Source: Gammaproteobacteria bacterium (lineage in GTDB: Bacteria; Pseudomonadota; Gammaproteobacteria; G965277405). Taken from it: DNA of 64,000 nt. The stretch covers positions 1,600,001 through 1,664,000 of the forward strand of contig OZ255726.1 of the NCBI GenBank assembly GCA_965277405.1, given 5' to 3'. Positions 1 through 64,000 of the stretch are shown one piece after another. Made by a program: the position numbers and the translations under genes. The notes beneath the pieces were generated by a model that did not search any database, was not told the DNA's origin, and saw only the letters and a list, made by a program, of their open reading frames with translations. Positions within the stretch are counted from its first letter, which is position 1. Each line of letters starts with the position of its first letter.

Positions 1-167
1 TTTGTGGTATTCTCTGTTTGGTCAAATTTATTTTTGGCTTTTCTAAAGATGCAAGGGAGTTGTAGTCAAGAATAAATCTACCCCCCTGGCGTTTTCAACT
101 TTGAGCAGGGTGCTCAACACCAGATATTGCCTTGCTTAATTCTTTAAATTCAGGTTTGGAGATTAAT

Positions 168-961
168 ATGTTGAAGAAATCTTTATTTGTTGTAGGAATG
201 GTCGCGTCCGTTATTTTTACGACATCAGCAAATGCTGGGTGGGAGCGATACCCTTATCTTTCCAGTACTTATGACCAAAAAATTAATGGGAAACTTGTCG
301 CACGTTGGTTTGGTGTCCCGCAATACGGTCAGCCTACCACTTACACATGCGGCGCGACAACTACTTCAATGCAGATGGCTTGGGAAACTCATAAGAGAAA
401 TAAAACGCTTAAATACAGTCCAACTGGTATACATAGAAAAATTTTTGGCTATCAATACCTCTGGTGGTTCTACTAGTGGCTTGACATCAGACGAATTGAA
501 GGCAGGACAAAAGAAAATAGTTGACCATATTAACCGTACCCAAGGTCTTGGGTTAACAGTTTCTATGGCTGAAAGAAAAGATAGTTCAATAAAAAATGCA
601 GTATCTACACTTGCTACAACGATATGTAGAAATTTTAGTCCTGCTATTCTTTATGGGAATGTAAAATATGCCTCATGGGAATGTAAAATATGCCTCAGCA
701 AGTGGTCATTATCTTTTAGCAACGGGAATGATTTATTGTCCTCAAGGAACATGCTCTAGTGATGTAGTTGGGCTATTCATTAATGACAGTGCTTATAACT
801 CGCCAGCGTATAGTTCTTCTCATCTGGTAAGGCGTCTTGCTGTAAGTCCAAGAAAATACCTAAGTCAAAATGAGTTAGCTTCTTACTGGAAGCCAACAGG
901 AAGTAGACTTCCTTGGTTACGTGGTTATATGTATTTGTATAATGCAAGCCCACGAGTGTAA
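168..961 (+). pseudogene. Secreted papain-like (C39-like) cysteine peptidase, frameshifted into three ORFs
   Basis: Signal peptide MLKKSLFVVG...ANA. Q-x5-CG motif (GQPTTYTCGA) in ORF 132-476; GHY and IND motifs in ORF 668-961. Frameshift in the A/T run at ~436-446, plus a 22-bp tandem duplication at 653-696. Confidence 0.6.
653..696 (+). repeat. 22-bp perfect tandem duplication ATGGGAATGTAAAATATGCCTC x2
   Basis: Read directly; it causes the second frameshift in the peptidase gene. Confidence 0.95.
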
Positions 962-1014
962 GGGTAAATACCATGGGGCTTCTTTGTAGGCTCCATGGTT
1001 ATTGTTTAGTTGCT

Positions 1015-1776
1015 ATGAATAAAAAAACAATCTCAATACTTATAATATTCGTCATTGTTTTGGTTGTTCTGTTTGTATGGTTTGACATAACTAAGCCCAT
1101 TGAGCAGAAAACAAGCACAACAACAGAAATAACTGATAGTCCTGTTGTTGTAGCTCACAATATTGGTAGTGTAAGTTTGCCGATACGAACTTCTCCTTCA
1201 GATGAAGAGACTAGCGATATAAAAGTTATTGCTTCTTCACCTGAAGAAGCTGAAAAATTGGCAAAAGATTTTTATAAAGATATGTTCTCAGTTGTTACAG
1301 AAGAAGATGGTTATATTTTGGACGTGTACTCAGGCGACTCAATAAATGTTAATAACTTTTATTCGGAAACAGAGACGCCATCACAGTTTGTTCCTTTGTT
1401 CTCAAATAATAAAGTTGTTGGTGTGTCAATATTTAGAGAATATACAGCAGACCAGAGAGAATTGGGAAGAATGTCAGAGATAACTGCTGAATGGTATTCT
1501 TATCCTCCGGTGTCTTTTCAAGAAGCAGAGCATAAATTTCTTTCATCAAACCCATCTCTGTATTATAAAATTATATCAGGATATTACTTTATTGAAGATG
1601 GCGAGACGCCATATTATTTATTTAAAAATAATGAAGACTCTGAAAAAAAATGCTTTCTAGTAAGTGCGTATGATAAAAATATCATCACTAAAGATTCTAA
1701 ATTACTTAACGCAGCACATCAGGAAAAATTACCAGTGAAGCTTGATGAAAATGGCTTAATTGCGGTTGATATGTAA
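1015..1776 (+). CDS. Membrane-anchored acidic hypothetical protein, probably truncated by a premature TAA
   Basis: N-terminal TM helix (ISILIIFVIVLVVLFVWF). The frame stays open and protein-like after the TAA at 1774-1776 (IAANLSNEELEKLKSDIELTNK...) until TGA at ~1986. Confidence 0.55.
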   Translation: MNKKTISILIIFVIVLVVLFVWFDITKPIEQKTSTTTEITDSPVVVAHNIGSVSLPIRTSPSDEETSDIKVIASSPEEAEKLAKDFYKDMFSVVTEEDGYILDVYSGDSINVNNFYSETETPSQFVPLFSNNKVVGVSIFREYTADQRELGRMSEITAEWYSYPPVSFQEAEHKFLSSNPSLYYKIISGYYFIEDGETPYYLFKNNEDSEKKCFLVSAYDKNIITKDSKLLNAAHQEKLPVKLDENGLIAVDM

Positions 1777-2094
1777 ATAGCTGCTAATCTTTCAAATGAA
1801 GAGCTAGAAAAACTAAAGTCCGACATTGAATTAACTAATAAATATATTAGAGACGGAACAATGCGGTTTGATGAAAATATGAATATTGTCCATGATGGAC
1901 GTAAAGAGACAACACAAAATATTTTTTGGAGGAAGGGGAAAACCAGAATTATTACAATTATGACACATCTGATGACAATACAATGACTGGGGCAATGGAG
2001 CCAGCAAAGTTAAAATAATGTGAAAGTATGTAGTTCTGTCAATATCCGTAATTTCTGGAACTATATATTTTTTTGATAAAATATATCCAAAAAT

Positions 2095-3118
2095 GGCTCT
2101 ATTTGAATAAATTGTTGAAATATGATATGCTACAAGTATCAATCACATCCACAATGCTCTAAATCATGAAGACCTCTGAATTTAATCAGTTAAAACAAGC
2201 AGTTAATGGGCTTTCTCCAAAGCAAAAGGCTGACTTAGAACAGCATTTAATCAATCCAGAATCGCAACCTCAAGTGCTGAAATTACTTGAACAAGCGGTA
2301 CATGGATGCCCTCATTGCCAACATGACAGTACCTATAAGTGGGGCACGTCAAAAGGACGTCAGCGGTATCGTTGTCGATCATGCTTAAAAACCTATAATG
2401 CACTAACGGGTTCAGAATTGAATGGTCTGCATAAGCCTGAACTCTGGGAACAATACTGCCAAACGATGGTTGATTCAAAATCGCTGCGCATTGCAGCAAA
2501 GGAATGCGGCATCAACCTCACCACGGCATTCACATGGCGTCATAAATTTCTTAAATTGGCTGATTTACTTATGAGCAAGCAGCTTGAAGGCATTGTCGAA
2601 ATGGATGAAACTTGGTTTAAATATTCTGAAAAAGGCAGTCGCTATTTAACCACTGGCAAGCCGCGAAAACGCGGTAATAGCAAAGCATCTACAGTGAAAG
2701 CTGTTATTGGCATCGATCGAAGTGGCAACATTGTCGATCAGGTTGTAGAGCACTTTACGCTGGATCAATTACAGGCAACCTTTGTACCTAAACTCGCCGA
2801 CGATCTGGTTCTCTGTACCGACGGTCATATCAATTATGAGCATCTAGCCAAGCAGAAAAATATCAATCATGTCGTGTTAAATCAACGCCTTGGTGAGCGG
2901 GTCAAAGACAAAGTTTTTCATATTCAAACGGTGAACGCTTACCACATGAGGCTCAAGCAATGGCTAGCCCCTTTTCATGGTGTTGCAACTAAAAATCTTC
3001 ATAAATATTGTGGATGGTTTCGTTGGTTTGAGCTTAATAAACGGGGAGATATATCCCCTGCCAGCTTCATGAGGGATATGCTGTATACAGCATTTCAACA
3101 AACTATCAGAACATAGCC
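2095..3118 (+). mobile_element. IS1595-family insertion sequence
   Basis: Imperfect TIRs GGCTCTATTTGAATAAATTGTTGAAAT / ATTTCAACAAACTATCAGAACATAGCC. Flanking direct repeat TCCAAAAAT at 2086-2094 and 3119-3127. Confidence 0.9.
2166..3116 (+). CDS. IS1595-family DDE transposase
   Basis: Zn ribbon CPHC...RYRCRSC, HTH, and VEMDETWF, LCTDG and HIQTVNAYH motifs; ORF intact. Confidence 0.92.
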   Translation: MKTSEFNQLKQAVNGLSPKQKADLEQHLINPESQPQVLKLLEQAVHGCPHCQHDSTYKWGTSKGRQRYRCRSCLKTYNALTGSELNGLHKPELWEQYCQTMVDSKSLRIAAKECGINLTTAFTWRHKFLKLADLLMSKQLEGIVEMDETWFKYSEKGSRYLTTGKPRKRGNSKASTVKAVIGIDRSGNIVDQVVEHFTLDQLQATFVPKLADDLVLCTDGHINYEHLAKQKNINHVVLNQRLGERVKDKVFHIQTVNAYHMRLKQWLAPFHGVATKNLHKYCGWFRWFELNKRGDISPASFMRDMLYTAFQQTIRT

Positions 3119-3629
3119 TCCAAAAATTGTGTATGAGGAGATAGGTGCTGTTAACAACATTGTTGTATACAAAAAGAGCAAAAAACTAATTTTATTTAAT
3201 AACGATATGCATATTAAAACCTATACTATTTCTTTAGGAAGAGTGCCACTTGGTAAGAAAGAAAAAGAGGGGGATCATAAAACGCCTGAAGGGGCTTACT
3301 ATATAGACTGGAAGCACCCAAATAGCTCATACCATCAAGCACTTCACATCTCGTATCCAAATAAAAATGAAAGAGAGCTAGCAATAAAAAAAGAGACTAA
3401 TCCTGGTGGAGATATTATGCTTCATGGTATGCCAAATTATCTAGGATGGCTTTACCCTTTATTTAAAGGAAAAGATTGGATAAATGGTTGTATAGCAGTA
3501 TCTAACGTAGAAATAGAGGAAATTGTATCAGCAGTAGAAACAGGAACTACAATTACTGTTTATCCCTAGCTATTGTCAAAAATCAGTATTTACATTCTCT
3601 ATCTTGCAACTGTTCACCAGCCTATCTAG

Positions 3630-4685
3630 GGCAACTCACAAAAACCCTACTAATCTGTCATAATGCTCTAACTATTGTTTTTGAGAATTGATATGCAGCA
3701 AATGACGTTTATAGAGTTGGAATACCCACATAAGCAACGCAAAACCCGTAGAGCAATATTTCTTGAGAAATTAGCAGCTGTTATTCCATGAAAGTAGTTA
3801 AATGAAGTTATCGCCAAACACTATACTAAAACTGCGCAAAACAGGCGGTCGACCGCAATATCCACTGTAAAGCATGCTGCGCGTACGCGTCATGCAAGTA
3901 GTGTATAATTTCAGTGATCCTGCGATGGAGGATATATTGTACGAAGTCCAATCAATGCGGCTGTTTGCTCGTTTAACCCTCGACAAAATACCCGACGAGA
4001 CCACCATCTTGAATTTCAGAAGATTGCTGGAACAGTATAACCTTTGTGAAAAAATATTCTTAAAGATAAGTAAACGGCTCACTAACCATGGATTATTACT
4101 CCGCGCAGGCAGTATCGTTGACGCATCAATCATCAATCATCAATGCGACCAACAACAACCTAAGAATTAACAGCAAGCCCGTAATCCAGAAATGCAGCAA
4201 ACGAAGGAAGGGAAAGCAGTGGTATTTTGGCATGAAAGTTCATGTTGGTGTTGATGAAAGTTCTAGAATGATTCATAGCTTTGAAACCACGGCGGGTAAT
4301 GTCAACGATGTGACCATGACTGATAAGCTCTTACATAGGGAGTGGACAGCAGCAGCTTGAGAAATTGAAAGCCAGTGTCCGCGCCAAAGTTGAGCATGTA
4401 TTTTTTTATATGAAGCACATGTTTGGATATAACAAAGTCAGATATCGTGGCTTAGCAAAGAATACCAACCGACTATACATGCTAGCTGGACTTACAAATC
4501 TTGTACGCAGTTACAAGTATTTGCCGCAAACACAGGGTTAGTGCGTCCAAAACATAGGAAATTCAGCAAAAAAGCATGAAAAACAATAAAAAGTGAACAA
4601 AAATAGCTTTTCAGCTTTTGACGTTATCGTTTTTGTGTATTGATGCGTCGAGAAAAATAATAGTAATTAGTTAATTAGAGTTTCC
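3630..4685 (+). mobile_element. Degenerate IS5-family (IS5 group) element with transposase pseudogene
   Basis: Fragments MQQMTF...RKTR...FLE, GGRPQYPL*SMLR, DKIPDETTILNFRRLLE, KGKQWYFGMKVHVGVD and ASVRAKVEH, with stops and frameshifts. Ends CTAG|GGCAACTCAC... and ...TTAATTAGAGTTTCC|TTAA. Confidence 0.85.
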
Positions 4686-4885
4686 TTAACTTTGAATGCA
4701 AAACCATGCAACAATCAGTCAAATCGGCGGTACTCTGCCAACTTCAGACAGGTTGTGTCTATGTTCAGATTTGAAAAACTCAAAAATCGGAAGTGTCACT
4801 TAAAAATATCTATATTTTATGTTTTTATTGACATGTAAGATATAAAATTATAACTTGTCATCTAATTACATTAAAAACATAATTC

Positions 4886-5767
4886 ATGGAAGCAAAACCT
4901 TTTTTAAAATGGGCAGGAGGTAAAACTCAATTAATTAAGCAAATTAAAGTACAACTACCTGAAAACATAGAATTAGAAAATTTCACGTTTATAGAGCCTT
5001 TTGTAGGAAGTGGTGCTGTATTATTTTGGATGTTTAGTTATTTTCCAAATTTAGAAAGAGCTGTTATTAACGATATTAATGCTGACCTAATAAACTCATA
5101 CTTAACAATCAAAAATAATGTACAAGAATTAATAAATACCCTTGCTACTTGGGAAACTGAATACCATAATCTCGTAGATGATCAAGACGCAAAAAAAAAA
5201 TATTATTACGAAAAAAGAGCTCTTTTTAACACTCGTAATTCTGAGCAAACCACACAAAGTGCTTTATTTATTTTATTAAATAGAACTTGTTTTAATGGAC
5301 TTTATAGGGTTAACCTTAAAAATAAATTTAACGTGCCAATGGGGGCTTATAAAAAGCCTCAAATATGTAATACAGAAAACTTATTAGCAGTTTCTAAAAT
5401 TTTGCAAAAGGTTGATATTTTAAACGGGGATTTTTCTGAAACACTTCCGTATGCAACTAAAAATACATTTTTCTACTTCGACCCACCATATAAACCATTA
5501 AGTGAAACTTCAAGTTTTAATTCTTATGCAAAGGACAAATTTAATGATGCCGAACAAATAAGATTAAAAGAATTTTGCGATGTATTAAACGAACAAAATC
5601 ATCAATGGATTTTAAGCAACTCTGATGTAAAAGGAAAAGATCCAAATAATAATTTCTTTGATGACTTATTTGCAAATTTTAATATTATTAGAGTAAATGC
5701 TCGTAGAAGTATAAATGCAAACCCAAATAAAAGAGGTCGATTAACTGAGTTGTTAATTAGAAATTAA
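4886..5767 (+). CDS. Dam/DpnM-like alpha-class N6-adenine DNA methyltransferase (GATC)
   Basis: KPFLKWAGGK, EPFVGSG, CFNGLYRVN and YFDPPY motifs. Confidence 0.93.
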   Translation: MEAKPFLKWAGGKTQLIKQIKVQLPENIELENFTFIEPFVGSGAVLFWMFSYFPNLERAVINDINADLINSYLTIKNNVQELINTLATWETEYHNLVDDQDAKKKYYYEKRALFNTRNSEQTTQSALFILLNRTCFNGLYRVNLKNKFNVPMGAYKKPQICNTENLLAVSKILQKVDILNGDFSETLPYATKNTFFYFDPPYKPLSETSSFNSYAKDKFNDAEQIRLKEFCDVLNEQNHQWILSNSDVKGKDPNNNFFDDLFANFNIIRVNARRSINANPNKRGRLTELLIRN

Positions 5768-5770
5768 TCT

Positions 5771-6703
5771 ATGAAAAAAATTACTCAAATATTAAATCTC
5801 AATTCAGACAATGAGTTTTTTGATTATTTCAAGGACAATTTAAATTTAAAAGGAATTACTCAATGGAGCTATTTTGTGAATTGGGAAAAGGTATATAAAA
5901 ATGTTGTTCCTTTTGAAAAAGAACTAAACCTCTTAAATATACTTATAGGTAAAGAAAACATACAACAAGAATTAAGCAATTTAATTTTAGAATATCCTAA
6001 AGTAGTAAACGCTATTCCTTTACTTTTAGCAATTCGGTTTAAAAACAAAAAAGAACAAAAAATCAACATCTTAATCAATACTGTTTCTTATCAATACGAC
6101 AATTTTGATCTCTCTGTTGAAACACCCGATCAACAAGAAGCAGAAAACATTGCTACGTTATTTGTAAATACAGGTTTAGGTGAACTTGTTAGAGATAAAA
6201 AAATTAAAAACTTAGTAGATTTTGCAACAGGAGTAGAAGTTGGTTTAGATAGCAATGGTAGAAAGAACAGAGGTGGGCATCAAATGGAAAATTTGATTGA
6301 AGGTTATATTCAAAATGTTTGTAAAGAACAGAATTTACCATATTTAAAAGAAGCAAATGCTAAAGCAATTAAAGAAAATTGGAATATAGATTTAGAAATA
6401 GATAAATCTTCACGTAGAATTGATTATGTAATCAACAAAAATGGAAAACTTTACTTTTTTGAAGTGAATTTTTACAATGGAGGCGGATCAAAACTCAAAT
6501 CTACTGCTGCGGAATATGTTAAAATGAATGATTACTGGAATAAACAAAATATTGAATTTATATGGATTACAGATGGTGCTGGATGGCTAAAAACGTTATT
6601 ACCATTAAGAGAATATTTTGATAAAGCAGAGTATTTATTGAATTTAGAAATGTTAAAAAATGGTATTTTAAAAAAAATATTACTTATTGGTCTGAAGACT
6701 TAA
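5771..6703 (+). CDS. DpnII/MboI-family type II restriction endonuclease
   Basis: YFVNWEKV, GVEVGLDSNGRKNRGG..ME, EVNFYNGGGSKLK and FIWITDGAGW; lies between two MTases. Confidence 0.9.
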   Translation: MKKITQILNLNSDNEFFDYFKDNLNLKGITQWSYFVNWEKVYKNVVPFEKELNLLNILIGKENIQQELSNLILEYPKVVNAIPLLLAIRFKNKKEQKINILINTVSYQYDNFDLSVETPDQQEAENIATLFVNTGLGELVRDKKIKNLVDFATGVEVGLDSNGRKNRGGHQMENLIEGYIQNVCKEQNLPYLKEANAKAIKENWNIDLEIDKSSRRIDYVINKNGKLYFFEVNFYNGGGSKLKSTAAEYVKMNDYWNKQNIEFIWITDGAGWLKTLLPLREYFDKAEYLLNLEMLKNGILKKILLIGLKT

Positions 6704-6730
6704 ATTTTTTAATGCAGTAAAAAGTATTTA

Positions 6731-7594
6731 ATGATAAAACCCTATTTCAAATCAAAAGACAAAAAATTCTATCTTCTAAAAGGAAATACAATAGATTTAT
6801 TGCCAAAAATAAACCATAGGTTTGATATGGTTTTTGCAGATCCCCCATATTTTTTATCTAATGATGGATTATCAATACAAAACGGTCAAATAGTTTCTGT
6901 AAATAAAGGAAAATGGGACAAATTTAAAGATTATAATTCTGTGAATGATTTTAACCGAAAATGGTTAAAAGAAGTAAGAAAAAAAATGAAAGAGGATGCC
7001 ACTATTTGGGTCAGTGGCACTATGCATAACATCTTTAGTATTGGTCAAATTTTAACAGAATTAGATTTTAAGATTTTAAATATTATTACTTGGCAAAAAA
7101 CGAACCCACCACCAAATTTTTCGTGTCGCTACTTTACCTACTCTACCGAACAAATAATTTGGGCAAGAAAATCTAAAAAAGTTTCTCATTACTACAATTA
7201 TGAGTTAATGAAACAATTAAATGGAAATAAACAAATGAAAGATGTTTGGCAATTACCTGCAATTGCAAAATGGGAAAAATCATGTAAAAAACATCCAACA
7301 CAGAAACCACTGTCTGTACTTACAAGAATAATAATGGCTTCTACCAAACCCAATGCTTGGGTTTTAGATCCATTTGCAGGAAGTAGCACAACTGGAATTT
7401 CAGCTAATTTAGCATATAGAAGGTATTTAGGAATAGATCAAGAAACAGAGTTTTTAGAAATAAGTAAAAACAGAAAATTAGAAATACAAAACGAACAAAC
7501 TGCTGAAGCATATAGAAAAAAAATAGGCGGTTTTAATACTGAAAAAGAGTTTGTGAATTACTTGAAATCTGAACCTAACCAGGCCCATCTATAA
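6731..7594 (+). CDS. DpnA/MboC-like beta-class DNA methyltransferase
   Basis: FADPPYFLS, SVNKGKWD, KHPTQKP and VLDPFAGSSTTG motifs. Confidence 0.92.
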   Translation: MIKPYFKSKDKKFYLLKGNTIDLLPKINHRFDMVFADPPYFLSNDGLSIQNGQIVSVNKGKWDKFKDYNSVNDFNRKWLKEVRKKMKEDATIWVSGTMHNIFSIGQILTELDFKILNIITWQKTNPPPNFSCRYFTYSTEQIIWARKSKKVSHYYNYELMKQLNGNKQMKDVWQLPAIAKWEKSCKKHPTQKPLSVLTRIIMASTKPNAWVLDPFAGSSTTGISANLAYRRYLGIDQETEFLEISKNRKLEIQNEQTAEAYRKKIGGFNTEKEFVNYLKSEPNQAHL

Positions 7595-7661
7595 ATTACC
7601 CTCAACGGTTTTTGTTATGGTTTTGAGTATTCACAGTACTAGATAAGGCTGGAGGCGAAGC

Positions 7662-7910
7662 ATGACACAAATGATTTTATTGATGTTACTTATTGATACG
7701 CGAGTTTTGATGCAAAGAAATACCCACTTGTTGAAACTGGCGCTGTCACAGTGGGATGCGTTGCGGACTGTGCTTGAGCAAGTCTGGCGTAATCAGGATA
7801 AGCAACGCAAATCGCGTGCTGAGCGCCACAAGACGATGGTCCACGGTATTGATGTTTAAGATGCTTGTTGCGCTCTACAACCTTGTAGATGATCAGCTCA
7901 AGTATCAGCG
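7662..7910 (+). pseudogene. 5' fragment of an IS5-family transposase
   Basis: Frameshifted pieces MTQM..., WDALRTVLEQVWR...RKSRA and VLMFKMLVALYNLVDDQLKYQ; cut off at the start of the ~210-bp repeat. Confidence 0.7.
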
Positions 7911-8120
7911 TCTGAATTCCTTATTTGGAGTATTTAGCTTTTATGATTGCAATAATGTAATAACATTACATTATTGTAGAGTCCAACCAAAAATTAAGTT
8001 TAGTGAAATAATATATCGGCGTCATCGGTGCTATGCAGGTGATTGTTCAGATATAACTGCTTGTTATTGAGTTTTTTTACCAGCGCCAAATAAGGCCAAC
8101 CGCCAGCGCAAATGGCCGCT
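7910..8120. repeat. ~210-bp direct repeat, copy 1 (duplicated promoter region)
   Basis: Near-identical to 8499-8707 (GTCTGAATTCCTTAT...CAGCGCAAATGGCCGCT). Confidence 0.95.
7952..7969. promoter_or_regulatory. Zur-like box (ATAATGTAATAACATTAC) in repeat copy 1
   Basis: Near-palindrome resembling the proteobacterial 18-bp Zur motif GTAATGTWATAACATTAC. Confidence 0.5.
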
Positions 8121-8496
8121 ATAAGGTGATGACAAAGTCGGGAATATTGCTGGAAAGGGCCGCATAAAGCTGGGGAAAACACCCCGCCTGCACACCATCG
8201 ACAGTATCTTTTGGTGTGACCTCGCCGCTTCCGCATTGTTCTAAGGTGCCATAGGCCATGTTGCGCCGAACGGCGCACTGGTCGCAGATCATGAGCAGGA
8301 TGTTTTGCTCCAGGGCAATTGCGGCGAGCCGTTCACCGATCGGATCACCCTGCCGTAGACAGAACATATTGTCGTCGAAGAAGAACATGCCAGCAATGGC
8401 CGCCCGGTGATTGCCCGCTTCGAGTTGCGGCAGGATCATTGTCCCTAGCTTGAATGTTGAGGCCATGTCGGTGGCGAAAATATATGCGATCTTCAT
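8119..8496 (-). CDS. DsrE-family sulfur-relay protein, SaoD-like
   Basis: MKIAYIF..., MILPQLE.G.H, GMFFFDDN, LLMICDQCA and AGCFPQLY. RBS AAGGA upstream. Confidence 0.75.
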   Translation of the reverse strand: MKIAYIFATDMASTFKLGTMILPQLEAGNHRAAIAGMFFFDDNMFCLRQGDPIGERLAAIALEQNILLMICDQCAVRRNMAYGTLEQCGSGEVTPKDTVDGVQAGCFPQLYAALSSNIPDFVITL

Positions 8497-8498
8497 TG

Positions 8499-8707
8499 TC
8501 TGAATTCCTTATCTGGTGTATTTGGCTTTTATGATTACAGTAATGTTATAACATTACATTATTGTAGAGTCAACCAAAAATTAAGTTTAGTGAAATAATA
8601 TATCGGCGTCATCGGTGCTATGCAGATGATTGTTCAGATATAACTACTTGTTATTGAGTTTTTTTACCAGCGCCAAATAAGGCCAACCACCAGCGCAAAT
8701 GGCCGCT
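8499..8707. repeat. ~210-bp direct repeat, copy 2 (upstream region of the saoD-like gene)
   Basis: Near-identical to 7910-8120. Confidence 0.95.
8540..8557. promoter_or_regulatory. Perfect 18-bp palindrome GTAATGTTATAACATTAC, probable Zur operator
   Basis: Perfect palindrome 44 bp upstream of the saoD-like start codon; fits the known proteobacterial Zur motif type. Confidence 0.65.
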
Positions 8708-8879
8708 GCGCGAGATATCGAACACTATCCTATATATTGGCAGCACCGGCTGTCAATACCGACGCATCGCCAAGACACAGGAATCAATAATCGCTTTTTT
8801 ACAGGCTCGGCTTGGTATCGCATCCATCGACCAACAGCTAGATTTGCCGCAAAATTGAAATTAGCTGATGTCTGAACAA

Positions 8880-8904
8880 CCTCCGTAGCATTTACACTTA
8901 GGGA
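8880..8904 (+). repeat. 25-bp direct repeat CCTCCGTAGCATTTACACTTAGGGA (partner at 11209-11233)
   Basis: Exact match read at both positions. Confidence 0.9.
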
Positions 8905-9185
8905 AGCTCTGATTAAGTCGCTGATGGAGCGAGTTCGCTAGAAAATTATGATGATTGCACGGAGCGGCTTGCGTCTGTATGCCGTAGCAATACGGCAAAA
9001 ACCGCAACACAGCAAGTACCGCTTGTAGGCAAACCATCATATATTCAATAGAAGGACGGGAAAAAACGCTGCGCTAACGTCGTTGCAGCACTTGATAATA
9101 CCACCAGTGTTATCTGCGCACTGCGTCTAGTTATCATCAGCGTTTTTTCTCCGTCTCGCCCATCATGGACTTAATCAGAGCTTCC
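8902..9185 (+). mobile_element. MITE copy (IS5-type TIRs); the + orientation is defined by this copy
   Basis: TTAG|GGAAGCTCTGATTAAGTC...GACTTAATCAGAGCTTCC|TTAG; no transposase. Confidence 0.9.
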
Positions 9186-9213
9186 TTAGCGTTGTATACT
9201 TTACCTTCCCAAT

Positions 9214-9617
9214 TCAATAAACGATATTTTTTTTCTTTACGCTGTAGGGGATACAGCGCGGATGTGGCTGGTTTAAGAAAACCAATGGCAATGTGCGAAC
9301 ATTGGCTGCGCTAGTAAGCAGCAGGGCATACAAGTATTCGTTCCAGTTTCCAAGAAACATCATAATACCTGCAGTGAGGAGCCCTGATTTTACCAAGGCA
9401 GATTAATTTTGTTAAAAACCTCCCAGAAACTGGCTCCCTCGATATAAGCGGTTTCGCTCAAAAAATGCGGAATGAACATGAAGGTTGTCCTCAAAATAAA
9501 AATTGAAATGACCATACCAAATGAAAGACACACAAAGATCAGCTCAACTCTGGTATCGAAGAGACCCAAGACGTTGATCAAGGAAAATATGGGTTGGGCC
9601 TTGGGATGCACAGTCAC
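9214..9617 (-). pseudogene. Carbohydrate ABC permease (MalG-like) internal fragment, frameshifted
   Basis: LGLFDT, IP..LSETAYIEGAS (EAA loop), WNEYLYALLL and RTLPL, split over two frames. Confidence 0.75.
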
Positions 9618-10960
9618 TAGGAGGGTAATGGTGAAGGTAATCTAATGATATTTATTTTTCTCTTCTTCAGCATCCAAACAAACATTGCGTATGTAAGCAG
9701 GCTATCAAAGCCTATCCCAACACCAAACATGATAGCAATTAACTGCAGATTTGGAGTATAAATTCCAAACTTATATAATATAAATAGAGTTCCATAAAAT
9801 ATAGTATTAACTATGATAGACTGGAACAGCATATAATTAGATTTACCAATACCATAAAAAATACTGTCTATAACATTATTAAACGCAAATAAAATGTAAA
9901 ACAAAGTAGAAACCAAAACTATCTGATAGACATCTTTGTAGTTAGTGACATTCATAACATTTTTAATAAAAAATGTCCAATAAGGCAATGTACAACACCA
10001 GATTAACACGATTGCTCCACTTATAGTAAAGTACCCTAGAGTTCTCAGTTGGATCGCATCGTTCCCATACTCTCCACAGTCTTGCTTCACAAGTTGCCCT
10101 AGCTGAAGCACCGGCCATAACAGCCATCCCCAGATAAAACTGTTGGCAACCCAAAAAGTTCCAGGTTCACCTACAATATTAACCATTTGGAGAACCATTA
10201 ATATAAAAGCTGCATTACGTACAAGGCTTTCTAATCCAGAGTAACCACCTACCTTTAGCCATTCACGCATCCAGTTGAAGGATAATTTTTCATTAAAATC
10301 AATATTAAACCCTTCATTTTTTAAGAACAAAACCATTACAAATAATAAAATTATGTTCGTTATAATGTTACTGATAGCAATCCCTGTAACGCCTAAATCA
10401 AGTGATATAGGCAATTTTGAAACCAGAAAAGTATCCGTAAATACGGATAAAATCATTTGTAATACAAGGAACATGTATAAACACTTATATTTTTTTGTTA
10501 TTATAAGAACAAGCAGTAAAAACTGGACAACCGTAAAAAAAATCGATGCTATTGTTTCAAGTCGAATATAGTTTACTGTGACAGAAACAAGCTCATCCTT
10601 TTGCGCCATGAATACTGTTAATGGTTCAGTAAATAAAATTATGAAAGTTGAAATAAAAGCATATACCCCAAAAGTAACTATCATTCCTGTTTTTACTTTA
10701 TTTGCTAGTTCAATTTTATTTGATAAAGATTTACCCATAAGATAAAATAAAGGTAGCATTATTGCTTCCTGTAGCACCTCATATATTACATTTACCCAAG
10801 CCAACTGACTTGCTATATTGAACCCCCAATCTGTTGGCAAGTCTCCCAAAAAGTAAATTCGTACTGTTTTATATATTGTTGGGATTATACCAATAATCAT
10901 AAGAGCAGCTAAAAGCCTGAAATTAATCTGCTTTAATGAAATTTTTATACTTGTTAACAT
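9617..10960 (-). CDS. MATE-like multi-pass efflux/flippase protein (AT-rich)
   Basis: 447 aa with about 12 hydrophobic segments in two halves; LGVTGIAISNII motif. Confidence 0.7.
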   Translation of the reverse strand: MLTSIKISLKQINFRLLAALMIIGIIPTIYKTVRIYFLGDLPTDWGFNIASQLAWVNVIYEVLQEAIMLPLFYLMGKSLSNKIELANKVKTGMIVTFGVYAFISTFIILFTEPLTVFMAQKDELVSVTVNYIRLETIASIFFTVVQFLLLVLIITKKYKCLYMFLVLQMILSVFTDTFLVSKLPISLDLGVTGIAISNIITNIILLFVMVLFLKNEGFNIDFNEKLSFNWMREWLKVGGYSGLESLVRNAAFILMVLQMVNIVGEPGTFWVANSFIWGWLLWPVLQLGQLVKQDCGEYGNDAIQLRTLGYFTISGAIVLIWCCTLPYWTFFIKNVMNVTNYKDVYQIVLVSTLFYILFAFNNVIDSIFYGIGKSNYMLFQSIIVNTIFYGTLFILYKFGIYTPNLQLIAIMFGVGIGFDSLLTYAMFVWMLKKRKINIIRLPSPLPS

Positions 10961-11208
10961 ATATTTTGTAAGGTAAATAATTTTATGCTGCTAACCTTTA
11001 GGATCAAATCTTTCATAGTAAAGCTCCTTTGAGCATGACTAAAAATAAAACAGTCTTTGTCTGTACTGCCAGCAGCAACCTGTAAATCATATATTAAGAA
11101 GAAACCAGCAGAAGTTGCTCTGAATTTCCATAACCGACCCCAATCTTCTAAAAGTTTAATACGGAGTGAAAAGTTTCACCACAAAAAATGTGTGCGCGAG
11201 CAAAAAAT

Positions 11209-11233
11209 CCTCCGTAGCATTTACACTTAGGGA
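11209..11233 (+). repeat. 25-bp direct repeat (partner at 8880-8904)
   Basis: Exact match. Confidence 0.9.
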
Positions 11234-11334
11234 GCTGTCTGCGCCAGCTAGCAGCAATTAAATAGCAACGTCTTTTAATTACTACAAGTATGGTCGTGGT
11301 AATTATTGTCAGAGTTGGGTGCAAATGCCAGTTA

Positions 11335-12897
11335 TTATGGTGTTTCGTTAAAAATAACTCGCATCCCAATAGATGGTGAGCGGTGATATGCTGGTGCTTT
11401 GGCGATGTAGTCAATCCGTGCTCCTGTGGCGCCATCAACAACATAATTGCCACCTTTAACGACCAAAAAATAATCGTTTCTGCCAACCACAATTGAGCTG
11501 GTCCATTCAGAGACATTTCCTGCCATTGCAACAACGCCGTATGGGTTGACATCGTTGCGGCGATCATCTACCGCTAATGCCTTTGAATATGGAGCGCGGG
11601 AAACCACCAAAGCAGCATCAAAGATATTGCCCCATGGATATATGGTTGTACTGTTTGCTGCAAAAATGGCAGTCCACTGTTCTTGGGTAGGTAGCCTGCC
11701 GCCGGCCCAGCGTGCAAAAGCATCGGCATCCCACCAACTAATACCAGTTACTGGGGCATGAAGTTGGCTGAGTTGATTGCTCCATCGTGCTGGTGTGTAG
11801 TCATGGTTTGCAGGTTCTTTGGTGTTCGCATAAAACCCAAATGCTACCAATGGGTCACGCATGAAAGATTGATATTGAGATACTGTGATTTCATATTTTG
11901 AAATAACGAATGCTGTTGCTGGCTGATTTGGATGAAAAATATCTTTGATAGCTGCGTAGTCGGCTTTACGCAAGCCGCGCAGCATTGGCGGCAGCTTGGC
12001 TTGATCTGGCACTCCAAGCGTTACCGTTTTCGATGGTATAAATCGTGTCGTAGTCTCGCCCCATGGGGTGGGTTTGTCGGCAGCAGCAGTCGGCGGATAC
12101 ACGCAGCGAAACCCAACAAATTGTGAGCGAAAGTTTTGAGGAATTTGGCGGCGAATAAACCGTAGTGCGTGCAAAGAAGCTGGTTTACTCGCTCCATTGG
12201 CCCCCATTATCATCGATTGGTTCGTCCATTCAGAAACTCCAAAACCCATAGCTTGCACGCCTTCTGCGGTTGCCATGGTGGGGTAAACTGCGCAACTTTG
12301 TCCAGCATTTAACAATGGATTGGAAAACCGCCACGGCATGTTATTAAAGGTGTTTCCCCATGGGTAGATGCGGTCATCATTGCTGGCGGCAATTGCTTCC
12401 CATTCATCAGCACTTGGCAGCCGTCCTGCTGCTGCTGTACAATATGCCTGCGCATCGTAATGGTTTATTCCTGTGACTGGTGCGTTGCTTTTTCCAAGAA
12501 TTTTATGGGCTTGATAATCACTTTTCGGCTGCCAGTCAACAGGTGCCTGTGCTGGTCTCCATTGCTGTTGCAGATTATACAAACTCATATATTGCGCAAA
12601 TTCAGCGAATTTACTTTGGGTAACGGGGCATTGATCAACAGATATTGGCGGACGCTGGAACTCAGCAGCGCTGGGCTGTAACAATAGCGTGTCAAATGCA
12701 CTGCTGCGCTGTAGATATGCTAATTGTTGCATCAACACAGTATCAAGCGGGTGTTGCTGTGGTGCTGTTGCTGTGAGCGCGTTGATATCAATACGTTCGA
12801 TTTGTCGTGCGCTAATCCGATACTGATACATGGAAAATATCAGTATCACTACCATCAAACTTAAAAATAATATTGAAGAAACTCGTCGGATTGCCAT
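11335..12897 (-). CDS. Membrane-anchored protein with two tandem FGE-sulfatase (SUMF1/PvdO-like) domains
   Basis: N-terminal TM. Two repeats of PVTGI...DA.A.....GRLP...W, YPWGN, G.VSEWT, ending VGFRCV and IGMRVI. Confidence 0.85.
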   Translation of the reverse strand: MAIRRVSSILFLSLMVVILIFSMYQYRISARQIERIDINALTATAPQQHPLDTVLMQQLAYLQRSSAFDTLLLQPSAAEFQRPPISVDQCPVTQSKFAEFAQYMSLYNLQQQWRPAQAPVDWQPKSDYQAHKILGKSNAPVTGINHYDAQAYCTAAAGRLPSADEWEAIAASNDDRIYPWGNTFNNMPWRFSNPLLNAGQSCAVYPTMATAEGVQAMGFGVSEWTNQSMIMGANGASKPASLHALRFIRRQIPQNFRSQFVGFRCVYPPTAAADKPTPWGETTTRFIPSKTVTLGVPDQAKLPPMLRGLRKADYAAIKDIFHPNQPATAFVISKYEITVSQYQSFMRDPLVAFGFYANTKEPANHDYTPARWSNQLSQLHAPVTGISWWDADAFARWAGGRLPTQEQWTAIFAANSTTIYPWGNIFDAALVVSRAPYSKALAVDDRRNDVNPYGVVAMAGNVSEWTSSIVVGRNDYFLVVKGGNYVVDGATGARIDYIAKAPAYHRSPSIGMRVIFNETP

Positions 12898-14658
12898 TTA
12901 TTGCGCAAGTATTTTACGGCTATTATTCATTGTATTTCCAAACATGATGAAGATAAGAATCAGCGTAATTGCAATTCCTAACACCACATACAGCCATGTT
13001 AAATGGCTGGAATTGCGCTGTTTAGTAATGTCTGTAAATGCACTGGTCAGCGGTATTCCGTCAATCCGCACTTGGTTGACATCCGCAGGTATTTGCAGCG
13101 TACCGTTGGCAAAACCCGCAAAAATATATCCTAGAGTAACCTGTGCCATCGTTGGGTCGAATATCGCAACCGCACGCCAGCTCTGAGTTGTGTTGCCAAG
13201 GTCATCTGGATGCATCAACATAAAATAGTTGTCATACACAGGAATACGCTCACCACGATGAACATAAGGATACAACCGCAACAATACATCTGGTTTGCCT
13301 GCGCCCAGTTGTTGCCAGCTGCCAGTTTGCAGCGGTTTGCCAAGTAATGTCATGGTATGCAACGCTTGATTTGCTGGTACTTTATATATCAGCGGCGGTG
13401 ATGATTCTGATTGCAAGACTTCAATCGGCAAAGACGCTGCTGCGCTTTTTTGGGTGTTGCGCAGTACCAGCGCCATGCTTTTCACCCAGTTAGCAAGATG
13501 AAACTTCTGAATTGAATCTGGGTTTATAACAATCCTTGCAAGGAGCTGCTGCAGCTGTTTATAGTCAAATCCGCGTTGTAATTGGGCTGTTTCGATAGCT
13601 TGGAGTAAATACGTCAGCATCACTATTTCGTATTGCTCTGGTGGGATTTCTAATATTGTTTGCGGTGCACCGCTTGGTTGTGCAGGCGCATCTAAGTTTG
13701 GCAGATTTACCGAAAATTGGCGACGCTCATCTTGCGTTGATTTACCATTGCGCTGTTCATCAATCTCACCAAGGAGTTGCTCAAACAATGCTTGCCCACG
13801 GTTTTCGCCAGCGTCGAGTCCAGCAAGCTGTGGCTGGCTGGCTGCTGCGCTTTGACCATCGCCATCGCCCTGTGCTGCGGCACTTGCTGCGTGTTGTTCG
13901 ATGTTCGCCGGTGGAATAAGCGAATCATCTTCCAGAGCATTAAATGCATTCGGGTCAACGGCAGATGTTCCAGTTGGTAGATTAGCTCCGGCTAGATGGG
14001 TTTGACTGGTGCTACTGCCATCAGCTGCACTTTCTCCAGTTGTATTTCCAAGTTGTCCTGCTGCTAGTTGTTCAGCAAATGACTTGTTATCACCAATGCT
14101 TTGCTGGCGTGATGGAGGTGTATGCAATTCTCCAAGAAAATGCCAATGCCACAGCGGTGCGTTATGTTCGCGTAAAATGGAAATAGCTAAATAAAACATC
14201 GATATGTCGTATACATCAACGCGGATATTATTCACAAGCGTTGCATCCCATGTAGATATTAGTGCGTCAAACCGGTTGTCAGTTTGTTGTTGCAAGCCTG
14301 TCGCAGTAAAAATACTGCCGCTATTAAACTCACGAACAAACCCTTTATGCAGCTCGATGATCGGGTACAAACTCGGTTGGCAGTCGTGAGGAATCGAGCA
14401 ATCATGATAGTTGTGCAAATACGCAGGTTTGGAGCTTGGCAATGCATTCATCACCACAGAGTCGCTTATTTTTCTGGCCATAAGGATATTAAAATCCACC
14501 GCTGTGTTTATTTGTTCCTCTGCTTGTTGCTGTTTGATGGTGTATGACAGGGTGATTAACACCAACATCACCGCAACACTATTCGCCAAAATATCAGCTA
14601 ATGCAACGCCACCGCTGCTTAGCCAGTGTGATTTGTTACTGTGGCTGCGCCTAGTCAT
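12898..14658 (-). CDS. Hypothetical membrane protein with ExbD-like Asp-bearing N-terminal TM and a C-terminal TM
   Basis: 586-aa ORF with GGVALADILANSVAVMLVLITL, LHNYHDCSIPHDC and WHWHFLGE motifs, a low-complexity acidic linker and a C-terminal hydrophobic helix; coupled to its neighbours. Confidence 0.75.
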   Translation of the reverse strand: MTRRSHSNKSHWLSSGGVALADILANSVAVMLVLITLSYTIKQQQAEEQINTAVDFNILMARKISDSVVMNALPSSKPAYLHNYHDCSIPHDCQPSLYPIIELHKGFVREFNSGSIFTATGLQQQTDNRFDALISTWDATLVNNIRVDVYDISMFYLAISILREHNAPLWHWHFLGELHTPPSRQQSIGDNKSFAEQLAAGQLGNTTGESAADGSSTSQTHLAGANLPTGTSAVDPNAFNALEDDSLIPPANIEQHAASAAAQGDGDGQSAAASQPQLAGLDAGENRGQALFEQLLGEIDEQRNGKSTQDERRQFSVNLPNLDAPAQPSGAPQTILEIPPEQYEIVMLTYLLQAIETAQLQRGFDYKQLQQLLARIVINPDSIQKFHLANWVKSMALVLRNTQKSAAASLPIEVLQSESSPPLIYKVPANQALHTMTLLGKPLQTGSWQQLGAGKPDVLLRLYPYVHRGERIPVYDNYFMLMHPDDLGNTTQSWRAVAIFDPTMAQVTLGYIFAGFANGTLQIPADVNQVRIDGIPLTSAFTDITKQRNSSHLTWLYVVLGIAITLILIFIMFGNTMNNSRKILAQ

Positions 14659-15194
14659 TGGCTGGGATCATGCAAAATTGTTGTGCGGATAGAGCGCTTG
14701 ACCTCTGCTGGAATTTCATCCAGATTGATGGCTTTGAGCAGTTGCTCATTGGCAATAATCCAGCCGATTACTATAGGCTGTCTGCCAAGTACCGCCAACA
14801 TGCAGTTCCTTGCGATTGCCATGGTGCCAACCCCACCTTCGGTAATCGCAAAAATCAATTGCGATGTTTGCTTGGAATATATTTGTCTAATATAGTTTAC
14901 AAATGCACTGTTGGGCAGACAAATTTTATCGGGTGCTACCGAGGTATTTTGCTGCAAAATTTGCAAATGATCGGCGAACGTTAACACTACAAACCCTTCG
15001 CTGCCGTTTTCCCATGAAATCCTATACGCGCTTTCTTCGCTGGCATCATCTAGCATCGCGGTAATTTCATTATCGGTAATGGCATTCATCAACACCAATA
15101 GAATCAATAGCAAGCCAAACGCACCGCCGAATATTTCTACCATTGGCACGTTGATTGAGTCACGAATACGAATAGAACGTTTTGGCGTTCTCAT
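14655..15194 (-). CDS. Small single-TM ExbD/TolR-like hypothetical protein
   Basis: Basic N-terminus, then INVPMVEIFGGAFGLLLILLVLM; directly follows the ExbB-like gene. Confidence 0.65.
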   Translation of the reverse strand: MRTPKRSIRIRDSINVPMVEIFGGAFGLLLILLVLMNAITDNEITAMLDDASEESAYRISWENGSEGFVVLTFADHLQILQQNTSVAPDKICLPNSAFVNYIRQIYSKQTSQLIFAITEGGVGTMAIARNCMLAVLGRQPIVIGWIIANEQLLKAINLDEIPAEVKRSIRTTILHDPSQ

Positions 15195-15202
15195 GTGCTA
15201 TG

Positions 15203-16300
15203 TTACTTGCTGTTATGCATTAGTGATCTGCTTTTGAATAGTTGCTCAGCATCTGACAAGTTGCGGTCTTCCCAACGTTGAAATAACGTTTGTACCAGCA
15301 TCAATACAACAGAAAGTGTCAAGGCAACAAGTGTGGTATCAAAGGCAATACCTAATGGTGATATTGCCGCACCTAGCCCCGAGCTGAGGCTGGTTTCACT
15401 CGTTGAAATAATTAAACCAATGCTTTCAGCTGCGAGTGAAATCCCCAACACCGTGCCAATAAATCCTAGAATAGGAATCGACCAGTTGATATAGCGTGGG
15501 ACGGATAAGAAAAAATCTGCCTTCTGCCACGCTAGATCAAATAGTCGCTCTACTGATTGTGCGGTGCTGTCGCCTTTTTTTTGCAATGCAAGATATGCTT
15601 GTACTAGCACCGCAGTATTGATATCAATGTTGAGTTGATCAGCAGCAAATATTTTTTTCCACTCGCTTTGTAACTGCAACCACTTACCAAGGAACAAGAA
15701 AATTGCCCAAAAAAACATCACTAAAATAATCGGTGGAATGACGCCACGTTGCACCAGTTTTGTGTGCAATATTGCAGCAAAAGGTTGTTCTGCAAATACC
15801 ACCAATACCACCATAACAATGCTGGTTAATAGCACCGACACACACACTGGCAGTGCTAATGAAGGACCTGCAAATAACCCATGCAGCAATGTCGACGCAT
15901 CGAGTTGCTCATCTTGTTTGACCAGCTCAAGCTGCATCACGCGCAAACACGCACTTAATCCCAGAGAAAAAATAAGTGTCGTCATATGAGCTGGTAAAAA
16001 CACCTTTCCTTGTGAAAGCCATTGGTATAAATTGGTAAAGGCAACTGCAACGGTAATGAATAATACTACGGTACCAACTGTCATGTTTAAGTGAATAATT
16101 CGTTGAGTCGGGCCTTGAGAAAGCCCAAGCATTGGGGCAATAGCAAACGCAGCACCAATACACGTGCCGACATAAAAAAAGTTTGGTTGTAAAATCCAAC
16201 CAAGACCAGAAAGGGCTGCGATGTAAAAGAGTATTGCGAGTAAGAAAATGAGTCGCGTCATAGTTGTTAGACCGTCAAAAAAAGGCAGTATCATATACAA
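15203..16300 (-). CDS. MotA/TolQ/ExbB proton-channel family protein with extra N-terminal TM helices
   Basis: C-terminal signature IPILGFIGTVLGIS...LGIAFDTTLVAL. Confidence 0.85.
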   Translation of the reverse strand: MYMILPFFDGLTTMTRLIFLLAILFYIAALSGLGWILQPNFFYVGTCIGAAFAIAPMLGLSQGPTQRIIHLNMTVGTVVLFITVAVAFTNLYQWLSQGKVFLPAHMTTLIFSLGLSACLRVMQLELVKQDEQLDASTLLHGLFAGPSLALPVCVSVLLTSIVMVVLVVFAEQPFAAILHTKLVQRGVIPPIILVMFFWAIFLFLGKWLQLQSEWKKIFAADQLNIDINTAVLVQAYLALQKKGDSTAQSVERLFDLAWQKADFFLSVPRYINWSIPILGFIGTVLGISLAAESIGLIISTSETSLSSGLGAAISPLGIAFDTTLVALTLSVVLMLVQTLFQRWEDRNLSDAEQLFKSRSLMHNSK

Positions 16301-16607
16301 CTTCTCAGCAACTAGTTGCTGATTGTCGCGATGCTTTAATATTAAGTATCAGTTGTATTGCACTGCAAAATAATCACAAACTGTATCCTGGCGCAGCTAT
16401 GCCTGCCAAGTTTGCAGGTTTCATTGCGCTCCAACATCACAAAACTGTATCACATTGATGGCTGGATAGATGTCAGATTAAGCAAAAATGTGCGCGTTTG
16501 TTATTGGCTAGCAGCGCTTGTATGGTTGCTGTTGGTGTTGACGCGACTGCGGCTGTCGTTGCGAACAAGGCGTGGCAGAATGTTGCAGAGCCGCGATTAT
16601 TGTTTAG

Positions 16608-16887
16608 GGAACCTCTGATTAAGTCGCTGATGGAGCGAGTTTGATGGCAATTGCTGATGATTGCAAGGCGCAATCCGCTAAGCGCATGCTGTAGCATATA
16701 CGCCAAGGGATGCAACACAGCAATTACCATCAAACCCAAAGTATATTCAACAGAAGGACGGGAAAAAACGCTGCGCTAACGTCGTTGCAGCACTTAATAA
16801 TACCACCAGTATTATCTGCGCACTGCGTCTAGTTATCATCAGCGTTTTTTCTCCGTCTCGCCCATCATGGACTTAATCAGAGGTTCC
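16608..16887 (+). mobile_element. MITE copy inserted in the last codons of bolA
   Basis: TTAG|GGAACCTCTGATTAAGTC...GACTTAATCAGAGGTTCC|TTAG. Confidence 0.95.
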
Positions 16888-17195
16888 TTAGGGTGACATT
16901 GTGGTGATGGTGCGGGGTTTGCCGTTTGCCATTGACTCGCTGTATACGTATGCAGCGCCAGTGCATGGATAGGGTTTTGCATAAGATGCCGCACTGTTGC
17001 ATACACAATTTGATGGGATTGTACTCGAGACTTATTCGTGAATGCTTCACTAACAATAACTACACGAAAATGCGTTTCGCTATTAGCAGGAACGCTGTGG
17101 TTATTGCTTTCGTTGACGATGTCAAGGTGCAATGGCTGTAGCTTGGTTAACAACGACTGTTGTAAGGATGCGGCGATGCCAACGTGTTTGGTCAT
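16839..17195 (-). CDS. bolA: BolA family protein with a MITE-derived C-terminal extension
   Basis: NESNNHSVPANSETHFRVVIVSEAF...HQIVY...IHALALHTYT. Confidence 0.9.
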   Translation of the reverse strand: MTKHVGIAASLQQSLLTKLQPLHLDIVNESNNHSVPANSETHFRVVIVSEAFTNKSRVQSHQIVYATVRHLMQNPIHALALHTYTASQWQTANPAPSPQCHPKEPLIKSMMGETEKKR

Positions 17196-17197
17196 TA

Positions 17198-17893
17198 TTA
17201 AATCGGTATTGGTATCGGATTGATTTTTTTCAGAGTGTAGAGCACTTCACTGCCATCTGCGCGGAGTTGATAATATACAGCAATTCGATACTCAAGTTTG
17301 GGGATGAGCCAAAAATATTCCTTGCGCACCGGGTCAGCAAACAGCACTTCTAATTTAACAGTTTGAAAGGTAGCAACAAGCGTTTCCTTTGTTTCCATGC
17401 CATGATTACGAAACGTCACTTTTTTGCGGGATTTCCCGTTGTATGTTTGATACATGAAAAGCTGTTGCTGCGGATTCTTCTGTAAATCTTGCGCCAGCTG
17501 CAATGCCATTGCAGCCGGGTCAATGCTTGATTGCCTACTTTGGGCATCGAACTGTACCCGCACTGTTTTATCTTGAAATATCCCCCGTCCAGAATCCGCA
17601 TAACTGCGTACATAGATGCGACCATTCTCCCAAATAAAAGAACTTTCAGTGACAGCACCAAACCCCAGAATATTGGCATCTACCACAAATATAAATCCAG
17701 CGCCGACTTCAGTTAGCGTTTGCTTGAGTAAACCAGTTATCGGCAAAAAGCCGAAATGTGTTTTAATTTCATATGTGTAGGCAAATGGCTTTGGATCTGC
17801 TCGAATAGGAAGCGCTATTGAGGATAGTATGCCCAGTATACATCCAGCAACGCCCCATTTGCTTGCGTGATTTTTTATGGGTAATAACCACAT
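17198..17893 (-). CDS. Exported DUF3108-like protein
   Basis: Signal-like N-terminus, beta-rich body, ETLVATFQTVKLE...FWLIPKLEY pattern. Confidence 0.55.
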   Translation of the reverse strand: MWLLPIKNHASKWGVAGCILGILSSIALPIRADPKPFAYTYEIKTHFGFLPITGLLKQTLTEVGAGFIFVVDANILGFGAVTESSFIWENGRIYVRSYADSGRGIFQDKTVRVQFDAQSRQSSIDPAAMALQLAQDLQKNPQQQLFMYQTYNGKSRKKVTFRNHGMETKETLVATFQTVKLEVLFADPVRKEYFWLIPKLEYRIAVYYQLRADGSEVLYTLKKINPIPIPI

Positions 17894-18207
17894 CTTAATT
17901 CATCTCAATTCAACTCATACAATAATAACAAGCAGGTATGCAACCAGTGCTTGCAAACTAGCCTGCGCATGCGTTGGCTTATAAACACTATATCACTAAC
18001 CTGAGTATATAGTTTTCTAATCAAAGTTGGCTTGGCATTACGGGAATATAAGTTGCGCAGCGCAAATATACATATTTAGCGGCTTCTTAATAGTCGGCAG
18101 ATATATGCTAGTACACGTTAATAATTTGTAAGTACCGAGTTTAGATCAACATGTTTGCTGATTACTTGGCGCACATCCTGTAGCAGACACTGCAGGAACG
18201 AGCATTA

Positions 18208-18312
18208 AAATCCAACTTGTAGTTGCCAGCATATGGTATTGTGACCTTGACACGGGGTAATGTTGCAGCAATAGATCGCGACAACAACGTGTTGGCAATT
18301 AAACATTCATCA
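18208..18312 (+). pseudogene. 5' remnant of L-ribulose-5-phosphate 4-epimerase (AraD/UlaF-like)
   Basis: SNL*LPAYGIVTLTRGNVAAIDRDNNVLAIKHS resembles the AraD N-terminus (ANL.LP..GLVT.TWGNVS.IDR...VIKPSG). Confidence 0.6.
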
Positions 18313-18435
18313 ACAAATATGGGACGACATGCAACAGCTTACACAATTGCCTGCATACACGTCTATTCCTTAATACTACAAATAGTGTTAAAGGGGCTTT
18401 TCAGTTAAGTTCTAGTGCTGAGTTGGAGTGAAAAT

Positions 18436-19383
18436 ATGGTAACCATTGAGAAATTTGATTCCAGAATTGAACGAATTTTTCTGGCAGACGCAACGCTGGA
18501 AAAAGTTTGTACTGGATCGCTATGGAATGAAGGTCCTGTCTGGCTAGAAACAGCGCAAACCTTACTTTGGAGTGATATTCCAAATAACAGAATATTAAGT
18601 TGGAATAGTAAGCAAGGTTTGCAGGTATGGCGCTCCCCAGCGAATTTTACCAACGGCCATTATTTAGATTTACAGGGCAACCTATTGCATTGCAGTCATG
18701 GTGGTCGCTCCATTGAGAAAACCGACTTACAAACGGGGGAAATACTCACCTTGGTGGATCGTTATCTTGACAAACGGCTGAACTCACCGAATGATTTAGT
18801 AGTCAAGTCTGATGGTAGTATTTGGTTTACTGACCCGCCTTACGGCATCTTATCTAATGTGGAAGGCTATCAAGCGGCGTCTGAGCAGCAAGGCAATTTT
18901 GTGTTTCGTTATGACCAAGCTAGCAATGATTTATCGGTGGTTTGTAGCAGTATGGAAGAACCCAATGGTCTTGCCTTTTCCCCAGATGAATCCCTGCTGT
19001 ATATTGCCGACACTTCTGCGGCTTTGCGTAAAGACGGTGCAGGCAATCACCATATTCAGGTATTTGATGTGGTGCAGGGCAGTGAGTTAGCTAATGAAAG
19101 GCTGTTTGCCGTGGTAGCGCCGGGTGTAGCGGACGGTTTTCGAGTAGATGAACAAGGTTGGATCTACACTTCCTCAGCAGACAGCATCCAGATTTATCAT
19201 CATGATGGCACCTTATTGGGTAAAATATTAGTCCCTGAAAAAGTATCGAACTGTACTTTTGCCGCCGACTATGCAACAAGCCATCTTGGCGCAACGTTGT
19301 ATATAACCGCGTCTACTTCTATTTATCGGATTAGACTTAATACCAGCGGAGCACATATTGCAACTTCACATAGTAGTATGTGA
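18436..19383 (+). CDS. SMP-30/gluconolactonase family protein
   Basis: EGPVW, WSDIPNNR, RLNSPNDLVV, WFTDPPYG, PNGLAFSPDE and ADGFRVD. Confidence 0.92.
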   Translation: MVTIEKFDSRIERIFLADATLEKVCTGSLWNEGPVWLETAQTLLWSDIPNNRILSWNSKQGLQVWRSPANFTNGHYLDLQGNLLHCSHGGRSIEKTDLQTGEILTLVDRYLDKRLNSPNDLVVKSDGSIWFTDPPYGILSNVEGYQAASEQQGNFVFRYDQASNDLSVVCSSMEEPNGLAFSPDESLLYIADTSAALRKDGAGNHHIQVFDVVQGSELANERLFAVVAPGVADGFRVDEQGWIYTSSADSIQIYHHDGTLLGKILVPEKVSNCTFAADYATSHLGATLYITASTSIYRIRLNTSGAHIATSHSSM

Positions 19384-19420
19384 TTGCTCGTTTCTAATTT
19401 AAATTTATAATGGAAATAGC

Positions 19421-19681
19421 ATGAGTTTTACAGAATATGTAGCTATTTTAACAGATTTTAAGAGCAGTGTTGTATCTGTTAATAACAATAACTACGCTGA
19501 CATTTGTCGCGCACAAGACCTGTTGATTGCTGAGCTAACGCAGCAAGGAGCAGTGATTAAAGGGTGGAAGTTGGTGGATGATGACGGCAGTTTCATCATA
19601 TCTCCTATTTTCGATTTTCAGATTTTTGCCAATCATGGCGAAGTTGTATCAGAGGTTCCACAGGAATGTCAGCAGCAGTAA
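19421..19681 (+). pseudogene. Short ORF, possible truncated hydratase/decarboxylase (FAH-fold) N-terminus
   Basis: AQD...IKGWKL pattern; ends abruptly next to a MITE-end-like sequence. Confidence 0.3.
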
Positions 19682-19734
19682 ATAACAGCTACCCTGCCAC
19701 TAAATTCTTTTGACAAAAAGACCCTTGCTTGGCG

Positions 19735-21282
19735 TTAAAACACCACACTGGGCAGCCATATTGCCAACGACGGCCACAGCCAGAGCACAGCAATGCCCAG
19801 CACCTGCAACGCGATAAACGGCATCACGCCAGCATAAATATGCCTAGTAGTAATTTCTGGTGGGGCGGCACTGCGCAGGTAAAACAGCGAGAAACCAAAG
19901 GGCGGCGTTAAGAACGATGTCTGCAGATTGATGGCAATTAATATTGCCAGCCAGACAGGATCATGACCCATCATAATCAAGCTCGGCACAATCAACGGCA
20001 GCAGAATTACGCTGATTTCGACAAAATCCAAGAAAAATCCCAGCATGAAAATCAGTACCATGCAGAAGATCAACGCCCCTGTTGGACCGTGGGGCAGCGA
20101 CGCAAGGATTTGTATAACATGGTCCTTACCGCCCAAGCCGATAAACACCAGCGAGAACATGCTGGCCGTCAGGATGGTAGCAAAAATCATCGCTGTTATG
20201 GTCATGGTTGATGTCAATGCCGATGTCAGCACACCACTCTTCCAAGCCTGTTGTAGAGATAACGCCAGCGCAGCAACGCCAGCAATTGCCAGCACGACAT
20301 ATCCTGCACCAACAACGTAGTCAAACCCAGTCAAATCACTGCGCTGCAGCCGTACTGGCACAATCCTTGCGACCACAGCAACGAGCAGCAACGCAGCCGT
20401 GCCAGCCAATATTAGCTGGCGATTGGGACTTTGGCGGATGCCAGCCATCAGCATCGCCCCAATTGCGCCCACCGATGCCGCCTCGGTTGGGGAGGCGATC
20501 CCAACAAGAATCGCGCCCAGTACCGCAATGATCAGCAACACTGGCGGCAAAATGGCGCGCAATACCTCGCCCATGTGCGGGCGGCCATCGTCACTTTGCA
20601 CAGGGGGCATGTCCTGAGGCCGCAAATAGCCCAAAATCAGAACATAGCCAATATAGATGGCTACCAGCGTCAGACCTGGGAACAATGCAGCAGCAAATAT
20701 CTGCCCGACAGAAATGGTTTCGATGCTAAATTTACCATGTTCATACTGCGCCTGCTGATAGGAAGACGACATCACATCCGACAAAATAATCAGTAAAGTT
20801 GACGGTGGAATGATCTGCCCGAGCGTGCCCGCCGTGCAAACAAGCCCAGACGCCAGTTTAGGATTGTATCCAGTGCGCAACATGGTCGGCAGCGCAATCA
20901 TACCCATGGCAATCACGGTCGCCCCAACAATCCCAGTAGATGCCGCCAATAATGTGCCGACCAAAATCACCGCAATGCCGAGACCACCGCGTAACTGACC
21001 AAACAACCTACCCATGGTATGCAGCAGTTCTGCGGCGATGTGCGATCGTTCCAGGACTACACCCATCATCACAAATAGCGGAATCGCAATCAGGACATCA
21101 TTGGTCAGCGTGCCAAAAAACCGCTGCCCCAGCGAACGCAGCAACGCGATATTCATGACGTCTGACGCCCAGCCGATATAGGCGAAAATCACCGCCACCC
21201 CAGCAATCGAGAACAACACTGGAAATCCCAACAGGATGCAGCCGAGCAGGGCGGCAAACATCAAAAAATCAAGATATTCCAT
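19735..21282 (-). CDS. dctM: TRAP transporter large permease
   Basis: LIAIPLFVMMG, LLAASTGIVGATV, GTLGQIIPPS and LQTSFLTPPFGFSLFYL. True start is MEYLDF at 21282; the ORF extension to 21351 is MITE sequence. Confidence 0.92.
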   Translation of the reverse strand: MEYLDFLMFAALLGCILLGFPVLFSIAGVAVIFAYIGWASDVMNIALLRSLGQRFFGTLTNDVLIAIPLFVMMGVVLERSHIAAELLHTMGRLFGQLRGGLGIAVILVGTLLAASTGIVGATVIAMGMIALPTMLRTGYNPKLASGLVCTAGTLGQIIPPSTLLIILSDVMSSSYQQAQYEHGKFSIETISVGQIFAAALFPGLTLVAIYIGYVLILGYLRPQDMPPVQSDDGRPHMGEVLRAILPPVLLIIAVLGAILVGIASPTEAASVGAIGAMLMAGIRQSPNRQLILAGTAALLLVAVVARIVPVRLQRSDLTGFDYVVGAGYVVLAIAGVAALALSLQQAWKSGVLTSALTSTMTITAMIFATILTASMFSLVFIGLGGKDHVIQILASLPHGPTGALIFCMVLIFMLGFFLDFVEISVILLPLIVPSLIMMGHDPVWLAILIAINLQTSFLTPPFGFSLFYLRSAAPPEITTRHIYAGVMPFIALQVLGIAVLWLWPSLAIWLPSVVF

Positions 21283-21285
21283 TAG

Positions 21286-21580
21286 GGAACCTCTGATTAA
21301 CTCGCTGATGGAGCGAGTTTGATGGCAATTGCTGATGATTGCAAGGCGCATTCCGAGAGCGCATGACCTAGCATATACGCCAAGGGATGCAACCCAGCCA
21401 GCGTAAGCAATTGCCGCAAACCGTTATATATGCAACACAACGACGCGAAAAAACACTGCGCTGCGTCGTTGCAGCACTTGGCAACACCCACAAGACCACC
21501 AGTATTAGTTGCGCACTGCGCTTAAGTTTCATCAGCGTTTTTTCTCCGTCTCGCCCGTCATGGACTTAAGCAGATCTTCC
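21286..21580 (+). mobile_element. MITE copy between dctQ and dctM
   Basis: TTAG|GGAACCTCTGATTAACTC...GACTTAAGCAGATCTTCC|TTAG. Confidence 0.95.
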
Positions 21581-22096
21581 TTAGTAATCCTTGCTGGCAA
21601 CGCCACCGCGCAAAATAATAATTTGCCGCAGCAGGCAGGATACAGACTGAATAAGCAACAGAACACAAAATGCTAAAATAAATGATTTAAGCAACCACAC
21701 CGCAGGAATACCGCCTACCGAAATTGCGCCTTCCATAATCAAGACTGAATTCAGCACCGATGGCCAGGTCCAGTATAACAATGCCGACATTGATGGGATC
21801 GCTAATACGGCAAAGCCAAACGTATCAATTCGCGCCTTGGTCATCTTGCGTGCAGTCGCATAGAAAATATCGACGCGCACATGGCGGTTGACCAACAACG
21901 TATAGCCAGCACCTAGCATAAAAAGCCCAGCATGCAGATAAAGAACGCTTTCATTGAGCGCGATTGAACTGAACCCGAAAACATAGCGCAGCAACACCAC
22001 AGCAAACTGCACAAGAACCATTAGCAGAGCAAACCAACGCACAGTCATTCCTGTCCACAGGTTGACTTGATCGAGCATATCAGCAATACGTTGCAT
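21581..22096 (-). CDS. dctQ: TRAP transporter small permease
   Basis: Four TM helices; VVLLRYVF and GAGYTLL...HVRVDIFY. Confidence 0.9.
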   Translation of the reverse strand: MQRIADMLDQVNLWTGMTVRWFALLMVLVQFAVVLLRYVFGFSSIALNESVLYLHAGLFMLGAGYTLLVNRHVRVDIFYATARKMTKARIDTFGFAVLAIPSMSALLYWTWPSVLNSVLIMEGAISVGGIPAVWLLKSFILAFCVLLLIQSVSCLLRQIIILRGGVASKDY

Positions 22097-22159
22097 GCAA
22101 TTTCTTAGCAAATGCCACAACCAGCGCAACGGATAGCCCCCGCACTGGTTTAATTTGCA

Positions 22160-23257
22160 TCAATAGCCAAGCACTTTGGCGCGTGCATTCATCTGACCAT
22201 TATCAGCATAGGTCATGTAACCCCCAATCAAATCGCGATAGGCAACGAAGCTTGCCACGATTTTGCGCGTCAGCGCATCATCGCTTGCTCGTAATTCGTC
22301 AATCACTGCGGCTGCGGCCTTACCCATGGCGTCAATGACATCAGCTGGCAGCATCCGGACTTTAACGCCTTGATCCGCAACTAGTTGCTGCAATGCGATG
22401 GCATGCTTCGTCTCGTATTCGGTCCAGACCTCATTATACAAGCTGTCACAGGCAAACTTGACCACTACTTGCAAATCTTGAGGAAGATCGGCAAACGTCT
22501 TGGCATTGATCGCACATTCTTCGGCCGAGGACGGCTCACCTACACCAGGCCAATAATAGTTTTTGGCAACCTGATAGAAACCAAGCGCACTATCTGACCA
22601 TGGACCAATAAACTCGCCAGCATCAAGCGCTCCTGACTGCAGCGCCTGAAACATGTCACGCCCGCCCATCGCCTGCACCGCCATGCCAAGTTTGGAACAC
22701 ATTTCTGATGCCAGCCCAGTGGTGCGGAATTTTAGTCCTTTCAAATCATCGACTGAATTGATTTCTTTGTGGAACCATCCAGCCCATTGCGGGCCAGAAT
22801 TGCCGCATAGGAATGGCTTTAAGCCAAATTTCGCATACATTTCATCGTAGAGTTGCTGACCGCCTCCATGGGCAAGCCAGCCTACCTGTTCATCGGCACG
22901 CAGACCAAATGGCTGCGAACCGAACAACAAAATACCCTTGGATTTCGACCCCCAATACGCTGGAATTGCATGGTACAATTCAACCGTGCCTTCGGAAACA
23001 GCATCAAAAACGCCATTGCCAGGCACTAATTCGCCAGCAGCATGGAGCTTGACTTCTATCCGTCCTCCAGAAAGAGTCGTGATACGATCAGCCAGTTTTT
23101 GTGCTGCCACCCCAGGACCTGGTAAGTTTTTAGGCCATGCGGTGACCATGTTCCACTGGCGTTTATCCTTTGCAAGCGCAGGCGTTGCCAATGTTGCGGC
23201 TGCTGCGGCTGCTCCCATGCTGGTCACGCCAGCTGTCAAAAATTCACGTCTTTTCAT
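22160..23257 (-). CDS. dctP: TRAP substrate-binding protein with Tat signal
   Basis: MKRREFL Tat motif, MVTAWPKNLPG, SGGRIEVKLHAAGELV, DLKGLKFR and DAGEFIGP. Confidence 0.9.
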   Translation of the reverse strand: MKRREFLTAGVTSMGAAAAAATLATPALAKDKRQWNMVTAWPKNLPGPGVAAQKLADRITTLSGGRIEVKLHAAGELVPGNGVFDAVSEGTVELYHAIPAYWGSKSKGILLFGSQPFGLRADEQVGWLAHGGGQQLYDEMYAKFGLKPFLCGNSGPQWAGWFHKEINSVDDLKGLKFRTTGLASEMCSKLGMAVQAMGGRDMFQALQSGALDAGEFIGPWSDSALGFYQVAKNYYWPGVGEPSSAEECAINAKTFADLPQDLQVVVKFACDSLYNEVWTEYETKHAIALQQLVADQGVKVRMLPADVIDAMGKAAAAVIDELRASDDALTRKIVASFVAYRDLIGGYMTYADNGQMNARAKVLGY

Positions 23258-23352
23258 GTTATAAATCCTCCTTGATTGAACTGCGAATAAGTTTGTAATA
23301 CAGGTATTTCCCCCGTTTTGTTACTCTCACTTGATTTTCTTGAACCCCGATT

Positions 23353-25038
23353 TTAGGAAGCAAGAATCCCGGGCAGATGCAGCCCGTGTTGCTGCGCGCA
23401 TTCGATGGCAATGTCGTAGCCAGCATCGGCATGACGCATCACACCGGTTGCTGGGTCATTCCAAAGCACGCGTTTAATCCTAGCTGCGGCGTCTGCGCTG
23501 CCGTCGCAACAGATCACCATGCCGGCATGCTGCGAAAATCCCATGCCAACCCCGCCGCCGTGATGGAACGAGACCCAAGTCGCCCCTGAGGCGCAATTCA
23601 GTAGCGCATTCAGCAACGGCCAGTCACTGACGGCATCCGACCCATCTTTCATAGCTTCTGTTTCACGGTTGGGACTTGCGACCGATCCGCTATCTAGATG
23701 GTCGCGGCCGATCACCACTGGGGCTTGCAGCTCGCCATTTTTGACCATTTCATTAAATGCCAGCCCCAACCGATGCCGCTGCCCCAGACCAACCCAGCAA
23801 ATACGCGCGGGCAGCCCTTGAAAGGCGATGCGATCGCGCGCCATGTCCAGCCAATTATGCAGGTGTTCATCATCTGGGATCAGTTCCTTTACCTTATGAT
23901 CGGTCTTATAAATATCTTCGGGGTCACCAGAAAGTGCTACCCAACGGAATGGTCCGATCCCCTGACAAAATAACGGGCGGATATAAGCCGCGACAAACCC
24001 TGGAAACGCAAACGCTGTTGCCAAACCTTCTTCAAGCGCCACTTGTCGAATATTGTTGCCATAATCAACTGTCGGGATTCCAGCATTATGGAAGGCAACC
24101 ATGGCTTCGACCTGAACACGCATCGATGCCCGCGCAGCTGTTGCGACTGCCTGCGGATTACTTTGCTGTTGTTCGCGCCATTGCGCCACATTCCAGCTTT
24201 GCGGCAAATACCCATGCACAGGGTCATGTGCCGATGTCTGATCAGTGACGATATGCGGGCGCACGCCGCGTTTGACCAGCTCTGGAAACACATCGGCAGC
24301 ATTCCCAATCAGGGCAACCGATTTGGTTTCGCCCGCCTGTATCCAGCGATCAATCATCGCCAATGCCTCGTCCAGCGCATCGGTTTTTGCATCGACATAG
24401 CGAGTCCGTAGGCGGATATCGGCGCGCGCTTCATCGCATTCAACCGCCAAACAACACGCCCCAGCCATTACCGCTGCCAATGGCTGGGCGCCACCCATGC
24501 CACCTAGCCCTGCCGTCAGTATCCAGCGCCCCTTCAGGCTGCCGTTATAATGTTGGCGTCCAGCCGCGACGAAGGTTTCATAAGTCCCCTGCACAATGCC
24601 CTGTGAGCCGATATAAACCCACGAACCAGCTGTCATCTGCCCATACATTGCCAGACCCTTTTTGTCGAGTTCATTGAAATTATCCCAGTTCGCCCAATGC
24701 GGCACCAGGTTGGAATTGGCGATCAAAACGCGGGGCGCATTGGTATGCGTACGGAACACACCGACCGGCTTGCCCGACTGCACCAGCAACGTCTCGTCAT
24801 CTTCCAACTCTTTCAGGCTGGCAACGATCAGGTCAAAATCCTTCCATGTGCGCGCCGCCCGACCAATCCCGCCATACACCACCAACTCATGCGGGTTTTC
24901 GGCAACATCGGGGTGCAGGTTGTTCATCAGCATGCGCATCGGCGCTTCAGTCATCCAGCTTTTTGCGGTGATGACGCTACCAGTTGCGGGAAAAACATCA
25001 CGCCGACTATGACGCGGATTGTGATTCTGTGTACTCAT
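23353..25038 (-). CDS. hutU: Urocanate hydratase
   Basis: [41 protein letters not shown] and [10 protein letters not shown]. Confidence 0.97.
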
Positions 25039-25859
25039 AATGTGCCTCTTAGAGGATCTCTGATTAAAGTCGGTGCCAATCTGGTCAAAGTTGCAAGAAT
25101 AGCAGTCAGATAGCCACGCAGCTGCGCCGCACGCCTCTTATCATAGCTCCAAGGGGGCGCCTCGGCCGACAGATACGCCGACTGGGCTAGCTCCATTTGG
25201 ATAGCATGTTGACAGATATCGGGGCGGCCGTAATGACGCGTGGTCCAGCCACCCTGAAAACGACCGTTACAAACGGATGAATAGCCGCTGGCCGCTGCGC
25301 AAATCTTGCGGGTTGCAGCTTCAATCACCGCTGCACATGTTGTGCCCAGATTGGTGCCGATATTAAAATCTGGCAGCGTGCCGGCAAACAGGAACGCAAT
25401 ACGCGAGCGAATAGAATGACAGTCATACAGGATTACCACACCATGTTGGTGACGCACGCGTTCAAGCTCGCGGGATAATGCCTGATGATATGGTGCGTGG
25501 AAATTATCAGTTCGCAACGCGATATCATTGGTATCTGGAACGTGGTTCCAAATATTGTTACCGTCAAAATCGGTTAGCGGCACGAGGGCTGTGATATTTT
25601 GGCCAGGGTATAAGCTAGCCCCTGCTGGATCACGGTTAGCATCAATTACATAGCGGTGAAAGGTCGCCCTGACACTGGTCACACCTGGCAACAAGCCGTC
25701 ATACAGCTGCTGGATATGCCAATCGGTATCGGTCAACTTTCTGCCCCGGTCGTTTAGTTTAGCGGCAATATCAGCGGGTATAAAAGTCCCAGTATGGGGC
25801 ATTCCCAGCACAATCGGCCCGTCGCCACGCTGGATTTCTACCGCGTCAACCTTAGTCAT
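25035..25859 (-). CDS. hutG: N-formylglutamate deformylase
   Basis: [42 protein letters not shown] and HAIQMELAQ. Confidence 0.92.
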
Positions 25860-27397
25860 ACGCCACCGCCCACCACAAAACCTGAAAGTTTTGCTGTTGC
25901 GACAACATGACCATCGCTGACAAGTTCGGCAGACTTAGCCATATCTGGCGCCATATAACGGTCTTGTTGCATGGATTGAATATCTTTGCGCAGCATCGCT
26001 ACCACCGCCTGCAGAGCGCTGCTGGTTGTAAGTGGAGCACGAAATTCGACCCCCTGCGCGCCACAGATCAGCTCAACCCCTAGAATATTGGAGAGATTGG
26101 CATTCATGCTCGCCAGCCGCCGTGCGCCGTAGGCCGCCATCGACACATGATCTTCCTGGTTGGCACTGGTCGGTGTTGAATCGGTCGAGCAGGGATTGGC
26201 AAGATGCTTGTTTTCGCTCATCAGCGCTGCCGTTGTGACCTCGGCAATCATCAGGCCAGAGTTTAAGCCTGGTTCTGGTGTAAGGAACGGCGGCAAGTCA
26301 TGCGACAGGGTCGGATCAACCATCAACGCTACGCGGCGCTGGGCAATCGCGCCAATCTCGGCAATAGCCAAAGCAATCAGATCGGCAGCAAATGCCACTG
26401 GTTCGGCGTGAAAATTACCCCCAGAGACAATACGGCCGTCTGCTTGCAAGACCAGCGGGTTGTCGGTGGCAGCATTCGCCTCGATTGCTAATGTCTGCCC
26501 AGCAAAGCGCAACAGATCCATCGCCGCTCCAGTGACTTGCGGTTGACAGCGGATGCAATACGGGTCCTGAACACGGGTATCGTTGTCGCGGTGGCTTTCT
26601 CGGATTGCCGATCCTGCCATCAGGTTGCGCATCGCCCGCGCTACATTGATCTGCCCTAGATGCCCGCGCAGGGCATGGATTTCTGCTGTCAGCGGCTCGG
26701 TTGACCCCATGATGGCATCGGTCGATAACGACGCGCTGACAAGCGAGGTTGCGGCATTGCGCCAAGCAGAAAACAGCCCCACCAGCGCGCATGCGGTTGA
26801 AAACTGCGTGCCATTGATCAGTGCCAGTCCTTCTTTTGGCCCCAGTACCACAGGCTTGAGACCAGCCCTAGCCAATGCCTTAGCACCAGTAAGCGTTTCA
26901 CCTTGATACACCGCCTTACCTGCGCCAATCATCACCGCGGACATATGGGCGAGAGGAGCCAAATCGCCAGAAGCGCCAACCGACCCTTGTGATGGCACGA
27001 CTGGGGTCACACCATGTTGCAGCATTTCCTCAATCATCGCGATGATGTCCCAGCGCACACCCGACGCTCCACGGCCAAGCGACAGTAATTTTAACGCCAT
27101 CATCAAACGGACTGTCGGCATATCAAGGGCAGTCCCCACCCCACAGCAATGACTCAGGATCAAGTTGCGCTGCAGTGTTTCGGTATCTGTTTTGGCAATC
27201 TTGACCGCTGCCAGTTTGCCAAAACCAGTATTGACCCCGTAAACTGCCTTGCTGCCTGCGGCGGCGGCGCATACCAGAGCGTTTGCGGCCTCGACCCCAG
27301 CCTTGGACGCTGGGTCTAGCTTGACCGCTGCCTCGCTGCGCAAAATATGTTCAAAATCAGCTAGTTTCGCCAAAGTAGGGGTGAGGATGACCGTCAT
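25856..27397 (-). CDS. hutH: Histidine ammonia-lyase
   Basis: [20 protein letters not shown] (MIO ASG), [11 protein letters not shown] and [10 protein letters not shown]. Confidence 0.97.
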
Positions 27398-28677
27398 TTG
27401 CCATCCTGGAAAAACGCTGGGCTGGCTGGGCTAGGGCGCGTTGCTGCGCGCTGATATCGCGCTGGGGCATCGCCAAAAATACGTTCAAACAACGGGTTAA
27501 ACCCGATACGGTACGAAAGTTCAGCGGGGTGTTGCACATCCCAGATCGCAAGATCAGCACGCATGCCAGCTTTGACCTGACCAGTATCTAACAGCCCCAA
27601 CGCCCGTGCGGCATGGACTGTCGCCCCGACCAAGGATTCTTCTGGTGTTAATTTGAACAATGTGCAGCACATATTCATCGCCAATAGGATAGATGTCAGC
27701 GGTGATGTCCCAGGATTGCAATCAGTGGCGACGGCCATTGGCACGCCATGCTGGCGCAACGCAGCAAGCGGCGGCAACTGCGTTGCTTGTAGCGTGTAAA
27801 ACGCGCCAGGCAGCAACACTGCGACCGACCCAGCTGCCGCCATTGCCTTGACGTCGTCTTCATTGGCATATTCGATATGATCAACGGAAATCGCGCCATA
27901 TTCAGCAGCCAATTTGCTGCCGCCGCTGTTAGAAAGCTGCTCTGCATGCAGCTTGACTGGTATCTCAAGCTTGGCAGCCACGTCAAACACACGTTTGATC
28001 TGCACAGTGTCAAAGGCAATCCCTTCACAGAATCCGTCGACTGCATCGACCAGCCCTTCGGCATGGGCAGCACGCAGGGTCGGGATGCAGACCTCGTCGA
28101 TATAACGATCTGCATCGCCTTGATATTCTGTAGGGGTAGCGTGCGCGCCAAGGAACGTGGTTTTGATCCGCACCGCACGATAATCGGCAATCAAACGGGC
28201 AGCGCGCAGCATATTTAGTTCCGTCTGCCGATCCAGTCCATATCCAGATTTGACCTCGATTACGCTAACACCTGTGGCGAGCAGCGCATCCACACGCGGC
28301 AATGCGCTTGCCAGCAATTCGTCAACATTGGCTTGGCGCGTTGCGGACACGGTCGACATAATGCCGCCACCTGCACGGGAAACTTCTGCATAACTTGCCC
28401 CTTCCAGCCGCATCGCAAACTCAACCGCACGATTGCCGCCATATAGCAGATGGGTGTGGCAGTCGATCAAGGCTGGGGTGATCAGGCGACCTGCAAGGTC
28501 GCGAACAGGGAAGTGTTGTCGGTCTGTATATTCTGCGGGGATGGAGTCGGCGTTACCGACCCAGACGATCTTGTTGGCTGCGATCGCAACCGCGCCGTTA
28601 TCCCTCATACAATAAGAATACTGGCTCGCGCCTGGTGCGTGTTCAATCGTGGCGATTTTCGCGTTTTTTAACAACAT
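27394..28677 (-). CDS. hutI: Imidazolonepropionase
   Basis: [24 protein letters not shown] and [10 protein letters not shown]. Confidence 0.96.
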
Positions 28678-28715
28678 GACGGCGCATCACTCCTTGATAA
28701 GTCTAGTATTGAATT

Positions 28716-28737
28716 ATATTATGTCTATACATAATAT
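28716..28737. promoter_or_regulatory. Probable HutC operator (ATATTATGTCTATACATAATAT) in the divergent hutI/hutF promoter
   Basis: Near-perfect 22-bp palindrome with a TGT-N4-ACA core between divergent hut genes. Confidence 0.75.
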
Positions 28738-28760
28738 CTCTGTCAAGACGGACATACACA

Positions 28761-30125
28761 ATGCAAGTTATTTGGACAAATCAGGCGTTAACGACTGCTG
28801 GTTGGGAACAAAACGTGCGAGTCGTAATTGGTGATGATGGTAGAATTGCTAGCATTCAGGCAGATGTAGCTGCGACGGGCACCACTGTTGGCATATTATT
28901 GCCCGCCATTTCTAACCTGCACAGCCATGCCTTTCAGCGCGCCATGGCTGGCTTAACCGAAAAACGCGGTCTTAATCCGCTGGATACGTTTTGGACATGG
29001 CGGCAATTGATGTTTCGCTTTCTTAACCAGTTGACCCCCGATCATGTCGAAGCGATCGCAGCCTTTGTCCAGATGGAAATGCTGGAAGCCGGTTATGCCA
29101 ACAATACTGAGTTTCATTACCTACATCACCAGCCAGGTGGGCATTTGTATGACAATATCGCCGAAATGGCCGAACGCATTGCCAGTGCGACCAGCCACAC
29201 TGGTATCGGTCTGACATTATTGCCCGTACATTACCAGTTTGGCGGATGTGACAAACGCCCACTGGGTCTAGGACAAATCCGCTTTGGCAACGATCAGGAT
29301 CGCTTCGCTAAATTGTATCAAAAATCTGTACAGACCCTGCAACACCTGCCAGCAGATACCCGCATGGGAGTGGCGCCGCATTCGCTGCGCGCGATCGACC
29401 GCGCTGACTTGGTTTTGACAGCCCAGTTGTCTAGAGACGGCTTGGTGCACATGCATCTGGCCGAACAGATCGCCGAAGTCGAGGAAGTAGCCGCATGCTG
29501 GGGTAGACGCCCGGTCGAATGGCTGCTTGATAACGTCAACATTGATGAAAACTGGTGTCTGATTCATTGCACCCAAATGCAGGAACACGAAACACAGGGT
29601 CTTGCCAAAACAAGGGCGGTGGTGGGACTGTGCCCGATCACAGAATCAAGCTTGGGTGACGGTATTTTTGACGGCGTGCGCTATCTTGCAGGCGGCGGCA
29701 AGATTGGCATCGGCTCGGATGCCAATATCCGCATTTCCTTATCCGAGGAAATCCGCACCTTGGAATACAGCCAGCGTTTGCGCGACAATTCGCGCGCGGT
29801 CTTTGCCAACACTGCAAAATCCACGGGGCGTCGCCTGTACGAGGAAGTTGCGCGCGGCGGTGCGCTGGCAGCTGGTCGCGACGCAGGAAGAATTGAGGTT
29901 GGCGCGCTAGCTGATCTGCTGGCGCTTGACGCTGCGGCAGTTAATCTGATCGGGCGGACAGGCGATACGATTCTGGATACGTATATCTTTGCTGGAGATG
30001 ATCGCATGGTGCGTGATGTCTGGTCTGCTGGTCGCCATATGGTGAAAAATGGGCAGCATGTTGCCCATGATGCGCTTACCAACAACTACCGGCAGGTGAT
30101 GAAACAACTCAGGGAAGTAGTCTGA
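28761..30125 (+). CDS. hutF: Formimidoylglutamate deiminase
   Basis: NLHSHAFQRAMAGL, FWTWR, EFHYLHH, APHSLRA, HMHLAEQ and CPITESSLGDG. Confidence 0.95.
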   Translation: MQVIWTNQALTTAGWEQNVRVVIGDDGRIASIQADVAATGTTVGILLPAISNLHSHAFQRAMAGLTEKRGLNPLDTFWTWRQLMFRFLNQLTPDHVEAIAAFVQMEMLEAGYANNTEFHYLHHQPGGHLYDNIAEMAERIASATSHTGIGLTLLPVHYQFGGCDKRPLGLGQIRFGNDQDRFAKLYQKSVQTLQHLPADTRMGVAPHSLRAIDRADLVLTAQLSRDGLVHMHLAEQIAEVEEVAACWGRRPVEWLLDNVNIDENWCLIHCTQMQEHETQGLAKTRAVVGLCPITESSLGDGIFDGVRYLAGGGKIGIGSDANIRISLSEEIRTLEYSQRLRDNSRAVFANTAKSTGRRLYEEVARGGALAAGRDAGRIEVGALADLLALDAAAVNLIGRTGDTILDTYIFAGDDRMVRDVWSAGRHMVKNGQHVAHDALTNNYRQVMKQLREVV

Positions 30126-30154
30126 GCGCAGCAGCACCAACCAACTGGCAAAGT

Positions 30155-30823
30155 GTGCATGACGCGGTGTTACACCGCATTCATAGCCGTGAATGGCAGC
30201 CAGGGGGTAAGATTCCCAAGGAAGCCGACCTTGCTGAACAGTTAGGCTGCGCGCGCGCCACGGTCAACCGCGCATTGCGCCAGCTCGCAGCTGACGGTTT
30301 TTTGGAGCGCCGCCGCAAAGCCGGAACCCGCGTTGCCGCCTATCCGGTCAAACGAGTCAAACTTAATATTCCGGTGATCCGGCTTGAGATCGAGGGTCGC
30401 GGTCAGCAATACGAGTATGACCTGCTAGCTAGCCAACGCCGCCATCCGCCACCAGCAATATGCGCCGAGCTTAGGGTCACGCCCGCAAGCGATATGCTGT
30501 ATATCACCTCGTTACATTTGGCCGATGGCAGACCGTATATGTTTGAAGAACGCTGGGTAGCGGTTGCGGCTATACCGCAAATCGTCACTGCCGACCTGGC
30601 TACAATAAGTGCCAATGAATGGCTGGTGCTGCATGCGCCCTATACCAAGGGCTGCATGTCATTTTCTGCAGTGCTGGCATCAGCTAACGACGCTAGTATC
30701 CTGCGCACCAACAAGGATGCGCCGCTATTTTTGATTAACCGTAACACGTGGGCAGGCGATCGTGGCATTACATCGGTGCGGCTGTTATTTGCTCCTGGCT
30801 ACCGCATGCACATTGGCATTTAA
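30155..30823 (+). CDS. hutC: GntR/UTRA transcriptional regulator (start may be CTG at 30122)
   Basis: IPKEADLAEQLGCARATVNRALRQL HTH plus UTRA domain; adjacent to hut genes. Confidence 0.88.
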   Translation: MHDAVLHRIHSREWQPGGKIPKEADLAEQLGCARATVNRALRQLAADGFLERRRKAGTRVAAYPVKRVKLNIPVIRLEIEGRGQQYEYDLLASQRRHPPPAICAELRVTPASDMLYITSLHLADGRPYMFEERWVAVAAIPQIVTADLATISANEWLVLHAPYTKGCMSFSAVLASANDASILRTNKDAPLFLINRNTWAGDRGITSVRLLFAPGYRMHIGI

Positions 30824-30837
30824 TTTTTTTGAATTAG

Positions 30838-31074
30838 GGAAACGCTGATTAACTCGCTGCTGGGGCGAGTTGGCTGCAATTGCTGATGATTGCCAGGCGC
30901 AAACCCAAAGTATATTCAACACAACGACGGGAAAAAGACTGAGCTAACTTCGTTGCAGCACTTGGCAGCACCCACAAGTCCCCACCAGTGTTAGCTGCGC
31001 ACGCACCTTGCTATCCATCAGCCATCTAGCGTTGTTGCTGCGTCTCGCCCGTCATGGACTTAATCAGAGCTTCC
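30838..31074 (+). mobile_element. Shortened MITE copy between convergent hutC and the helicase; overlaps the helicase 3' end
   Basis: TTAG|GGAAACGCTGATTAACTC...GACTTAATCAGAGCTTCC|TTAG; internal deletion in arm 1. Confidence 0.9.
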
Positions 31075-32611
31075 TTAGGTCGATAACCCTGCCAAGATGG
31101 AAGATGCGGTTGTCGTTGTGTTGGTGGCAGAATACTCGTAGTCCTGCAAATGTTTTGCCATTGTGGTGTTCTTCGCCTGTGCTAATGGGGGTGATGACGC
31201 GGGTGCTTTTGCTATCGTTGGGTTTGAGGTAGGTCATTGTCAGGTCGCGTTTATCGGCAATAGCTTGTTGCAGGATTGCTGTTTTTTCTGAGTTTGGAAA
31301 ACTCGCTGCAATGCGCTGATATGTTAAGTTGGTCATAAAGTTGCAGATAGTAGGATCAGTGCGAATATGTTGGCTCTTAATAGGCACTTCAAGGCGAATA
31401 CCAGCCAGCGATGTGCAGCGACTCATCGCGACATATAATTGCCCGCATGCGAAGGTGCCTCTGCCAATATCAATGCATATTTTTTCGAATGTTTTGCCTT
31501 GGCTTTTGTGAATCGTGACTGCCCATGCCAGCCGCATTGGCAATTGAGTAAAGCTGCCAATTGGTTCTGCAATCATTTCGTCATCAATCACGCTAAATGT
31601 ATAGACCTCCCAGGTGTGGGCGGTAACGGTGACAGTTTTGTTATTGTCGCGCAGTTGCACGCGTAAGCTTTTCTCTGCGTCTTTGTCAACATTTCGTGAT
31701 TTAATAATCCCAATCGAGCCGTTATACCAGCGGTCTTCTTGGTCGTTATTTAACATCATTATTTGCGAGCCTATTTTGTAATGTAGCTCGGTTGCTGTGG
31801 GGTAGTATTCTCGTCCAAAATCCCCCTTAATCGTGGCAATGTTGCTGTGTTGTTTGCCTTTAAGCCGTTGGAGATGGGCGACATTGATTTCGTCTGCTTT
31901 TTGGTTGGTGGGGGTCAGTGTTATGGCAATTTCTTTCGTGTTAACGGTGCTTTGCTGGTCGTGTTGTTGATTGAGTACATGCAAATCTGCAGCGGTTGTT
32001 GAGTTATTGCGGACACGGTTGAGAATGTCTACAAATTGTTGATCGCGTTGTCGATAGACTTTTTCCAACTCAATGTACTCAAGCTGTGTGTGTTGCAGTG
32101 CATGCGCACTAAAGAAGTATGGTGACGGGTAGAGTTCGTTGTAACAGTCGCGTTCGTTGTTATTCACTACTGGTGGCAGTTGATATAAGTCGCCAATAAA
32201 CACCATTTGCACCCCACCAAATGGTTGTTGTTGATACGGTCCATACCGTTGTAAAAATGTATCTATACAGTCGAGTAAATCGGCACGCAACATTGATACT
32301 TCGTCGATGATTATTACTTTGAGATTTTTGAGTACTTCAGGATTTTTGAGATGCGCGCGCCGTGTGCGAATTTTGTCTGGGGTGATATCAATCGAAAAAT
32401 TAAAAAACCGATGAATTGTCTGCCCTTTGACATTTATTGCGGCAACACCTGTTGGAGCAAGGACTACTGGTTTTTTTTTGGTGTTGTTACAAAAATATTC
32501 AAGCAGGGTCGACTTTCCTGTACCTGCTTTTCCTGAAATAAAGATATGCGATGCTGATGATTCCAAGGCGTCGAGCGCTTGTTGAAACGCATGGTTTATT
32601 TCAATCAGCAT
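31064..32611 (-). CDS. Pif1-family SF1B helicase with C-terminal WYL-like domain
   Basis: GKAGTGKST, LAPTGVAA, IIDEVSM, GDLYQLPPV, AWAVTIHKSQG and YVAMSR. Tail LQQAI...MTY...R.ITP...FCH...RIFHLGRV. Confidence 0.85.
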   Translation of the reverse strand: MLIEINHAFQQALDALESSASHIFISGKAGTGKSTLLEYFCNNTKKKPVVLAPTGVAAINVKGQTIHRFFNFSIDITPDKIRTRRAHLKNPEVLKNLKVIIIDEVSMLRADLLDCIDTFLQRYGPYQQQPFGGVQMVFIGDLYQLPPVVNNNERDCYNELYPSPYFFSAHALQHTQLEYIELEKVYRQRDQQFVDILNRVRNNSTTAADLHVLNQQHDQQSTVNTKEIAITLTPTNQKADEINVAHLQRLKGKQHSNIATIKGDFGREYYPTATELHYKIGSQIMMLNNDQEDRWYNGSIGIIKSRNVDKDAEKSLRVQLRDNNKTVTVTAHTWEVYTFSVIDDEMIAEPIGSFTQLPMRLAWAVTIHKSQGKTFEKICIDIGRGTFACGQLYVAMSRCTSLAGIRLEVPIKSQHIRTDPTICNFMTNLTYQRIAASFPNSEKTAILQQAIADKRDLTMTYLKPNDSKSTRVITPISTGEEHHNGKTFAGLRVFCHQHNDNRIFHLGRVIDLRKL

Positions 32612-32655
32612 CAGTTAGCGGCTCCGTAATACATTGTGTTTAGAAGAAATTTTGC

Positions 32656-33507
32656 GTGTTGTTTATTAGCATGATTATTATAGTATCGCAACATTCTGCT
32701 GTTACTATGTATCAGCATACTCAAGTCTGCAAATATATTGATATGTCTTTTTATAACGCTGTTGAATTTCTATACAAAGCAATCCCTTGGGGACGACTGG
32801 CTGCGCTAAGCTTGATCATTATCTGGTTTGCCGCGCCAATCGCAGGGTTGCTGTATCAAATATGGGATGTTAGCCACGCTGGGTTGACGCTACTTACCAC
32901 GGTTACGACAGCGTGGCAGCAACTACAAGTGTTGCTAACAAGCGGATGGAGCACATTGGTTGGCATTGGCATTGGATTACCAGTTGTTGCGCTTATTGGC
33001 GCCTTAAATGCTTTTGCAGTGGTGTTTTTACATTTTTCTGGCAAACGCGTGGTCGTTGCTTTGCTTTGGTGTAGTTGCTATATTCCTTGGGTGTTGTGGG
33101 TGGTGACTTTACAAGAATTTACTGTCTTAGGGTATGTGGCGACAGTGGTTGCGATAGGCATTGGACCTATCAGTATTGTCAATATGTATATATTTCGATT
33201 TGTTCCAGGCAATATTCAACGGCATGCGCTGCTTCAAGGTGTCGCACTGTGGTATGTGGCGTTGCGGTTGATACCACAATATGTGTATAAACCAATGGTT
33301 GCTGCGCTGTTATTTTTTATGGTATTGATTGCAGGTAACCTGCAATTGATACAAATAATGACGGATACAGGCTCGCTAGCTCATATATTCATAGCAGTAT
33401 CTCCCGTCATTCAATTGCTGTTCGTGCTACTGTTTGTGGGTGCTGCAGCTGTGATATATACATTAGCTACGCCAGTAATACCGCCGCACAAGCGTGCAAA
33501 TTCATGA
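32656..33507 (+). CDS. Highly diverged ABC-permease-like membrane protein
   Basis: Six or more TM helices and a degenerate EAA-loop region (RFVPGNIQRHALLQG); start uncertain. Confidence 0.45.
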   Translation: MLFISMIIIVSQHSAVTMYQHTQVCKYIDMSFYNAVEFLYKAIPWGRLAALSLIIIWFAAPIAGLLYQIWDVSHAGLTLLTTVTTAWQQLQVLLTSGWSTLVGIGIGLPVVALIGALNAFAVVFLHFSGKRVVVALLWCSCYIPWVLWVVTLQEFTVLGYVATVVAIGIGPISIVNMYIFRFVPGNIQRHALLQGVALWYVALRLIPQYVYKPMVAALLFFMVLIAGNLQLIQIMTDTGSLAHIFIAVSPVIQLLFVLLFVGAAAVIYTLATPVIPPHKRANS

Positions 33508-34505
33508 TTATTGCTCTGCTGTTTGCAGCTGCCCTTACTGTATTGATAGTGTTGGTTATGCGGCGAATGAGCCGCTTATATGTTGTTGCGAGTCATACGA
33601 TTGATGCGTCGCTTGAAGCCGTGTGGCAGGCCGTGAGTGATTTGCGGAATTGGCAGCATTGGAATCCGTGGATTATTCACGAGCCCAACGCGCAAGTGAT
33701 ATATGCGGATGATGCTGTCGATCAAATAGGCAGTTGGTATAGCTGGAACGGCAAACATATTGGTTCTGGAATGTTGACGCATACTGCAATCGTCTCCGAA
33801 CAACGTGTCGATTGTATGCTGCGTTGCGTCGCAGTTGTAAAGTTGACCGCACGCATAACTTTTCTGTTTGAGCAAACCGCAGATGGTGTTGCGGTAACGT
33901 GGCGGATGAGCGGTGGGCTACCGTTCTTCTTATTTATGATCGCCAACATGGTCACTGAATCGCTGCAGCGAGACTATCAGCTTGGGCTGTTGCGCTTGGA
34001 TCAACATCTCAACCCAAATGCTCAAATGTGTGCTATGGCATTTGATGGAGTGGTAGCGCTCGCAGCGTTAGCTGTTGTTAGCAACCGGTTTACACGGAAG
34101 TTTGCCCAACTGGCAATACACATGCAGCATGCATGGATACCACTGTTAGATGCTCAAGCTGTTGGAGAGTTTGCAGCAGAGGGATTATTGATGAGCGCGT
34201 ATATGAACACCAGCCGTAGAAAACAAGCTGTTGATGCATTTGTCGCTGTTGCTGTGAGTGGTGAACCTGTTGTTGAGTTACCATTGGAGGTGGCTAGATT
34301 GGATGGCGGAAAATTTTTTAAGATTACGTATAATGGTGACTACACATTCATGACGATGGTATGGAACAGTGCTATGAACCATTTGCAAATGTATGCATAT
34401 TCAATAGATACGAAACGTCATACTCGAGAGGTCTATTTGGTTGGACCAAACGATGAATCTGATCCAAATAAGTGGGTAACACAGCTGTATATCCCCATTA
34501 AATAG
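33504..34505 (+). CDS. SRPBCC plus GyrI-like small-molecule-binding domain protein
   Basis: IDASLEAVWQAVSDLRNWQHWNPW and YSWNG; C-terminal YNGDY...REVYLVGP..W.TQLYIPIK. Confidence 0.8.
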   Translation: MIIALLFAAALTVLIVLVMRRMSRLYVVASHTIDASLEAVWQAVSDLRNWQHWNPWIIHEPNAQVIYADDAVDQIGSWYSWNGKHIGSGMLTHTAIVSEQRVDCMLRCVAVVKLTARITFLFEQTADGVAVTWRMSGGLPFFLFMIANMVTESLQRDYQLGLLRLDQHLNPNAQMCAMAFDGVVALAALAVVSNRFTRKFAQLAIHMQHAWIPLLDAQAVGEFAAEGLLMSAYMNTSRRKQAVDAFVAVAVSGEPVVELPLEVARLDGGKFFKITYNGDYTFMTMVWNSAMNHLQMYAYSIDTKRHTREVYLVGPNDESDPNKWVTQLYIPIK

Positions 34506-34507
34506 TG

Positions 34508-35797
34508 ATGAGCATACACACCCTAATTCCACAAATTACTCCATATATTAAAGCGCACGCGCAGACGACGGTAGTGTTTTTTATTACAGGTGCTGCGTTT
34601 GCATCGAGCAATTTTTCTGGGTTAATGCAAGAAATAAAGCTCGCACATGCGTTGGGTATGCGTTGTATTTTGGTCTGTGGCGCCCGCCTGCAAATTGATG
34701 CGGCTATGCAGGCTGCTGGCAAAACATTCACTATGCATGCGAATCGTCGCATTACTAGTGCAGATGATATGCCATTGATTGCCCAAGTCGTCACTGCACT
34801 GCGATTGCGTGTGCAGCAGGAGTTTTCTAAAGCAGCTAGCACGCCGCCGTATGCCAGCAATGACCAACTCGTTGTTTGGGGGAATACGGTAATTGCCCGG
34901 CCAATTGGCATAATTAACGGTGTAGATTTTCAACACAGCGGGCGCGTGCGCACTGTGCAACATGCCGCGATTAATAAATTATTAGACGCAGGCTGCATCG
35001 TCGCACTGGATCCGTTAATGGCGTCACGCACAGGGCTATTGTATAACCTTAGCACCGCAGCAATTGTGCTGGCTATGGTCAAGCTCACAGCCGTTGATAA
35101 ATTAGTAGTCTGCGCTGAAATTGGCAAATTACGTAGTAAGGGCGAGCTTGGTAATTGGAGCAGGGCAGCGGTCAGGCAAGCCGCAGCAACGGCGCCGCCG
35201 GCACATGCGGCATTGCTAGAGCTGATGTATACAGCAAGCAAAAATGTGCGGGTGCATTGTATTGATTGCCACGAATCAGGGGCGTTGTTAAATGAATTAT
35301 ACACCCGCGATGGCAGCGGTATCATGATTGACGATGAATACCAACAAGTCATTCAAGCGCAGCAAACGGATATTGCTGATTTGATGCAACTGCTGATTGA
35401 CCCAATGGAGCAAGAAGAGATGCGCTACCGTGATGCTTCGGAGATAGAATCTCTACTTAAATATTTTTGGTTGTTGCAACGAGACAAAAAAACCATTGCC
35501 TGCGCAGCACTCAAGCCGTTTGGTCAGCAACAGGCAGAGATATTTTGTTTTACTGTAGCGCCAGATTATCGCAGTCAAGGGATCGGCCGTGAGTTGTTAC
35601 ATGCTGTTGAACAGCAAGCACGGCAGGTAGGTCAAGCACGGCAGGTAGTTAATGTGCAGGTGTTTTTGTATACTTCGCAAACCAAGGAATGGTATTGTGA
35701 GCAAGGGTATGAACACGTTGGCAACGATATATTGCCAGCTGGACATAGCTATGATGCGACCCGTGGGTCTTCAATTTTGCGAAAAATTTTACGATGA
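34508..35797 (+). CDS. argA: Amino-acid N-acetyltransferase (N-acetylglutamate synthase)
   Basis: PYIKAH, LVCGARLQID, ARPIGIINGVDFQHSGRVR, GALLNELYTRDGSG and a GNAT domain. Confidence 0.85.
   Translation: MSIHTLIPQITPYIKAHAQTTVVFFITGAAFASSNFSGLMQEIKLAHALGMRCILVCGARLQIDAAMQAAGKTFTMHANRRITSADDMPLIAQVVTALRLRVQQEFSKAASTPPYASNDQLVVWGNTVIARPIGIINGVDFQHSGRVRTVQHAAINKLLDAGCIVALDPLMASRTGLLYNLSTAAIVLAMVKLTAVDKLVVCAEIGKLRSKGELGNWSRAAVRQAAATAPPAHAALLELMYTASKNVRVHCIDCHESGALLNELYTRDGSGIMIDDEYQQVIQAQQTDIADLMQLLIDPMEQEEMRYRDASEIESLLKYFWLLQRDKKTIACAALKPFGQQQAEIFCFTVAPDYRSQGIGRELLHAVEQQARQVGQARQVVNVQVFLYTSQTKEWYCEQGYEHVGNDILPAGHSYDATRGSSILRKILR
35615..35648 (+). repeat. 18-bp-period in-frame tandem duplication in argA (QARQVG QARQVV)
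   Basis: CAAGCACGGCAGGTAG occurs twice. Confidence 0.9.
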
Positions 35798-36129
35798 AAC
35801 GCATCTATCAAGCATTATTGAACTCATGGGCAGGCTGCCAAGTGGTATTTGCTGAAAAAGCATTCAAACAAGAGCTGGTGTTGGCGGTGGTGCTCATTCC
35901 ATTGAGCTGGTTTATCGCAGCGACCCCAGTAGAATTTTTATTATTAAATCATGCGTTGCTGCAAGTATTACTCGCAGAAATATTCAACACAGCAATCGAA
36001 AGTTGCATCGACCGTGTCGGTCCTGAAATCCACAGATTCTCAAAAATGGCAAAAGACTTAGGCTCGCTAGCAGTTATGCTGGCAATGTTGTGGTTATTGA
36101 TTGTCTGGTGCGTCATTATCTATCTATGA
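35794..36129 (+). CDS. dgkA: Diacylglycerol kinase
   Basis: EKAFKQE, EIFNTAIE and AKDLGSLAV. Confidence 0.93.
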   Translation: MKRIYQALLNSWAGCQVVFAEKAFKQELVLAVVLIPLSWFIAATPVEFLLLNHALLQVLLAEIFNTAIESCIDRVGPEIHRFSKMAKDLGSLAVMLAMLWLLIVWCVIIYL

Positions 36130-37697
36130 AACAGCACGAAAGACGAATTATTGATGCGCGACTTGATGGTGTTTTGGTTGCAGAGTACGCCAAGCAACAA
36201 CAGCCAAGCAGCCAGATTATTGGCAGGCGTGGGGTGTTGGCAATGCAAGCTGGCGATATTGAAGTTGATTTTAGCAGGCATTGCATCAGTCAAGTGGGCT
36301 TGGAGGCATTGTATCAAATTGCGGCAAAGGCCAATATCCAGCGGCAGTTTAGCCAAATGTGCAAGGGGGAGATTGTCAATGTCAGCGAGCAGCGACCCGC
36401 ATGGCATACTCAATTACGCGTGCCGCGACGGGAACAAGGCAAATCCGCACAACAGATGTTCGAACAAATGGAACGGATTGTTGCTATGGTTCGTGATGGC
36501 ACTTGGCTTGGTGTGAATAGCAAACCAATACGAACGATTGTGAATATCGGTATTGGGGGCTCTTCATTAGGACCAGATTTTGGCTATGATGCCTTGGCAG
36601 ATGACAACAGTTTACCACTGTTGCAGCTCGCCAATATTGACCCTGCGGCAATTGCGGGAGTATTAGGGAAAATCGACATTGCTACCACGCTGTTTATTGT
36701 CGTGTCAAAATCTTTGCAAACCCAGGAAACCCATGCAAATTTGCAGGCGATTCGCCAATATTGGCAGCTGCATTATCCTGAAGATGCTTTTTGGCAGCAA
36801 GCGATTGCGGTGACCGCCGCTTGGCAACAGGCGTTGCAGCTTGGGTTTAGGACAAACGCGATTGTGCCGATGTATGACTGGATCGGTGGGCGGTTTTCGT
36901 TGTGGTCTGCCGCAGGGCTGAGTATCGCCATAGCAGTTGGCTGGGTGGCATTTAGTGGCTTGTTGACTGGTGGTAATATTATCGATGAGCATGCCCAGCA
37001 CAGCCCCGCACAACAGAATATGCCGCTGACTATGGCATTGCTTGGATTTTGGTATAAGCAATATTGGCGCTGCCAAACGGAAGCGTTGTTGGTGTATAGC
37101 CATCGGCTGCGCAAATTTCCTGAATATTGCCAGCAGTTGACAATGGAAAGCAACGGCAAGAGTGTGGATATTGATGGCAAAGTGATTCACTACCCAACCG
37201 CCAGCATTGTCTGGGGTGGGGAGAATACTAATGGACAGCACGCATTCCACCAACTCCTCCACCAAGGTAGCCATGTTGTACCAGCAGATTTTATTCTGCC
37301 TTTGGTAACGGATACGCTCGATGGCGTCGACACTGCAGCGATGCACGCTGCATTGGTCGCCAATGCTTTGGCGCAGGCTAAGGCGTTTTCAGCAGGCGAG
37401 CAGCCTGATAATCCGTATGGACAAGTTCCAGGCAATAAACCGTGTTCAATAATTAGTTTTGGTGCTGTTTCACCAATTAGTGTCGGCGGGCTTGTGGCGT
37501 TGTATGAACATAAAACCGTGTTTGAGGCGCTGCTTTGCAACATCAATCCCTTCGATCAATTTGGCGTATTACTTGGTAAAAAACTCGCAACAAACATATT
37601 AACCAGCATGCACAACAGCCAACAAACGGACGTATTAACAACACGGTTATTGCGGCGGCATCGCCAATATAACGCAACCTTAGGAAGCTCTGATTAA
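36126..37697 (+). CDS. pgi: Glucose-6-phosphate isomerase (stop codon supplied by a MITE)
   Basis: NIGIGGSSLG, DWIGGRFSLWSA, QQLTMESNGK, GQHAFHQLLHQG and INPFDQFGV. Confidence 0.93.
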   Translation: MKQHERRIIDARLDGVLVAEYAKQQQPSSQIIGRRGVLAMQAGDIEVDFSRHCISQVGLEALYQIAAKANIQRQFSQMCKGEIVNVSEQRPAWHTQLRVPRREQGKSAQQMFEQMERIVAMVRDGTWLGVNSKPIRTIVNIGIGGSSLGPDFGYDALADDNSLPLLQLANIDPAAIAGVLGKIDIATTLFIVVSKSLQTQETHANLQAIRQYWQLHYPEDAFWQQAIAVTAAWQQALQLGFRTNAIVPMYDWIGGRFSLWSAAGLSIAIAVGWVAFSGLLTGGNIIDEHAQHSPAQQNMPLTMALLGFWYKQYWRCQTEALLVYSHRLRKFPEYCQQLTMESNGKSVDIDGKVIHYPTASIVWGGENTNGQHAFHQLLHQGSHVVPADFILPLVTDTLDGVDTAAMHAALVANALAQAKAFSAGEQPDNPYGQVPGNKPCSIISFGAVSPISVGGLVALYEHKTVFEALLCNINPFDQFGVLLGKKLATNILTSMHNSQQTDVLTTRLLRRHRQYNATLGSSD

Positions 37698-37969
37698 GTC
37701 CATGACGGGCGAGACGGAGAAAAAACGCTGATGAAACTTAAGCGCAGTGCGCAGATAATACTGGTGGTCGTGTGGGTGTTGCCAAGTGCGGCAACGACGT
37801 TAGCACAGCGTTTTTTGCCGTCGTTGTGTTGAATATACTTTGGGTTTGCTGCAGCGGTACTTGCTGTGTTGCATCCCTGGGCGTATATGCTACGGCATGC
37901 GCTTAGCGCCTTGCAATCATCAGCAATTGCAGGCAAACCCGCTCCAGCAGCGAGTTAATCAGAGCTTCC
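37683..37969 (-). mobile_element. MITE copy joining the pgi 3' end to a yghU fragment
   Basis: CTTA|GGAAGCTCTGATTAAGTCCATG...GAGTTAATCAGAGCTTCC|TTAG; the 4-bp flanks do not match. Confidence 0.92.
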
Positions 37970-37971
37970 TT

Positions 37972-38232
37972 AGATTTTTATCTGGTGATGAATACACAAT
38001 TGCTGATATCGCGACATATCCGTGGTATGGGACATTGGTCATTGGTGAGCAATATGATGCGCAAGAGTTTCTTGATGTGCAAGGTTATACGCATGTTGCG
38101 CGCTGGGCTAATGAAATTCACAGCAGACCTGCTGTCATTCGTGGCTCGCGAGTGAATACAGCATGGGGACCAGCAGAAGAACAACTACATGAACGCCACA
38201 GCGCTGCTGATTTTACTACGTGTCCCAAGTAG
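37972..38232 (+). pseudogene. yghU: C-terminal fragment of a YghU-type glutathione-dependent disulfide oxidoreductase
   Basis: FLSGDEYTIADIATYPWYG...EFLDVQGY...RPAVIRG...QLHERHSAADF; the N-terminal part is absent. Confidence 0.8.
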
Positions 38233-38248
38233 TGTTCATGTTGATTTG

Positions 38249-39019
38249 TCAAAAAATATTGCGTTGCTGACGCAGGTATATAAACAGTTCAAACGCGGTT
38301 GCAATACCATGTGTTTTGCTAAATTTAGGCAGTAGTGCTTGGCAACGGAGAAATGGATTGATAGTGCGTTCAAGGCCGACTGTGGTTGGCACGCTGGGAA
38401 TATGCTGTTGCCGTTGTGCTATAACTTTGGCAGTGTGGGTTGTTATTGCTTGATTATCAGGGTCGAACTGCTGGGCAAAAGATAAGTTTTTTAACGTGTA
38501 TTCATGCGCGCAATACAACAACGTTTCAGCAGGCATTGCTGCAAATGTTTGCAGTGTTTGGTATAAATCTTTGCCGTCACTATCGTTGATGCGACCACAG
38601 CCGGCGCTAAAAATAACATCACCAGAAAACATCATTGGCGTATCGCCATCTTGGAATTGATAACTAATGTGTTCTCGCGTATGGCCTGGTGTGTCAAGCA
38701 CATGGACTTGGTAGTCGAATATTTCAATCACATCACCACCACGCACAATTGTGCGTGTTTGTGGCAGATCTGGTCCATATACTTGGGAGCAGCTTGGGTA
38801 TTTTGTGAACACTGCATTGGTTGCGCCAACATGGTCGCTATGGCGGTGGGTGAGCAATATTCCAAGAACGTTATATTGATGCCGTGTTAAAAATTCAAAT
38901 AATGGCGCCGCCTCACCTGGATCAACAACCCAAACATCGGCTGAATCTGGCTTGGCAAGCACCCAGATATAATTGTCAAGCGCGCCGACGAGTGCAGGGA
39001 TGGCGTGGATAGATAGCAT
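38249..39019 (-). CDS. gloB: Hydroxyacylglutathione hydrolase (glyoxalase II)
   Basis: DNYIW, VVDPGE, THRHSDHVG, TPGHT, FSGD..FSAGCGR and CAHEYT. Confidence 0.93.
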   Translation of the reverse strand: MLSIHAIPALVGALDNYIWVLAKPDSADVWVVDPGEAAPLFEFLTRHQYNVLGILLTHRHSDHVGATNAVFTKYPSCSQVYGPDLPQTRTIVRGGDVIEIFDYQVHVLDTPGHTREHISYQFQDGDTPMMFSGDVIFSAGCGRINDSDGKDLYQTLQTFAAMPAETLLYCAHEYTLKNLSFAQQFDPDNQAITTHTAKVIAQRQQHIPSVPTTVGLERTINPFLRCQALLPKFSKTHGIATAFELFIYLRQQRNIF

Positions 39020-39038
39020 ATTGTGTGGAGTAGTTTAG

Positions 39039-39325
39039 GGAAGCTCTGATTAAGTCCATGATGGGCGAGACGGAGAAAAAACGCTGATGATAACTAGGCG
39101 CAGTGCGCAGATAATACTGGTGGTATTATCAAGTGCTGCAACGACGTTAGCGCAGCGTTTTTTCCCGTCCTTCTGTTGAATATACTTTGGGTTTGCGGCA
39201 ATTGCTGTGCTTGCTGTGTTGCATCCCTTGGCGTATATGCTACGGCATGCGCCTGCGGAATGCGCCTTGCAATCATCAGCAATTGCCATCAAACTCGCTC
39301 CATCAGCGACTGAATCAGAGCTTCC
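39039..39325 (-). mobile_element. MITE copy in the divergent gloB / bhcA-like promoter region
   Basis: TTAG|GGAAGCTCTGATTAAGTCCATG...GACTGAATCAGAGCTTCC|TTAG. Confidence 0.95.
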
Positions 39326-39434
39326 TTAGTTTAGAGCTTGCCTAACATCTATTTTGGCAAGCCGCGCTTAGATTGTGTTATGAGTGTAGTCATATCCACA
39401 ATAGCTGATAATATGCTGCTGTACTAGACTCTTT

Positions 39435-40622
39435 ATGCAACACATGAACACAGCAAAACACCTCCGCAGTTTGAATCCATTATTTATACCAGGGCCAACC
39501 AATATTCCATTGCGGTTGCAGCAAGCAATGCAGTATTGGGCCGCTGACCACCGCGCACCTGACTTTCATGAATTTATTCAGCCAATTTATGCTGGATTGT
39601 TGGATATTTTTAATAGCAAGGATGCTACGCCAATTGTGATCACCGCCAGCGGGACAGGGGGTTGGGAGGCAGCACTTACTAATTTGCTGTCGCTTGGCGA
39701 CAAAGTGGCGGCAACTAATAACGGCATGTTTGGGCAAAGGTGGATTGAAATGTGCCATGGTCTACAATACCGCGTACAAGAAGTGGCTGGAGTGTGGGGT
39801 GATGGTGCATCTGCATCCGCATTTGCCCAAGCATTGATTGACGATGCCAATCACGATATTAAAGCAGTACTCGTCACCCATAATGAAACATCGACCGGTG
39901 TAACTTCTGATGTTGCGGCAATTCGTGCGGCATTGGATTCTGCAAATCATCCTGCATTGTTGTTGGTTGACTGTATCAGCTCATTGGCATCGATTGATGT
40001 GCAAATGGATGAGTGGGGTATTGATGTGGTGCTGGGTGGGTCGCAAAAAGGATTCATGCTAGCAACTGGAGCAACGGTGCTAGGTTTTAGCCCAAAAGCC
40101 ATGGCGGCGATGGAACAGGCAGGTTCGCCACGCTCATTTTTTGATATCAAAGCCATGGTTGCAGCAAACAACGCTGGTACCTTTCCGTTTACGCCGTCTA
40201 TACCGTTGCTGGCGGGATTGAGAGAAAGCATTGCCATGCTGCTAGAAGAAGGGCTAGAAAATGTGTATGCGCGGCATAGGTTTATTGCTACAGGTGTCCG
40301 TGCTGCAATTGCAGCGTGGAGTTTGCAGCTGTGTGCCAACCATGCTGATGTATATTCTGATACCGTCAGCACAGTCATGGTGCCAGATGGTTTTGATAGC
40401 GAAAGAGTCGTACTGCAAGCATATGAAAAATATGGTGTCTCATATGGCGCAGGGCTTGGGCAAGTTGCAGGCAAAGCATTTCGGATTGGGCATATCGGCA
40501 TGATGACCGCCACCCAAGCTCTCGCTGGGATAGCGACGGCAGAAATGGCAATGGTTGATGTTGGTATCCAGATTAAACTTGGCAGCGGCATAACCGCCGC
40601 ACAACAATGGTACATGCAGTAG
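39435..40622 (+). CDS. Class V PLP aminotransferase, BhcA (aspartate-glyoxylate) / serine-glyoxylate type
   Basis: NPLFIPGPTNIP, GTGGWE, THNETSTGV, GSQKGFML, FRIGHIG and GIATAEM. Confidence 0.85.
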   Translation: MQHMNTAKHLRSLNPLFIPGPTNIPLRLQQAMQYWAADHRAPDFHEFIQPIYAGLLDIFNSKDATPIVITASGTGGWEAALTNLLSLGDKVAATNNGMFGQRWIEMCHGLQYRVQEVAGVWGDGASASAFAQALIDDANHDIKAVLVTHNETSTGVTSDVAAIRAALDSANHPALLLVDCISSLASIDVQMDEWGIDVVLGGSQKGFMLATGATVLGFSPKAMAAMEQAGSPRSFFDIKAMVAANNAGTFPFTPSIPLLAGLRESIAMLLEEGLENVYARHRFIATGVRAAIAAWSLQLCANHADVYSDTVSTVMVPDGFDSERVVLQAYEKYGVSYGAGLGQVAGKAFRIGHIGMMTATQALAGIATAEMAMVDVGIQIKLGSGITAAQQWYMQ

Positions 40623-40844
40623 TTGTGTTTGCGCGATCATTGATAAGCAGTACTCTTGTATCTTTGTTTTGTTGTTGTATTTCCCGGTGGATTGCAGCCA
40701 CGGTTGCGTAAAGCCAGCAAGCGCAGTTATTGATGCTGGCTGATGCTGGCCATTAACAGATGGAGCAAGCGTTGCACAGCAAATTAAAGTCAAATATCGC
40801 CAGATTACGACAAAAAATATACTGGCGATTCTCATCATTTTTAG

Positions 40845-40898
40845 ATAATCATGTTGCAATGCATAATCATGTTGCAATGCATAATAATGTAGCATTGC
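40845..40898 (+). repeat. 18-bp tandem repeat x3 (ATAATCATGTTGCAATGC), third unit degenerate
   Basis: Read directly; intergenic. Confidence 0.85.
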
Positions 40899-41087
40899 TT
40901 TACTATATGCTACATATCACATGGCTACACCAGCGCGTGTTGTGCCTGCATGTGGCAACGCTGCTTAATCAGCAAAAAACACATGGAAACGACAACTTGT
41001 TCGTGTAAATTTTGTAGGGCGGTGTGGTATTTCTATCCCATCGTGCTGTATAGGGTTTTGATTTTTTAATGGATATGTAACACCCCA

Positions 41088-42497
41088 ATGGTTGCAGATA
41101 TATTTTTATACAACACACTAACGCGAAAAAAACAACGCTTTACTCCGCTGACACCAGCACAGATTCGCATGTATGTGTGCGGGATGACGGTGTATGACTT
41201 CTGCCACCTTGGCCACGCGCGGGTAATGGTGGTGTTTGATGCATTTGTGCGCTACCTGCGCCACCGTGGCTACGATGTATTGTATGTGCGCAACATTACC
41301 GATGTCGACGATAAAATTGTTGCGCGCGCGGCTCAACGCAATATCAGCGCAGCGTCGCTCACGGATGAATTCATCAACCATATGCACGATGACGAACGCG
41401 CCCTCGGCAATATTCCGCCCGATGTGCAGCCACGCGTCAGCGAGAATATTGACGCCATCATCGCGCTGATTAACACCCTCATCCAGCGTAATCACGCCTA
41501 CGTTGCCTCAAATAATGATGTGTATTTTCGGGTGCGTTCGTTTACTGAATACGGTCAACTTAGCGGCAGAAATATCGAACAATTACTCGTTGGTGCCAGA
41601 GTTGAGGCTTCAGCGCATAAAGAAGATCCGCTTGACTTTGCGTTATGGAAAGCTGCTGACAGCGGTGACGCGCGCTGGCAATCTCCATGGGGAATGGGGC
41701 GGCCTGGTTGGCATATTGAATGCTCGGCGATGTCCATGCGCACACTCGGGGAAACATTTGACATCCATGGTGGTGGCCCAGATTTAATTTTTCCCCATCA
41801 TGAAAATGAAATTGCACAATCTTGCTGTGCTACTGGTAAGCCATATGCGCGGTATTGGATGCACATTGGCGCGATTGTTGTTGACGGACAAAAAATGTCG
41901 AAATCGCTAGGAAATTTTCATACAATTGCAGATTTACGCGCCCAATATCACCCGTTATTGCTCCGCTATTTCTTATTAAGCAGCCACTACCGCAGCCCTG
42001 TTGACTTTCAAACAGCCAATATTCAAGCTAGCAGTCAGGCGTTAAACCGCTTGCTATTGAGTCTGCGTAATCACGATATTGCCAGCAGCGCGGATGAGGA
42101 TGTGGCAACGAATGCATTTGCAACAGACTTTTACCAGGCCCTCGACGATGACTTCAACACTCCAGCGGCATTTGCCGTATTGTTTGCGCTTGCCCGTGAA
42201 CTCAATAAGGCAACAGCAGCTACTGCTGCTAGGCTTGCTGCAACACTCATCACCATCAGCGCCAGTATTGGTCTCGATCTTAGCAATCCAGAAACATTAT
42301 TAAAATCGACATTAAAATCGGCGTCGCCGCAGCATGATTCTCTCAATGACCAACAAATTGCAGGGTATATTCAGCAACGCCAAGATGCGCGTTTAAACAA
42401 AAAATTTGCCGAGGCTGACCGGATTCGCGAGGTGTTATTGGCAGCGAATATTGTCATCGAAGATACCCCGCAAGGTAGCAGTTGGAGACGAAAATAA
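41088..42497 (+). CDS. cysS: Cysteine--tRNA ligase
   Basis: MYVCGMTVYD..HLGH, GRPGWHIECSAM, HGGG.DL.FPHHENE and KMSKS. Confidence 0.97.
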   Translation: MVADIFLYNTLTRKKQRFTPLTPAQIRMYVCGMTVYDFCHLGHARVMVVFDAFVRYLRHRGYDVLYVRNITDVDDKIVARAAQRNISAASLTDEFINHMHDDERALGNIPPDVQPRVSENIDAIIALINTLIQRNHAYVASNNDVYFRVRSFTEYGQLSGRNIEQLLVGARVEASAHKEDPLDFALWKAADSGDARWQSPWGMGRPGWHIECSAMSMRTLGETFDIHGGGPDLIFPHHENEIAQSCCATGKPYARYWMHIGAIVVDGQKMSKSLGNFHTIADLRAQYHPLLLRYFLLSSHYRSPVDFQTANIQASSQALNRLLLSLRNHDIASSADEDVATNAFATDFYQALDDDFNTPAAFAVLFALARELNKATAATAARLAATLITISASIGLDLSNPETLLKSTLKSASPQHDSLNDQQIAGYIQQRQDARLNKKFAEADRIREVLLAANIVIEDTPQGSSWRRK

Positions 42498-42499
42498 TA

Positions 42500-44077
42500 A
42501 TGCAAGACTCGACTCTACGGTTTAATAATTTTTTTACCCAAGAACTTCCAGCAGATAATGATCACAGCAATACCATTCGCCAAGTTGCAAACGCCTGCTT
42601 TTCTTGGGTCACCCCAACGCATTGCTCGCAACCAACGCTGCTTGCGCATTCAGCAGAAGTTGCAAAAATGCTGGCAATTCAAGTTGATGGCAGTTGGTTT
42701 TCTGATGTATTCGCTGGCAATAAAACTCTTGCAGGAATGCAGCCGTACGCGATGCGCTACGGCGGTCATCAATTCGGTAACTGGGCAGGGCAACTTGGTG
42801 ATGGTCGTGCAATTAACCTAGGTCAGTTGAATACAGCTGACCAGCAACACTTCACCTTGCAGTTAAAAGGAGCGGGGAAAACCCCATATTCACGCCACGC
42901 TGATGGCAGAGCCGTATTACGCTCCTCATTACGTGAATTCCTCTGCAGTGAAGCAATGCACCACCTTGGGATTCCAACTACCAGAGCACTCTCACTCGTC
43001 CTCAGCGGCGATCAAGTTACCCGAGATATTATGTATAACGGCAATGTCGCAGCCGAACCTGGCGCCATCGTCTGCCGTGTTGCCCCGACGTTTTTACGGT
43101 TTGGTAGTTTTCAACTGCATACCGCCATGGGCGAACAGCTGCTGCTGCAACAACTTGCTGATTTCACCATTGCCCATTACTTCCCAACTGTAGATGCGAC
43201 CTCAGCAGAGAAATACATCCAATGGTTTGAGATAGTTGCCCAGCAAACAGCAAAAACTGTTGCCCATTGGCAGCGCGTTGGTTTTGTCCATGGTGTATTG
43301 AACACCGATAATATGTCGATAACTGGTGAGACAATCGACTACGGTCCATATGGATGGCTAGAGCCATACCAACCGAATTGGACACCAAATACTACAGACC
43401 GTGAATACCAGCGCTATGGATTTGCCAACCAACCGTATATCAGTCATTGGAATTTGGGAATGTTTGCCAACTCGCTGGTGCCGTTGCTGCGTGCAAGCAG
43501 CTCGTTGGTTGAGCAGCTCCAGCAAAAATTAGCAGGCTATCCAGGTGTGTATCAACACCATTGGCAGCACACTGCAGCCAGCAAGCTCGGGCTGGCGCGT
43601 TGGCAGAGTGCGTCTGACGAAAAACTCTACAGCACGCTAGAGCAATTGCTCGAACAATGCCAATTTGATTATGTGTTGTTTTTTCGCCAACTTGGCAATG
43701 CGCTGTCATTGCCAAATGACCAGGCGCTGCAACTCCTTGCGGCAACGAGCTATACAGCGCTGTCAACCGCACAACTCGACGCTTGTCGCGATTGGTTGCG
43801 GCGATACCGTGCGCGTCTTGGTCGCCAAACAGCCCAGCAAATCACCGCGCAAATCACCGTGATGAATACAGTTAACCCAAAATATGTATTGCGCAACTAC
43901 CTGGCGCATCAAGCAATTGAAGCCGCCCACGCTGGCGATTACAGCGTATTGCATACCTTGCAAGCGCTGTTGCGCACCCCATACGATGAACAACCAACCA
44001 TGGAGCGCTTCGCAAAAAAACGCCCTGATTGGGCGGAAAACAAGGTCGGGTGCAGCAAATTATCGTGCAGTTCGTAA
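42500..44077 (+). CDS. selO: Protein adenylyltransferase SelO (YdiU)
   Basis: YGGHQFG..AGQLGDGRA, QLKGAGKTPYSR..DGRAVLRSS, GFVHGVLNTDN and C-terminal CSS. Confidence 0.93.
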   Translation: MQDSTLRFNNFFTQELPADNDHSNTIRQVANACFSWVTPTHCSQPTLLAHSAEVAKMLAIQVDGSWFSDVFAGNKTLAGMQPYAMRYGGHQFGNWAGQLGDGRAINLGQLNTADQQHFTLQLKGAGKTPYSRHADGRAVLRSSLREFLCSEAMHHLGIPTTRALSLVLSGDQVTRDIMYNGNVAAEPGAIVCRVAPTFLRFGSFQLHTAMGEQLLLQQLADFTIAHYFPTVDATSAEKYIQWFEIVAQQTAKTVAHWQRVGFVHGVLNTDNMSITGETIDYGPYGWLEPYQPNWTPNTTDREYQRYGFANQPYISHWNLGMFANSLVPLLRASSSLVEQLQQKLAGYPGVYQHHWQHTAASKLGLARWQSASDEKLYSTLEQLLEQCQFDYVLFFRQLGNALSLPNDQALQLLAATSYTALSTAQLDACRDWLRRYRARLGRQTAQQITAQITVMNTVNPKYVLRNYLAHQAIEAAHAGDYSVLHTLQALLRTPYDEQPTMERFAKKRPDWAENKVGCSKLSCSS

Positions 44078-44183
44078 TAGTTTAAAAAAAATCCCCCAAT
44101 ACGCGATTATGGCGTATGATGAAATTATAAAATGTCTGCATCTGAGTTGCTGGCAAAAATCACAAACACATAAGGAGAAACAT

Positions 44184-45218
44184 ATGAAAAAATCCATTCG
44201 CATACTGCGTATAATTGCCTGCTTAGCTATTGGCTTTAGTGCAATTTCAACGGCGTTTGCCGGAGCTACGATTGATGCCATGAAAAAAAGAGGTAGCCTT
44301 AATTGTGGGGTTAACTCTGGATTGGAGGGGTTTTCTGCAATAGATTCTGATGGTCATTTCATCGGTTTTGATACGGACATGTGTCGTGCAGTTGCCGTAT
44401 CGATTCTTGGTGCTGGTGAAAAAGTTAATTTTATACCATTGACTGCGCAACAGCGTTTTACCGCGTTACAGTCTGGTGAGGTTGATATGGTTTCGCGTAA
44501 TACGACATGGACATTATCACGTGATGCGTCGCTCGGTGGCATGTTTGCTGCTGTCACGTATTACGATGGGCAGGGGTACATGGTTCCTAAAAAATTGGGT
44601 GTTACCAGTGCTACCCAACTAAAAGGTGCGACGGTATGTGTTGAAGCCGGGACAACCACTGAAAAAAACTCAACTGACTATTCGTACGCACATGGATTAA
44701 AATTAAAATCAGTTGTCTTTAATACTCTAGAAGCTGCTAGAGCGGCATATTTTTCTGGTCGTTGCTCTGTGTATACAACGGATGCATCAGGGCTTGCTTC
44801 AACCCGCAACGCAGAAGCCAAAAACCCAGCTGATCATATTATTCTTCCAGAGATGATTTCTAAAGAACCTCTAGGTCTAATGGTGCGGCGCGGTGATGAT
44901 GAGTTTTTTACAATTGCCAAATGGGTAGTGTTTGGACTAGTTAATGCTGAAGAATACGGCATCACTCAGGCGAATGTATTAGACAAACAAAAAAATGAGA
45001 AAGACCCTACTGTTATGCGCATGCTCGGCTCTTCTGAAGACACTGGTAGACTGCTCGGCCTTGATAAAGATTGGCTCGTTCGTCCCATCCTAGCTGTCGG
45101 CAATTATGGCGAGATTTTCGAACGTAACGTTGGTCCAAACACACCACTTGCACTGCCACGTGGTCTAAATGCTCTTTGGACAGAAGGTGGCTTGATGTAT
45201 GCACCGCCTATTCGATAA
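44184..45218 (+). CDS. aapJ: General L-amino acid ABC transporter substrate-binding protein, copy 1
   Basis: LNCGVN, RFTALQSGEVD, YYDGQG, ISKEPLG, VGNYGEIFERN and GGLMYAPPIR. RBS AAGGAG before the ATG at 44184. Confidence 0.93.
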   Translation: MKKSIRILRIIACLAIGFSAISTAFAGATIDAMKKRGSLNCGVNSGLEGFSAIDSDGHFIGFDTDMCRAVAVSILGAGEKVNFIPLTAQQRFTALQSGEVDMVSRNTTWTLSRDASLGGMFAAVTYYDGQGYMVPKKLGVTSATQLKGATVCVEAGTTTEKNSTDYSYAHGLKLKSVVFNTLEAARAAYFSGRCSVYTTDASGLASTRNAEAKNPADHIILPEMISKEPLGLMVRRGDDEFFTIAKWVVFGLVNAEEYGITQANVLDKQKNEKDPTVMRMLGSSEDTGRLLGLDKDWLVRPILAVGNYGEIFERNVGPNTPLALPRGLNALWTEGGLMYAPPIR

Positions 45219-45411
45219 TTTCCCATGCGTACACTTTCTGCAGATTTACATAAACAACGATTAGCAACAACAGCAGTATTGTCAATACTAGTATTGCAGT
45301 TGACATTTGCTAACCAGCGTTGTTGGAAAGTGCTTTATATGTAATTAGCAACCAAGGCTAGTATGACTGCTAGCCTTGTTTGTATTCAACATCGCAACAT
45401 TGGGGGAATAT

Positions 45412-46581
45412 ATGGCTAGCAAGAAACAACCGTTTTCGTTGAATAGCAAAGCTACACGAGCTGTTATATATCAAATTATTGTAGTCGCTATATTGGTCGC
45501 TTTTTTCTGGTATCTTGCAGCGAATACCATGGCAAATTTGGCTCAACGCGGTATACAAAGTGGTTTTGATTTTTTATCTGAGCCGGCAAGCTTTGATATT
45601 GGCGAAACAGTGATACCCTTTAACCCAATAGTGGACTCATACGCTAGAGCCTTTGTAGTTGGATTGCTAAATACCATCCGTGTCGCCATCGTCGGTCTAT
45701 TTACTGCAACGATTATAGGTACACTCCTAGGTATAGGTAGATTTTCAAGCAACGCGCTTATACGTGGTATTTGCTATGGATACGTTGAAACATTTCGCAA
45801 TATTCCAGTGCTGCTGCAACTGTTGCTTTGGTACCTAGTATTTGTTGAAGTTCTCCCGCCACTGTTGGATGCGGTGATTATTTGGGACGTTATTTATCTT
45901 AGCAAAGAGGGTTTCGCATTTCCTAGCCCAATTTGGGAATACGGGCATCTGACGCTGGGTATTGGGCTTATTGCTGGCTGTATAGCCGCATACACCAACA
46001 CGAAAATTAAGTTACGCTCTTTTGAGCAAACAGGGGTATATCGCAATGTGACATTGGCTAACGTGTTATTTATTGTTGGTTTTACCCTGCTTGGCTGGGC
46101 AGTCGGTGGGTTCCCTAACGACTGGTCAGTCCCTGTACATGAAGGCTTTTCGCTGCAAGGCGGGATGACGTTGACCCCTGAATTCATGGCGGTTTATCTG
46201 GGATTGTCATTATATACCGCAGCATTTATTGGTGAAAATGTTCGCAGCGGGATTGCCGCAGTATCTTTTGGGCAATTAGAAGCTGCAAAAAGCCTTGGCT
46301 TGGCTGCGAAGCAATCGATGCGATTTATTATTTTCCCGCAGGCGTTGCGGGTAATTGTTCCTCCTGTAACTAACCAATACCTCAACTTGACTAAAAACTC
46401 GTCGTTAGCTGTTGCGGTTGGCTACCCTGATATTGTTTCAGTTTCAAATACATCACTCAATCAAACTGGTCGTGCCATCGAGTGCATTACGCTTATTATA
46501 ATTGCGTATCTTATCTTATCATTGGCAACATCAGCTCTTATGAATTGGTATAACAAGCGCGTTGCTATCTTGGAGCGCTAA
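45412..46581 (+). CDS. aapQ: Amino acid ABC transporter permease
   Basis: SGFDFL, GLLNT, YVETFRNIP, LYTAAFIGENVRSGI and YLNLTKNSSLA. Confidence 0.92.
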   Translation: MASKKQPFSLNSKATRAVIYQIIVVAILVAFFWYLAANTMANLAQRGIQSGFDFLSEPASFDIGETVIPFNPIVDSYARAFVVGLLNTIRVAIVGLFTATIIGTLLGIGRFSSNALIRGICYGYVETFRNIPVLLQLLLWYLVFVEVLPPLLDAVIIWDVIYLSKEGFAFPSPIWEYGHLTLGIGLIAGCIAAYTNTKIKLRSFEQTGVYRNVTLANVLFIVGFTLLGWAVGGFPNDWSVPVHEGFSLQGGMTLTPEFMAVYLGLSLYTAAFIGENVRSGIAAVSFGQLEAAKSLGLAAKQSMRFIIFPQALRVIVPPVTNQYLNLTKNSSLAVAVGYPDIVSVSNTSLNQTGRAIECITLIIIAYLILSLATSALMNWYNKRVAILER

Positions 46582-46582
46582 A

Positions 46583-47683
46583 ATGACAGCATTGTTTCAA
46601 TCTATTCCTCCACGCCCAGCACCGTTTAGAACACAAGGTTTGCGCTTTTGGCTCAAAACAAACCTCTTCAATTCGCCACTCAACATTGCGTTAACTACTG
46701 TAATTCTGCTAATCATTGGCTATAACATCCAACCATTTTTATCTTGGTTTGTCATCAACTCTGTTGTCAGTGTTGATGCTGATGCATGTCAGTTAGCACG
46801 TGGGGCTGGAGCTTGTTGGGGGGGGGTTGTCGAAAAATGGCGTGTCATTATCTTCGGCTTCTATCCACAAGATGAATTATGGCGCCCTGAACTTGCTACA
46901 TTGCTCCTTATAAGTTTACTCGCTGCCAGTTGCGTCAATGTTTTTTGGAATCGCTGGCTGATTGTAGCTTGGATTGTTGTTACAATTTTATTTTTCTGGT
47001 TGATGGGCGGTGGTTTTGGTTTGACTGAAGTCCAAAGCAATAAATGGGGGGGGCTGCCGTTAACAATCATGCTAGCTACGTACAGCATCTCGCTTTCATT
47101 CCCGCTTGGTGTCATCCTAGCGCTTGGCAGAATGTCAAATCTGCCTACAATCAAATCGATATGTGTGGTGTTTATCGAATTGATTCGTGGTATTCCTTTG
47201 ATTTCTGTGTTGTTTATGGCAAGTTTTTTATTCCCATTATTCATGCCAATAGGTACATCACCAGATGTGTTAATACGCGTACTCGTGGGTCTAACTCTAT
47301 TTTCAGCAGCGTATCTTGCCGAGGTTGTCCGCGGTGGATTGCAGGCAATTCCTAAGGGTCAAGTCGAAGCATCTGGGTCACTCGGGTTGAGCTACTGGCA
47401 AATGCAAAGGAAGATAATTTTACCCCAAGCGCTGACGATGGTGATCCCAGGCATCATAAATAGTTTTATCAGCATGTTTAAAGACACTTCTTTGGTTACC
47501 ATTGTCTCGCTATATGAACTCCTCGGCGCAACGCGACTTGCGTTTTATTCAGATGCTAACTGGCGCCCATTCATATTTGAAGGGTTCATGTTCATCGCCC
47601 TGTTATATTTTATTTTTTGCTTTTCTATGTCCCGCTACAGTTTGTACATAGAAAAATTATTATACCGCAGTAAAAAGCGTTGA
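46583..47683 (+). CDS. aapM: Amino acid ABC transporter permease
   Basis: GACWG, WGGLPLT, FIELIRGIPLI, AYLAEVVRGGLQAIPKGQ and FKDTSLV. Confidence 0.92.
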   Translation: MTALFQSIPPRPAPFRTQGLRFWLKTNLFNSPLNIALTTVILLIIGYNIQPFLSWFVINSVVSVDADACQLARGAGACWGGVVEKWRVIIFGFYPQDELWRPELATLLLISLLAASCVNVFWNRWLIVAWIVVTILFFWLMGGGFGLTEVQSNKWGGLPLTIMLATYSISLSFPLGVILALGRMSNLPTIKSICVVFIELIRGIPLISVLFMASFLFPLFMPIGTSPDVLIRVLVGLTLFSAAYLAEVVRGGLQAIPKGQVEASGSLGLSYWQMQRKIILPQALTMVIPGIINSFISMFKDTSLVTIVSLYELLGATRLAFYSDANWRPFIFEGFMFIALLYFIFCFSMSRYSLYIEKLLYRSKKR

Positions 47684-47695
47684 CCAGGACTACCA

Positions 47696-48439
47696 ATGAC
47701 AGATAATATTATTACTTTTGCAAATGTGAATAAATGGTACAGTAACGACTTTCATGTGCTGCGTGATATTAGTTTAGAAGTCAACGTTGGTGAGCGCATT
47801 GTTATTTGTGGACCTTCAGGGTCGGGGAAGTCAACGTTGGTGCGGTGCATCAACCGTCTTGAAGAATACCAAGAAGGCAAAATAACTGTCGACGGTATTG
47901 AAGTAACCGACAACGTAAAATCGATTGAGAAAATCCACAAACTCGTCAACATGGTCTTTCAGGAATTCAATTTATTCCCGCATCTGACCGTGCTAGAAAA
48001 TTTAACCCTAGCACCAATGTGGGTGTTAAAAATGCCACGCAAACAAGCAGACGAACGCGCCATGGAACAATTACAACGGGTGCAGATTGAAGAACAAGCT
48101 TATAAATATCCGCTGCAACTTTCTGGCGGGCAGCAGCAACGCGTTGCGATCGCCCGTGCGCTGTGTCTATCCCCAAAAATCATGCTGTTTGACGAGCCGA
48201 CATCTGCGCTTGACCCAGAGATGATTAAAGAAGTCCTCGATGTGATGGTTGGGCTTGCAGAGCAAGGAATGACGATGATCGTTGTCACTCATGAAATGGG
48301 CTTTGCCCAAGCTGTCGCTGACTATGTTATTTTCATGGATGAAGGTCAAATTGTTGAACGTGCGCGCCCAAACGATTTTTTTAACAATCCGCAAAACGAA
48401 CGCTCCAAAGACTTTCTTTCAAAAATTATCGGTAACTAA
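47696..48439 (+). CDS. aapP: Amino acid ABC transporter ATP-binding protein
   Basis: [24 protein letters not shown] and [12 protein letters not shown]. Confidence 0.95.
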
Positions 48440-48507
48440 CTTTTTATGCATCTACAACAAAACATGATTGACTATAAAGTTACCCCACCAGCACTGGCAC
48501 AAATCGC

Positions 48508-48786
48508 ATGCATTTTATCATTATTGGACTATCAATCATCGTCCTCCTTGTTTTGGCGGTTGCTGCGTCGATTTATGCTCGTCAACGTCGCAATTATTGG
48601 CGAGTAGCTGCAACACTGATTATTCTTGGAGTTGCCGCGTTTATTGGCAGTAGTTTTACCACAAGCGAAATATTACCAAACGGCATCCTCTACGCAGCGT
48701 ATTTCTTGTTAACCCCGATCGGCTACCTCAGCGTGCTACTCGGAACCATCTGCGCAATAACCCTATATGTTATTCGTAATAAGTAA
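48508..48786 (+). CDS. Small three-TM hypothetical membrane protein
   Basis: 92-aa ORF with three hydrophobic segments. Confidence 0.5.
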   Translation: MHFIIIGLSIIVLLVLAVAASIYARQRRNYWRVAATLIILGVAAFIGSSFTTSEILPNGILYAAYFLLTPIGYLSVLLGTICAITLYVIRNK

Positions 48787-48991
48787 TAGCTATATAGCAT
48801 ACGGAAACATCTTACTGCTATTTAATGTCGCCGCATTGTTGCTAAAGTAGCTACCCATTTGCTCTTATCTCTTGGCAAAACTTTACAAAATAACACCACC
48901 ACCCCCGCATAATTTATTGAAATTAGTGAAGTCGCCAAATTAACGTCATCGATACGCCATGTTTTGTCGCAACTTAAGACCTGGTTGATGA

Positions 48992-49123
48992 TCATTGGGA
49001 CGCGAGATGTTCAAATAAGCGGGCAACTGCTTCGGCTCCTGGATCGATGTGTCCTGCTAGTTGCGCTGCGCTGATGTATGCCGCGCGACCAGCGTTGGCT
49101 TTGACCAAGGTCGCGGTGTATTG
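48992..49123 (-). pseudogene. C-terminal remnant of a dihydroxyacetone kinase (DAK2/DhaL domain)
   Basis: Manual translation gives QYTATLVKANAGRAAYISAAQLAGHIDPGAEAVARLFEHLASQ* (A..GRA.Y and DPGA motifs); too short for the ORF track. Confidence 0.75.
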
Positions 49124-49127
49124 CCAA

Positions 49128-49292
49128 ATTGCAGCAGCCCACGCAGGCGATTATAGCGTATTGCACACATTACAAGCGGTGTTGCGAACTCTCCCGTACG
49201 CTGAACAGCCAAACAAGGAATACCTCGCCCAAACACGCCAAAATTGCGCAAAAAACAAGCTCTGGCGCAGCTAATTATCGTGAAGTTCGTAA
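49128..49292 (+). pseudogene. Duplicated, decayed 3' end of selO
   Basis: Aligns to 43916-44077 with internal stops. Confidence 0.85.
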
Positions 49293-49401
49293 TTATTCCT
49301 AAACAAAATACTGTAATTGGCAAAATGTACGCTAAAATAGCAATTTAAAAAATATCTGCAATCGGTGCAGGTAAAAATCACTAAACTAAAAGGAGATATT
49401 C

Positions 49402-50439
49402 ATGAAAAAATTATTTTTCATTATAATCAGTACGCTTACGATCTTGGCTACTGGCTTAGGTATGGTTTCATCGGCGTTTGCTGGAGCCACGATCGATGCC
49501 ATGAAAAAAAGAGGTAGCCTTAATTGTGGGGTTAACGCTGGGTTGGTTGGGTTTTCAGCGGTAGATTCTGATGGTCGATTCTCTGGTCTTGATGCAGACG
49601 TGTGTAAGGCTATTGCCGCATCGATTCTAGGTTCTGGTGAAAAAGTTAATTTTGTACCATTGACTGCGCAACAGCGTTTTACCGCGTTACAGTCAGGCGA
49701 GATTGATATCATTTCACGCAATACAACATGGACATTGTCACGCGATGCTTCGCTCGGTGGCATGTTTACTGGTATCACGTATTACGATGGGCAAGGCTTC
49801 ATGATTCCTAAAAAATTGGGTATTAGCAGCGCTATCAAGCTAAAAGGTGCGACGGTATGTGTTGAAGCTGGGACAACCACTGAAAAAAACTTAACTGATT
49901 ATTCGTACGCAAAAGGGTTAAAATTAAGACCAGTTGTCTTCGATTCTCAAGCCGCGGCTAGAGCGGCATATTTTTCTGGTCGTTGCGTTGCGTATACAAC
50001 GGATGCATCAGGGCTTGCGTCAACCCGCAACGCTGAAGCCAAAAATCCAGATGACCATATAATTCTTCCAGAGATGATTTCTAAAGAACCGTTAGGTCCG
50101 ATGGTGATGCGCGGTGATGATGAGTTTTTTACAATTGCCAAATGGGTAGTGTTTGGACTAATTAATGCTGAAGAATACGGTATCACTCAGGCGAATGTAT
50201 TGGACAAACAAAAAAATGATAAAAACCCTACTATTATGCGCATGCTCGGCTCTTCTGAAGACACTGGTAGACTGCTAGGTTTGGATAAAGACTGGCTCGT
50301 GCGTGCCATCCAAGCCGTCGGAAATTATGGCGAGATTTTCGAACGCAACGTTGGTCCAAACACACCACTTGCACTGCCACGTGGTCTAAATTCTCTCTGG
50401 ACAGCAGGCGGGTTGATGTATGCACCGCCTATTCGATAA
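49402..50439 (+). CDS. aapJ: General L-amino acid ABC transporter substrate-binding protein, copy 2
   Basis: Highly similar to 44184-45218; intact ORF with RBS AAGGAG. Confidence 0.93.
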   Translation: MKKLFFIIISTLTILATGLGMVSSAFAGATIDAMKKRGSLNCGVNAGLVGFSAVDSDGRFSGLDADVCKAIAASILGSGEKVNFVPLTAQQRFTALQSGEIDIISRNTTWTLSRDASLGGMFTGITYYDGQGFMIPKKLGISSAIKLKGATVCVEAGTTTEKNLTDYSYAKGLKLRPVVFDSQAAARAAYFSGRCVAYTTDASGLASTRNAEAKNPDDHIILPEMISKEPLGPMVMRGDDEFFTIAKWVVFGLINAEEYGITQANVLDKQKNDKNPTIMRMLGSSEDTGRLLGLDKDWLVRAIQAVGNYGEIFERNVGPNTPLALPRGLNSLWTAGGLMYAPPIR

Positions 50440-50533
50440 TTGCCCAAGCGCGCACTTCTGCGGATTTTCATACACAACGATTAGCAACAACAGCAGTATT
50501 GTCAATACTAGTATTGCAGTTGACATTTTCTAA

Positions 50534-50830
50534 GGAAGTTCTGATGAAGTCGCTGATGGAGCGAGTTTGCCTGCAATTGCAGATGATTGCAAGGCGCATA
50601 CCGCAGGCGCATGTCGTAGCAAATACGCCAAGGGATGCAACACAGCAAACTTAAGCAATTGCCGCAAACCATAATATATTCAACACAACGACGGGTAAAT
50701 ACGCTGCGATCGGTCGTTGCAGTACTTGATAATACCCACAAGTCACCACCAGTGTTTTCTGTGCATTGCGTATAGTTATCATCAGCGTTTTTGCTCCGTC
50801 TCGCCAGTCATGGACTTAATCAGAACTTCT
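50534..50830 (+). mobile_element. MITE copy at the right boundary of the aapJ duplication
   Basis: CTAA|GGAAGTTCTGATGAAGTC...GACTTAATCAGAACTTC(T); both ends carry the same AAGTTC variant. Confidence 0.9.
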
Positions 50831-50885
50831 TAAATAGCAGCATTCCATTGAACGTCAAGGAATAAAACTTAGCAATAGCAAATAT

Positions 50886-51440
50886 TTGTATCAGCGGATT
50901 ACGTTGCTACAAAGTGCTCGTCGTCCACGGCAGATGCTATCGCAGTACGCATTAGCGAATGGCACATATGCAACAGCAGAGGTTGCATATGCCGATGATG
51001 TTGCTGCGTCATCGCTGAGCAAAGATGATAAGTTGCTGTTTGGTTATGGCGCTACTGTTGTAACAGATGAACATGGCGTTATTTGTTGATACGCATACCA
51101 GCGCGATGGGAAGTTTGCAGATGGTATAGCAGCTGCCCCTATCAAAGCGGGACAAACGTTTGAGTATGATAAGGGAGCTGCCAGCAAAGCAAGTATTGCT
51201 ACGTGATAAGCAAATTGATGATGGCATTATGCGTAAAAAACCACGCGGTAACGCAATGCCACACTGGCAAAAGGCTGGTAACCTGCTGATATCATCAAAA
51301 CGCTTTGTGGTCGAGAGAACTTTCGCCGCAATGGAAAGGGTGTATGGTCTCCACCGCGCACGATATCTTGGCATAGCCAAACCATGCTGAGGTTGAAGGC
51401 GATGGCGTATGACTTGAAAAGGTTAGCAACTTATTATCAA
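50886..51440 (+). pseudogene. Degenerate IS5-family transposase, C-terminal portion
   Basis: FGYG..VVTDEHGVI, DGIMRKKPRG, ISSKRFVVERTFA and RARYLGIAK across frames. Confidence 0.7.
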
Positions 51441-51576
51441 GAACAGCAGCAGTATTGCTGCCATAAATTTAGGAAAATATCCCAAAAAATCCCTGATAAA
51501 TGGGCATATATGCGCTATTTTCGCCACATTCTGTGTTTCTTTCAGTAAAAATCCCCAATTTGCAATTTTCTACTCT

Positions 51577-51797
51577 TCAAAGCAAAAAATGATGGGGTGT
51601 GGCAGTGGTCTTACTTCGTGCCAACGCATCGCGCGGACAGCGCACGGTATAGTCGACATCAGCCGCGTCACACTCTGCAATTTGGACGAGTGTATCACCA
51701 TCAATTGGGCTGATTGCCGCAGCCACTTTTGCTGACTTTTGCTGGATGATATTTTCCGCCAATAACACATACCTTTGAATTTTAGCTGATGGACATA
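51577..51797 (-). pseudogene. 5' remnant of an aldehyde dehydrogenase
   Basis: ISPIDGDTLVQIAECDAADVDYTV..RDA is typical of an ALDH N-terminus. Confidence 0.65.
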
Positions 51798-51859
51798 TGG
51801 CTGCTATGAATATTGGTTGGAGGTAATACGCATACGCTTATTATAGGTAGAATGGTAAA

Positions 51860-53422
51860 TCAGTTGCGCAACGTTGTGCGGCTATGGCACTGGCGTGGTT
51901 GCATACTGCTGGCTATTGATATTTGACGAATAGCAATTTTACTATATGGATGCAGTGTTGTGACATCACCTATTTGATATAATGGTCGCTGAACTAGCCG
52001 TTGTGCTGCGCTAAAAAAACTTGGGCAGTCTTCATGCACAGCGTCACAAACGGCAACAATTGCTGTATGAGTAATCTGTGTTGGGCTGACCCAAAGGTTG
52101 CGTTGTGGTTTATTGAGTGAATAGGTAGTTACCATCCCATCATCATATAGCGCAATTGCTGCTGGCAAATCATAATCATTGCCAATATATAGCTCACCAC
52201 TGCTATCAACGCCATGGCACGAACGCAGTTGCTGTATTTGCCGCGCAGTTTGTTGCCAACCCACCCACGCCATCGATTTATCGGCAAAAGGCGAGTCAAA
52301 CAGCGCCCGACCCCAATGGAAGCTGACATGTCCAAAAACAAATACAACCAATACTAATCCGAGCATGCCATTGACCCCATACAGCCACACGCCCCATCTT
52401 GGGATGCGTTGCAGTGCGTCTGCCAGCAATACGTACGAAAAAATAATACCGATTCCTGCCCACTGTACATCCATATGTCCGCCGCGGGAGGTGGTATATA
52501 CGCAGACTGCTAATACTGGCCACAACAAAAATTGCACCAAAATCATCACGCCTTGGCTGCGTTTAAACGTTGCCGCAGCAAAATACAATAATAACGGTAA
52601 CGCAAGCACACCGTATACCAATAAACTGCTGATAAAAATTGCGGGCTTGGTGATATTCCATTCAGCTACAACACTGGCGCTGCGGTCTAATTGATAGCCA
52701 ATATTTAACCAATCATTTTCAATATTCCACAACCAAAACGGTCCCATAACCATCAATACAATCAACGGCAGCGCGTACACCTGCCACCGCAACCACAACC
52801 AGCGGTTCTCTCTTGCAGCAATTAACCAGCAATATATTGCAATACAAACAAACACGACCAAGAGCTTTGCCAGCCCAGATAATCCCAGCAACACAGCTAC
52901 TACCAATAGCCAATGGGCATTGTTACTACGGTAAAAAAGCATCAATGCCAGCAGCGCTGCTGCGGTAAAAAAATACATTGGCACATTGATTGTCATTAAC
53001 AACCCTAATGCAAAAAAGTAGGGTGAAGACAATACGAGGGCAAGATAGCCGAATGCCACTTTGGCTGAATCAAACCCCAACAACACAGAGGTAAAGAACA
53101 TATATACTGCAGCAGACCATAGTACCAGCGCTGCCAATTTTACTGCTACAAAACCACTCAGCCCTGGAATTGCATCAAACCCTGCAATCAACCATGCCAC
53201 CATCGGTGGATGCTCTAAATACCCTCCTTGCAGCTGCAGCGACCATATCCAGTGATCAGCCATATCTGGATGCGCATCAATCGTCATGCTATACAAACCG
53301 AGCACAACAGTATATATGGCAATAATCCATGCTCCAAGCACAAGCGGGTGTTGCTGGCGAATCCAACCGTTCATATTACTATATTGAGTAGATGCTGCGG
53401 TTTCTAAAATATATTTGCACAA
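51860..53422 (-). CDS. ArnT/PMT-like (GT39-type) membrane glycosyltransferase
   Basis: HPDMADHW.WS, GYLEHPPMVAWLI, GLSGLAK and P..LWN....W; many TM helices. Start may be ~53374. Confidence 0.8.
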   Translation of the reverse strand: MCKYILETAASTQYSNMNGWIRQQHPLVLGAWIIAIYTVVLGLYSMTIDAHPDMADHWIWSLQLQGGYLEHPPMVAWLIAGFDAIPGLSGFVAVKLAALVLWSAAVYMFFTSVLLGFDSAKVAFGYLALVLSSPYFFALGLLMTINVPMYFFTAAALLALMLFYRSNNAHWLLVVAVLLGLSGLAKLLVVFVCIAIYCWLIAARENRWLWLRWQVYALPLIVLMVMGPFWLWNIENDWLNIGYQLDRSASVVAEWNITKPAIFISSLLVYGVLALPLLLYFAAATFKRSQGVMILVQFLLWPVLAVCVYTTSRGGHMDVQWAGIGIIFSYVLLADALQRIPRWGVWLYGVNGMLGLVLVVFVFGHVSFHWGRALFDSPFADKSMAWVGWQQTARQIQQLRSCHGVDSSGELYIGNDYDLPAAIALYDDGMVTTYSLNKPQRNLWVSPTQITHTAIVAVCDAVHEDCPSFFSAAQRLVQRPLYQIGDVTTLHPYSKIAIRQISIASSMQPRQCHSRTTLRN

Positions 53423-53483
53423 CGAGCAAATTTGATAGCAAATTTGATAATAGTGATGCTGATGCTAAACCCTTGGTGCATAG

Positions 53484-53768
53484 GGAACCTCTGATTAAGT
53501 CCATGATGGGCGAGACGGAGAAAAAACGCTGATGATAACTAGACGCAGTGCGCAGATAATACTGGTGGTATTATCAAGTGCTGCAACGACGTTAGCGCAG
53601 CGTTTTTTCCCGTCCTTCTGTTGAATATACTTTGGGTTTGATGGTAGCGGTACTTGCTGTGTTGCATCCCTTGGCGTATATGCTACGGCATGCGCCTGCG
53701 GAATGCGCCTTGCAATCATCAGCAATTGCCATCAAACTCGCTCCATCAGCGACTTAATCATAGCTTCC
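53484..53768 (-). mobile_element. MITE copy, followed by an extra solo end at 53789-53801
   Basis: ATAG|GGAACCTCTGATTAAGTCCATG...GACTTAATCATAGCTTCC|TTAG, then AATCAGAGCTTCC|CTAA. Confidence 0.93.
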
Positions 53769-53806
53769 TTAGCGGTGCAGCATCCAAAAATCAGAGCTTC
53801 CCTAAA

Positions 53807-54223
53807 CTACTTATTAACCGTTGGCAAATTTGCATCCTGCCAGCCAGCCATGCCACCAGCTAGACGTACCACGTCATACCCTTGAATCAATAAATTCTCA
53901 GCAATACTGCGTGTTGACATTCCTGAATTGCAGACAAGAACCAACTTTTTATGGCGGTGCTTTTCAAAATAATGGTTTTGTTTTTCAATAGAAGTAGCAG
54001 GAAGATGTTCAGCGGCTGTGATATGTCCCGCACGAAAATCTTTTTCATTGCGAACATCAACGATCCAAACGTGGTCACGATTTATCATAGTTACAAGTTG
54101 ACTTGGCGATATACCTGTACCTGCTTTGGATTTTTCTAACACAATAATCGCTAGTACTACCGTCACGAGGCAGCCGACGAGTAACGGTTGTTGGTCAACA
54201 AAAAAAAGAAGTTTAGTGAACAT
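53807..54223 (-). CDS. Rhodanese-like domain protein (YibN-like)
   Basis: N-terminal TM, VDVR...F.AGHI, LVCNSG and LAGGMAGW...LP. Confidence 0.88.
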   Translation of the reverse strand: MFTKLLFFVDQQPLLVGCLVTVVLAIIVLEKSKAGTGISPSQLVTMINRDHVWIVDVRNEKDFRAGHITAAEHLPATSIEKQNHYFEKHRHKKLVLVCNSGMSTRSIAENLLIQGYDVVRLAGGMAGWQDANLPTVNK

Positions 54224-54256
54224 TATGGGGTCTCTGGGTAAATCTATACAGGTAGT

Positions 54257-54292
54257 AGTTTGTTGTAAATGGCGATGATTACAAGGCGCATT
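54257..54292 (+). repeat. Eroded internal MITE fragment
   Basis: AGTTTGTTGTAAATGGCGATGATTACAAGGCGCATT versus MITE AGTTTGATGGCAATTGCTGATGATTGCAAGGCGCATT. Confidence 0.6.
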
Positions 54293-54875
54293 ATGCTGAA
54301 TCGCTCGGTGTTGGCTTAGCGGTAGGCGGTATAGGAGCAGAAGAACTTACTTTTGGAGTTGTTGCTGTTGGCTGCGTCGATGCTGATTTTGTTGCAGGAC
54401 GTACTTTGTTTACTACAGCTGTTGTAGTTGTAGTTTTTTTCTCCTGCGTCTTGCTTGTTGGAGATTTTGTGCTATTTGACTTTCTCACGGAAACTGTGCT
54501 AGCTGTTTTGGGCGTTAAATTAGCACTTGCTGCTGTACTGCTATTGCCAACATTCGAGCGGCTTGGAATAGGCGTACGGCTGTTCTGGTCAGCTGTTACT
54601 TGTGGCCATTCACCAAATGGAAATGGTTTGTTTGCTGAATTACTGCTGATATAACTCACAACCTGCTGTGAATATATAGCGAGAGATTCACCAAATCGAC
54701 ATAGCTTTTCTAGAGGTTCCTTACTAAACAGCAGCGCTAGCGACTGCACGATACCAATCAAAAACACTGCAATCTGCAAAATATACATTACCAAACAAAA
54801 AATGAACGTAAAAATTATACGCAGCCAACTTTCGCCATCCAGCAGATTACCGATTATTCCTGAACGTTTTTGCAT
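54291..54875 (-). CDS. DUF4389-like membrane protein with Ser/Thr/Lys-rich disordered tail
   Basis: WLRII, FGESLAIY.QQVVSY and KPFPFGEWP. Confidence 0.75.
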   Translation of the reverse strand: MQKRSGIIGNLLDGESWLRIIFTFIFCLVMYILQIAVFLIGIVQSLALLFSKEPLEKLCRFGESLAIYSQQVVSYISSNSANKPFPFGEWPQVTADQNSRTPIPSRSNVGNSSTAASANLTPKTASTVSVRKSNSTKSPTSKTQEKKTTTTTAVVNKVRPATKSASTQPTATTPKVSSSAPIPPTAKPTPSDSA

Positions 54876-54959
54876 AATAGTATGATGTTTTGAAAACTAG
54901 TATCATACACAAGATAAGATACTCTCGCCAATATTATGAGCTGTATTCAAAATCCGTAG

Positions 54960-55252
54960 GGAAGCTCTGAGTAATTCCATGATGGGCGAGACGGAGCAAA
55001 AACGCTGATGATACTTAAGCGCAGTGCGCATTAATACTGGCGGGTCTTGTGGGTATTGCCAAGTGCTGCAACGACGTTTGCGCAGCGTTTTTTCCCGTCC
55101 TTCTGTTGAATATATAACGGTTTGCCTACAAGCGGTACTTGCTGTGTTGCATCCCTTGGCGGATAGCTAGGTCATGCGTCTGCGGTTTGCGCCTTGCAAT
55201 CATCAGCAATTGCAGGCAAACTCGCCCCATCAGCGACTTAATCAGAGCTTCC
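54960..55252 (-). mobile_element. MITE copy upstream of rho
   Basis: GTAG|GGAAGCTCTGAGTAATTCCATG...GACTTAATCAGAGCTTCC|TTTG. Confidence 0.92.
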
Positions 55253-55451
55253 TTTGCTGCTACTAGTGTATTTCGCCTTTACATGCTACAAAAGCTGTGA
55301 TATTTTTTAAATAATTGCAATACACTTTATATTTTTATATTATTCCACGACAACAGTTTCTTCATGTTGTTTTCAATATTCAATACCTGACAATCCACCG
55401 GCGAGCGTTGCAACGCCGACAACTCTTATTAGTAAACTCATCCACCACGAT

Positions 55452-56711
55452 ATGAATTTGAATGAACTCAAGCGTATGTCCATGCCCGAGCTGCTTGCTT
55501 TTGCAAAAGATAAAAACATTGAAAATATGGGGCGTTCGCGCAAGCACGATCTGATATTTGCGCTGCTCAAACACCACGCCAAACAAGGCGCAGAAATAAG
55601 CGGTAGCGGATCACTTGAAATACTGCAAGATGGCTTTGGCTTTCTACGTTCAAGTGATAGTTCATACGTTGCAGGTTCTGATGACATATATATTTCACCA
55701 AGCCAAATACGCCGCTTTCAACTACGCAAAGGGGATACTATTAATGGACTAATCCGTCCGCCAAAAGAAAACGAACGTTACTTTGCCCTTCTCAAAGTCA
55801 TCGAAATCAACTTTGAGAAACCTGAGAATGCGCAATCTAAAATTTTGTTTGAAAACTTAACCCCACTCTTCCCAGACGAACATATCAAGCTTGAAGTCGA
55901 CGGCATGTCGGATCGACAGGCACTCACTGGCAGAATGATTGACTTACTCTCACCCATAGGAAAAGGTCAGCGCGGCTTACTGGTTGCGCCACCGAAAGCT
56001 GGTAAAACATTTATTCTTAAAAATATCGCCAAAGCAATTGAAAAGAACCATCCAGAATGCCATCTGCTGGTATTACTGATTGATGAGCGCCCCGAAGAAG
56101 TTACTGACATGCAACGCTCTGTTAAAGGTGAAGTGACTGCAAGCACCTTTGATGAACCAGCAACCCGCCATGTGCAAGTTGCAGAAATGGTGATTGAAAA
56201 AGCTAAACGCCTCGTGGAACACAAGCGTCATGTCATTATTTTACTCGATTCAATCACCCGCCTTGCCCGCGCATATAACGCAGTCATTCCATCATCTGGC
56301 AAAGTTTTGACCGGTGGTGTCGATGCCAATGCATTAGAAAAACCAAAACGTTTTTTTGGAGCCGCAAGGAATATTGAAGAAGGCGGAAGTCTGAGTATTA
56401 TTGCCACAGCATTGATTGATACTGGCTCAAAAATGGACGAAGTTATTTATGAGGAATTCAAAGGAACTGGCAACATGGAGCTCCACCTTGACCGCGAAAT
56501 TGCAGAAAAAAGAATTTATCCTGCGATCAACATCCGCCGTTCAGGTACCCGCCGTGAAGAGCTGCTCATCCCTGAAGATATGCTGAAAAAAATGTGGATT
56601 CTCCGAAAAATATTACACCCTATGGAAAACGTTGATGCCTGTGAATTCATCGTAAATCGACTAAAGAACAGCAAGGATAACAACGACTTTTTTGCAATGA
56701 TGAAAAAGTAA
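55452..56711 (+). CDS. rho: Transcription termination factor Rho
   Basis: [41 protein letters not shown] and [10 protein letters not shown]. Confidence 0.98.
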
Positions 56712-56715
56712 ATGC

Positions 56716-58371
56716 ATGGACGCCGATCTTAAAAAAAACTTCATATATACTCAAATTCAACAAGACATTGCAGCCGAGATTATCAGCACCCCAGTAACGC
56801 GGTTTCCTCCAGAGCCAAACGGCTATCTGCATATTGGTCACGCCAAATCAATTTGTTTGAACTATGATATCGCCCGTGACTTTGGCGGAGTATGCAACTT
56901 ACGCTTTGACGACACCAACCCAGAAAAAGAAAGTACGGAGTTTACTCAAAGCATTGCTCATGATATTCACTGGCTTGGCTATGGCAGCAATACACAGCCG
57001 AAACAGACGTCCGCATACTTTGAAAAATTATATCAATTTGCCCACGACCTTATCCAGCAAGGTCTAGCGTATGTCGATTTTTCTTCGCAACTAAGCATGC
57101 GCAACATGCGTGGAACATTGACTACAGCTGGGGAAAACAGCCCTTATCGCGACACCAGCATCGCTGCAAACACGGCACATTTTACCGCGATGTACGCTGG
57201 CAAACACCCAGCTGGTAGCTGTGTGTTGCGTGCTAAAATTGATATGGCGTCACCGCGAATGTCCTTACGGGATCCGACTATTTACCGCATCAAAGACATG
57301 CAACACCATGCTACTAACAAGCGCTGGCATGTTTACCCAATGTATGACTTTGCCCACAGTTTAAGTGATGCAATTGAAGGGGTTACCCATTCGCTGTGCA
57401 CCTTAGAGTTTCAAGATAACCGAATACTGTATGCATGGTTTATTCAAAAGCTTACCCCCACATCGCCAACGCGACAATATGAGTTTGCTAAGCTGCGTCT
57501 TGAGCATACGCAACTCAGCAAACGCAAACTACAACAACTGATTGCAGAAGGCTTTGTTGATGGCTGGGACGACCCACGCATGCCGACCATTGCTGGGATG
57601 CGTAAGCGTGGCTACCCAGCGCTTGCCATCCGCAACTTTTGCAACCAAATTGGTGTTGCCAGGATGGATAATTTGGTCAGCTATACACAACTTGAAAGCG
57701 CAGTGCGCGATGCACTCAATACTATAGCTACGCGTGCGTTAGTAGTGTTTGACCCTATTCGGATTGTCATCACCAATTTTTGCGCGACAGAAACATTGCG
57801 CATTGCCCGCCACCCCAATAATCCCGATGCAGGCTGTCGCGATGTGCCATTTACCCAAGAATTGTATATTGAGCGTGATGATTTTCGTGAAAGAGCTAAC
57901 AAACATTACAAACGGCTCGTGCTAGGAAAAAATGTCCGCCTGCGTGGCGGCTATGTCATCATTGCCGATGGATTGAAATATAATAACGCTGGCAACGTTG
58001 ATACAGTGTATTGCCACTATGACCCGACAACGCTTGGCAATAACCCAGCAGATGGTAGCAAAGTACGCGGTGTTATTCATTGGGTAAGCAAAACGCAGCA
58101 TATTCCAATTGAAGTTCATCTGTATCAACGCCTATTCATAGATGCTATTCCTGATGACAGCCAACCACTTGCCCAACTCATCAATCCCGACTCACACAAG
58201 ATCACGACCGCGTATGCTGAACCGAGTATCGCAGCCGTGCCAAGCGACCATCATGTGCAATTTGAACGCGTTGGCTATTTCTATAAAGACCCGCGCGATC
58301 CAGATGCACATATATGGAACCGCAGCGTAGAACTCAAAGATAATTGGTCAACATCCCAATTTACAAGCTAA
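56716..58371 (+). CDS. glnS: Glutamine--tRNA ligase
   Basis: TRFPPEPNGYLHIGHAKSI, LRFDDTNP, THSLCTLEF, GWDDPRMPT and QFERVGYF. Confidence 0.96.
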   Translation: MDADLKKNFIYTQIQQDIAAEIISTPVTRFPPEPNGYLHIGHAKSICLNYDIARDFGGVCNLRFDDTNPEKESTEFTQSIAHDIHWLGYGSNTQPKQTSAYFEKLYQFAHDLIQQGLAYVDFSSQLSMRNMRGTLTTAGENSPYRDTSIAANTAHFTAMYAGKHPAGSCVLRAKIDMASPRMSLRDPTIYRIKDMQHHATNKRWHVYPMYDFAHSLSDAIEGVTHSLCTLEFQDNRILYAWFIQKLTPTSPTRQYEFAKLRLEHTQLSKRKLQQLIAEGFVDGWDDPRMPTIAGMRKRGYPALAIRNFCNQIGVARMDNLVSYTQLESAVRDALNTIATRALVVFDPIRIVITNFCATETLRIARHPNNPDAGCRDVPFTQELYIERDDFRERANKHYKRLVLGKNVRLRGGYVIIADGLKYNNAGNVDTVYCHYDPTTLGNNPADGSKVRGVIHWVSKTQHIPIEVHLYQRLFIDAIPDDSQPLAQLINPDSHKITTAYAEPSIAAVPSDHHVQFERVGYFYKDPRDPDAHIWNRSVELKDNWSTSQFTS

Positions 58372-58546
58372 GGAACCTCTGATTAAGTCCATGATGGGCG
58401 AGACGGAGAGAAAACGCTGATGATAACTAGACGCAGCACTTGATAATACTGGTGGTCTTGTGGGTGTTGCCAAGTGCTGCAACGACGTTAGCGCCGCTTT
58501 TTTCCCGTCGTTGTGTTGAATATACTTTGGGTTTGCGGCAATTGCA
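58372..58546 (-). mobile_element. Truncated (one-ended) MITE directly after the glnS stop codon
   Basis: CTAA|GGAACCTCTGATTAAGTCCATG...; homology is lost after GTTTGCGGCAATTGC. Confidence 0.9.
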
Positions 58547-58824
58547 GGTCTATGCTGGTTTTGCTACAACGTTGTACAATGGTTGGCTATCGTGAAAACA
58601 CTGTTTGTATCAAGGTTTGAGCAGTATTCATGTGAAAAATTATTTACGGATGGTTGGCGAAAAAAACACCGAATTTCTGCTGGTTATGCTTGTTTTAACG
58701 TCACCGTTGTGCTATATACTGCAACAGTATAATCTCCAAAGTGCTGACTATTCGTGACTATTCACATAGCTACGAGTAGTCAGTTATATTGATTATTCAT
58801 GGCGAAATCCATACGGGTGTTTGG

Positions 58825-58851
58825 AAGCGGCTGGTCAATCAGCCGCTTTTT
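58825..58851 (+). terminator. Possible intrinsic terminator
   Basis: AAGCGGCTG-GTCAAT-CAGCCGCTT followed by a T run. Confidence 0.4.
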
Positions 58852-59020
58852 CATCAACCACTATTTTATTAGAGATTTTGCCATTCCCTTTAATTGCTAT
58901 AAAATATGCCAGCTACTGCGCGATGCGTAGTATTCATATAATAGTTGGTATTGTTACTGCACTATGGTTCAAGCTGACAACCAGTTTATGTATTTGGCAT
59001 CACTCACCGCCTAATACCAC

Positions 59021-59120
59021 AAAATATATTGAATACAGGGATGGAAAACGCTGCGCTGCGTCGTTGCAGCTCTTGGCAGTACCCACAAGAGCAACCAGTG
59101 TTAGTTGCGTCCTTGGCTTA
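59021..59120 (+). repeat. Eroded internal MITE fragment (arm 2)
   Basis: AAAACGCTGCGCTGCGTCGTTGCAGCTCTTGGCAGTACCCACAAGAGCAACCAGTGTTAGTTGCG; no TIRs. Confidence 0.8.
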
Positions 59121-59220
59121 AATAAGCTTTGCATTATGCTTTTTTTATTGTATAGTAGAATATTCATATACATCTCGACTGAATCAGTTTGCAAATTTTA
59201 TTTGCAAATTGACATACAAA

Positions 59221-59250
59221 CAAAATAGGCGGCTTTAGCTGCCTGTTTTG
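59221..59250. terminator. Probable intrinsic terminator downstream of the pstS remnant
   Basis: CAAAATAGGCGGC-TTTA-GCTGCCTGTTTTG stem-loop. Confidence 0.5.
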
Positions 59251-59264
59251 TTGTTTGGTAAGTA

Positions 59265-59643
59265 TTAGCCTAACAATTGCATGAATTTAGCAGATGGGCT
59301 GGTGCTTGGTATGTATCCATCTTTCACTGCGTCATCTTTCACTGCGTCTTCTTGACCAACTTACCTCAAAACCATTTGCATAAATTGCTTTTCATGCGTT
59401 GGCAATTCACAGTTTGGCTGTTTGTTGACATAGATACATAAAAATCTAGCAATAGGATATTCACCAGACAATATATTTTCAGTTGAGGCCTTGTATGCTG
59501 TGCCACCTGTTTTTATTTGCAATTGGCAGCACGCTCGCGCTGCGGTAGCCAATTCCTGGATAGCCAATCCCAGCAACAGCAACTGCTGGCACTACTGCTG
59601 CTGAACTAGGATGCTCATTCACGATTTTATTGTAGTCACCTTT
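59265..59643 (-). pseudogene. pstS: 3' fragment of phosphate-binding protein PstS
   Basis: GDYNKIVNEHPSSAAVV, GIGYPGIGY, SGEYPIARFL.IYVNKQP and GQE..VKDGYIP. Contains frameshifts, a stop and a 15-bp duplication (59318-59347); the 5' part is missing at the MITE. Confidence 0.75.
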
Positions 59644-59944
59644 GGAAGCTCTGATTAAGTCGCTGATGGAGCGAGTTTGATGGCAATTGCTGATGATTGC
59701 AAGGCGCAAACCGCTAAGCGCATGACCTAGCTGCCAAGGGATGTAACACAGCAAGTACCGCTGCAGCAAACTGCTGTATGTTGAACAGTATATTCAACAG
59801 AAGGACGGGAAAAAAGCGGTACTAACGTCGTTGCAGCACTTGGCAAAACACCCACAAGACCACCAGTATTATCTGCGCACTGCGCTTAAGTTTCAGCAGC
59901 GTTTTTTATCCGTCGCGCCCATCATGGAATTAATCAGCGCTTCC
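59644..59944 (+). mobile_element. MITE copy between the pstS and ceo remnants
   Basis: CTTT|GGAAGCTCTGATTAAGTC...GAATTAATCAGCGCTTCC|TTGA; flanks do not match. Confidence 0.92.
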
Positions 59945-61059
59945 TTGACGCTTTTGAAACGAAATAATAGAAGATTTCTGAATCACACCACAATCAATAT
60001 TGATTGCCTGGCGGATTGTTTATCCTGCTGCCAACTATCACGACCTGCCAGTTACGGTTGGTAAATACACAATTAAAGCGGCAGAAATTGAGCGTGTAGC
60101 ACTTTCCCAAAGGTAGCTTGGGGTGTGATCCACCGCATAATAATCGATGGTTGCGTATCGCAACATCGGCTTCTTGAATGTGGTTGGTTTGGCAAAAAAG
60201 AATCCCATTCCCTCGTCGCAACTGACATCAATAATCAGGCTATTGGGTTTGAGGCATCCGCGCTCTGCTGCGGTAACAAAATGGATAGGATGTTGAGTAT
60301 CTTGAAAGGTGCCGTTGACGATGATATCTGATTCACCAATAAGGTCGGTCAGTGGGGAGGTAGCGCCATCGTGTTCAACCAATACCATGCGTGCCTCGCC
60401 TGCGTTGCCGCTGCGAATTCTAACATAATTACAATCAAGCACCTCTTCACGTACCTCGTGGTCAGGGCGCTGAATGCAGATGGTAATATCTCTAAAACCA
60501 TCGCTTTAAGCGCGTATATCGCACCACGGCTGACTGCGCCAAAACCGAAAATAATAGTTTTGCGTTGATTGCCGTAATGCCCATCAATACCTTTCAATTG
60601 CAAGGCATGTATGACTGCGCAATACCCTGCCATTTCGTTATTTTTGTAAAACGTGTGGCGACCAATATGCCCGTTAGGAGACCAAATAAACATATCCTCA
60701 AAGGCAATGAGTGTTTGGTTACGATCGATAGCTGCTTGGGTGATATCTCGTTGCTGTACACAATGCACATAGCCCCAAAGTGTGCCCCCTTGGCGCAGCT
60801 GTATTAAATCGGCTAACACTGGCTTGTTAATAATCACCATGCCAATGTCTGCTAGTAATTCATGGCGTGGAGCAATACCACCTGTTAGCGCAGCAATTTC
60901 TGCGTCTGCGATACCAAATGGAATACCATATCCCTTTTCAAATATAAGCTGGCGGCGTAGCCTTGCAGGAATGCGCGACAAATGCTCTGGATGAATTGGA
61001 TAGCGGCGTTCATCTTCTTTTTTGGAAGTTCCAATGACTCCCATTACTGTTGTATTCAT
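59945..61059 (-). pseudogene. N(5)-(carboxyethyl)ornithine synthase-like (AlaDH/PNT family), frameshifted
   Basis: TSKKEDERRYPIHP, WGYVHCVQ, NNEMAGYCAV.HAL, GFGAVSRGA, IIDVSCDEGMGF and YAVDHTPS. Frameshift at ~60500 and more near the 3' end. Confidence 0.8.
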
Positions 61060-61101
61060 GTGGCGCCACCTTGGTAAACAAACAATGGGTTAGAGTTTAT
61101 G

Positions 61102-61122
61102 AGCGAGTTAATCAGCGATTCC
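61102..61122 (-). repeat. Solo MITE end abutting the ileS stop codon
   Basis: AGCGAGTTAATCAGCGATTCC|TTAG, where TTA is the ileS TAA read on the minus strand. Confidence 0.7.
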
Positions 61123-63942
61123 TTAGACAAAATTCCTGTGCTCGCCAATGTCATCGGTGATGTTGGTATGGCAACGGTCACATAATTCAGGATGCTTGGC
61201 ATGTCGGCCAAGATCAGCTCTGCGGTGCCAACAGCGCGGGCATTTTTCTTCGATTACTGGAGTCATGCTGATGTGCAGTTCGTCGCCTAATTGCAAGGTT
61301 GCTTGCGATGTTATGAGAGCGAAACGCAACTCTTCACCGAGTTTTGCGGCGCTATCATACATTGCCTGTGGGGCAACAATGGCGGCATGCAGCTCAAGCG
61401 ATGAGCCAACACGCTGTTGTTTTGGTAAGTTGCGCATGGCTTCTATATGCTTGTTGCATTGTTCTTTGATGGCAAAAACATGTTGCCAATCGCTTTCATC
61501 CAATGACGAAGTGACACTTGGGAATTGATACGTTACCGCAAGAAAAACTGATGCTGGGCGAGTACCTGTTGCTGTGTGTTGTGGCAGTGTCAGCCAAATT
61601 TCTTCTGCAGTGAAGTTCAGACATGGCGCAATCCATCTGGTAAGGGCTTCAAGAACATGATGCATTGCCGTTTGTGCACTACGCCGAGCCGGGCTATTGG
61701 CGGGCATGGTGTACAGGCGGTCTTTAATAATATCCAGATACAGTGCGCCTAAATCATGGTTGCAAAACCTTAGGATAGCCTGCGTTGTAGCCGCATAGTC
61801 GTACGCTGCTAATAAGCTACTGAGTTGTTGTTGCACAGCATGCGTACGGTTGATAATCCAGGCATCGATTGCTATCAGTTGGCTTGGTGCCACCAGATGG
61901 AGTATTCCATCAAAATCACTGGTGTTGGCAAGCAAAAAACGGCAAGTGTTTCTGATTCTGCGATACGAGTCACTCACCCGCTCTAAAATTTCTTGCGACA
62001 ACGCCATTTCATGGCTGAAGTCTGTTGAGCAAATCCATAAGCGCAAAATATCTGCGCCGTATTGGTTAATAATCTGCTGTGGCGCGATGCCATTATGCAA
62101 CGATTTCGACATTTTCCTGCCTTTACTATCAACTGTAAACCCGTGGGTAAGCACATTTTTATAGGGAGCACAACCGTTAATTGCTGTTGAAATGATTATC
62201 GATGACTGAAACCAACCGCGGTGTTGATCTGAACCTTCGAGGTACATATCAGCAGGAAATGTTAAGTCAGAACGCGCGCGTAATACCGCTTCATGGGTGG
62301 CTCCTGAATCAAACCACACATCTAAGACATCGGTTGATTTCTGATATTGGTCGGCTTCGCTACCAAGTAACTCCGCTGGATCAAGGTCAAACCACCCTTC
62401 GATACCGTGTTCGTGAATGATTGCTTCAATGGTAGTAAAAAACTCAATTGTGCGTAGGTGAAGTTCACCAGTGGTATTGTGGGTGAAAACTGGGATTGGC
62501 ACACCCCAATTCCGTTGCCGTGAAATACACCAATCAGGACGGCTTGCAACCATGCCTTGCATGCGTTCTTTGCCCCAACTGGGAATCCAGTGGACTTTTT
62601 CAACTTGGTCTAATACTTGCTGACTGAGAGGCTTGGCGTCGGTTTTGGCGTCCATCGCAACAAACCATTGTGGTGTTGCTCGATAGGCTGTTGGCACTTT
62701 ATGCCGCCAACAATGCGGGTAGGAGTGTTGATGTTTTACGGCATTAAATAATGCGCCATTATGCTCTAATGTGGCGATAATTTTTTCGTTAGCGGCATTG
62801 ATATGCATCCCGCCGAATAATGGCATGTCTGCGGCGAACAGACCGTTTGCTTGCACTGGGTTATCAAATGCCACTCCATATGCTTGCGCTGTATAGAAAT
62901 CATCGAGCCCATAAGCTGGCGCGCTATGGACTATCCCCGTGCCTTCATCCGCCAGCACATATTCTGCTAATACACACAGTGCCGTGCGTTCATACAGCGG
63001 GTGCTGCACAGTTTGGTGTTCAAATGCCTTTCCTGATATTGTGGCGACAATGCTAAAATTGCTCATGCCAAAGCGTTCCATGGCGGTTGTCACCAGCGCG
63101 TTTGCCAGCACCAGCGCCTGTTGATTGCCGTTGGTTTGATAGACCACCAATGCGTATTCAATGTTTGGGTGAAAAGCAATCAAGCGATTTGCCGGGATTG
63201 TCCACGGGGTAGTTGTCCAAATTACCGCAGTAATTGACTGCAATGGCTGGGTGTAGCCAAATAATGCGCTGATAGCAGCAGTATTGCTGAAGCGAAAACC
63301 AACATCAATAGCCGTCGAAGTGTGCGGGGCGTATTCAATTTCAGCCTCCGCCAAAGCAGAGCGGCATTGAAAGCAAAAGTGCACAGGCTTCTCGCCACGG
63401 CGCATATGACCATTGTTGATGAGCTTGCCCAATGCTCGCACGATTCCTGCTTCGGTTGCGTAGTTCATGGTTAAGTAGGGGTTTTCCCAGTCAGCAAAGA
63501 TACCAAGGCGCTTGAATTCATCTTTTTGCTTGGCAATGTGCTTGTTGGCAAATTCCCTGCAAGCTTTGCGGAATGTTTTCGCGTCAACTTTGTCCCCCAC
63601 TCTACCAATTTTTTTCTCAACATTGACTTCAATCGGCAGCCCGTGGCAGTCCCAACCAGGGACGTAGCTGATAGCTTTGCCGGCCATCAGCTGGGTTTTA
63701 TTGATAACATCTTTCAATACTTTGTTGACAGCATGGCCTAAGTGAATATTGCCGTTGGCGTATGGAGGGCCATCGTGGAGAATGAACGAGTGTTGGCGTG
63801 ACTTTCCTGCCGCAAGGATTTGTTGATATACGTCAATCGCTTGCCAATGTTTAAGAATTGCTGGCTCGCGCTGGGCAAGCGACGCCTTCATTGGGAATGA
63901 TGTTTGCGGGAGGTTGAGCGTCGATTTATAGTCGGTATTCAT
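61123..63942 (-). CDS. ileS: Isoleucine--tRNA ligase
   Basis: LHDGPPYANG.IHLGH, PGWDCHGLP, WTTTPWT, DWCISRQR, KMSKS and C-terminal CPRCW...C.RC. Confidence 0.98.
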   Translation of the reverse strand: MNTDYKSTLNLPQTSFPMKASLAQREPAILKHWQAIDVYQQILAAGKSRQHSFILHDGPPYANGNIHLGHAVNKVLKDVINKTQLMAGKAISYVPGWDCHGLPIEVNVEKKIGRVGDKVDAKTFRKACREFANKHIAKQKDEFKRLGIFADWENPYLTMNYATEAGIVRALGKLINNGHMRRGEKPVHFCFQCRSALAEAEIEYAPHTSTAIDVGFRFSNTAAISALFGYTQPLQSITAVIWTTTPWTIPANRLIAFHPNIEYALVVYQTNGNQQALVLANALVTTAMERFGMSNFSIVATISGKAFEHQTVQHPLYERTALCVLAEYVLADEGTGIVHSAPAYGLDDFYTAQAYGVAFDNPVQANGLFAADMPLFGGMHINAANEKIIATLEHNGALFNAVKHQHSYPHCWRHKVPTAYRATPQWFVAMDAKTDAKPLSQQVLDQVEKVHWIPSWGKERMQGMVASRPDWCISRQRNWGVPIPVFTHNTTGELHLRTIEFFTTIEAIIHEHGIEGWFDLDPAELLGSEADQYQKSTDVLDVWFDSGATHEAVLRARSDLTFPADMYLEGSDQHRGWFQSSIIISTAINGCAPYKNVLTHGFTVDSKGRKMSKSLHNGIAPQQIINQYGADILRLWICSTDFSHEMALSQEILERVSDSYRRIRNTCRFLLANTSDFDGILHLVAPSQLIAIDAWIINRTHAVQQQLSSLLAAYDYAATTQAILRFCNHDLGALYLDIIKDRLYTMPANSPARRSAQTAMHHVLEALTRWIAPCLNFTAEEIWLTLPQHTATGTRPASVFLAVTYQFPSVTSSLDESDWQHVFAIKEQCNKHIEAMRNLPKQQRVGSSLELHAAIVAPQAMYDSAAKLGEELRFALITSQATLQLGDELHISMTPVIEEKCPRCWHRRADLGRHAKHPELCDRCHTNITDDIGEHRNFV

Positions 63943-64000
63943 GCATGCATGCATTTATTAGTTAAAGTTAGCCATTGTAGGAATCGGCTGTAGTGACGCA

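Follow-up and report, generated by a model that had tools for sequence, protein, structure and literature searches.

Four coupled genes occupy the minus strand of the window, the whole 64,000-nucleotide stretch of DNA analyzed here (Table 1). Their spacing, re-measured, agrees with that given in the initial annotation: an 8 bp gap between genes 1 and 2, a 4-bp overlap between genes 2 and 3, and a 0 bp gap between genes 3 and 4. The gene 1 protein on record (P0005) is slightly shorter than the open reading frame, at 363 aa, as it is counted from an ATG two codons downstream of the TTG. A hydropathy scan predicts eight transmembrane (TM) segments in gene 1, one each in genes 2 and 4, and two in gene 3.

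Table 1. Coordinates of the four cassette genes within the window
Gene	Position	Strand	Length	Source
gene 1	15203-16300	-	365 aa, counted from TTG	ORF
gene 2	14655-15194	-	179 aa	ORF
gene 3	12898-14658	-	586 aa	ORF
gene 4	11335-12897	-	520 aa	ORF

As had been reported, no TonB, receptor, TolB/Pal, flagellar, or OmpA family was recognized nearby; none was found in the eight flanking open reading frames scanned. A promoter and terminator scan returned nothing usable. A DpnII system lies ~4 kb from the cassette in the window. The description of the region as full of pseudogenes is not borne out: computed from open reading frames of at least 100 aa, the coding fraction of the window is 0.81, that of the genome 0.84, and those of 64-kb tiles 0.75-0.92. 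Since this density is ordinary, the argument for selection drawn from decayed surroundings fails.

Gene 1, a putative ring subunit

The proposed membership of gene 1 in the MotA/ExbB/TolQ channel family is upheld by a match to PF01618 (25.6 bits against a cut-off of 22.9, E 1e-5), and its eight predicted TMs include the several extra N-terminal helices that had been noted, five in all. Thr283 and Thr323 (P0001 numbering, used throughout for gene 1) align with the channel threonines of TolQ, ExbB, and MotA from the same genome. Both are kept in 96 of 96 loci, which were partly picked by the motif itself; alignment A1 and loci selected through gene 3 agree on these threonines, and of the latter, all 14 that contain gene 1, the window's among them, have AFDTT. 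In ExbB–ExbD, the residues described as essential are Asp25, Thr148, and Thr181 (accessible text of PMC12905483). Asp321 is an additional invariant residue of gene 1. The C-terminal tail is short. The best NCBIfam and PADLOC matches are to ZorA, and these are weak (E 0.005-0.05); a search of PDB sequences with the A1 profile gave no match at E ≤ 1. Distant relatives of gene 1 adjoin kinases, FHA, PP2C, kinase–FGE fusions, GYF_2, and GAP1-N2 proteins.

Genes 2 and 3, two unequal partners

Gene 2 is short, with a single TM followed by a predicted TolR/ExbD-like periplasmic domain, and conserves Cys92 and Cys131. Gene 3 is more elaborate. Its N-terminal TM holds Asp22 at a fixed spacing of 51 residues from an LP-type linker motif, and leads to a predicted TolR-like domain (residues 58-176) in which His82, His171, and His173 are invariant (92/92). 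An acidic linker, modeled at low confidence, spans about residues 185-310; beyond it, the C-terminal region is predicted to form a helical bundle and then beta strands. A second, C-terminal TM at residues 556-574, absent from the initial annotation, precedes a short tail.

Both partners had been credited with an acidic TM residue at the place of the ExbD/TolR/MotB aspartate. Among 92 sequences, Asp22 of gene 3 is invariant, but Glu20 of gene 2 is variable (E in 65, A in 23, S in 3, and a gap in 1); because the gene 2 glutamate is not family-wide, the expected conservation of TM acids holds for one partner and breaks down for the other. The replacements by Ala or Ser, 26 of 92, fall in two clades and represent at least two independent changes. 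Gene 2 nevertheless remains conserved within the 23-member Ala clade.

In Pfam, neither gene 2 nor gene 3 matches any family at E ≤ 0.1, PF02472 included. An ExbD/TolR-like fold for both, as proposed, is favored by structure comparison, though weakly: among 48,161 chains, Escherichia coli TolR (5by4) ranks first for the gene 2 model (Z 7.4, rmsd 2.6, 81 residues aligned) and for the gene 3 model (Z 6.9, rmsd 3.6, 98 aligned), where a Z below 8 may reflect a mere common alpha/beta arrangement. Foldseek found nothing for either model at E ≤ 0.001, and profile–profile comparisons among gene 2, gene 3, and ExbD yielded no significant match (probabilities under 7%). An apparent match between the gene 2 and gene 3 profiles (A2 against A3, probability 99.9) was an artefact of a fused record, P0249, in A3, and became insignificant once that record was removed. 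The nearest Atlas cluster with a family assignment has ExbD in 10% of its members (score 0.76), which is a lead only. For gene 3 residues 335-586, the Atlas gave no usable match and whole-model fold searches barely probed the region, so that its fold is not to be called new.

The suggested pairing of genes 2 and 3 gains support from a predicted complex of gene 2 with residues 10-183 of gene 3, in which the heterodimer scores 0.70 versus 0.06 for the best control. Separate runs have at least 34% of contacts in common, with a partner pLDDT of 59 or more. The pass mark was cleared by 116 of 157 solved pairs and by 2 of 215 mismatched ones, figures that apply only roughly to our own alignments. 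The predicted interface is built from conserved segments. The heterodimer's pass may be partly due to likeness with solved ExbD/TolR dimers.

Gene 4, a tandem FGE-fold protein

That gene 4 is a membrane-anchored protein with a tandem FGE fold is confirmed by two matches to PF03781 (E 1e-44) and an N-terminal anchor. FGE itself is defined by two copper-binding active-site cysteines (accessible text of bioRxiv 10.1101/2021.05.21.445229). This catalytic cysteine-pair motif is found in none of 74 gene 4 homologues; the conserved cysteines of gene 4, at positions 90, 153, 202, and 265, all lie within the first domain. The likeness drawn to GldK/GldJ does not extend beyond the common FGE fold (GldK TIGR03525, 20.5 bits; cut-off 350), and a lipobox-like pattern occurs in 1 of 74 homologues. 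Histidine is so rare in the gene 4 anchors (4/75) and in the C-terminal TMs of gene 3 (3/85) that the cassette is taken to have no SHLS motif. What ties gene 4 to the putative motor is synteny and co-retention. Elsewhere, FGE-fold proteins are assigned a T6SS immunity role (same preprint), and the effector domains of conflict systems include the FGE fold (PMC7159879); the accessible text of the latter does not mention MotA, TolQ, or ExbB.

Distribution, synteny, and selection

Carriers of the cassette are mostly uncultured bacteria of sponge-associated lineages. The anticipated four-gene synteny is conserved: in the best 80 of 194 GTDB carriers, the order 1-2-3-4 is found at 69 loci, and a further 7 run into a contig edge. 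Run separately, the gene 1 and gene 3 profiles retrieve the identical 15 of 400 class-level genomes, in single copy. Co-retention extends to scattered genes. In G108, a single-contig genome, the four are dispersed at about 347, 1120, 1960, and 1174 kb without internal stops, and in G403 and G404 gene 1 is located away from genes 2-4. The distribution is patchy, with apparent transfer across phyla. There is no fifth conserved gene; real neighbors are lineage-specific, recurring in at most 14 of 96 loci, and lineage-fixed housekeeping genes adjoin the cassette. Large neighbor clusters that seemed to represent conserved genes were rejected as shadow frames.

Purifying selection, earlier argued from the surroundings, is evident instead in close homologous pairs, with dN/dS of 0.01-0.43 in the 14 closest pairs per gene; these pairs exclude the window's own copy, which is too distant (nearest homologue 52% identical). 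Across all pairs with pS of 0.05-0.6 the median rises to 0.40-0.60, which is attributed to saturation. A single-sequence query found no gene 1 relatives in viral contigs. Among sequencing runs, the matches listed were three from one study, none of them RNA, a result that bears neither way on expression.

Other surface machinery went unmatched in many carriers. Flagellin is matched in 1 of 14, and not in G000; T6SS VipA in 0 of 15; and PilT above its cut-off in 2 of 15. A T2SS search with PF03934 returned short, unspecific matches. TonB-dependent barrels occur in 15 of 21 carriers, some with dozens, and no barrel match was obtained in the other 6, four of them single-contig genomes. G000 encodes separate ExbBD–TonB genes. 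One carrier, Gsub (locus L067), is described as devoid of flagellar and pilus genes in PMC5361782, whose accessible text does not mention ExbB, TolQ, MotA, or sulfatase.

A candidate asymmetric envelope motor

We favor, at a probability of roughly 55%, the reading that the cassette encodes a self-contained ion-driven motor of the inner membrane or envelope, a candidate 5:1:1 variant of the 5:2 motors. By analogy with ExbB, TolQ, and MotA, gene 1 would form a pentameric ring, into which gene 2 and gene 3, present once each, would insert their N-terminal helices; the TolR-like domains of the two are predicted to pair in the periplasm. Conservation points to Asp22 of gene 3, the threonines of the ring, and probably its Asp321 as the residues of ion coupling, and to an optional role for the acidic residue of gene 2. 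No TonB/TolA-type transducer is encoded in the cassette, nor is there a TonB_C match, and gene 3 probably takes on that task itself. Its arm would run along the long acidic linker to a folded domain that the second helix fastens to the membrane, an arrangement in which movement of ring and axle would strain or reel the arm. Gene 4 would be a non-catalytic binding head of FGE/C-type-lectin fold, probably the load or an adaptor. The motor would most likely act mechanically on the envelope, or on surface components required for living in a host, rather than serve receptor-mediated uptake, swimming, twitching, or T6SS function. Against a motor, loss of the gene 2 glutamate fits poorly with symmetric stepping, given that AglQ, AglS, and TolR each keep the TM aspartate (accessible text of PMC9389320), and could instead mean a gate or sensor.

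That thought leads to an ion-gradient-gated sensor or channel that generates no force, in which gene 4 binds a periplasmic ligand, the histidine cluster of gene 3 binds a metal, and the gene 1 pore is gated. The dispensable gene 2 acid, the three histidines retained in 92 of 92 sequences, and the signaling proteins beside distant gene 1 relatives would all suit such a device. The four-gene form, however, has no kinase, phosphatase, or other signaling gene as a conserved neighbor, genes 1 and 3 end in short C-terminal tails, and there is no loss of Asp22 or of the motor threonines, so that we regard this as improbable, if the strongest of the competing ideas. Appreciably less credence goes to genes 2 and 3 as alternative homodimeric axles, one ring thus serving two motors, with the gene 2 form serving regulation or lacking activity in the clades that carry Ala or Ser. 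The homo- or heterodimeric state of AglQ/AglS is noted as unsettled (accessible text of PMC9389320), which leaves room for such a scheme; yet the predicted heterodimer passes (0.70 vs. 0.06), and an Ala-bearing gene 2 homodimer would have no axle carboxylate even though gene 2 is conserved throughout its 23-member clade.

Two functional proposals seem to us more doubtful still, and equally so. A Zorya-like sensor-motor directed against phages or competitors would accord with the ZorA hits of gene 1, the patchy distribution and apparent cross-phylum transfer, the immunity and conflict roles of FGE-fold proteins (bioRxiv 10.1101/2021.05.21.445229; PMC7159879; accessible text of both), and the DpnII system nearby. 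ZorA, however, scores only 14.8 bits where the cut-off is 100, gene 1 lacks a long cytoplasmic tail, and neither an OmpA-like domain nor an effector gene was found near the cassette, which is single copy, flanked by lineage-fixed housekeeping genes, and retained even when scattered. A specialized Ton-like energizer for outer-membrane uptake of host-derived compounds finds encouragement in the barrels of 15 of 21 carriers and in the TolR-like top fold matches; it is opposed by the 6 carriers without a barrel match, by the missing TonB_C match and SHLS motif, and by the separate ExbBD–TonB genes of G000.

Returning to the 5:1:1 motor, a bolder and distinctly tentative version would make it a class of envelope motor in its own right, with one obligatory axle carboxylate and an aspartate ring in place of symmetric two-Asp stepping, and with a double-anchored, possibly metal-gated pulling arm and a lectin-fold head. 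Such a machine would have passed between phyla inside sponges and, as the driver of some common but unrecognized step in colonizing the sponge, survived even in genomes of 1.5 Mb.

How force arises from ion flow in 5:2 motors is still an open question, and the alternating two-Asp rotary model can be tested directly on a natural family in which one axle helix has repeatedly changed its acidic residue while an aspartate of the ring stays invariant. With its four genes, the cassette makes a compact marker too: it is retained in strongly reduced genomes, such as that of a 1,370-gene cold-seep sponge symbiont, and gives a specific candidate for a symbiosis function that its carriers have in common. 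Annotation pipelines miss it because two of its genes read ‘hypothetical’.

Comparison with known systems

In line with the suggestion that the system is undescribed, no match to a described one was found in the open-access PMC and bioRxiv literature, and the cassette appears to encode a hitherto undescribed relative of three ion-driven membrane motors, Ton, Tol, and the flagellar stator. With TolQ–TolR(–TolA) and ExbB–ExbD(–TonB) it has in common a ring subunit of PF01618 that keeps the two channel threonines, single-pass partners whose top fold match, though weak, is TolR, a TM aspartate in gene 3, and, as in the ExbD/TolR of its own genome, the LP linker motif of gene 3. Unlike TolQ and ExbB, gene 1 has eight TMs rather than three, and AFDTT with its invariant aspartate stands in place of the AEAL(I/L)AT pattern. 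Unlike TolR and ExbD, the partners are unequal, one often without the acidic residue, the other about 400 residues longer with a second TM. The cassette further differs from Ton and Tol–Pal in having no TonB/TolA, SHLS, linked receptors, or TolB/Pal, and in adding a tandem FGE-fold partner.

The parallel earlier drawn to Myxococcus AglRQS survives in the layout of one ring gene with two different TolR-like genes, but not in the axle, where AglQ and AglS each have a TM aspartate and gene 2 often lacks an acidic residue. A model of AglR5–AglQ–AglS has the two partners inserted as a heterodimer, and there too identity to TolR is low (accessible text of PMC11761067 and PMC9389320). Unlike AglRQS, the cassette has no Glt-type gene among its conserved neighbors. 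The TolQ-linked vWA transducer systems likewise combine uncharacterized TolQ-like rings with heterologous partner pairs, and in them force may be transduced by the partner itself (PMC12204202, main text, in which FGE and formylglycine go unmentioned). In those systems, unlike here, both trans-pore helices keep their Asp (same text), and no vWA Pfam match is found in genes 2-4, the C-terminal region of gene 3 being compared by sequence only.

Bacteroidota GldLM–GldKN (T9SS/gliding) links a 5:2 motor to an FGE-fold protein, as the cassette may, gene 4 having a weak GldK NCBIfam match, and has a protonatable ring residue, GldL E49 (accessible text of PMC8986121), where the cassette has ring Asp321. 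Gene 1, however, belongs to the MotA/ExbB family and not to GldL, and gene 4, unlike GldK, is TM-anchored, tandem, without a lipobox, and far below the cut-off. Zorya is a MotAB-like motor repurposed for defense, in which ZorA carries a long tail, ZorB an OmpA-like domain, and effector genes are linked; in Salmonella SiiAB, a MotAB-like motor is described as repurposed for adhesin handling. The cassette would resemble both as a motor of this kind put to another use, and differs from them in having neither the ZorA tail and OmpA-like domain nor linked effector or T1SS genes.

Conservation of the cassette as a unit

The four minus-strand open reading frames reported in the initial annotation are indeed present, with gaps of 8, −4 and 0 bp (table). 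Pfam recognizes PF01618 in gene 1, barely above the cut-off, and PF03781 twice in gene 4, and returns no match for genes 2 and 3; NCBIfam and PADLOC register only sub-threshold likeness to ZorA, SenA, EgtB and GldK. The host genome (G000), a single contig of 2.17 Mb and 98% complete, separately encodes TolQRA, ExbBD-TonB, a second ExbBD and a MotAB pair (identities read from sequence); searches of it found neither flagellin nor any FGE-domain gene besides gene 4. The coding fraction of the window (0.81) falls just short of that of the genome (0.84), so the former argument that intact frames in a pseudogene-rich region betray selection is dropped.

Among 8,000 scored candidates, 836 were gene 1 homologues. 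The GTDB scan confirmed 194 loci, and at 69 of the best 80 all four genes occur in order (one of these, L044, in broken pieces), the rest comprising seven cut by a contig end, two without an adjacent gene 4 and two with gene 1 alone, whose genomes both carry genes 2–4 elsewhere. The 16 close metagenome loci divide into nine complete, six cut and one lacking an adjacent gene 4, a count that leaves out 64 distant relatives or fragments. In an even class sample of 400 genomes, with one further genome not scored, the gene 1 and gene 3 profiles pick the identical 15, G000 included, once each. Because one genome (G108) holds the four genes at four separate places, every one open, their retention despite scattering shows an interdependence beyond linkage; in G404, one of the two genomes with gene 1 standing alone, the gene 4 match runs across one stop. 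No fifth gene travelling with the cassette was found in the neighborhoods of these loci, and none of its downstream genes in the window (table) was seen as a conserved neighbor at the loci compared.

In the 14 closest pairs per gene, dN/dS ranges over 0.02–0.30 (gene 1), 0.01–0.21 (gene 2), 0.05–0.43 (gene 3) and 0.05–0.26 (gene 4), values that come from other copies, the window's own having no close relative for comparison. Medians across all pairs with pS of 0.05–0.6 reach 0.40–0.60, which is attributed to saturation. Two protein records fuse a portion of gene 2 with gene 3. P0249 is apparently frameshifted; in P0275 the TM half of gene 2 continues in frame into gene 3 past its TM, whether through misassembly or as a natural chimera.

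Other features of G000 were seen as well. The interspersed repeat upstream of gene 1 has 243 blastn matches in the genome (177 of at least 200 bp) and 12 in the window. About 2 kb separate a full exbB from exbD in the exbB-exbD-tonB locus, and at the end of this stretch the 3′ part of exbB occurs a second time. MoxR- and vWA-like genes come after a MotA/MotB pair, although the genome gave no flagellin match. Each of the five TonB-dependent barrel matches falls in a frame of similar length, 1,110–1,161 aa.

Coordinates of the cassette and of other features mentioned in the text
Feature	Location	Remark
Gene 1	window 15203..16300	minus strand
Gene 2	window 14655..15194	minus strand
Gene 3	window 12898..14658	minus strand
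Gene 4	window 11335..12897	minus strand
DpnII-type restriction-modification trio	window 4886-7594	downstream of cassette
SaoD/DsrE gene	window 8119-8496	downstream of cassette
MATE transporter	window 9617-10960	downstream of cassette
Interspersed repeat, ~245 bp	window 16601-16845	~300 bp upstream of gene 1
exbB-exbD-tonB locus	G000:C1:862663-867385	
MotA/MotB pair, MoxR- and vWA-like genes	G000:C1:1146318-1152905	
TonB-dependent barrel (example)	G000:C1:352104	
ORF, mostly a tandem 8-residue repeat	G000:C1:872373-872831	
MotA-like gene, two unannotated partners	L160:8049-9240	
MotA-like gene, two unannotated partners	L133:7062-8257	
Kinase-FGE or PEGA-FGE gene directly before distant MotA-like gene	L111:7480-11707	
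Same arrangement	L112:14-3011	
Same arrangement	L118:2-4111	

Anatomy of the four proteins

Gene 1 carries seven to eight hydrophobic segments (85 of 95 homologues), and its last two align with the pore helices of the TolQ, ExbB and MotA that the genome itself encodes. Both channel threonines (283 and 323) are kept, and an invariant Asp321 lies two residues ahead of the second; unlike TolQ and ExbB, gene 1 lacks the Glu of the AEAL motif. The AFDTT motif recurs at all 14 gene-3-selected loci holding gene 1. Gene 4 pairs an N-terminal TM (74/74 homologues) with two FGE domains homologous to each other, a domain of C-type lectin fold according to PMC7159879. The FGE catalytic cysteine motif occurs in none of the 74, and the His-bearing SHLS anchor was not found in gene 4.

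In the gene 2 model (pLDDT 72.8), a TM helix leads into an alpha/beta domain; the gene 3 model (pLDDT 75.6) begins with a long N-terminal helix and a similar domain, and continues through a low-confidence linker (185–310), a helical bundle and a beta region to a C-terminal helix. TolR (5by4) ranks first for both among 48,161 chains, with Z below 8; Foldseek and profile comparison gave no support for this likeness. Asp22, His82, His171 and His173 of gene 3 are present in 92/92 homologues, the C-terminal TM in 80/84, and the distance from Asp22 to an LP-type motif is 51 residues in every one of the 91 rows that yielded the motif. This motif may correspond to the NIBS strand that PMC12905483 describes for ExbD/TolR. 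The three invariant histidines, a possible metal site, share the periplasmic TolR-like domain with Asp148 and Tyr84/Tyr156.

Two acids that are not equivalent

The initial annotation placed a Glu in gene 2 and an Asp in gene 3 at the position of the essential Asp of ExbD, TolR and MotB. Asp22 is invariant; at gene 2 position 20, Glu is found in only 65 of 92 rows, beside Ala in 23, Ser in three and one gap. Rows with Ala or Ser fall into two separate clades, of 23 and three members, both with strong support, and hence gene 2 is not a second equivalent ExbD. As the tree (89 rows, seven loci with missing parts left out) is unrooted, the direction of change, probably from Glu to Ala/Ser, is taken from distant homologues, which mostly carry Glu.

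The predicted complex of gene 2 with gene 3(10–183) scored 0.70 against 0.06 for the best control; no fewer than 34% of contacts are shared, and partner pLDDT is 59 or higher. The pass mark is one that 116/157 solved and 2/215 mismatched pairs reach, counts that are rough here. The pass could reflect likeness to solved ExbD/TolR dimers. The confident interface of the complex sets gene 3 residues 73–83, 149–157 and 174–179 against gene 2 residues 112–133 and 140–152, coinciding with conserved segments.

Carriers and transfer

Going by record titles, the best 80 of 194 GTDB loci come almost entirely from MAGs of uncultured Gammaproteobacteria, among them Ca. Oxydemutatoraceae, Porisulfidus, Poriferihabitaceae, Azotimanducaceae, Thioalkalivibrio sp. 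HK1 and Gsub; some carriers are labelled "marine metagenome" only. Besides Porisulfidus, Poriferihabitaceae and Gsub, the named lineages are presumably sponge-linked too. Porisulfidus is described as a known sponge symbiont (PMC12988363), Poriferihabitaceae were recovered from sponge (PMC12859430), and Gsub, from a cold-seep sponge, is a reduced symbiont that lacks genes for flagella and pili (PMC5361782).

Among the distant gene 2 homologues are proteins from one Bacteroidota MAG and one Hyphomicrobiales MAG. Two copies, one labelled Myxococcota and the other Spirochaetota, nest separately among gammaproteobacterial copies, and grouping them was rejected (p-AU 7e-31; 34-row subset, quick unrooted tree); a strong gene 2 match occurs in 2/301 genomes of the former's phylum. 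These placements point to at least two transfers of the cassette. Mis-binning is a possible explanation of the spirochaete-labelled copy, which lies on a 13-kb contig.

Mechanism and alternatives

The linkage, parts, conserved residues and acidic-residue asymmetry of the cassette were observed; its TolR-like folds and gene 2–gene 3 heterodimer are predictions. A gene 1 pentamer would enclose two helices, one from gene 2 and one from gene 3; Asp22 would couple ions together with ring Thr and Asp residues; the transducer would be built into the double-anchored arm of gene 3, and gene 4 would be a binding head with no catalytic role. We give this whole motor, with gene 1 as ring, genes 2 and 3 as axle, the gene 3 arm and the gene 4 head, a probability of roughly 0.55.

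That the proteins instead form a gated sensor or channel is unlikely, and alternative homodimers, to be set against the heterodimer prediction, are less probable still. At the bottom of the scale, both decidedly improbable, stand a role in defence and a Ton-like energizer. The carriers' other systems were searched in MAGs 92–100% complete, so that misses read as "not found" rather than "absent": TonB-dependent barrels were not found in 6/21 carriers, and in the class sample flagellin matched in 1/14, PilT exceeded the cut-off in 2/15 and the T6SS VipA matched in 0/15. In three carriers (G056, G280, G358), the PF01618 matches consist of gene 1 and one strong match, taken for TolQ.

Comparison with known systems

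By their defining tests, the cassette falls outside the Ton, Tol-Pal, Agl, Gld and Zorya systems. No description of it was found in the open-access literature searched (PMC and bioRxiv); the conflict-system paper PMC7159879 does not mention MotA/TolQ/ExbB. Two dissimilar TM partners accompany distant gene 1 relatives too, in some cases next to FGE or kinase genes. At seven loci (L113, L116, L117, L119, L120, L124, L128) such a relative precedes two partner genes that are unlike each other and have a TM Asp; GYF_2 proteins were confirmed next to L113 and L119, the latter also holding a GAP1-N2 protein. The L160 partners carry a TM Asn in one and Asp in the other, an asymmetry parallel to that of genes 2 and 3. 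Since kinase-FGE or PEGA-FGE genes adjoin MotA-like genes at L111, L112 and L118, the FGE–MotA link recurs outside the cassette.

In its probable way of working the cassette resembles TolQR/ExbBD, and it shares its layout with AglRQS, for which PMC11761067 models a heterodimeric insertion. Because distant gene 1 relatives and vWA-type systems, for which heterologous partner pairs are already published (PMC12204202, section 8), have partner pairs as well, the layout belongs to a wider, poorly described group. Four things are particular to the cassette: the 8-TM AFDTT ring, the Glu that is optional, the His-bearing partner with its two anchors and the tandem FGE head. It is judged a real, undescribed variant within the 5:2 motors, a kind defined by a pentamer around two trans-pore helices.
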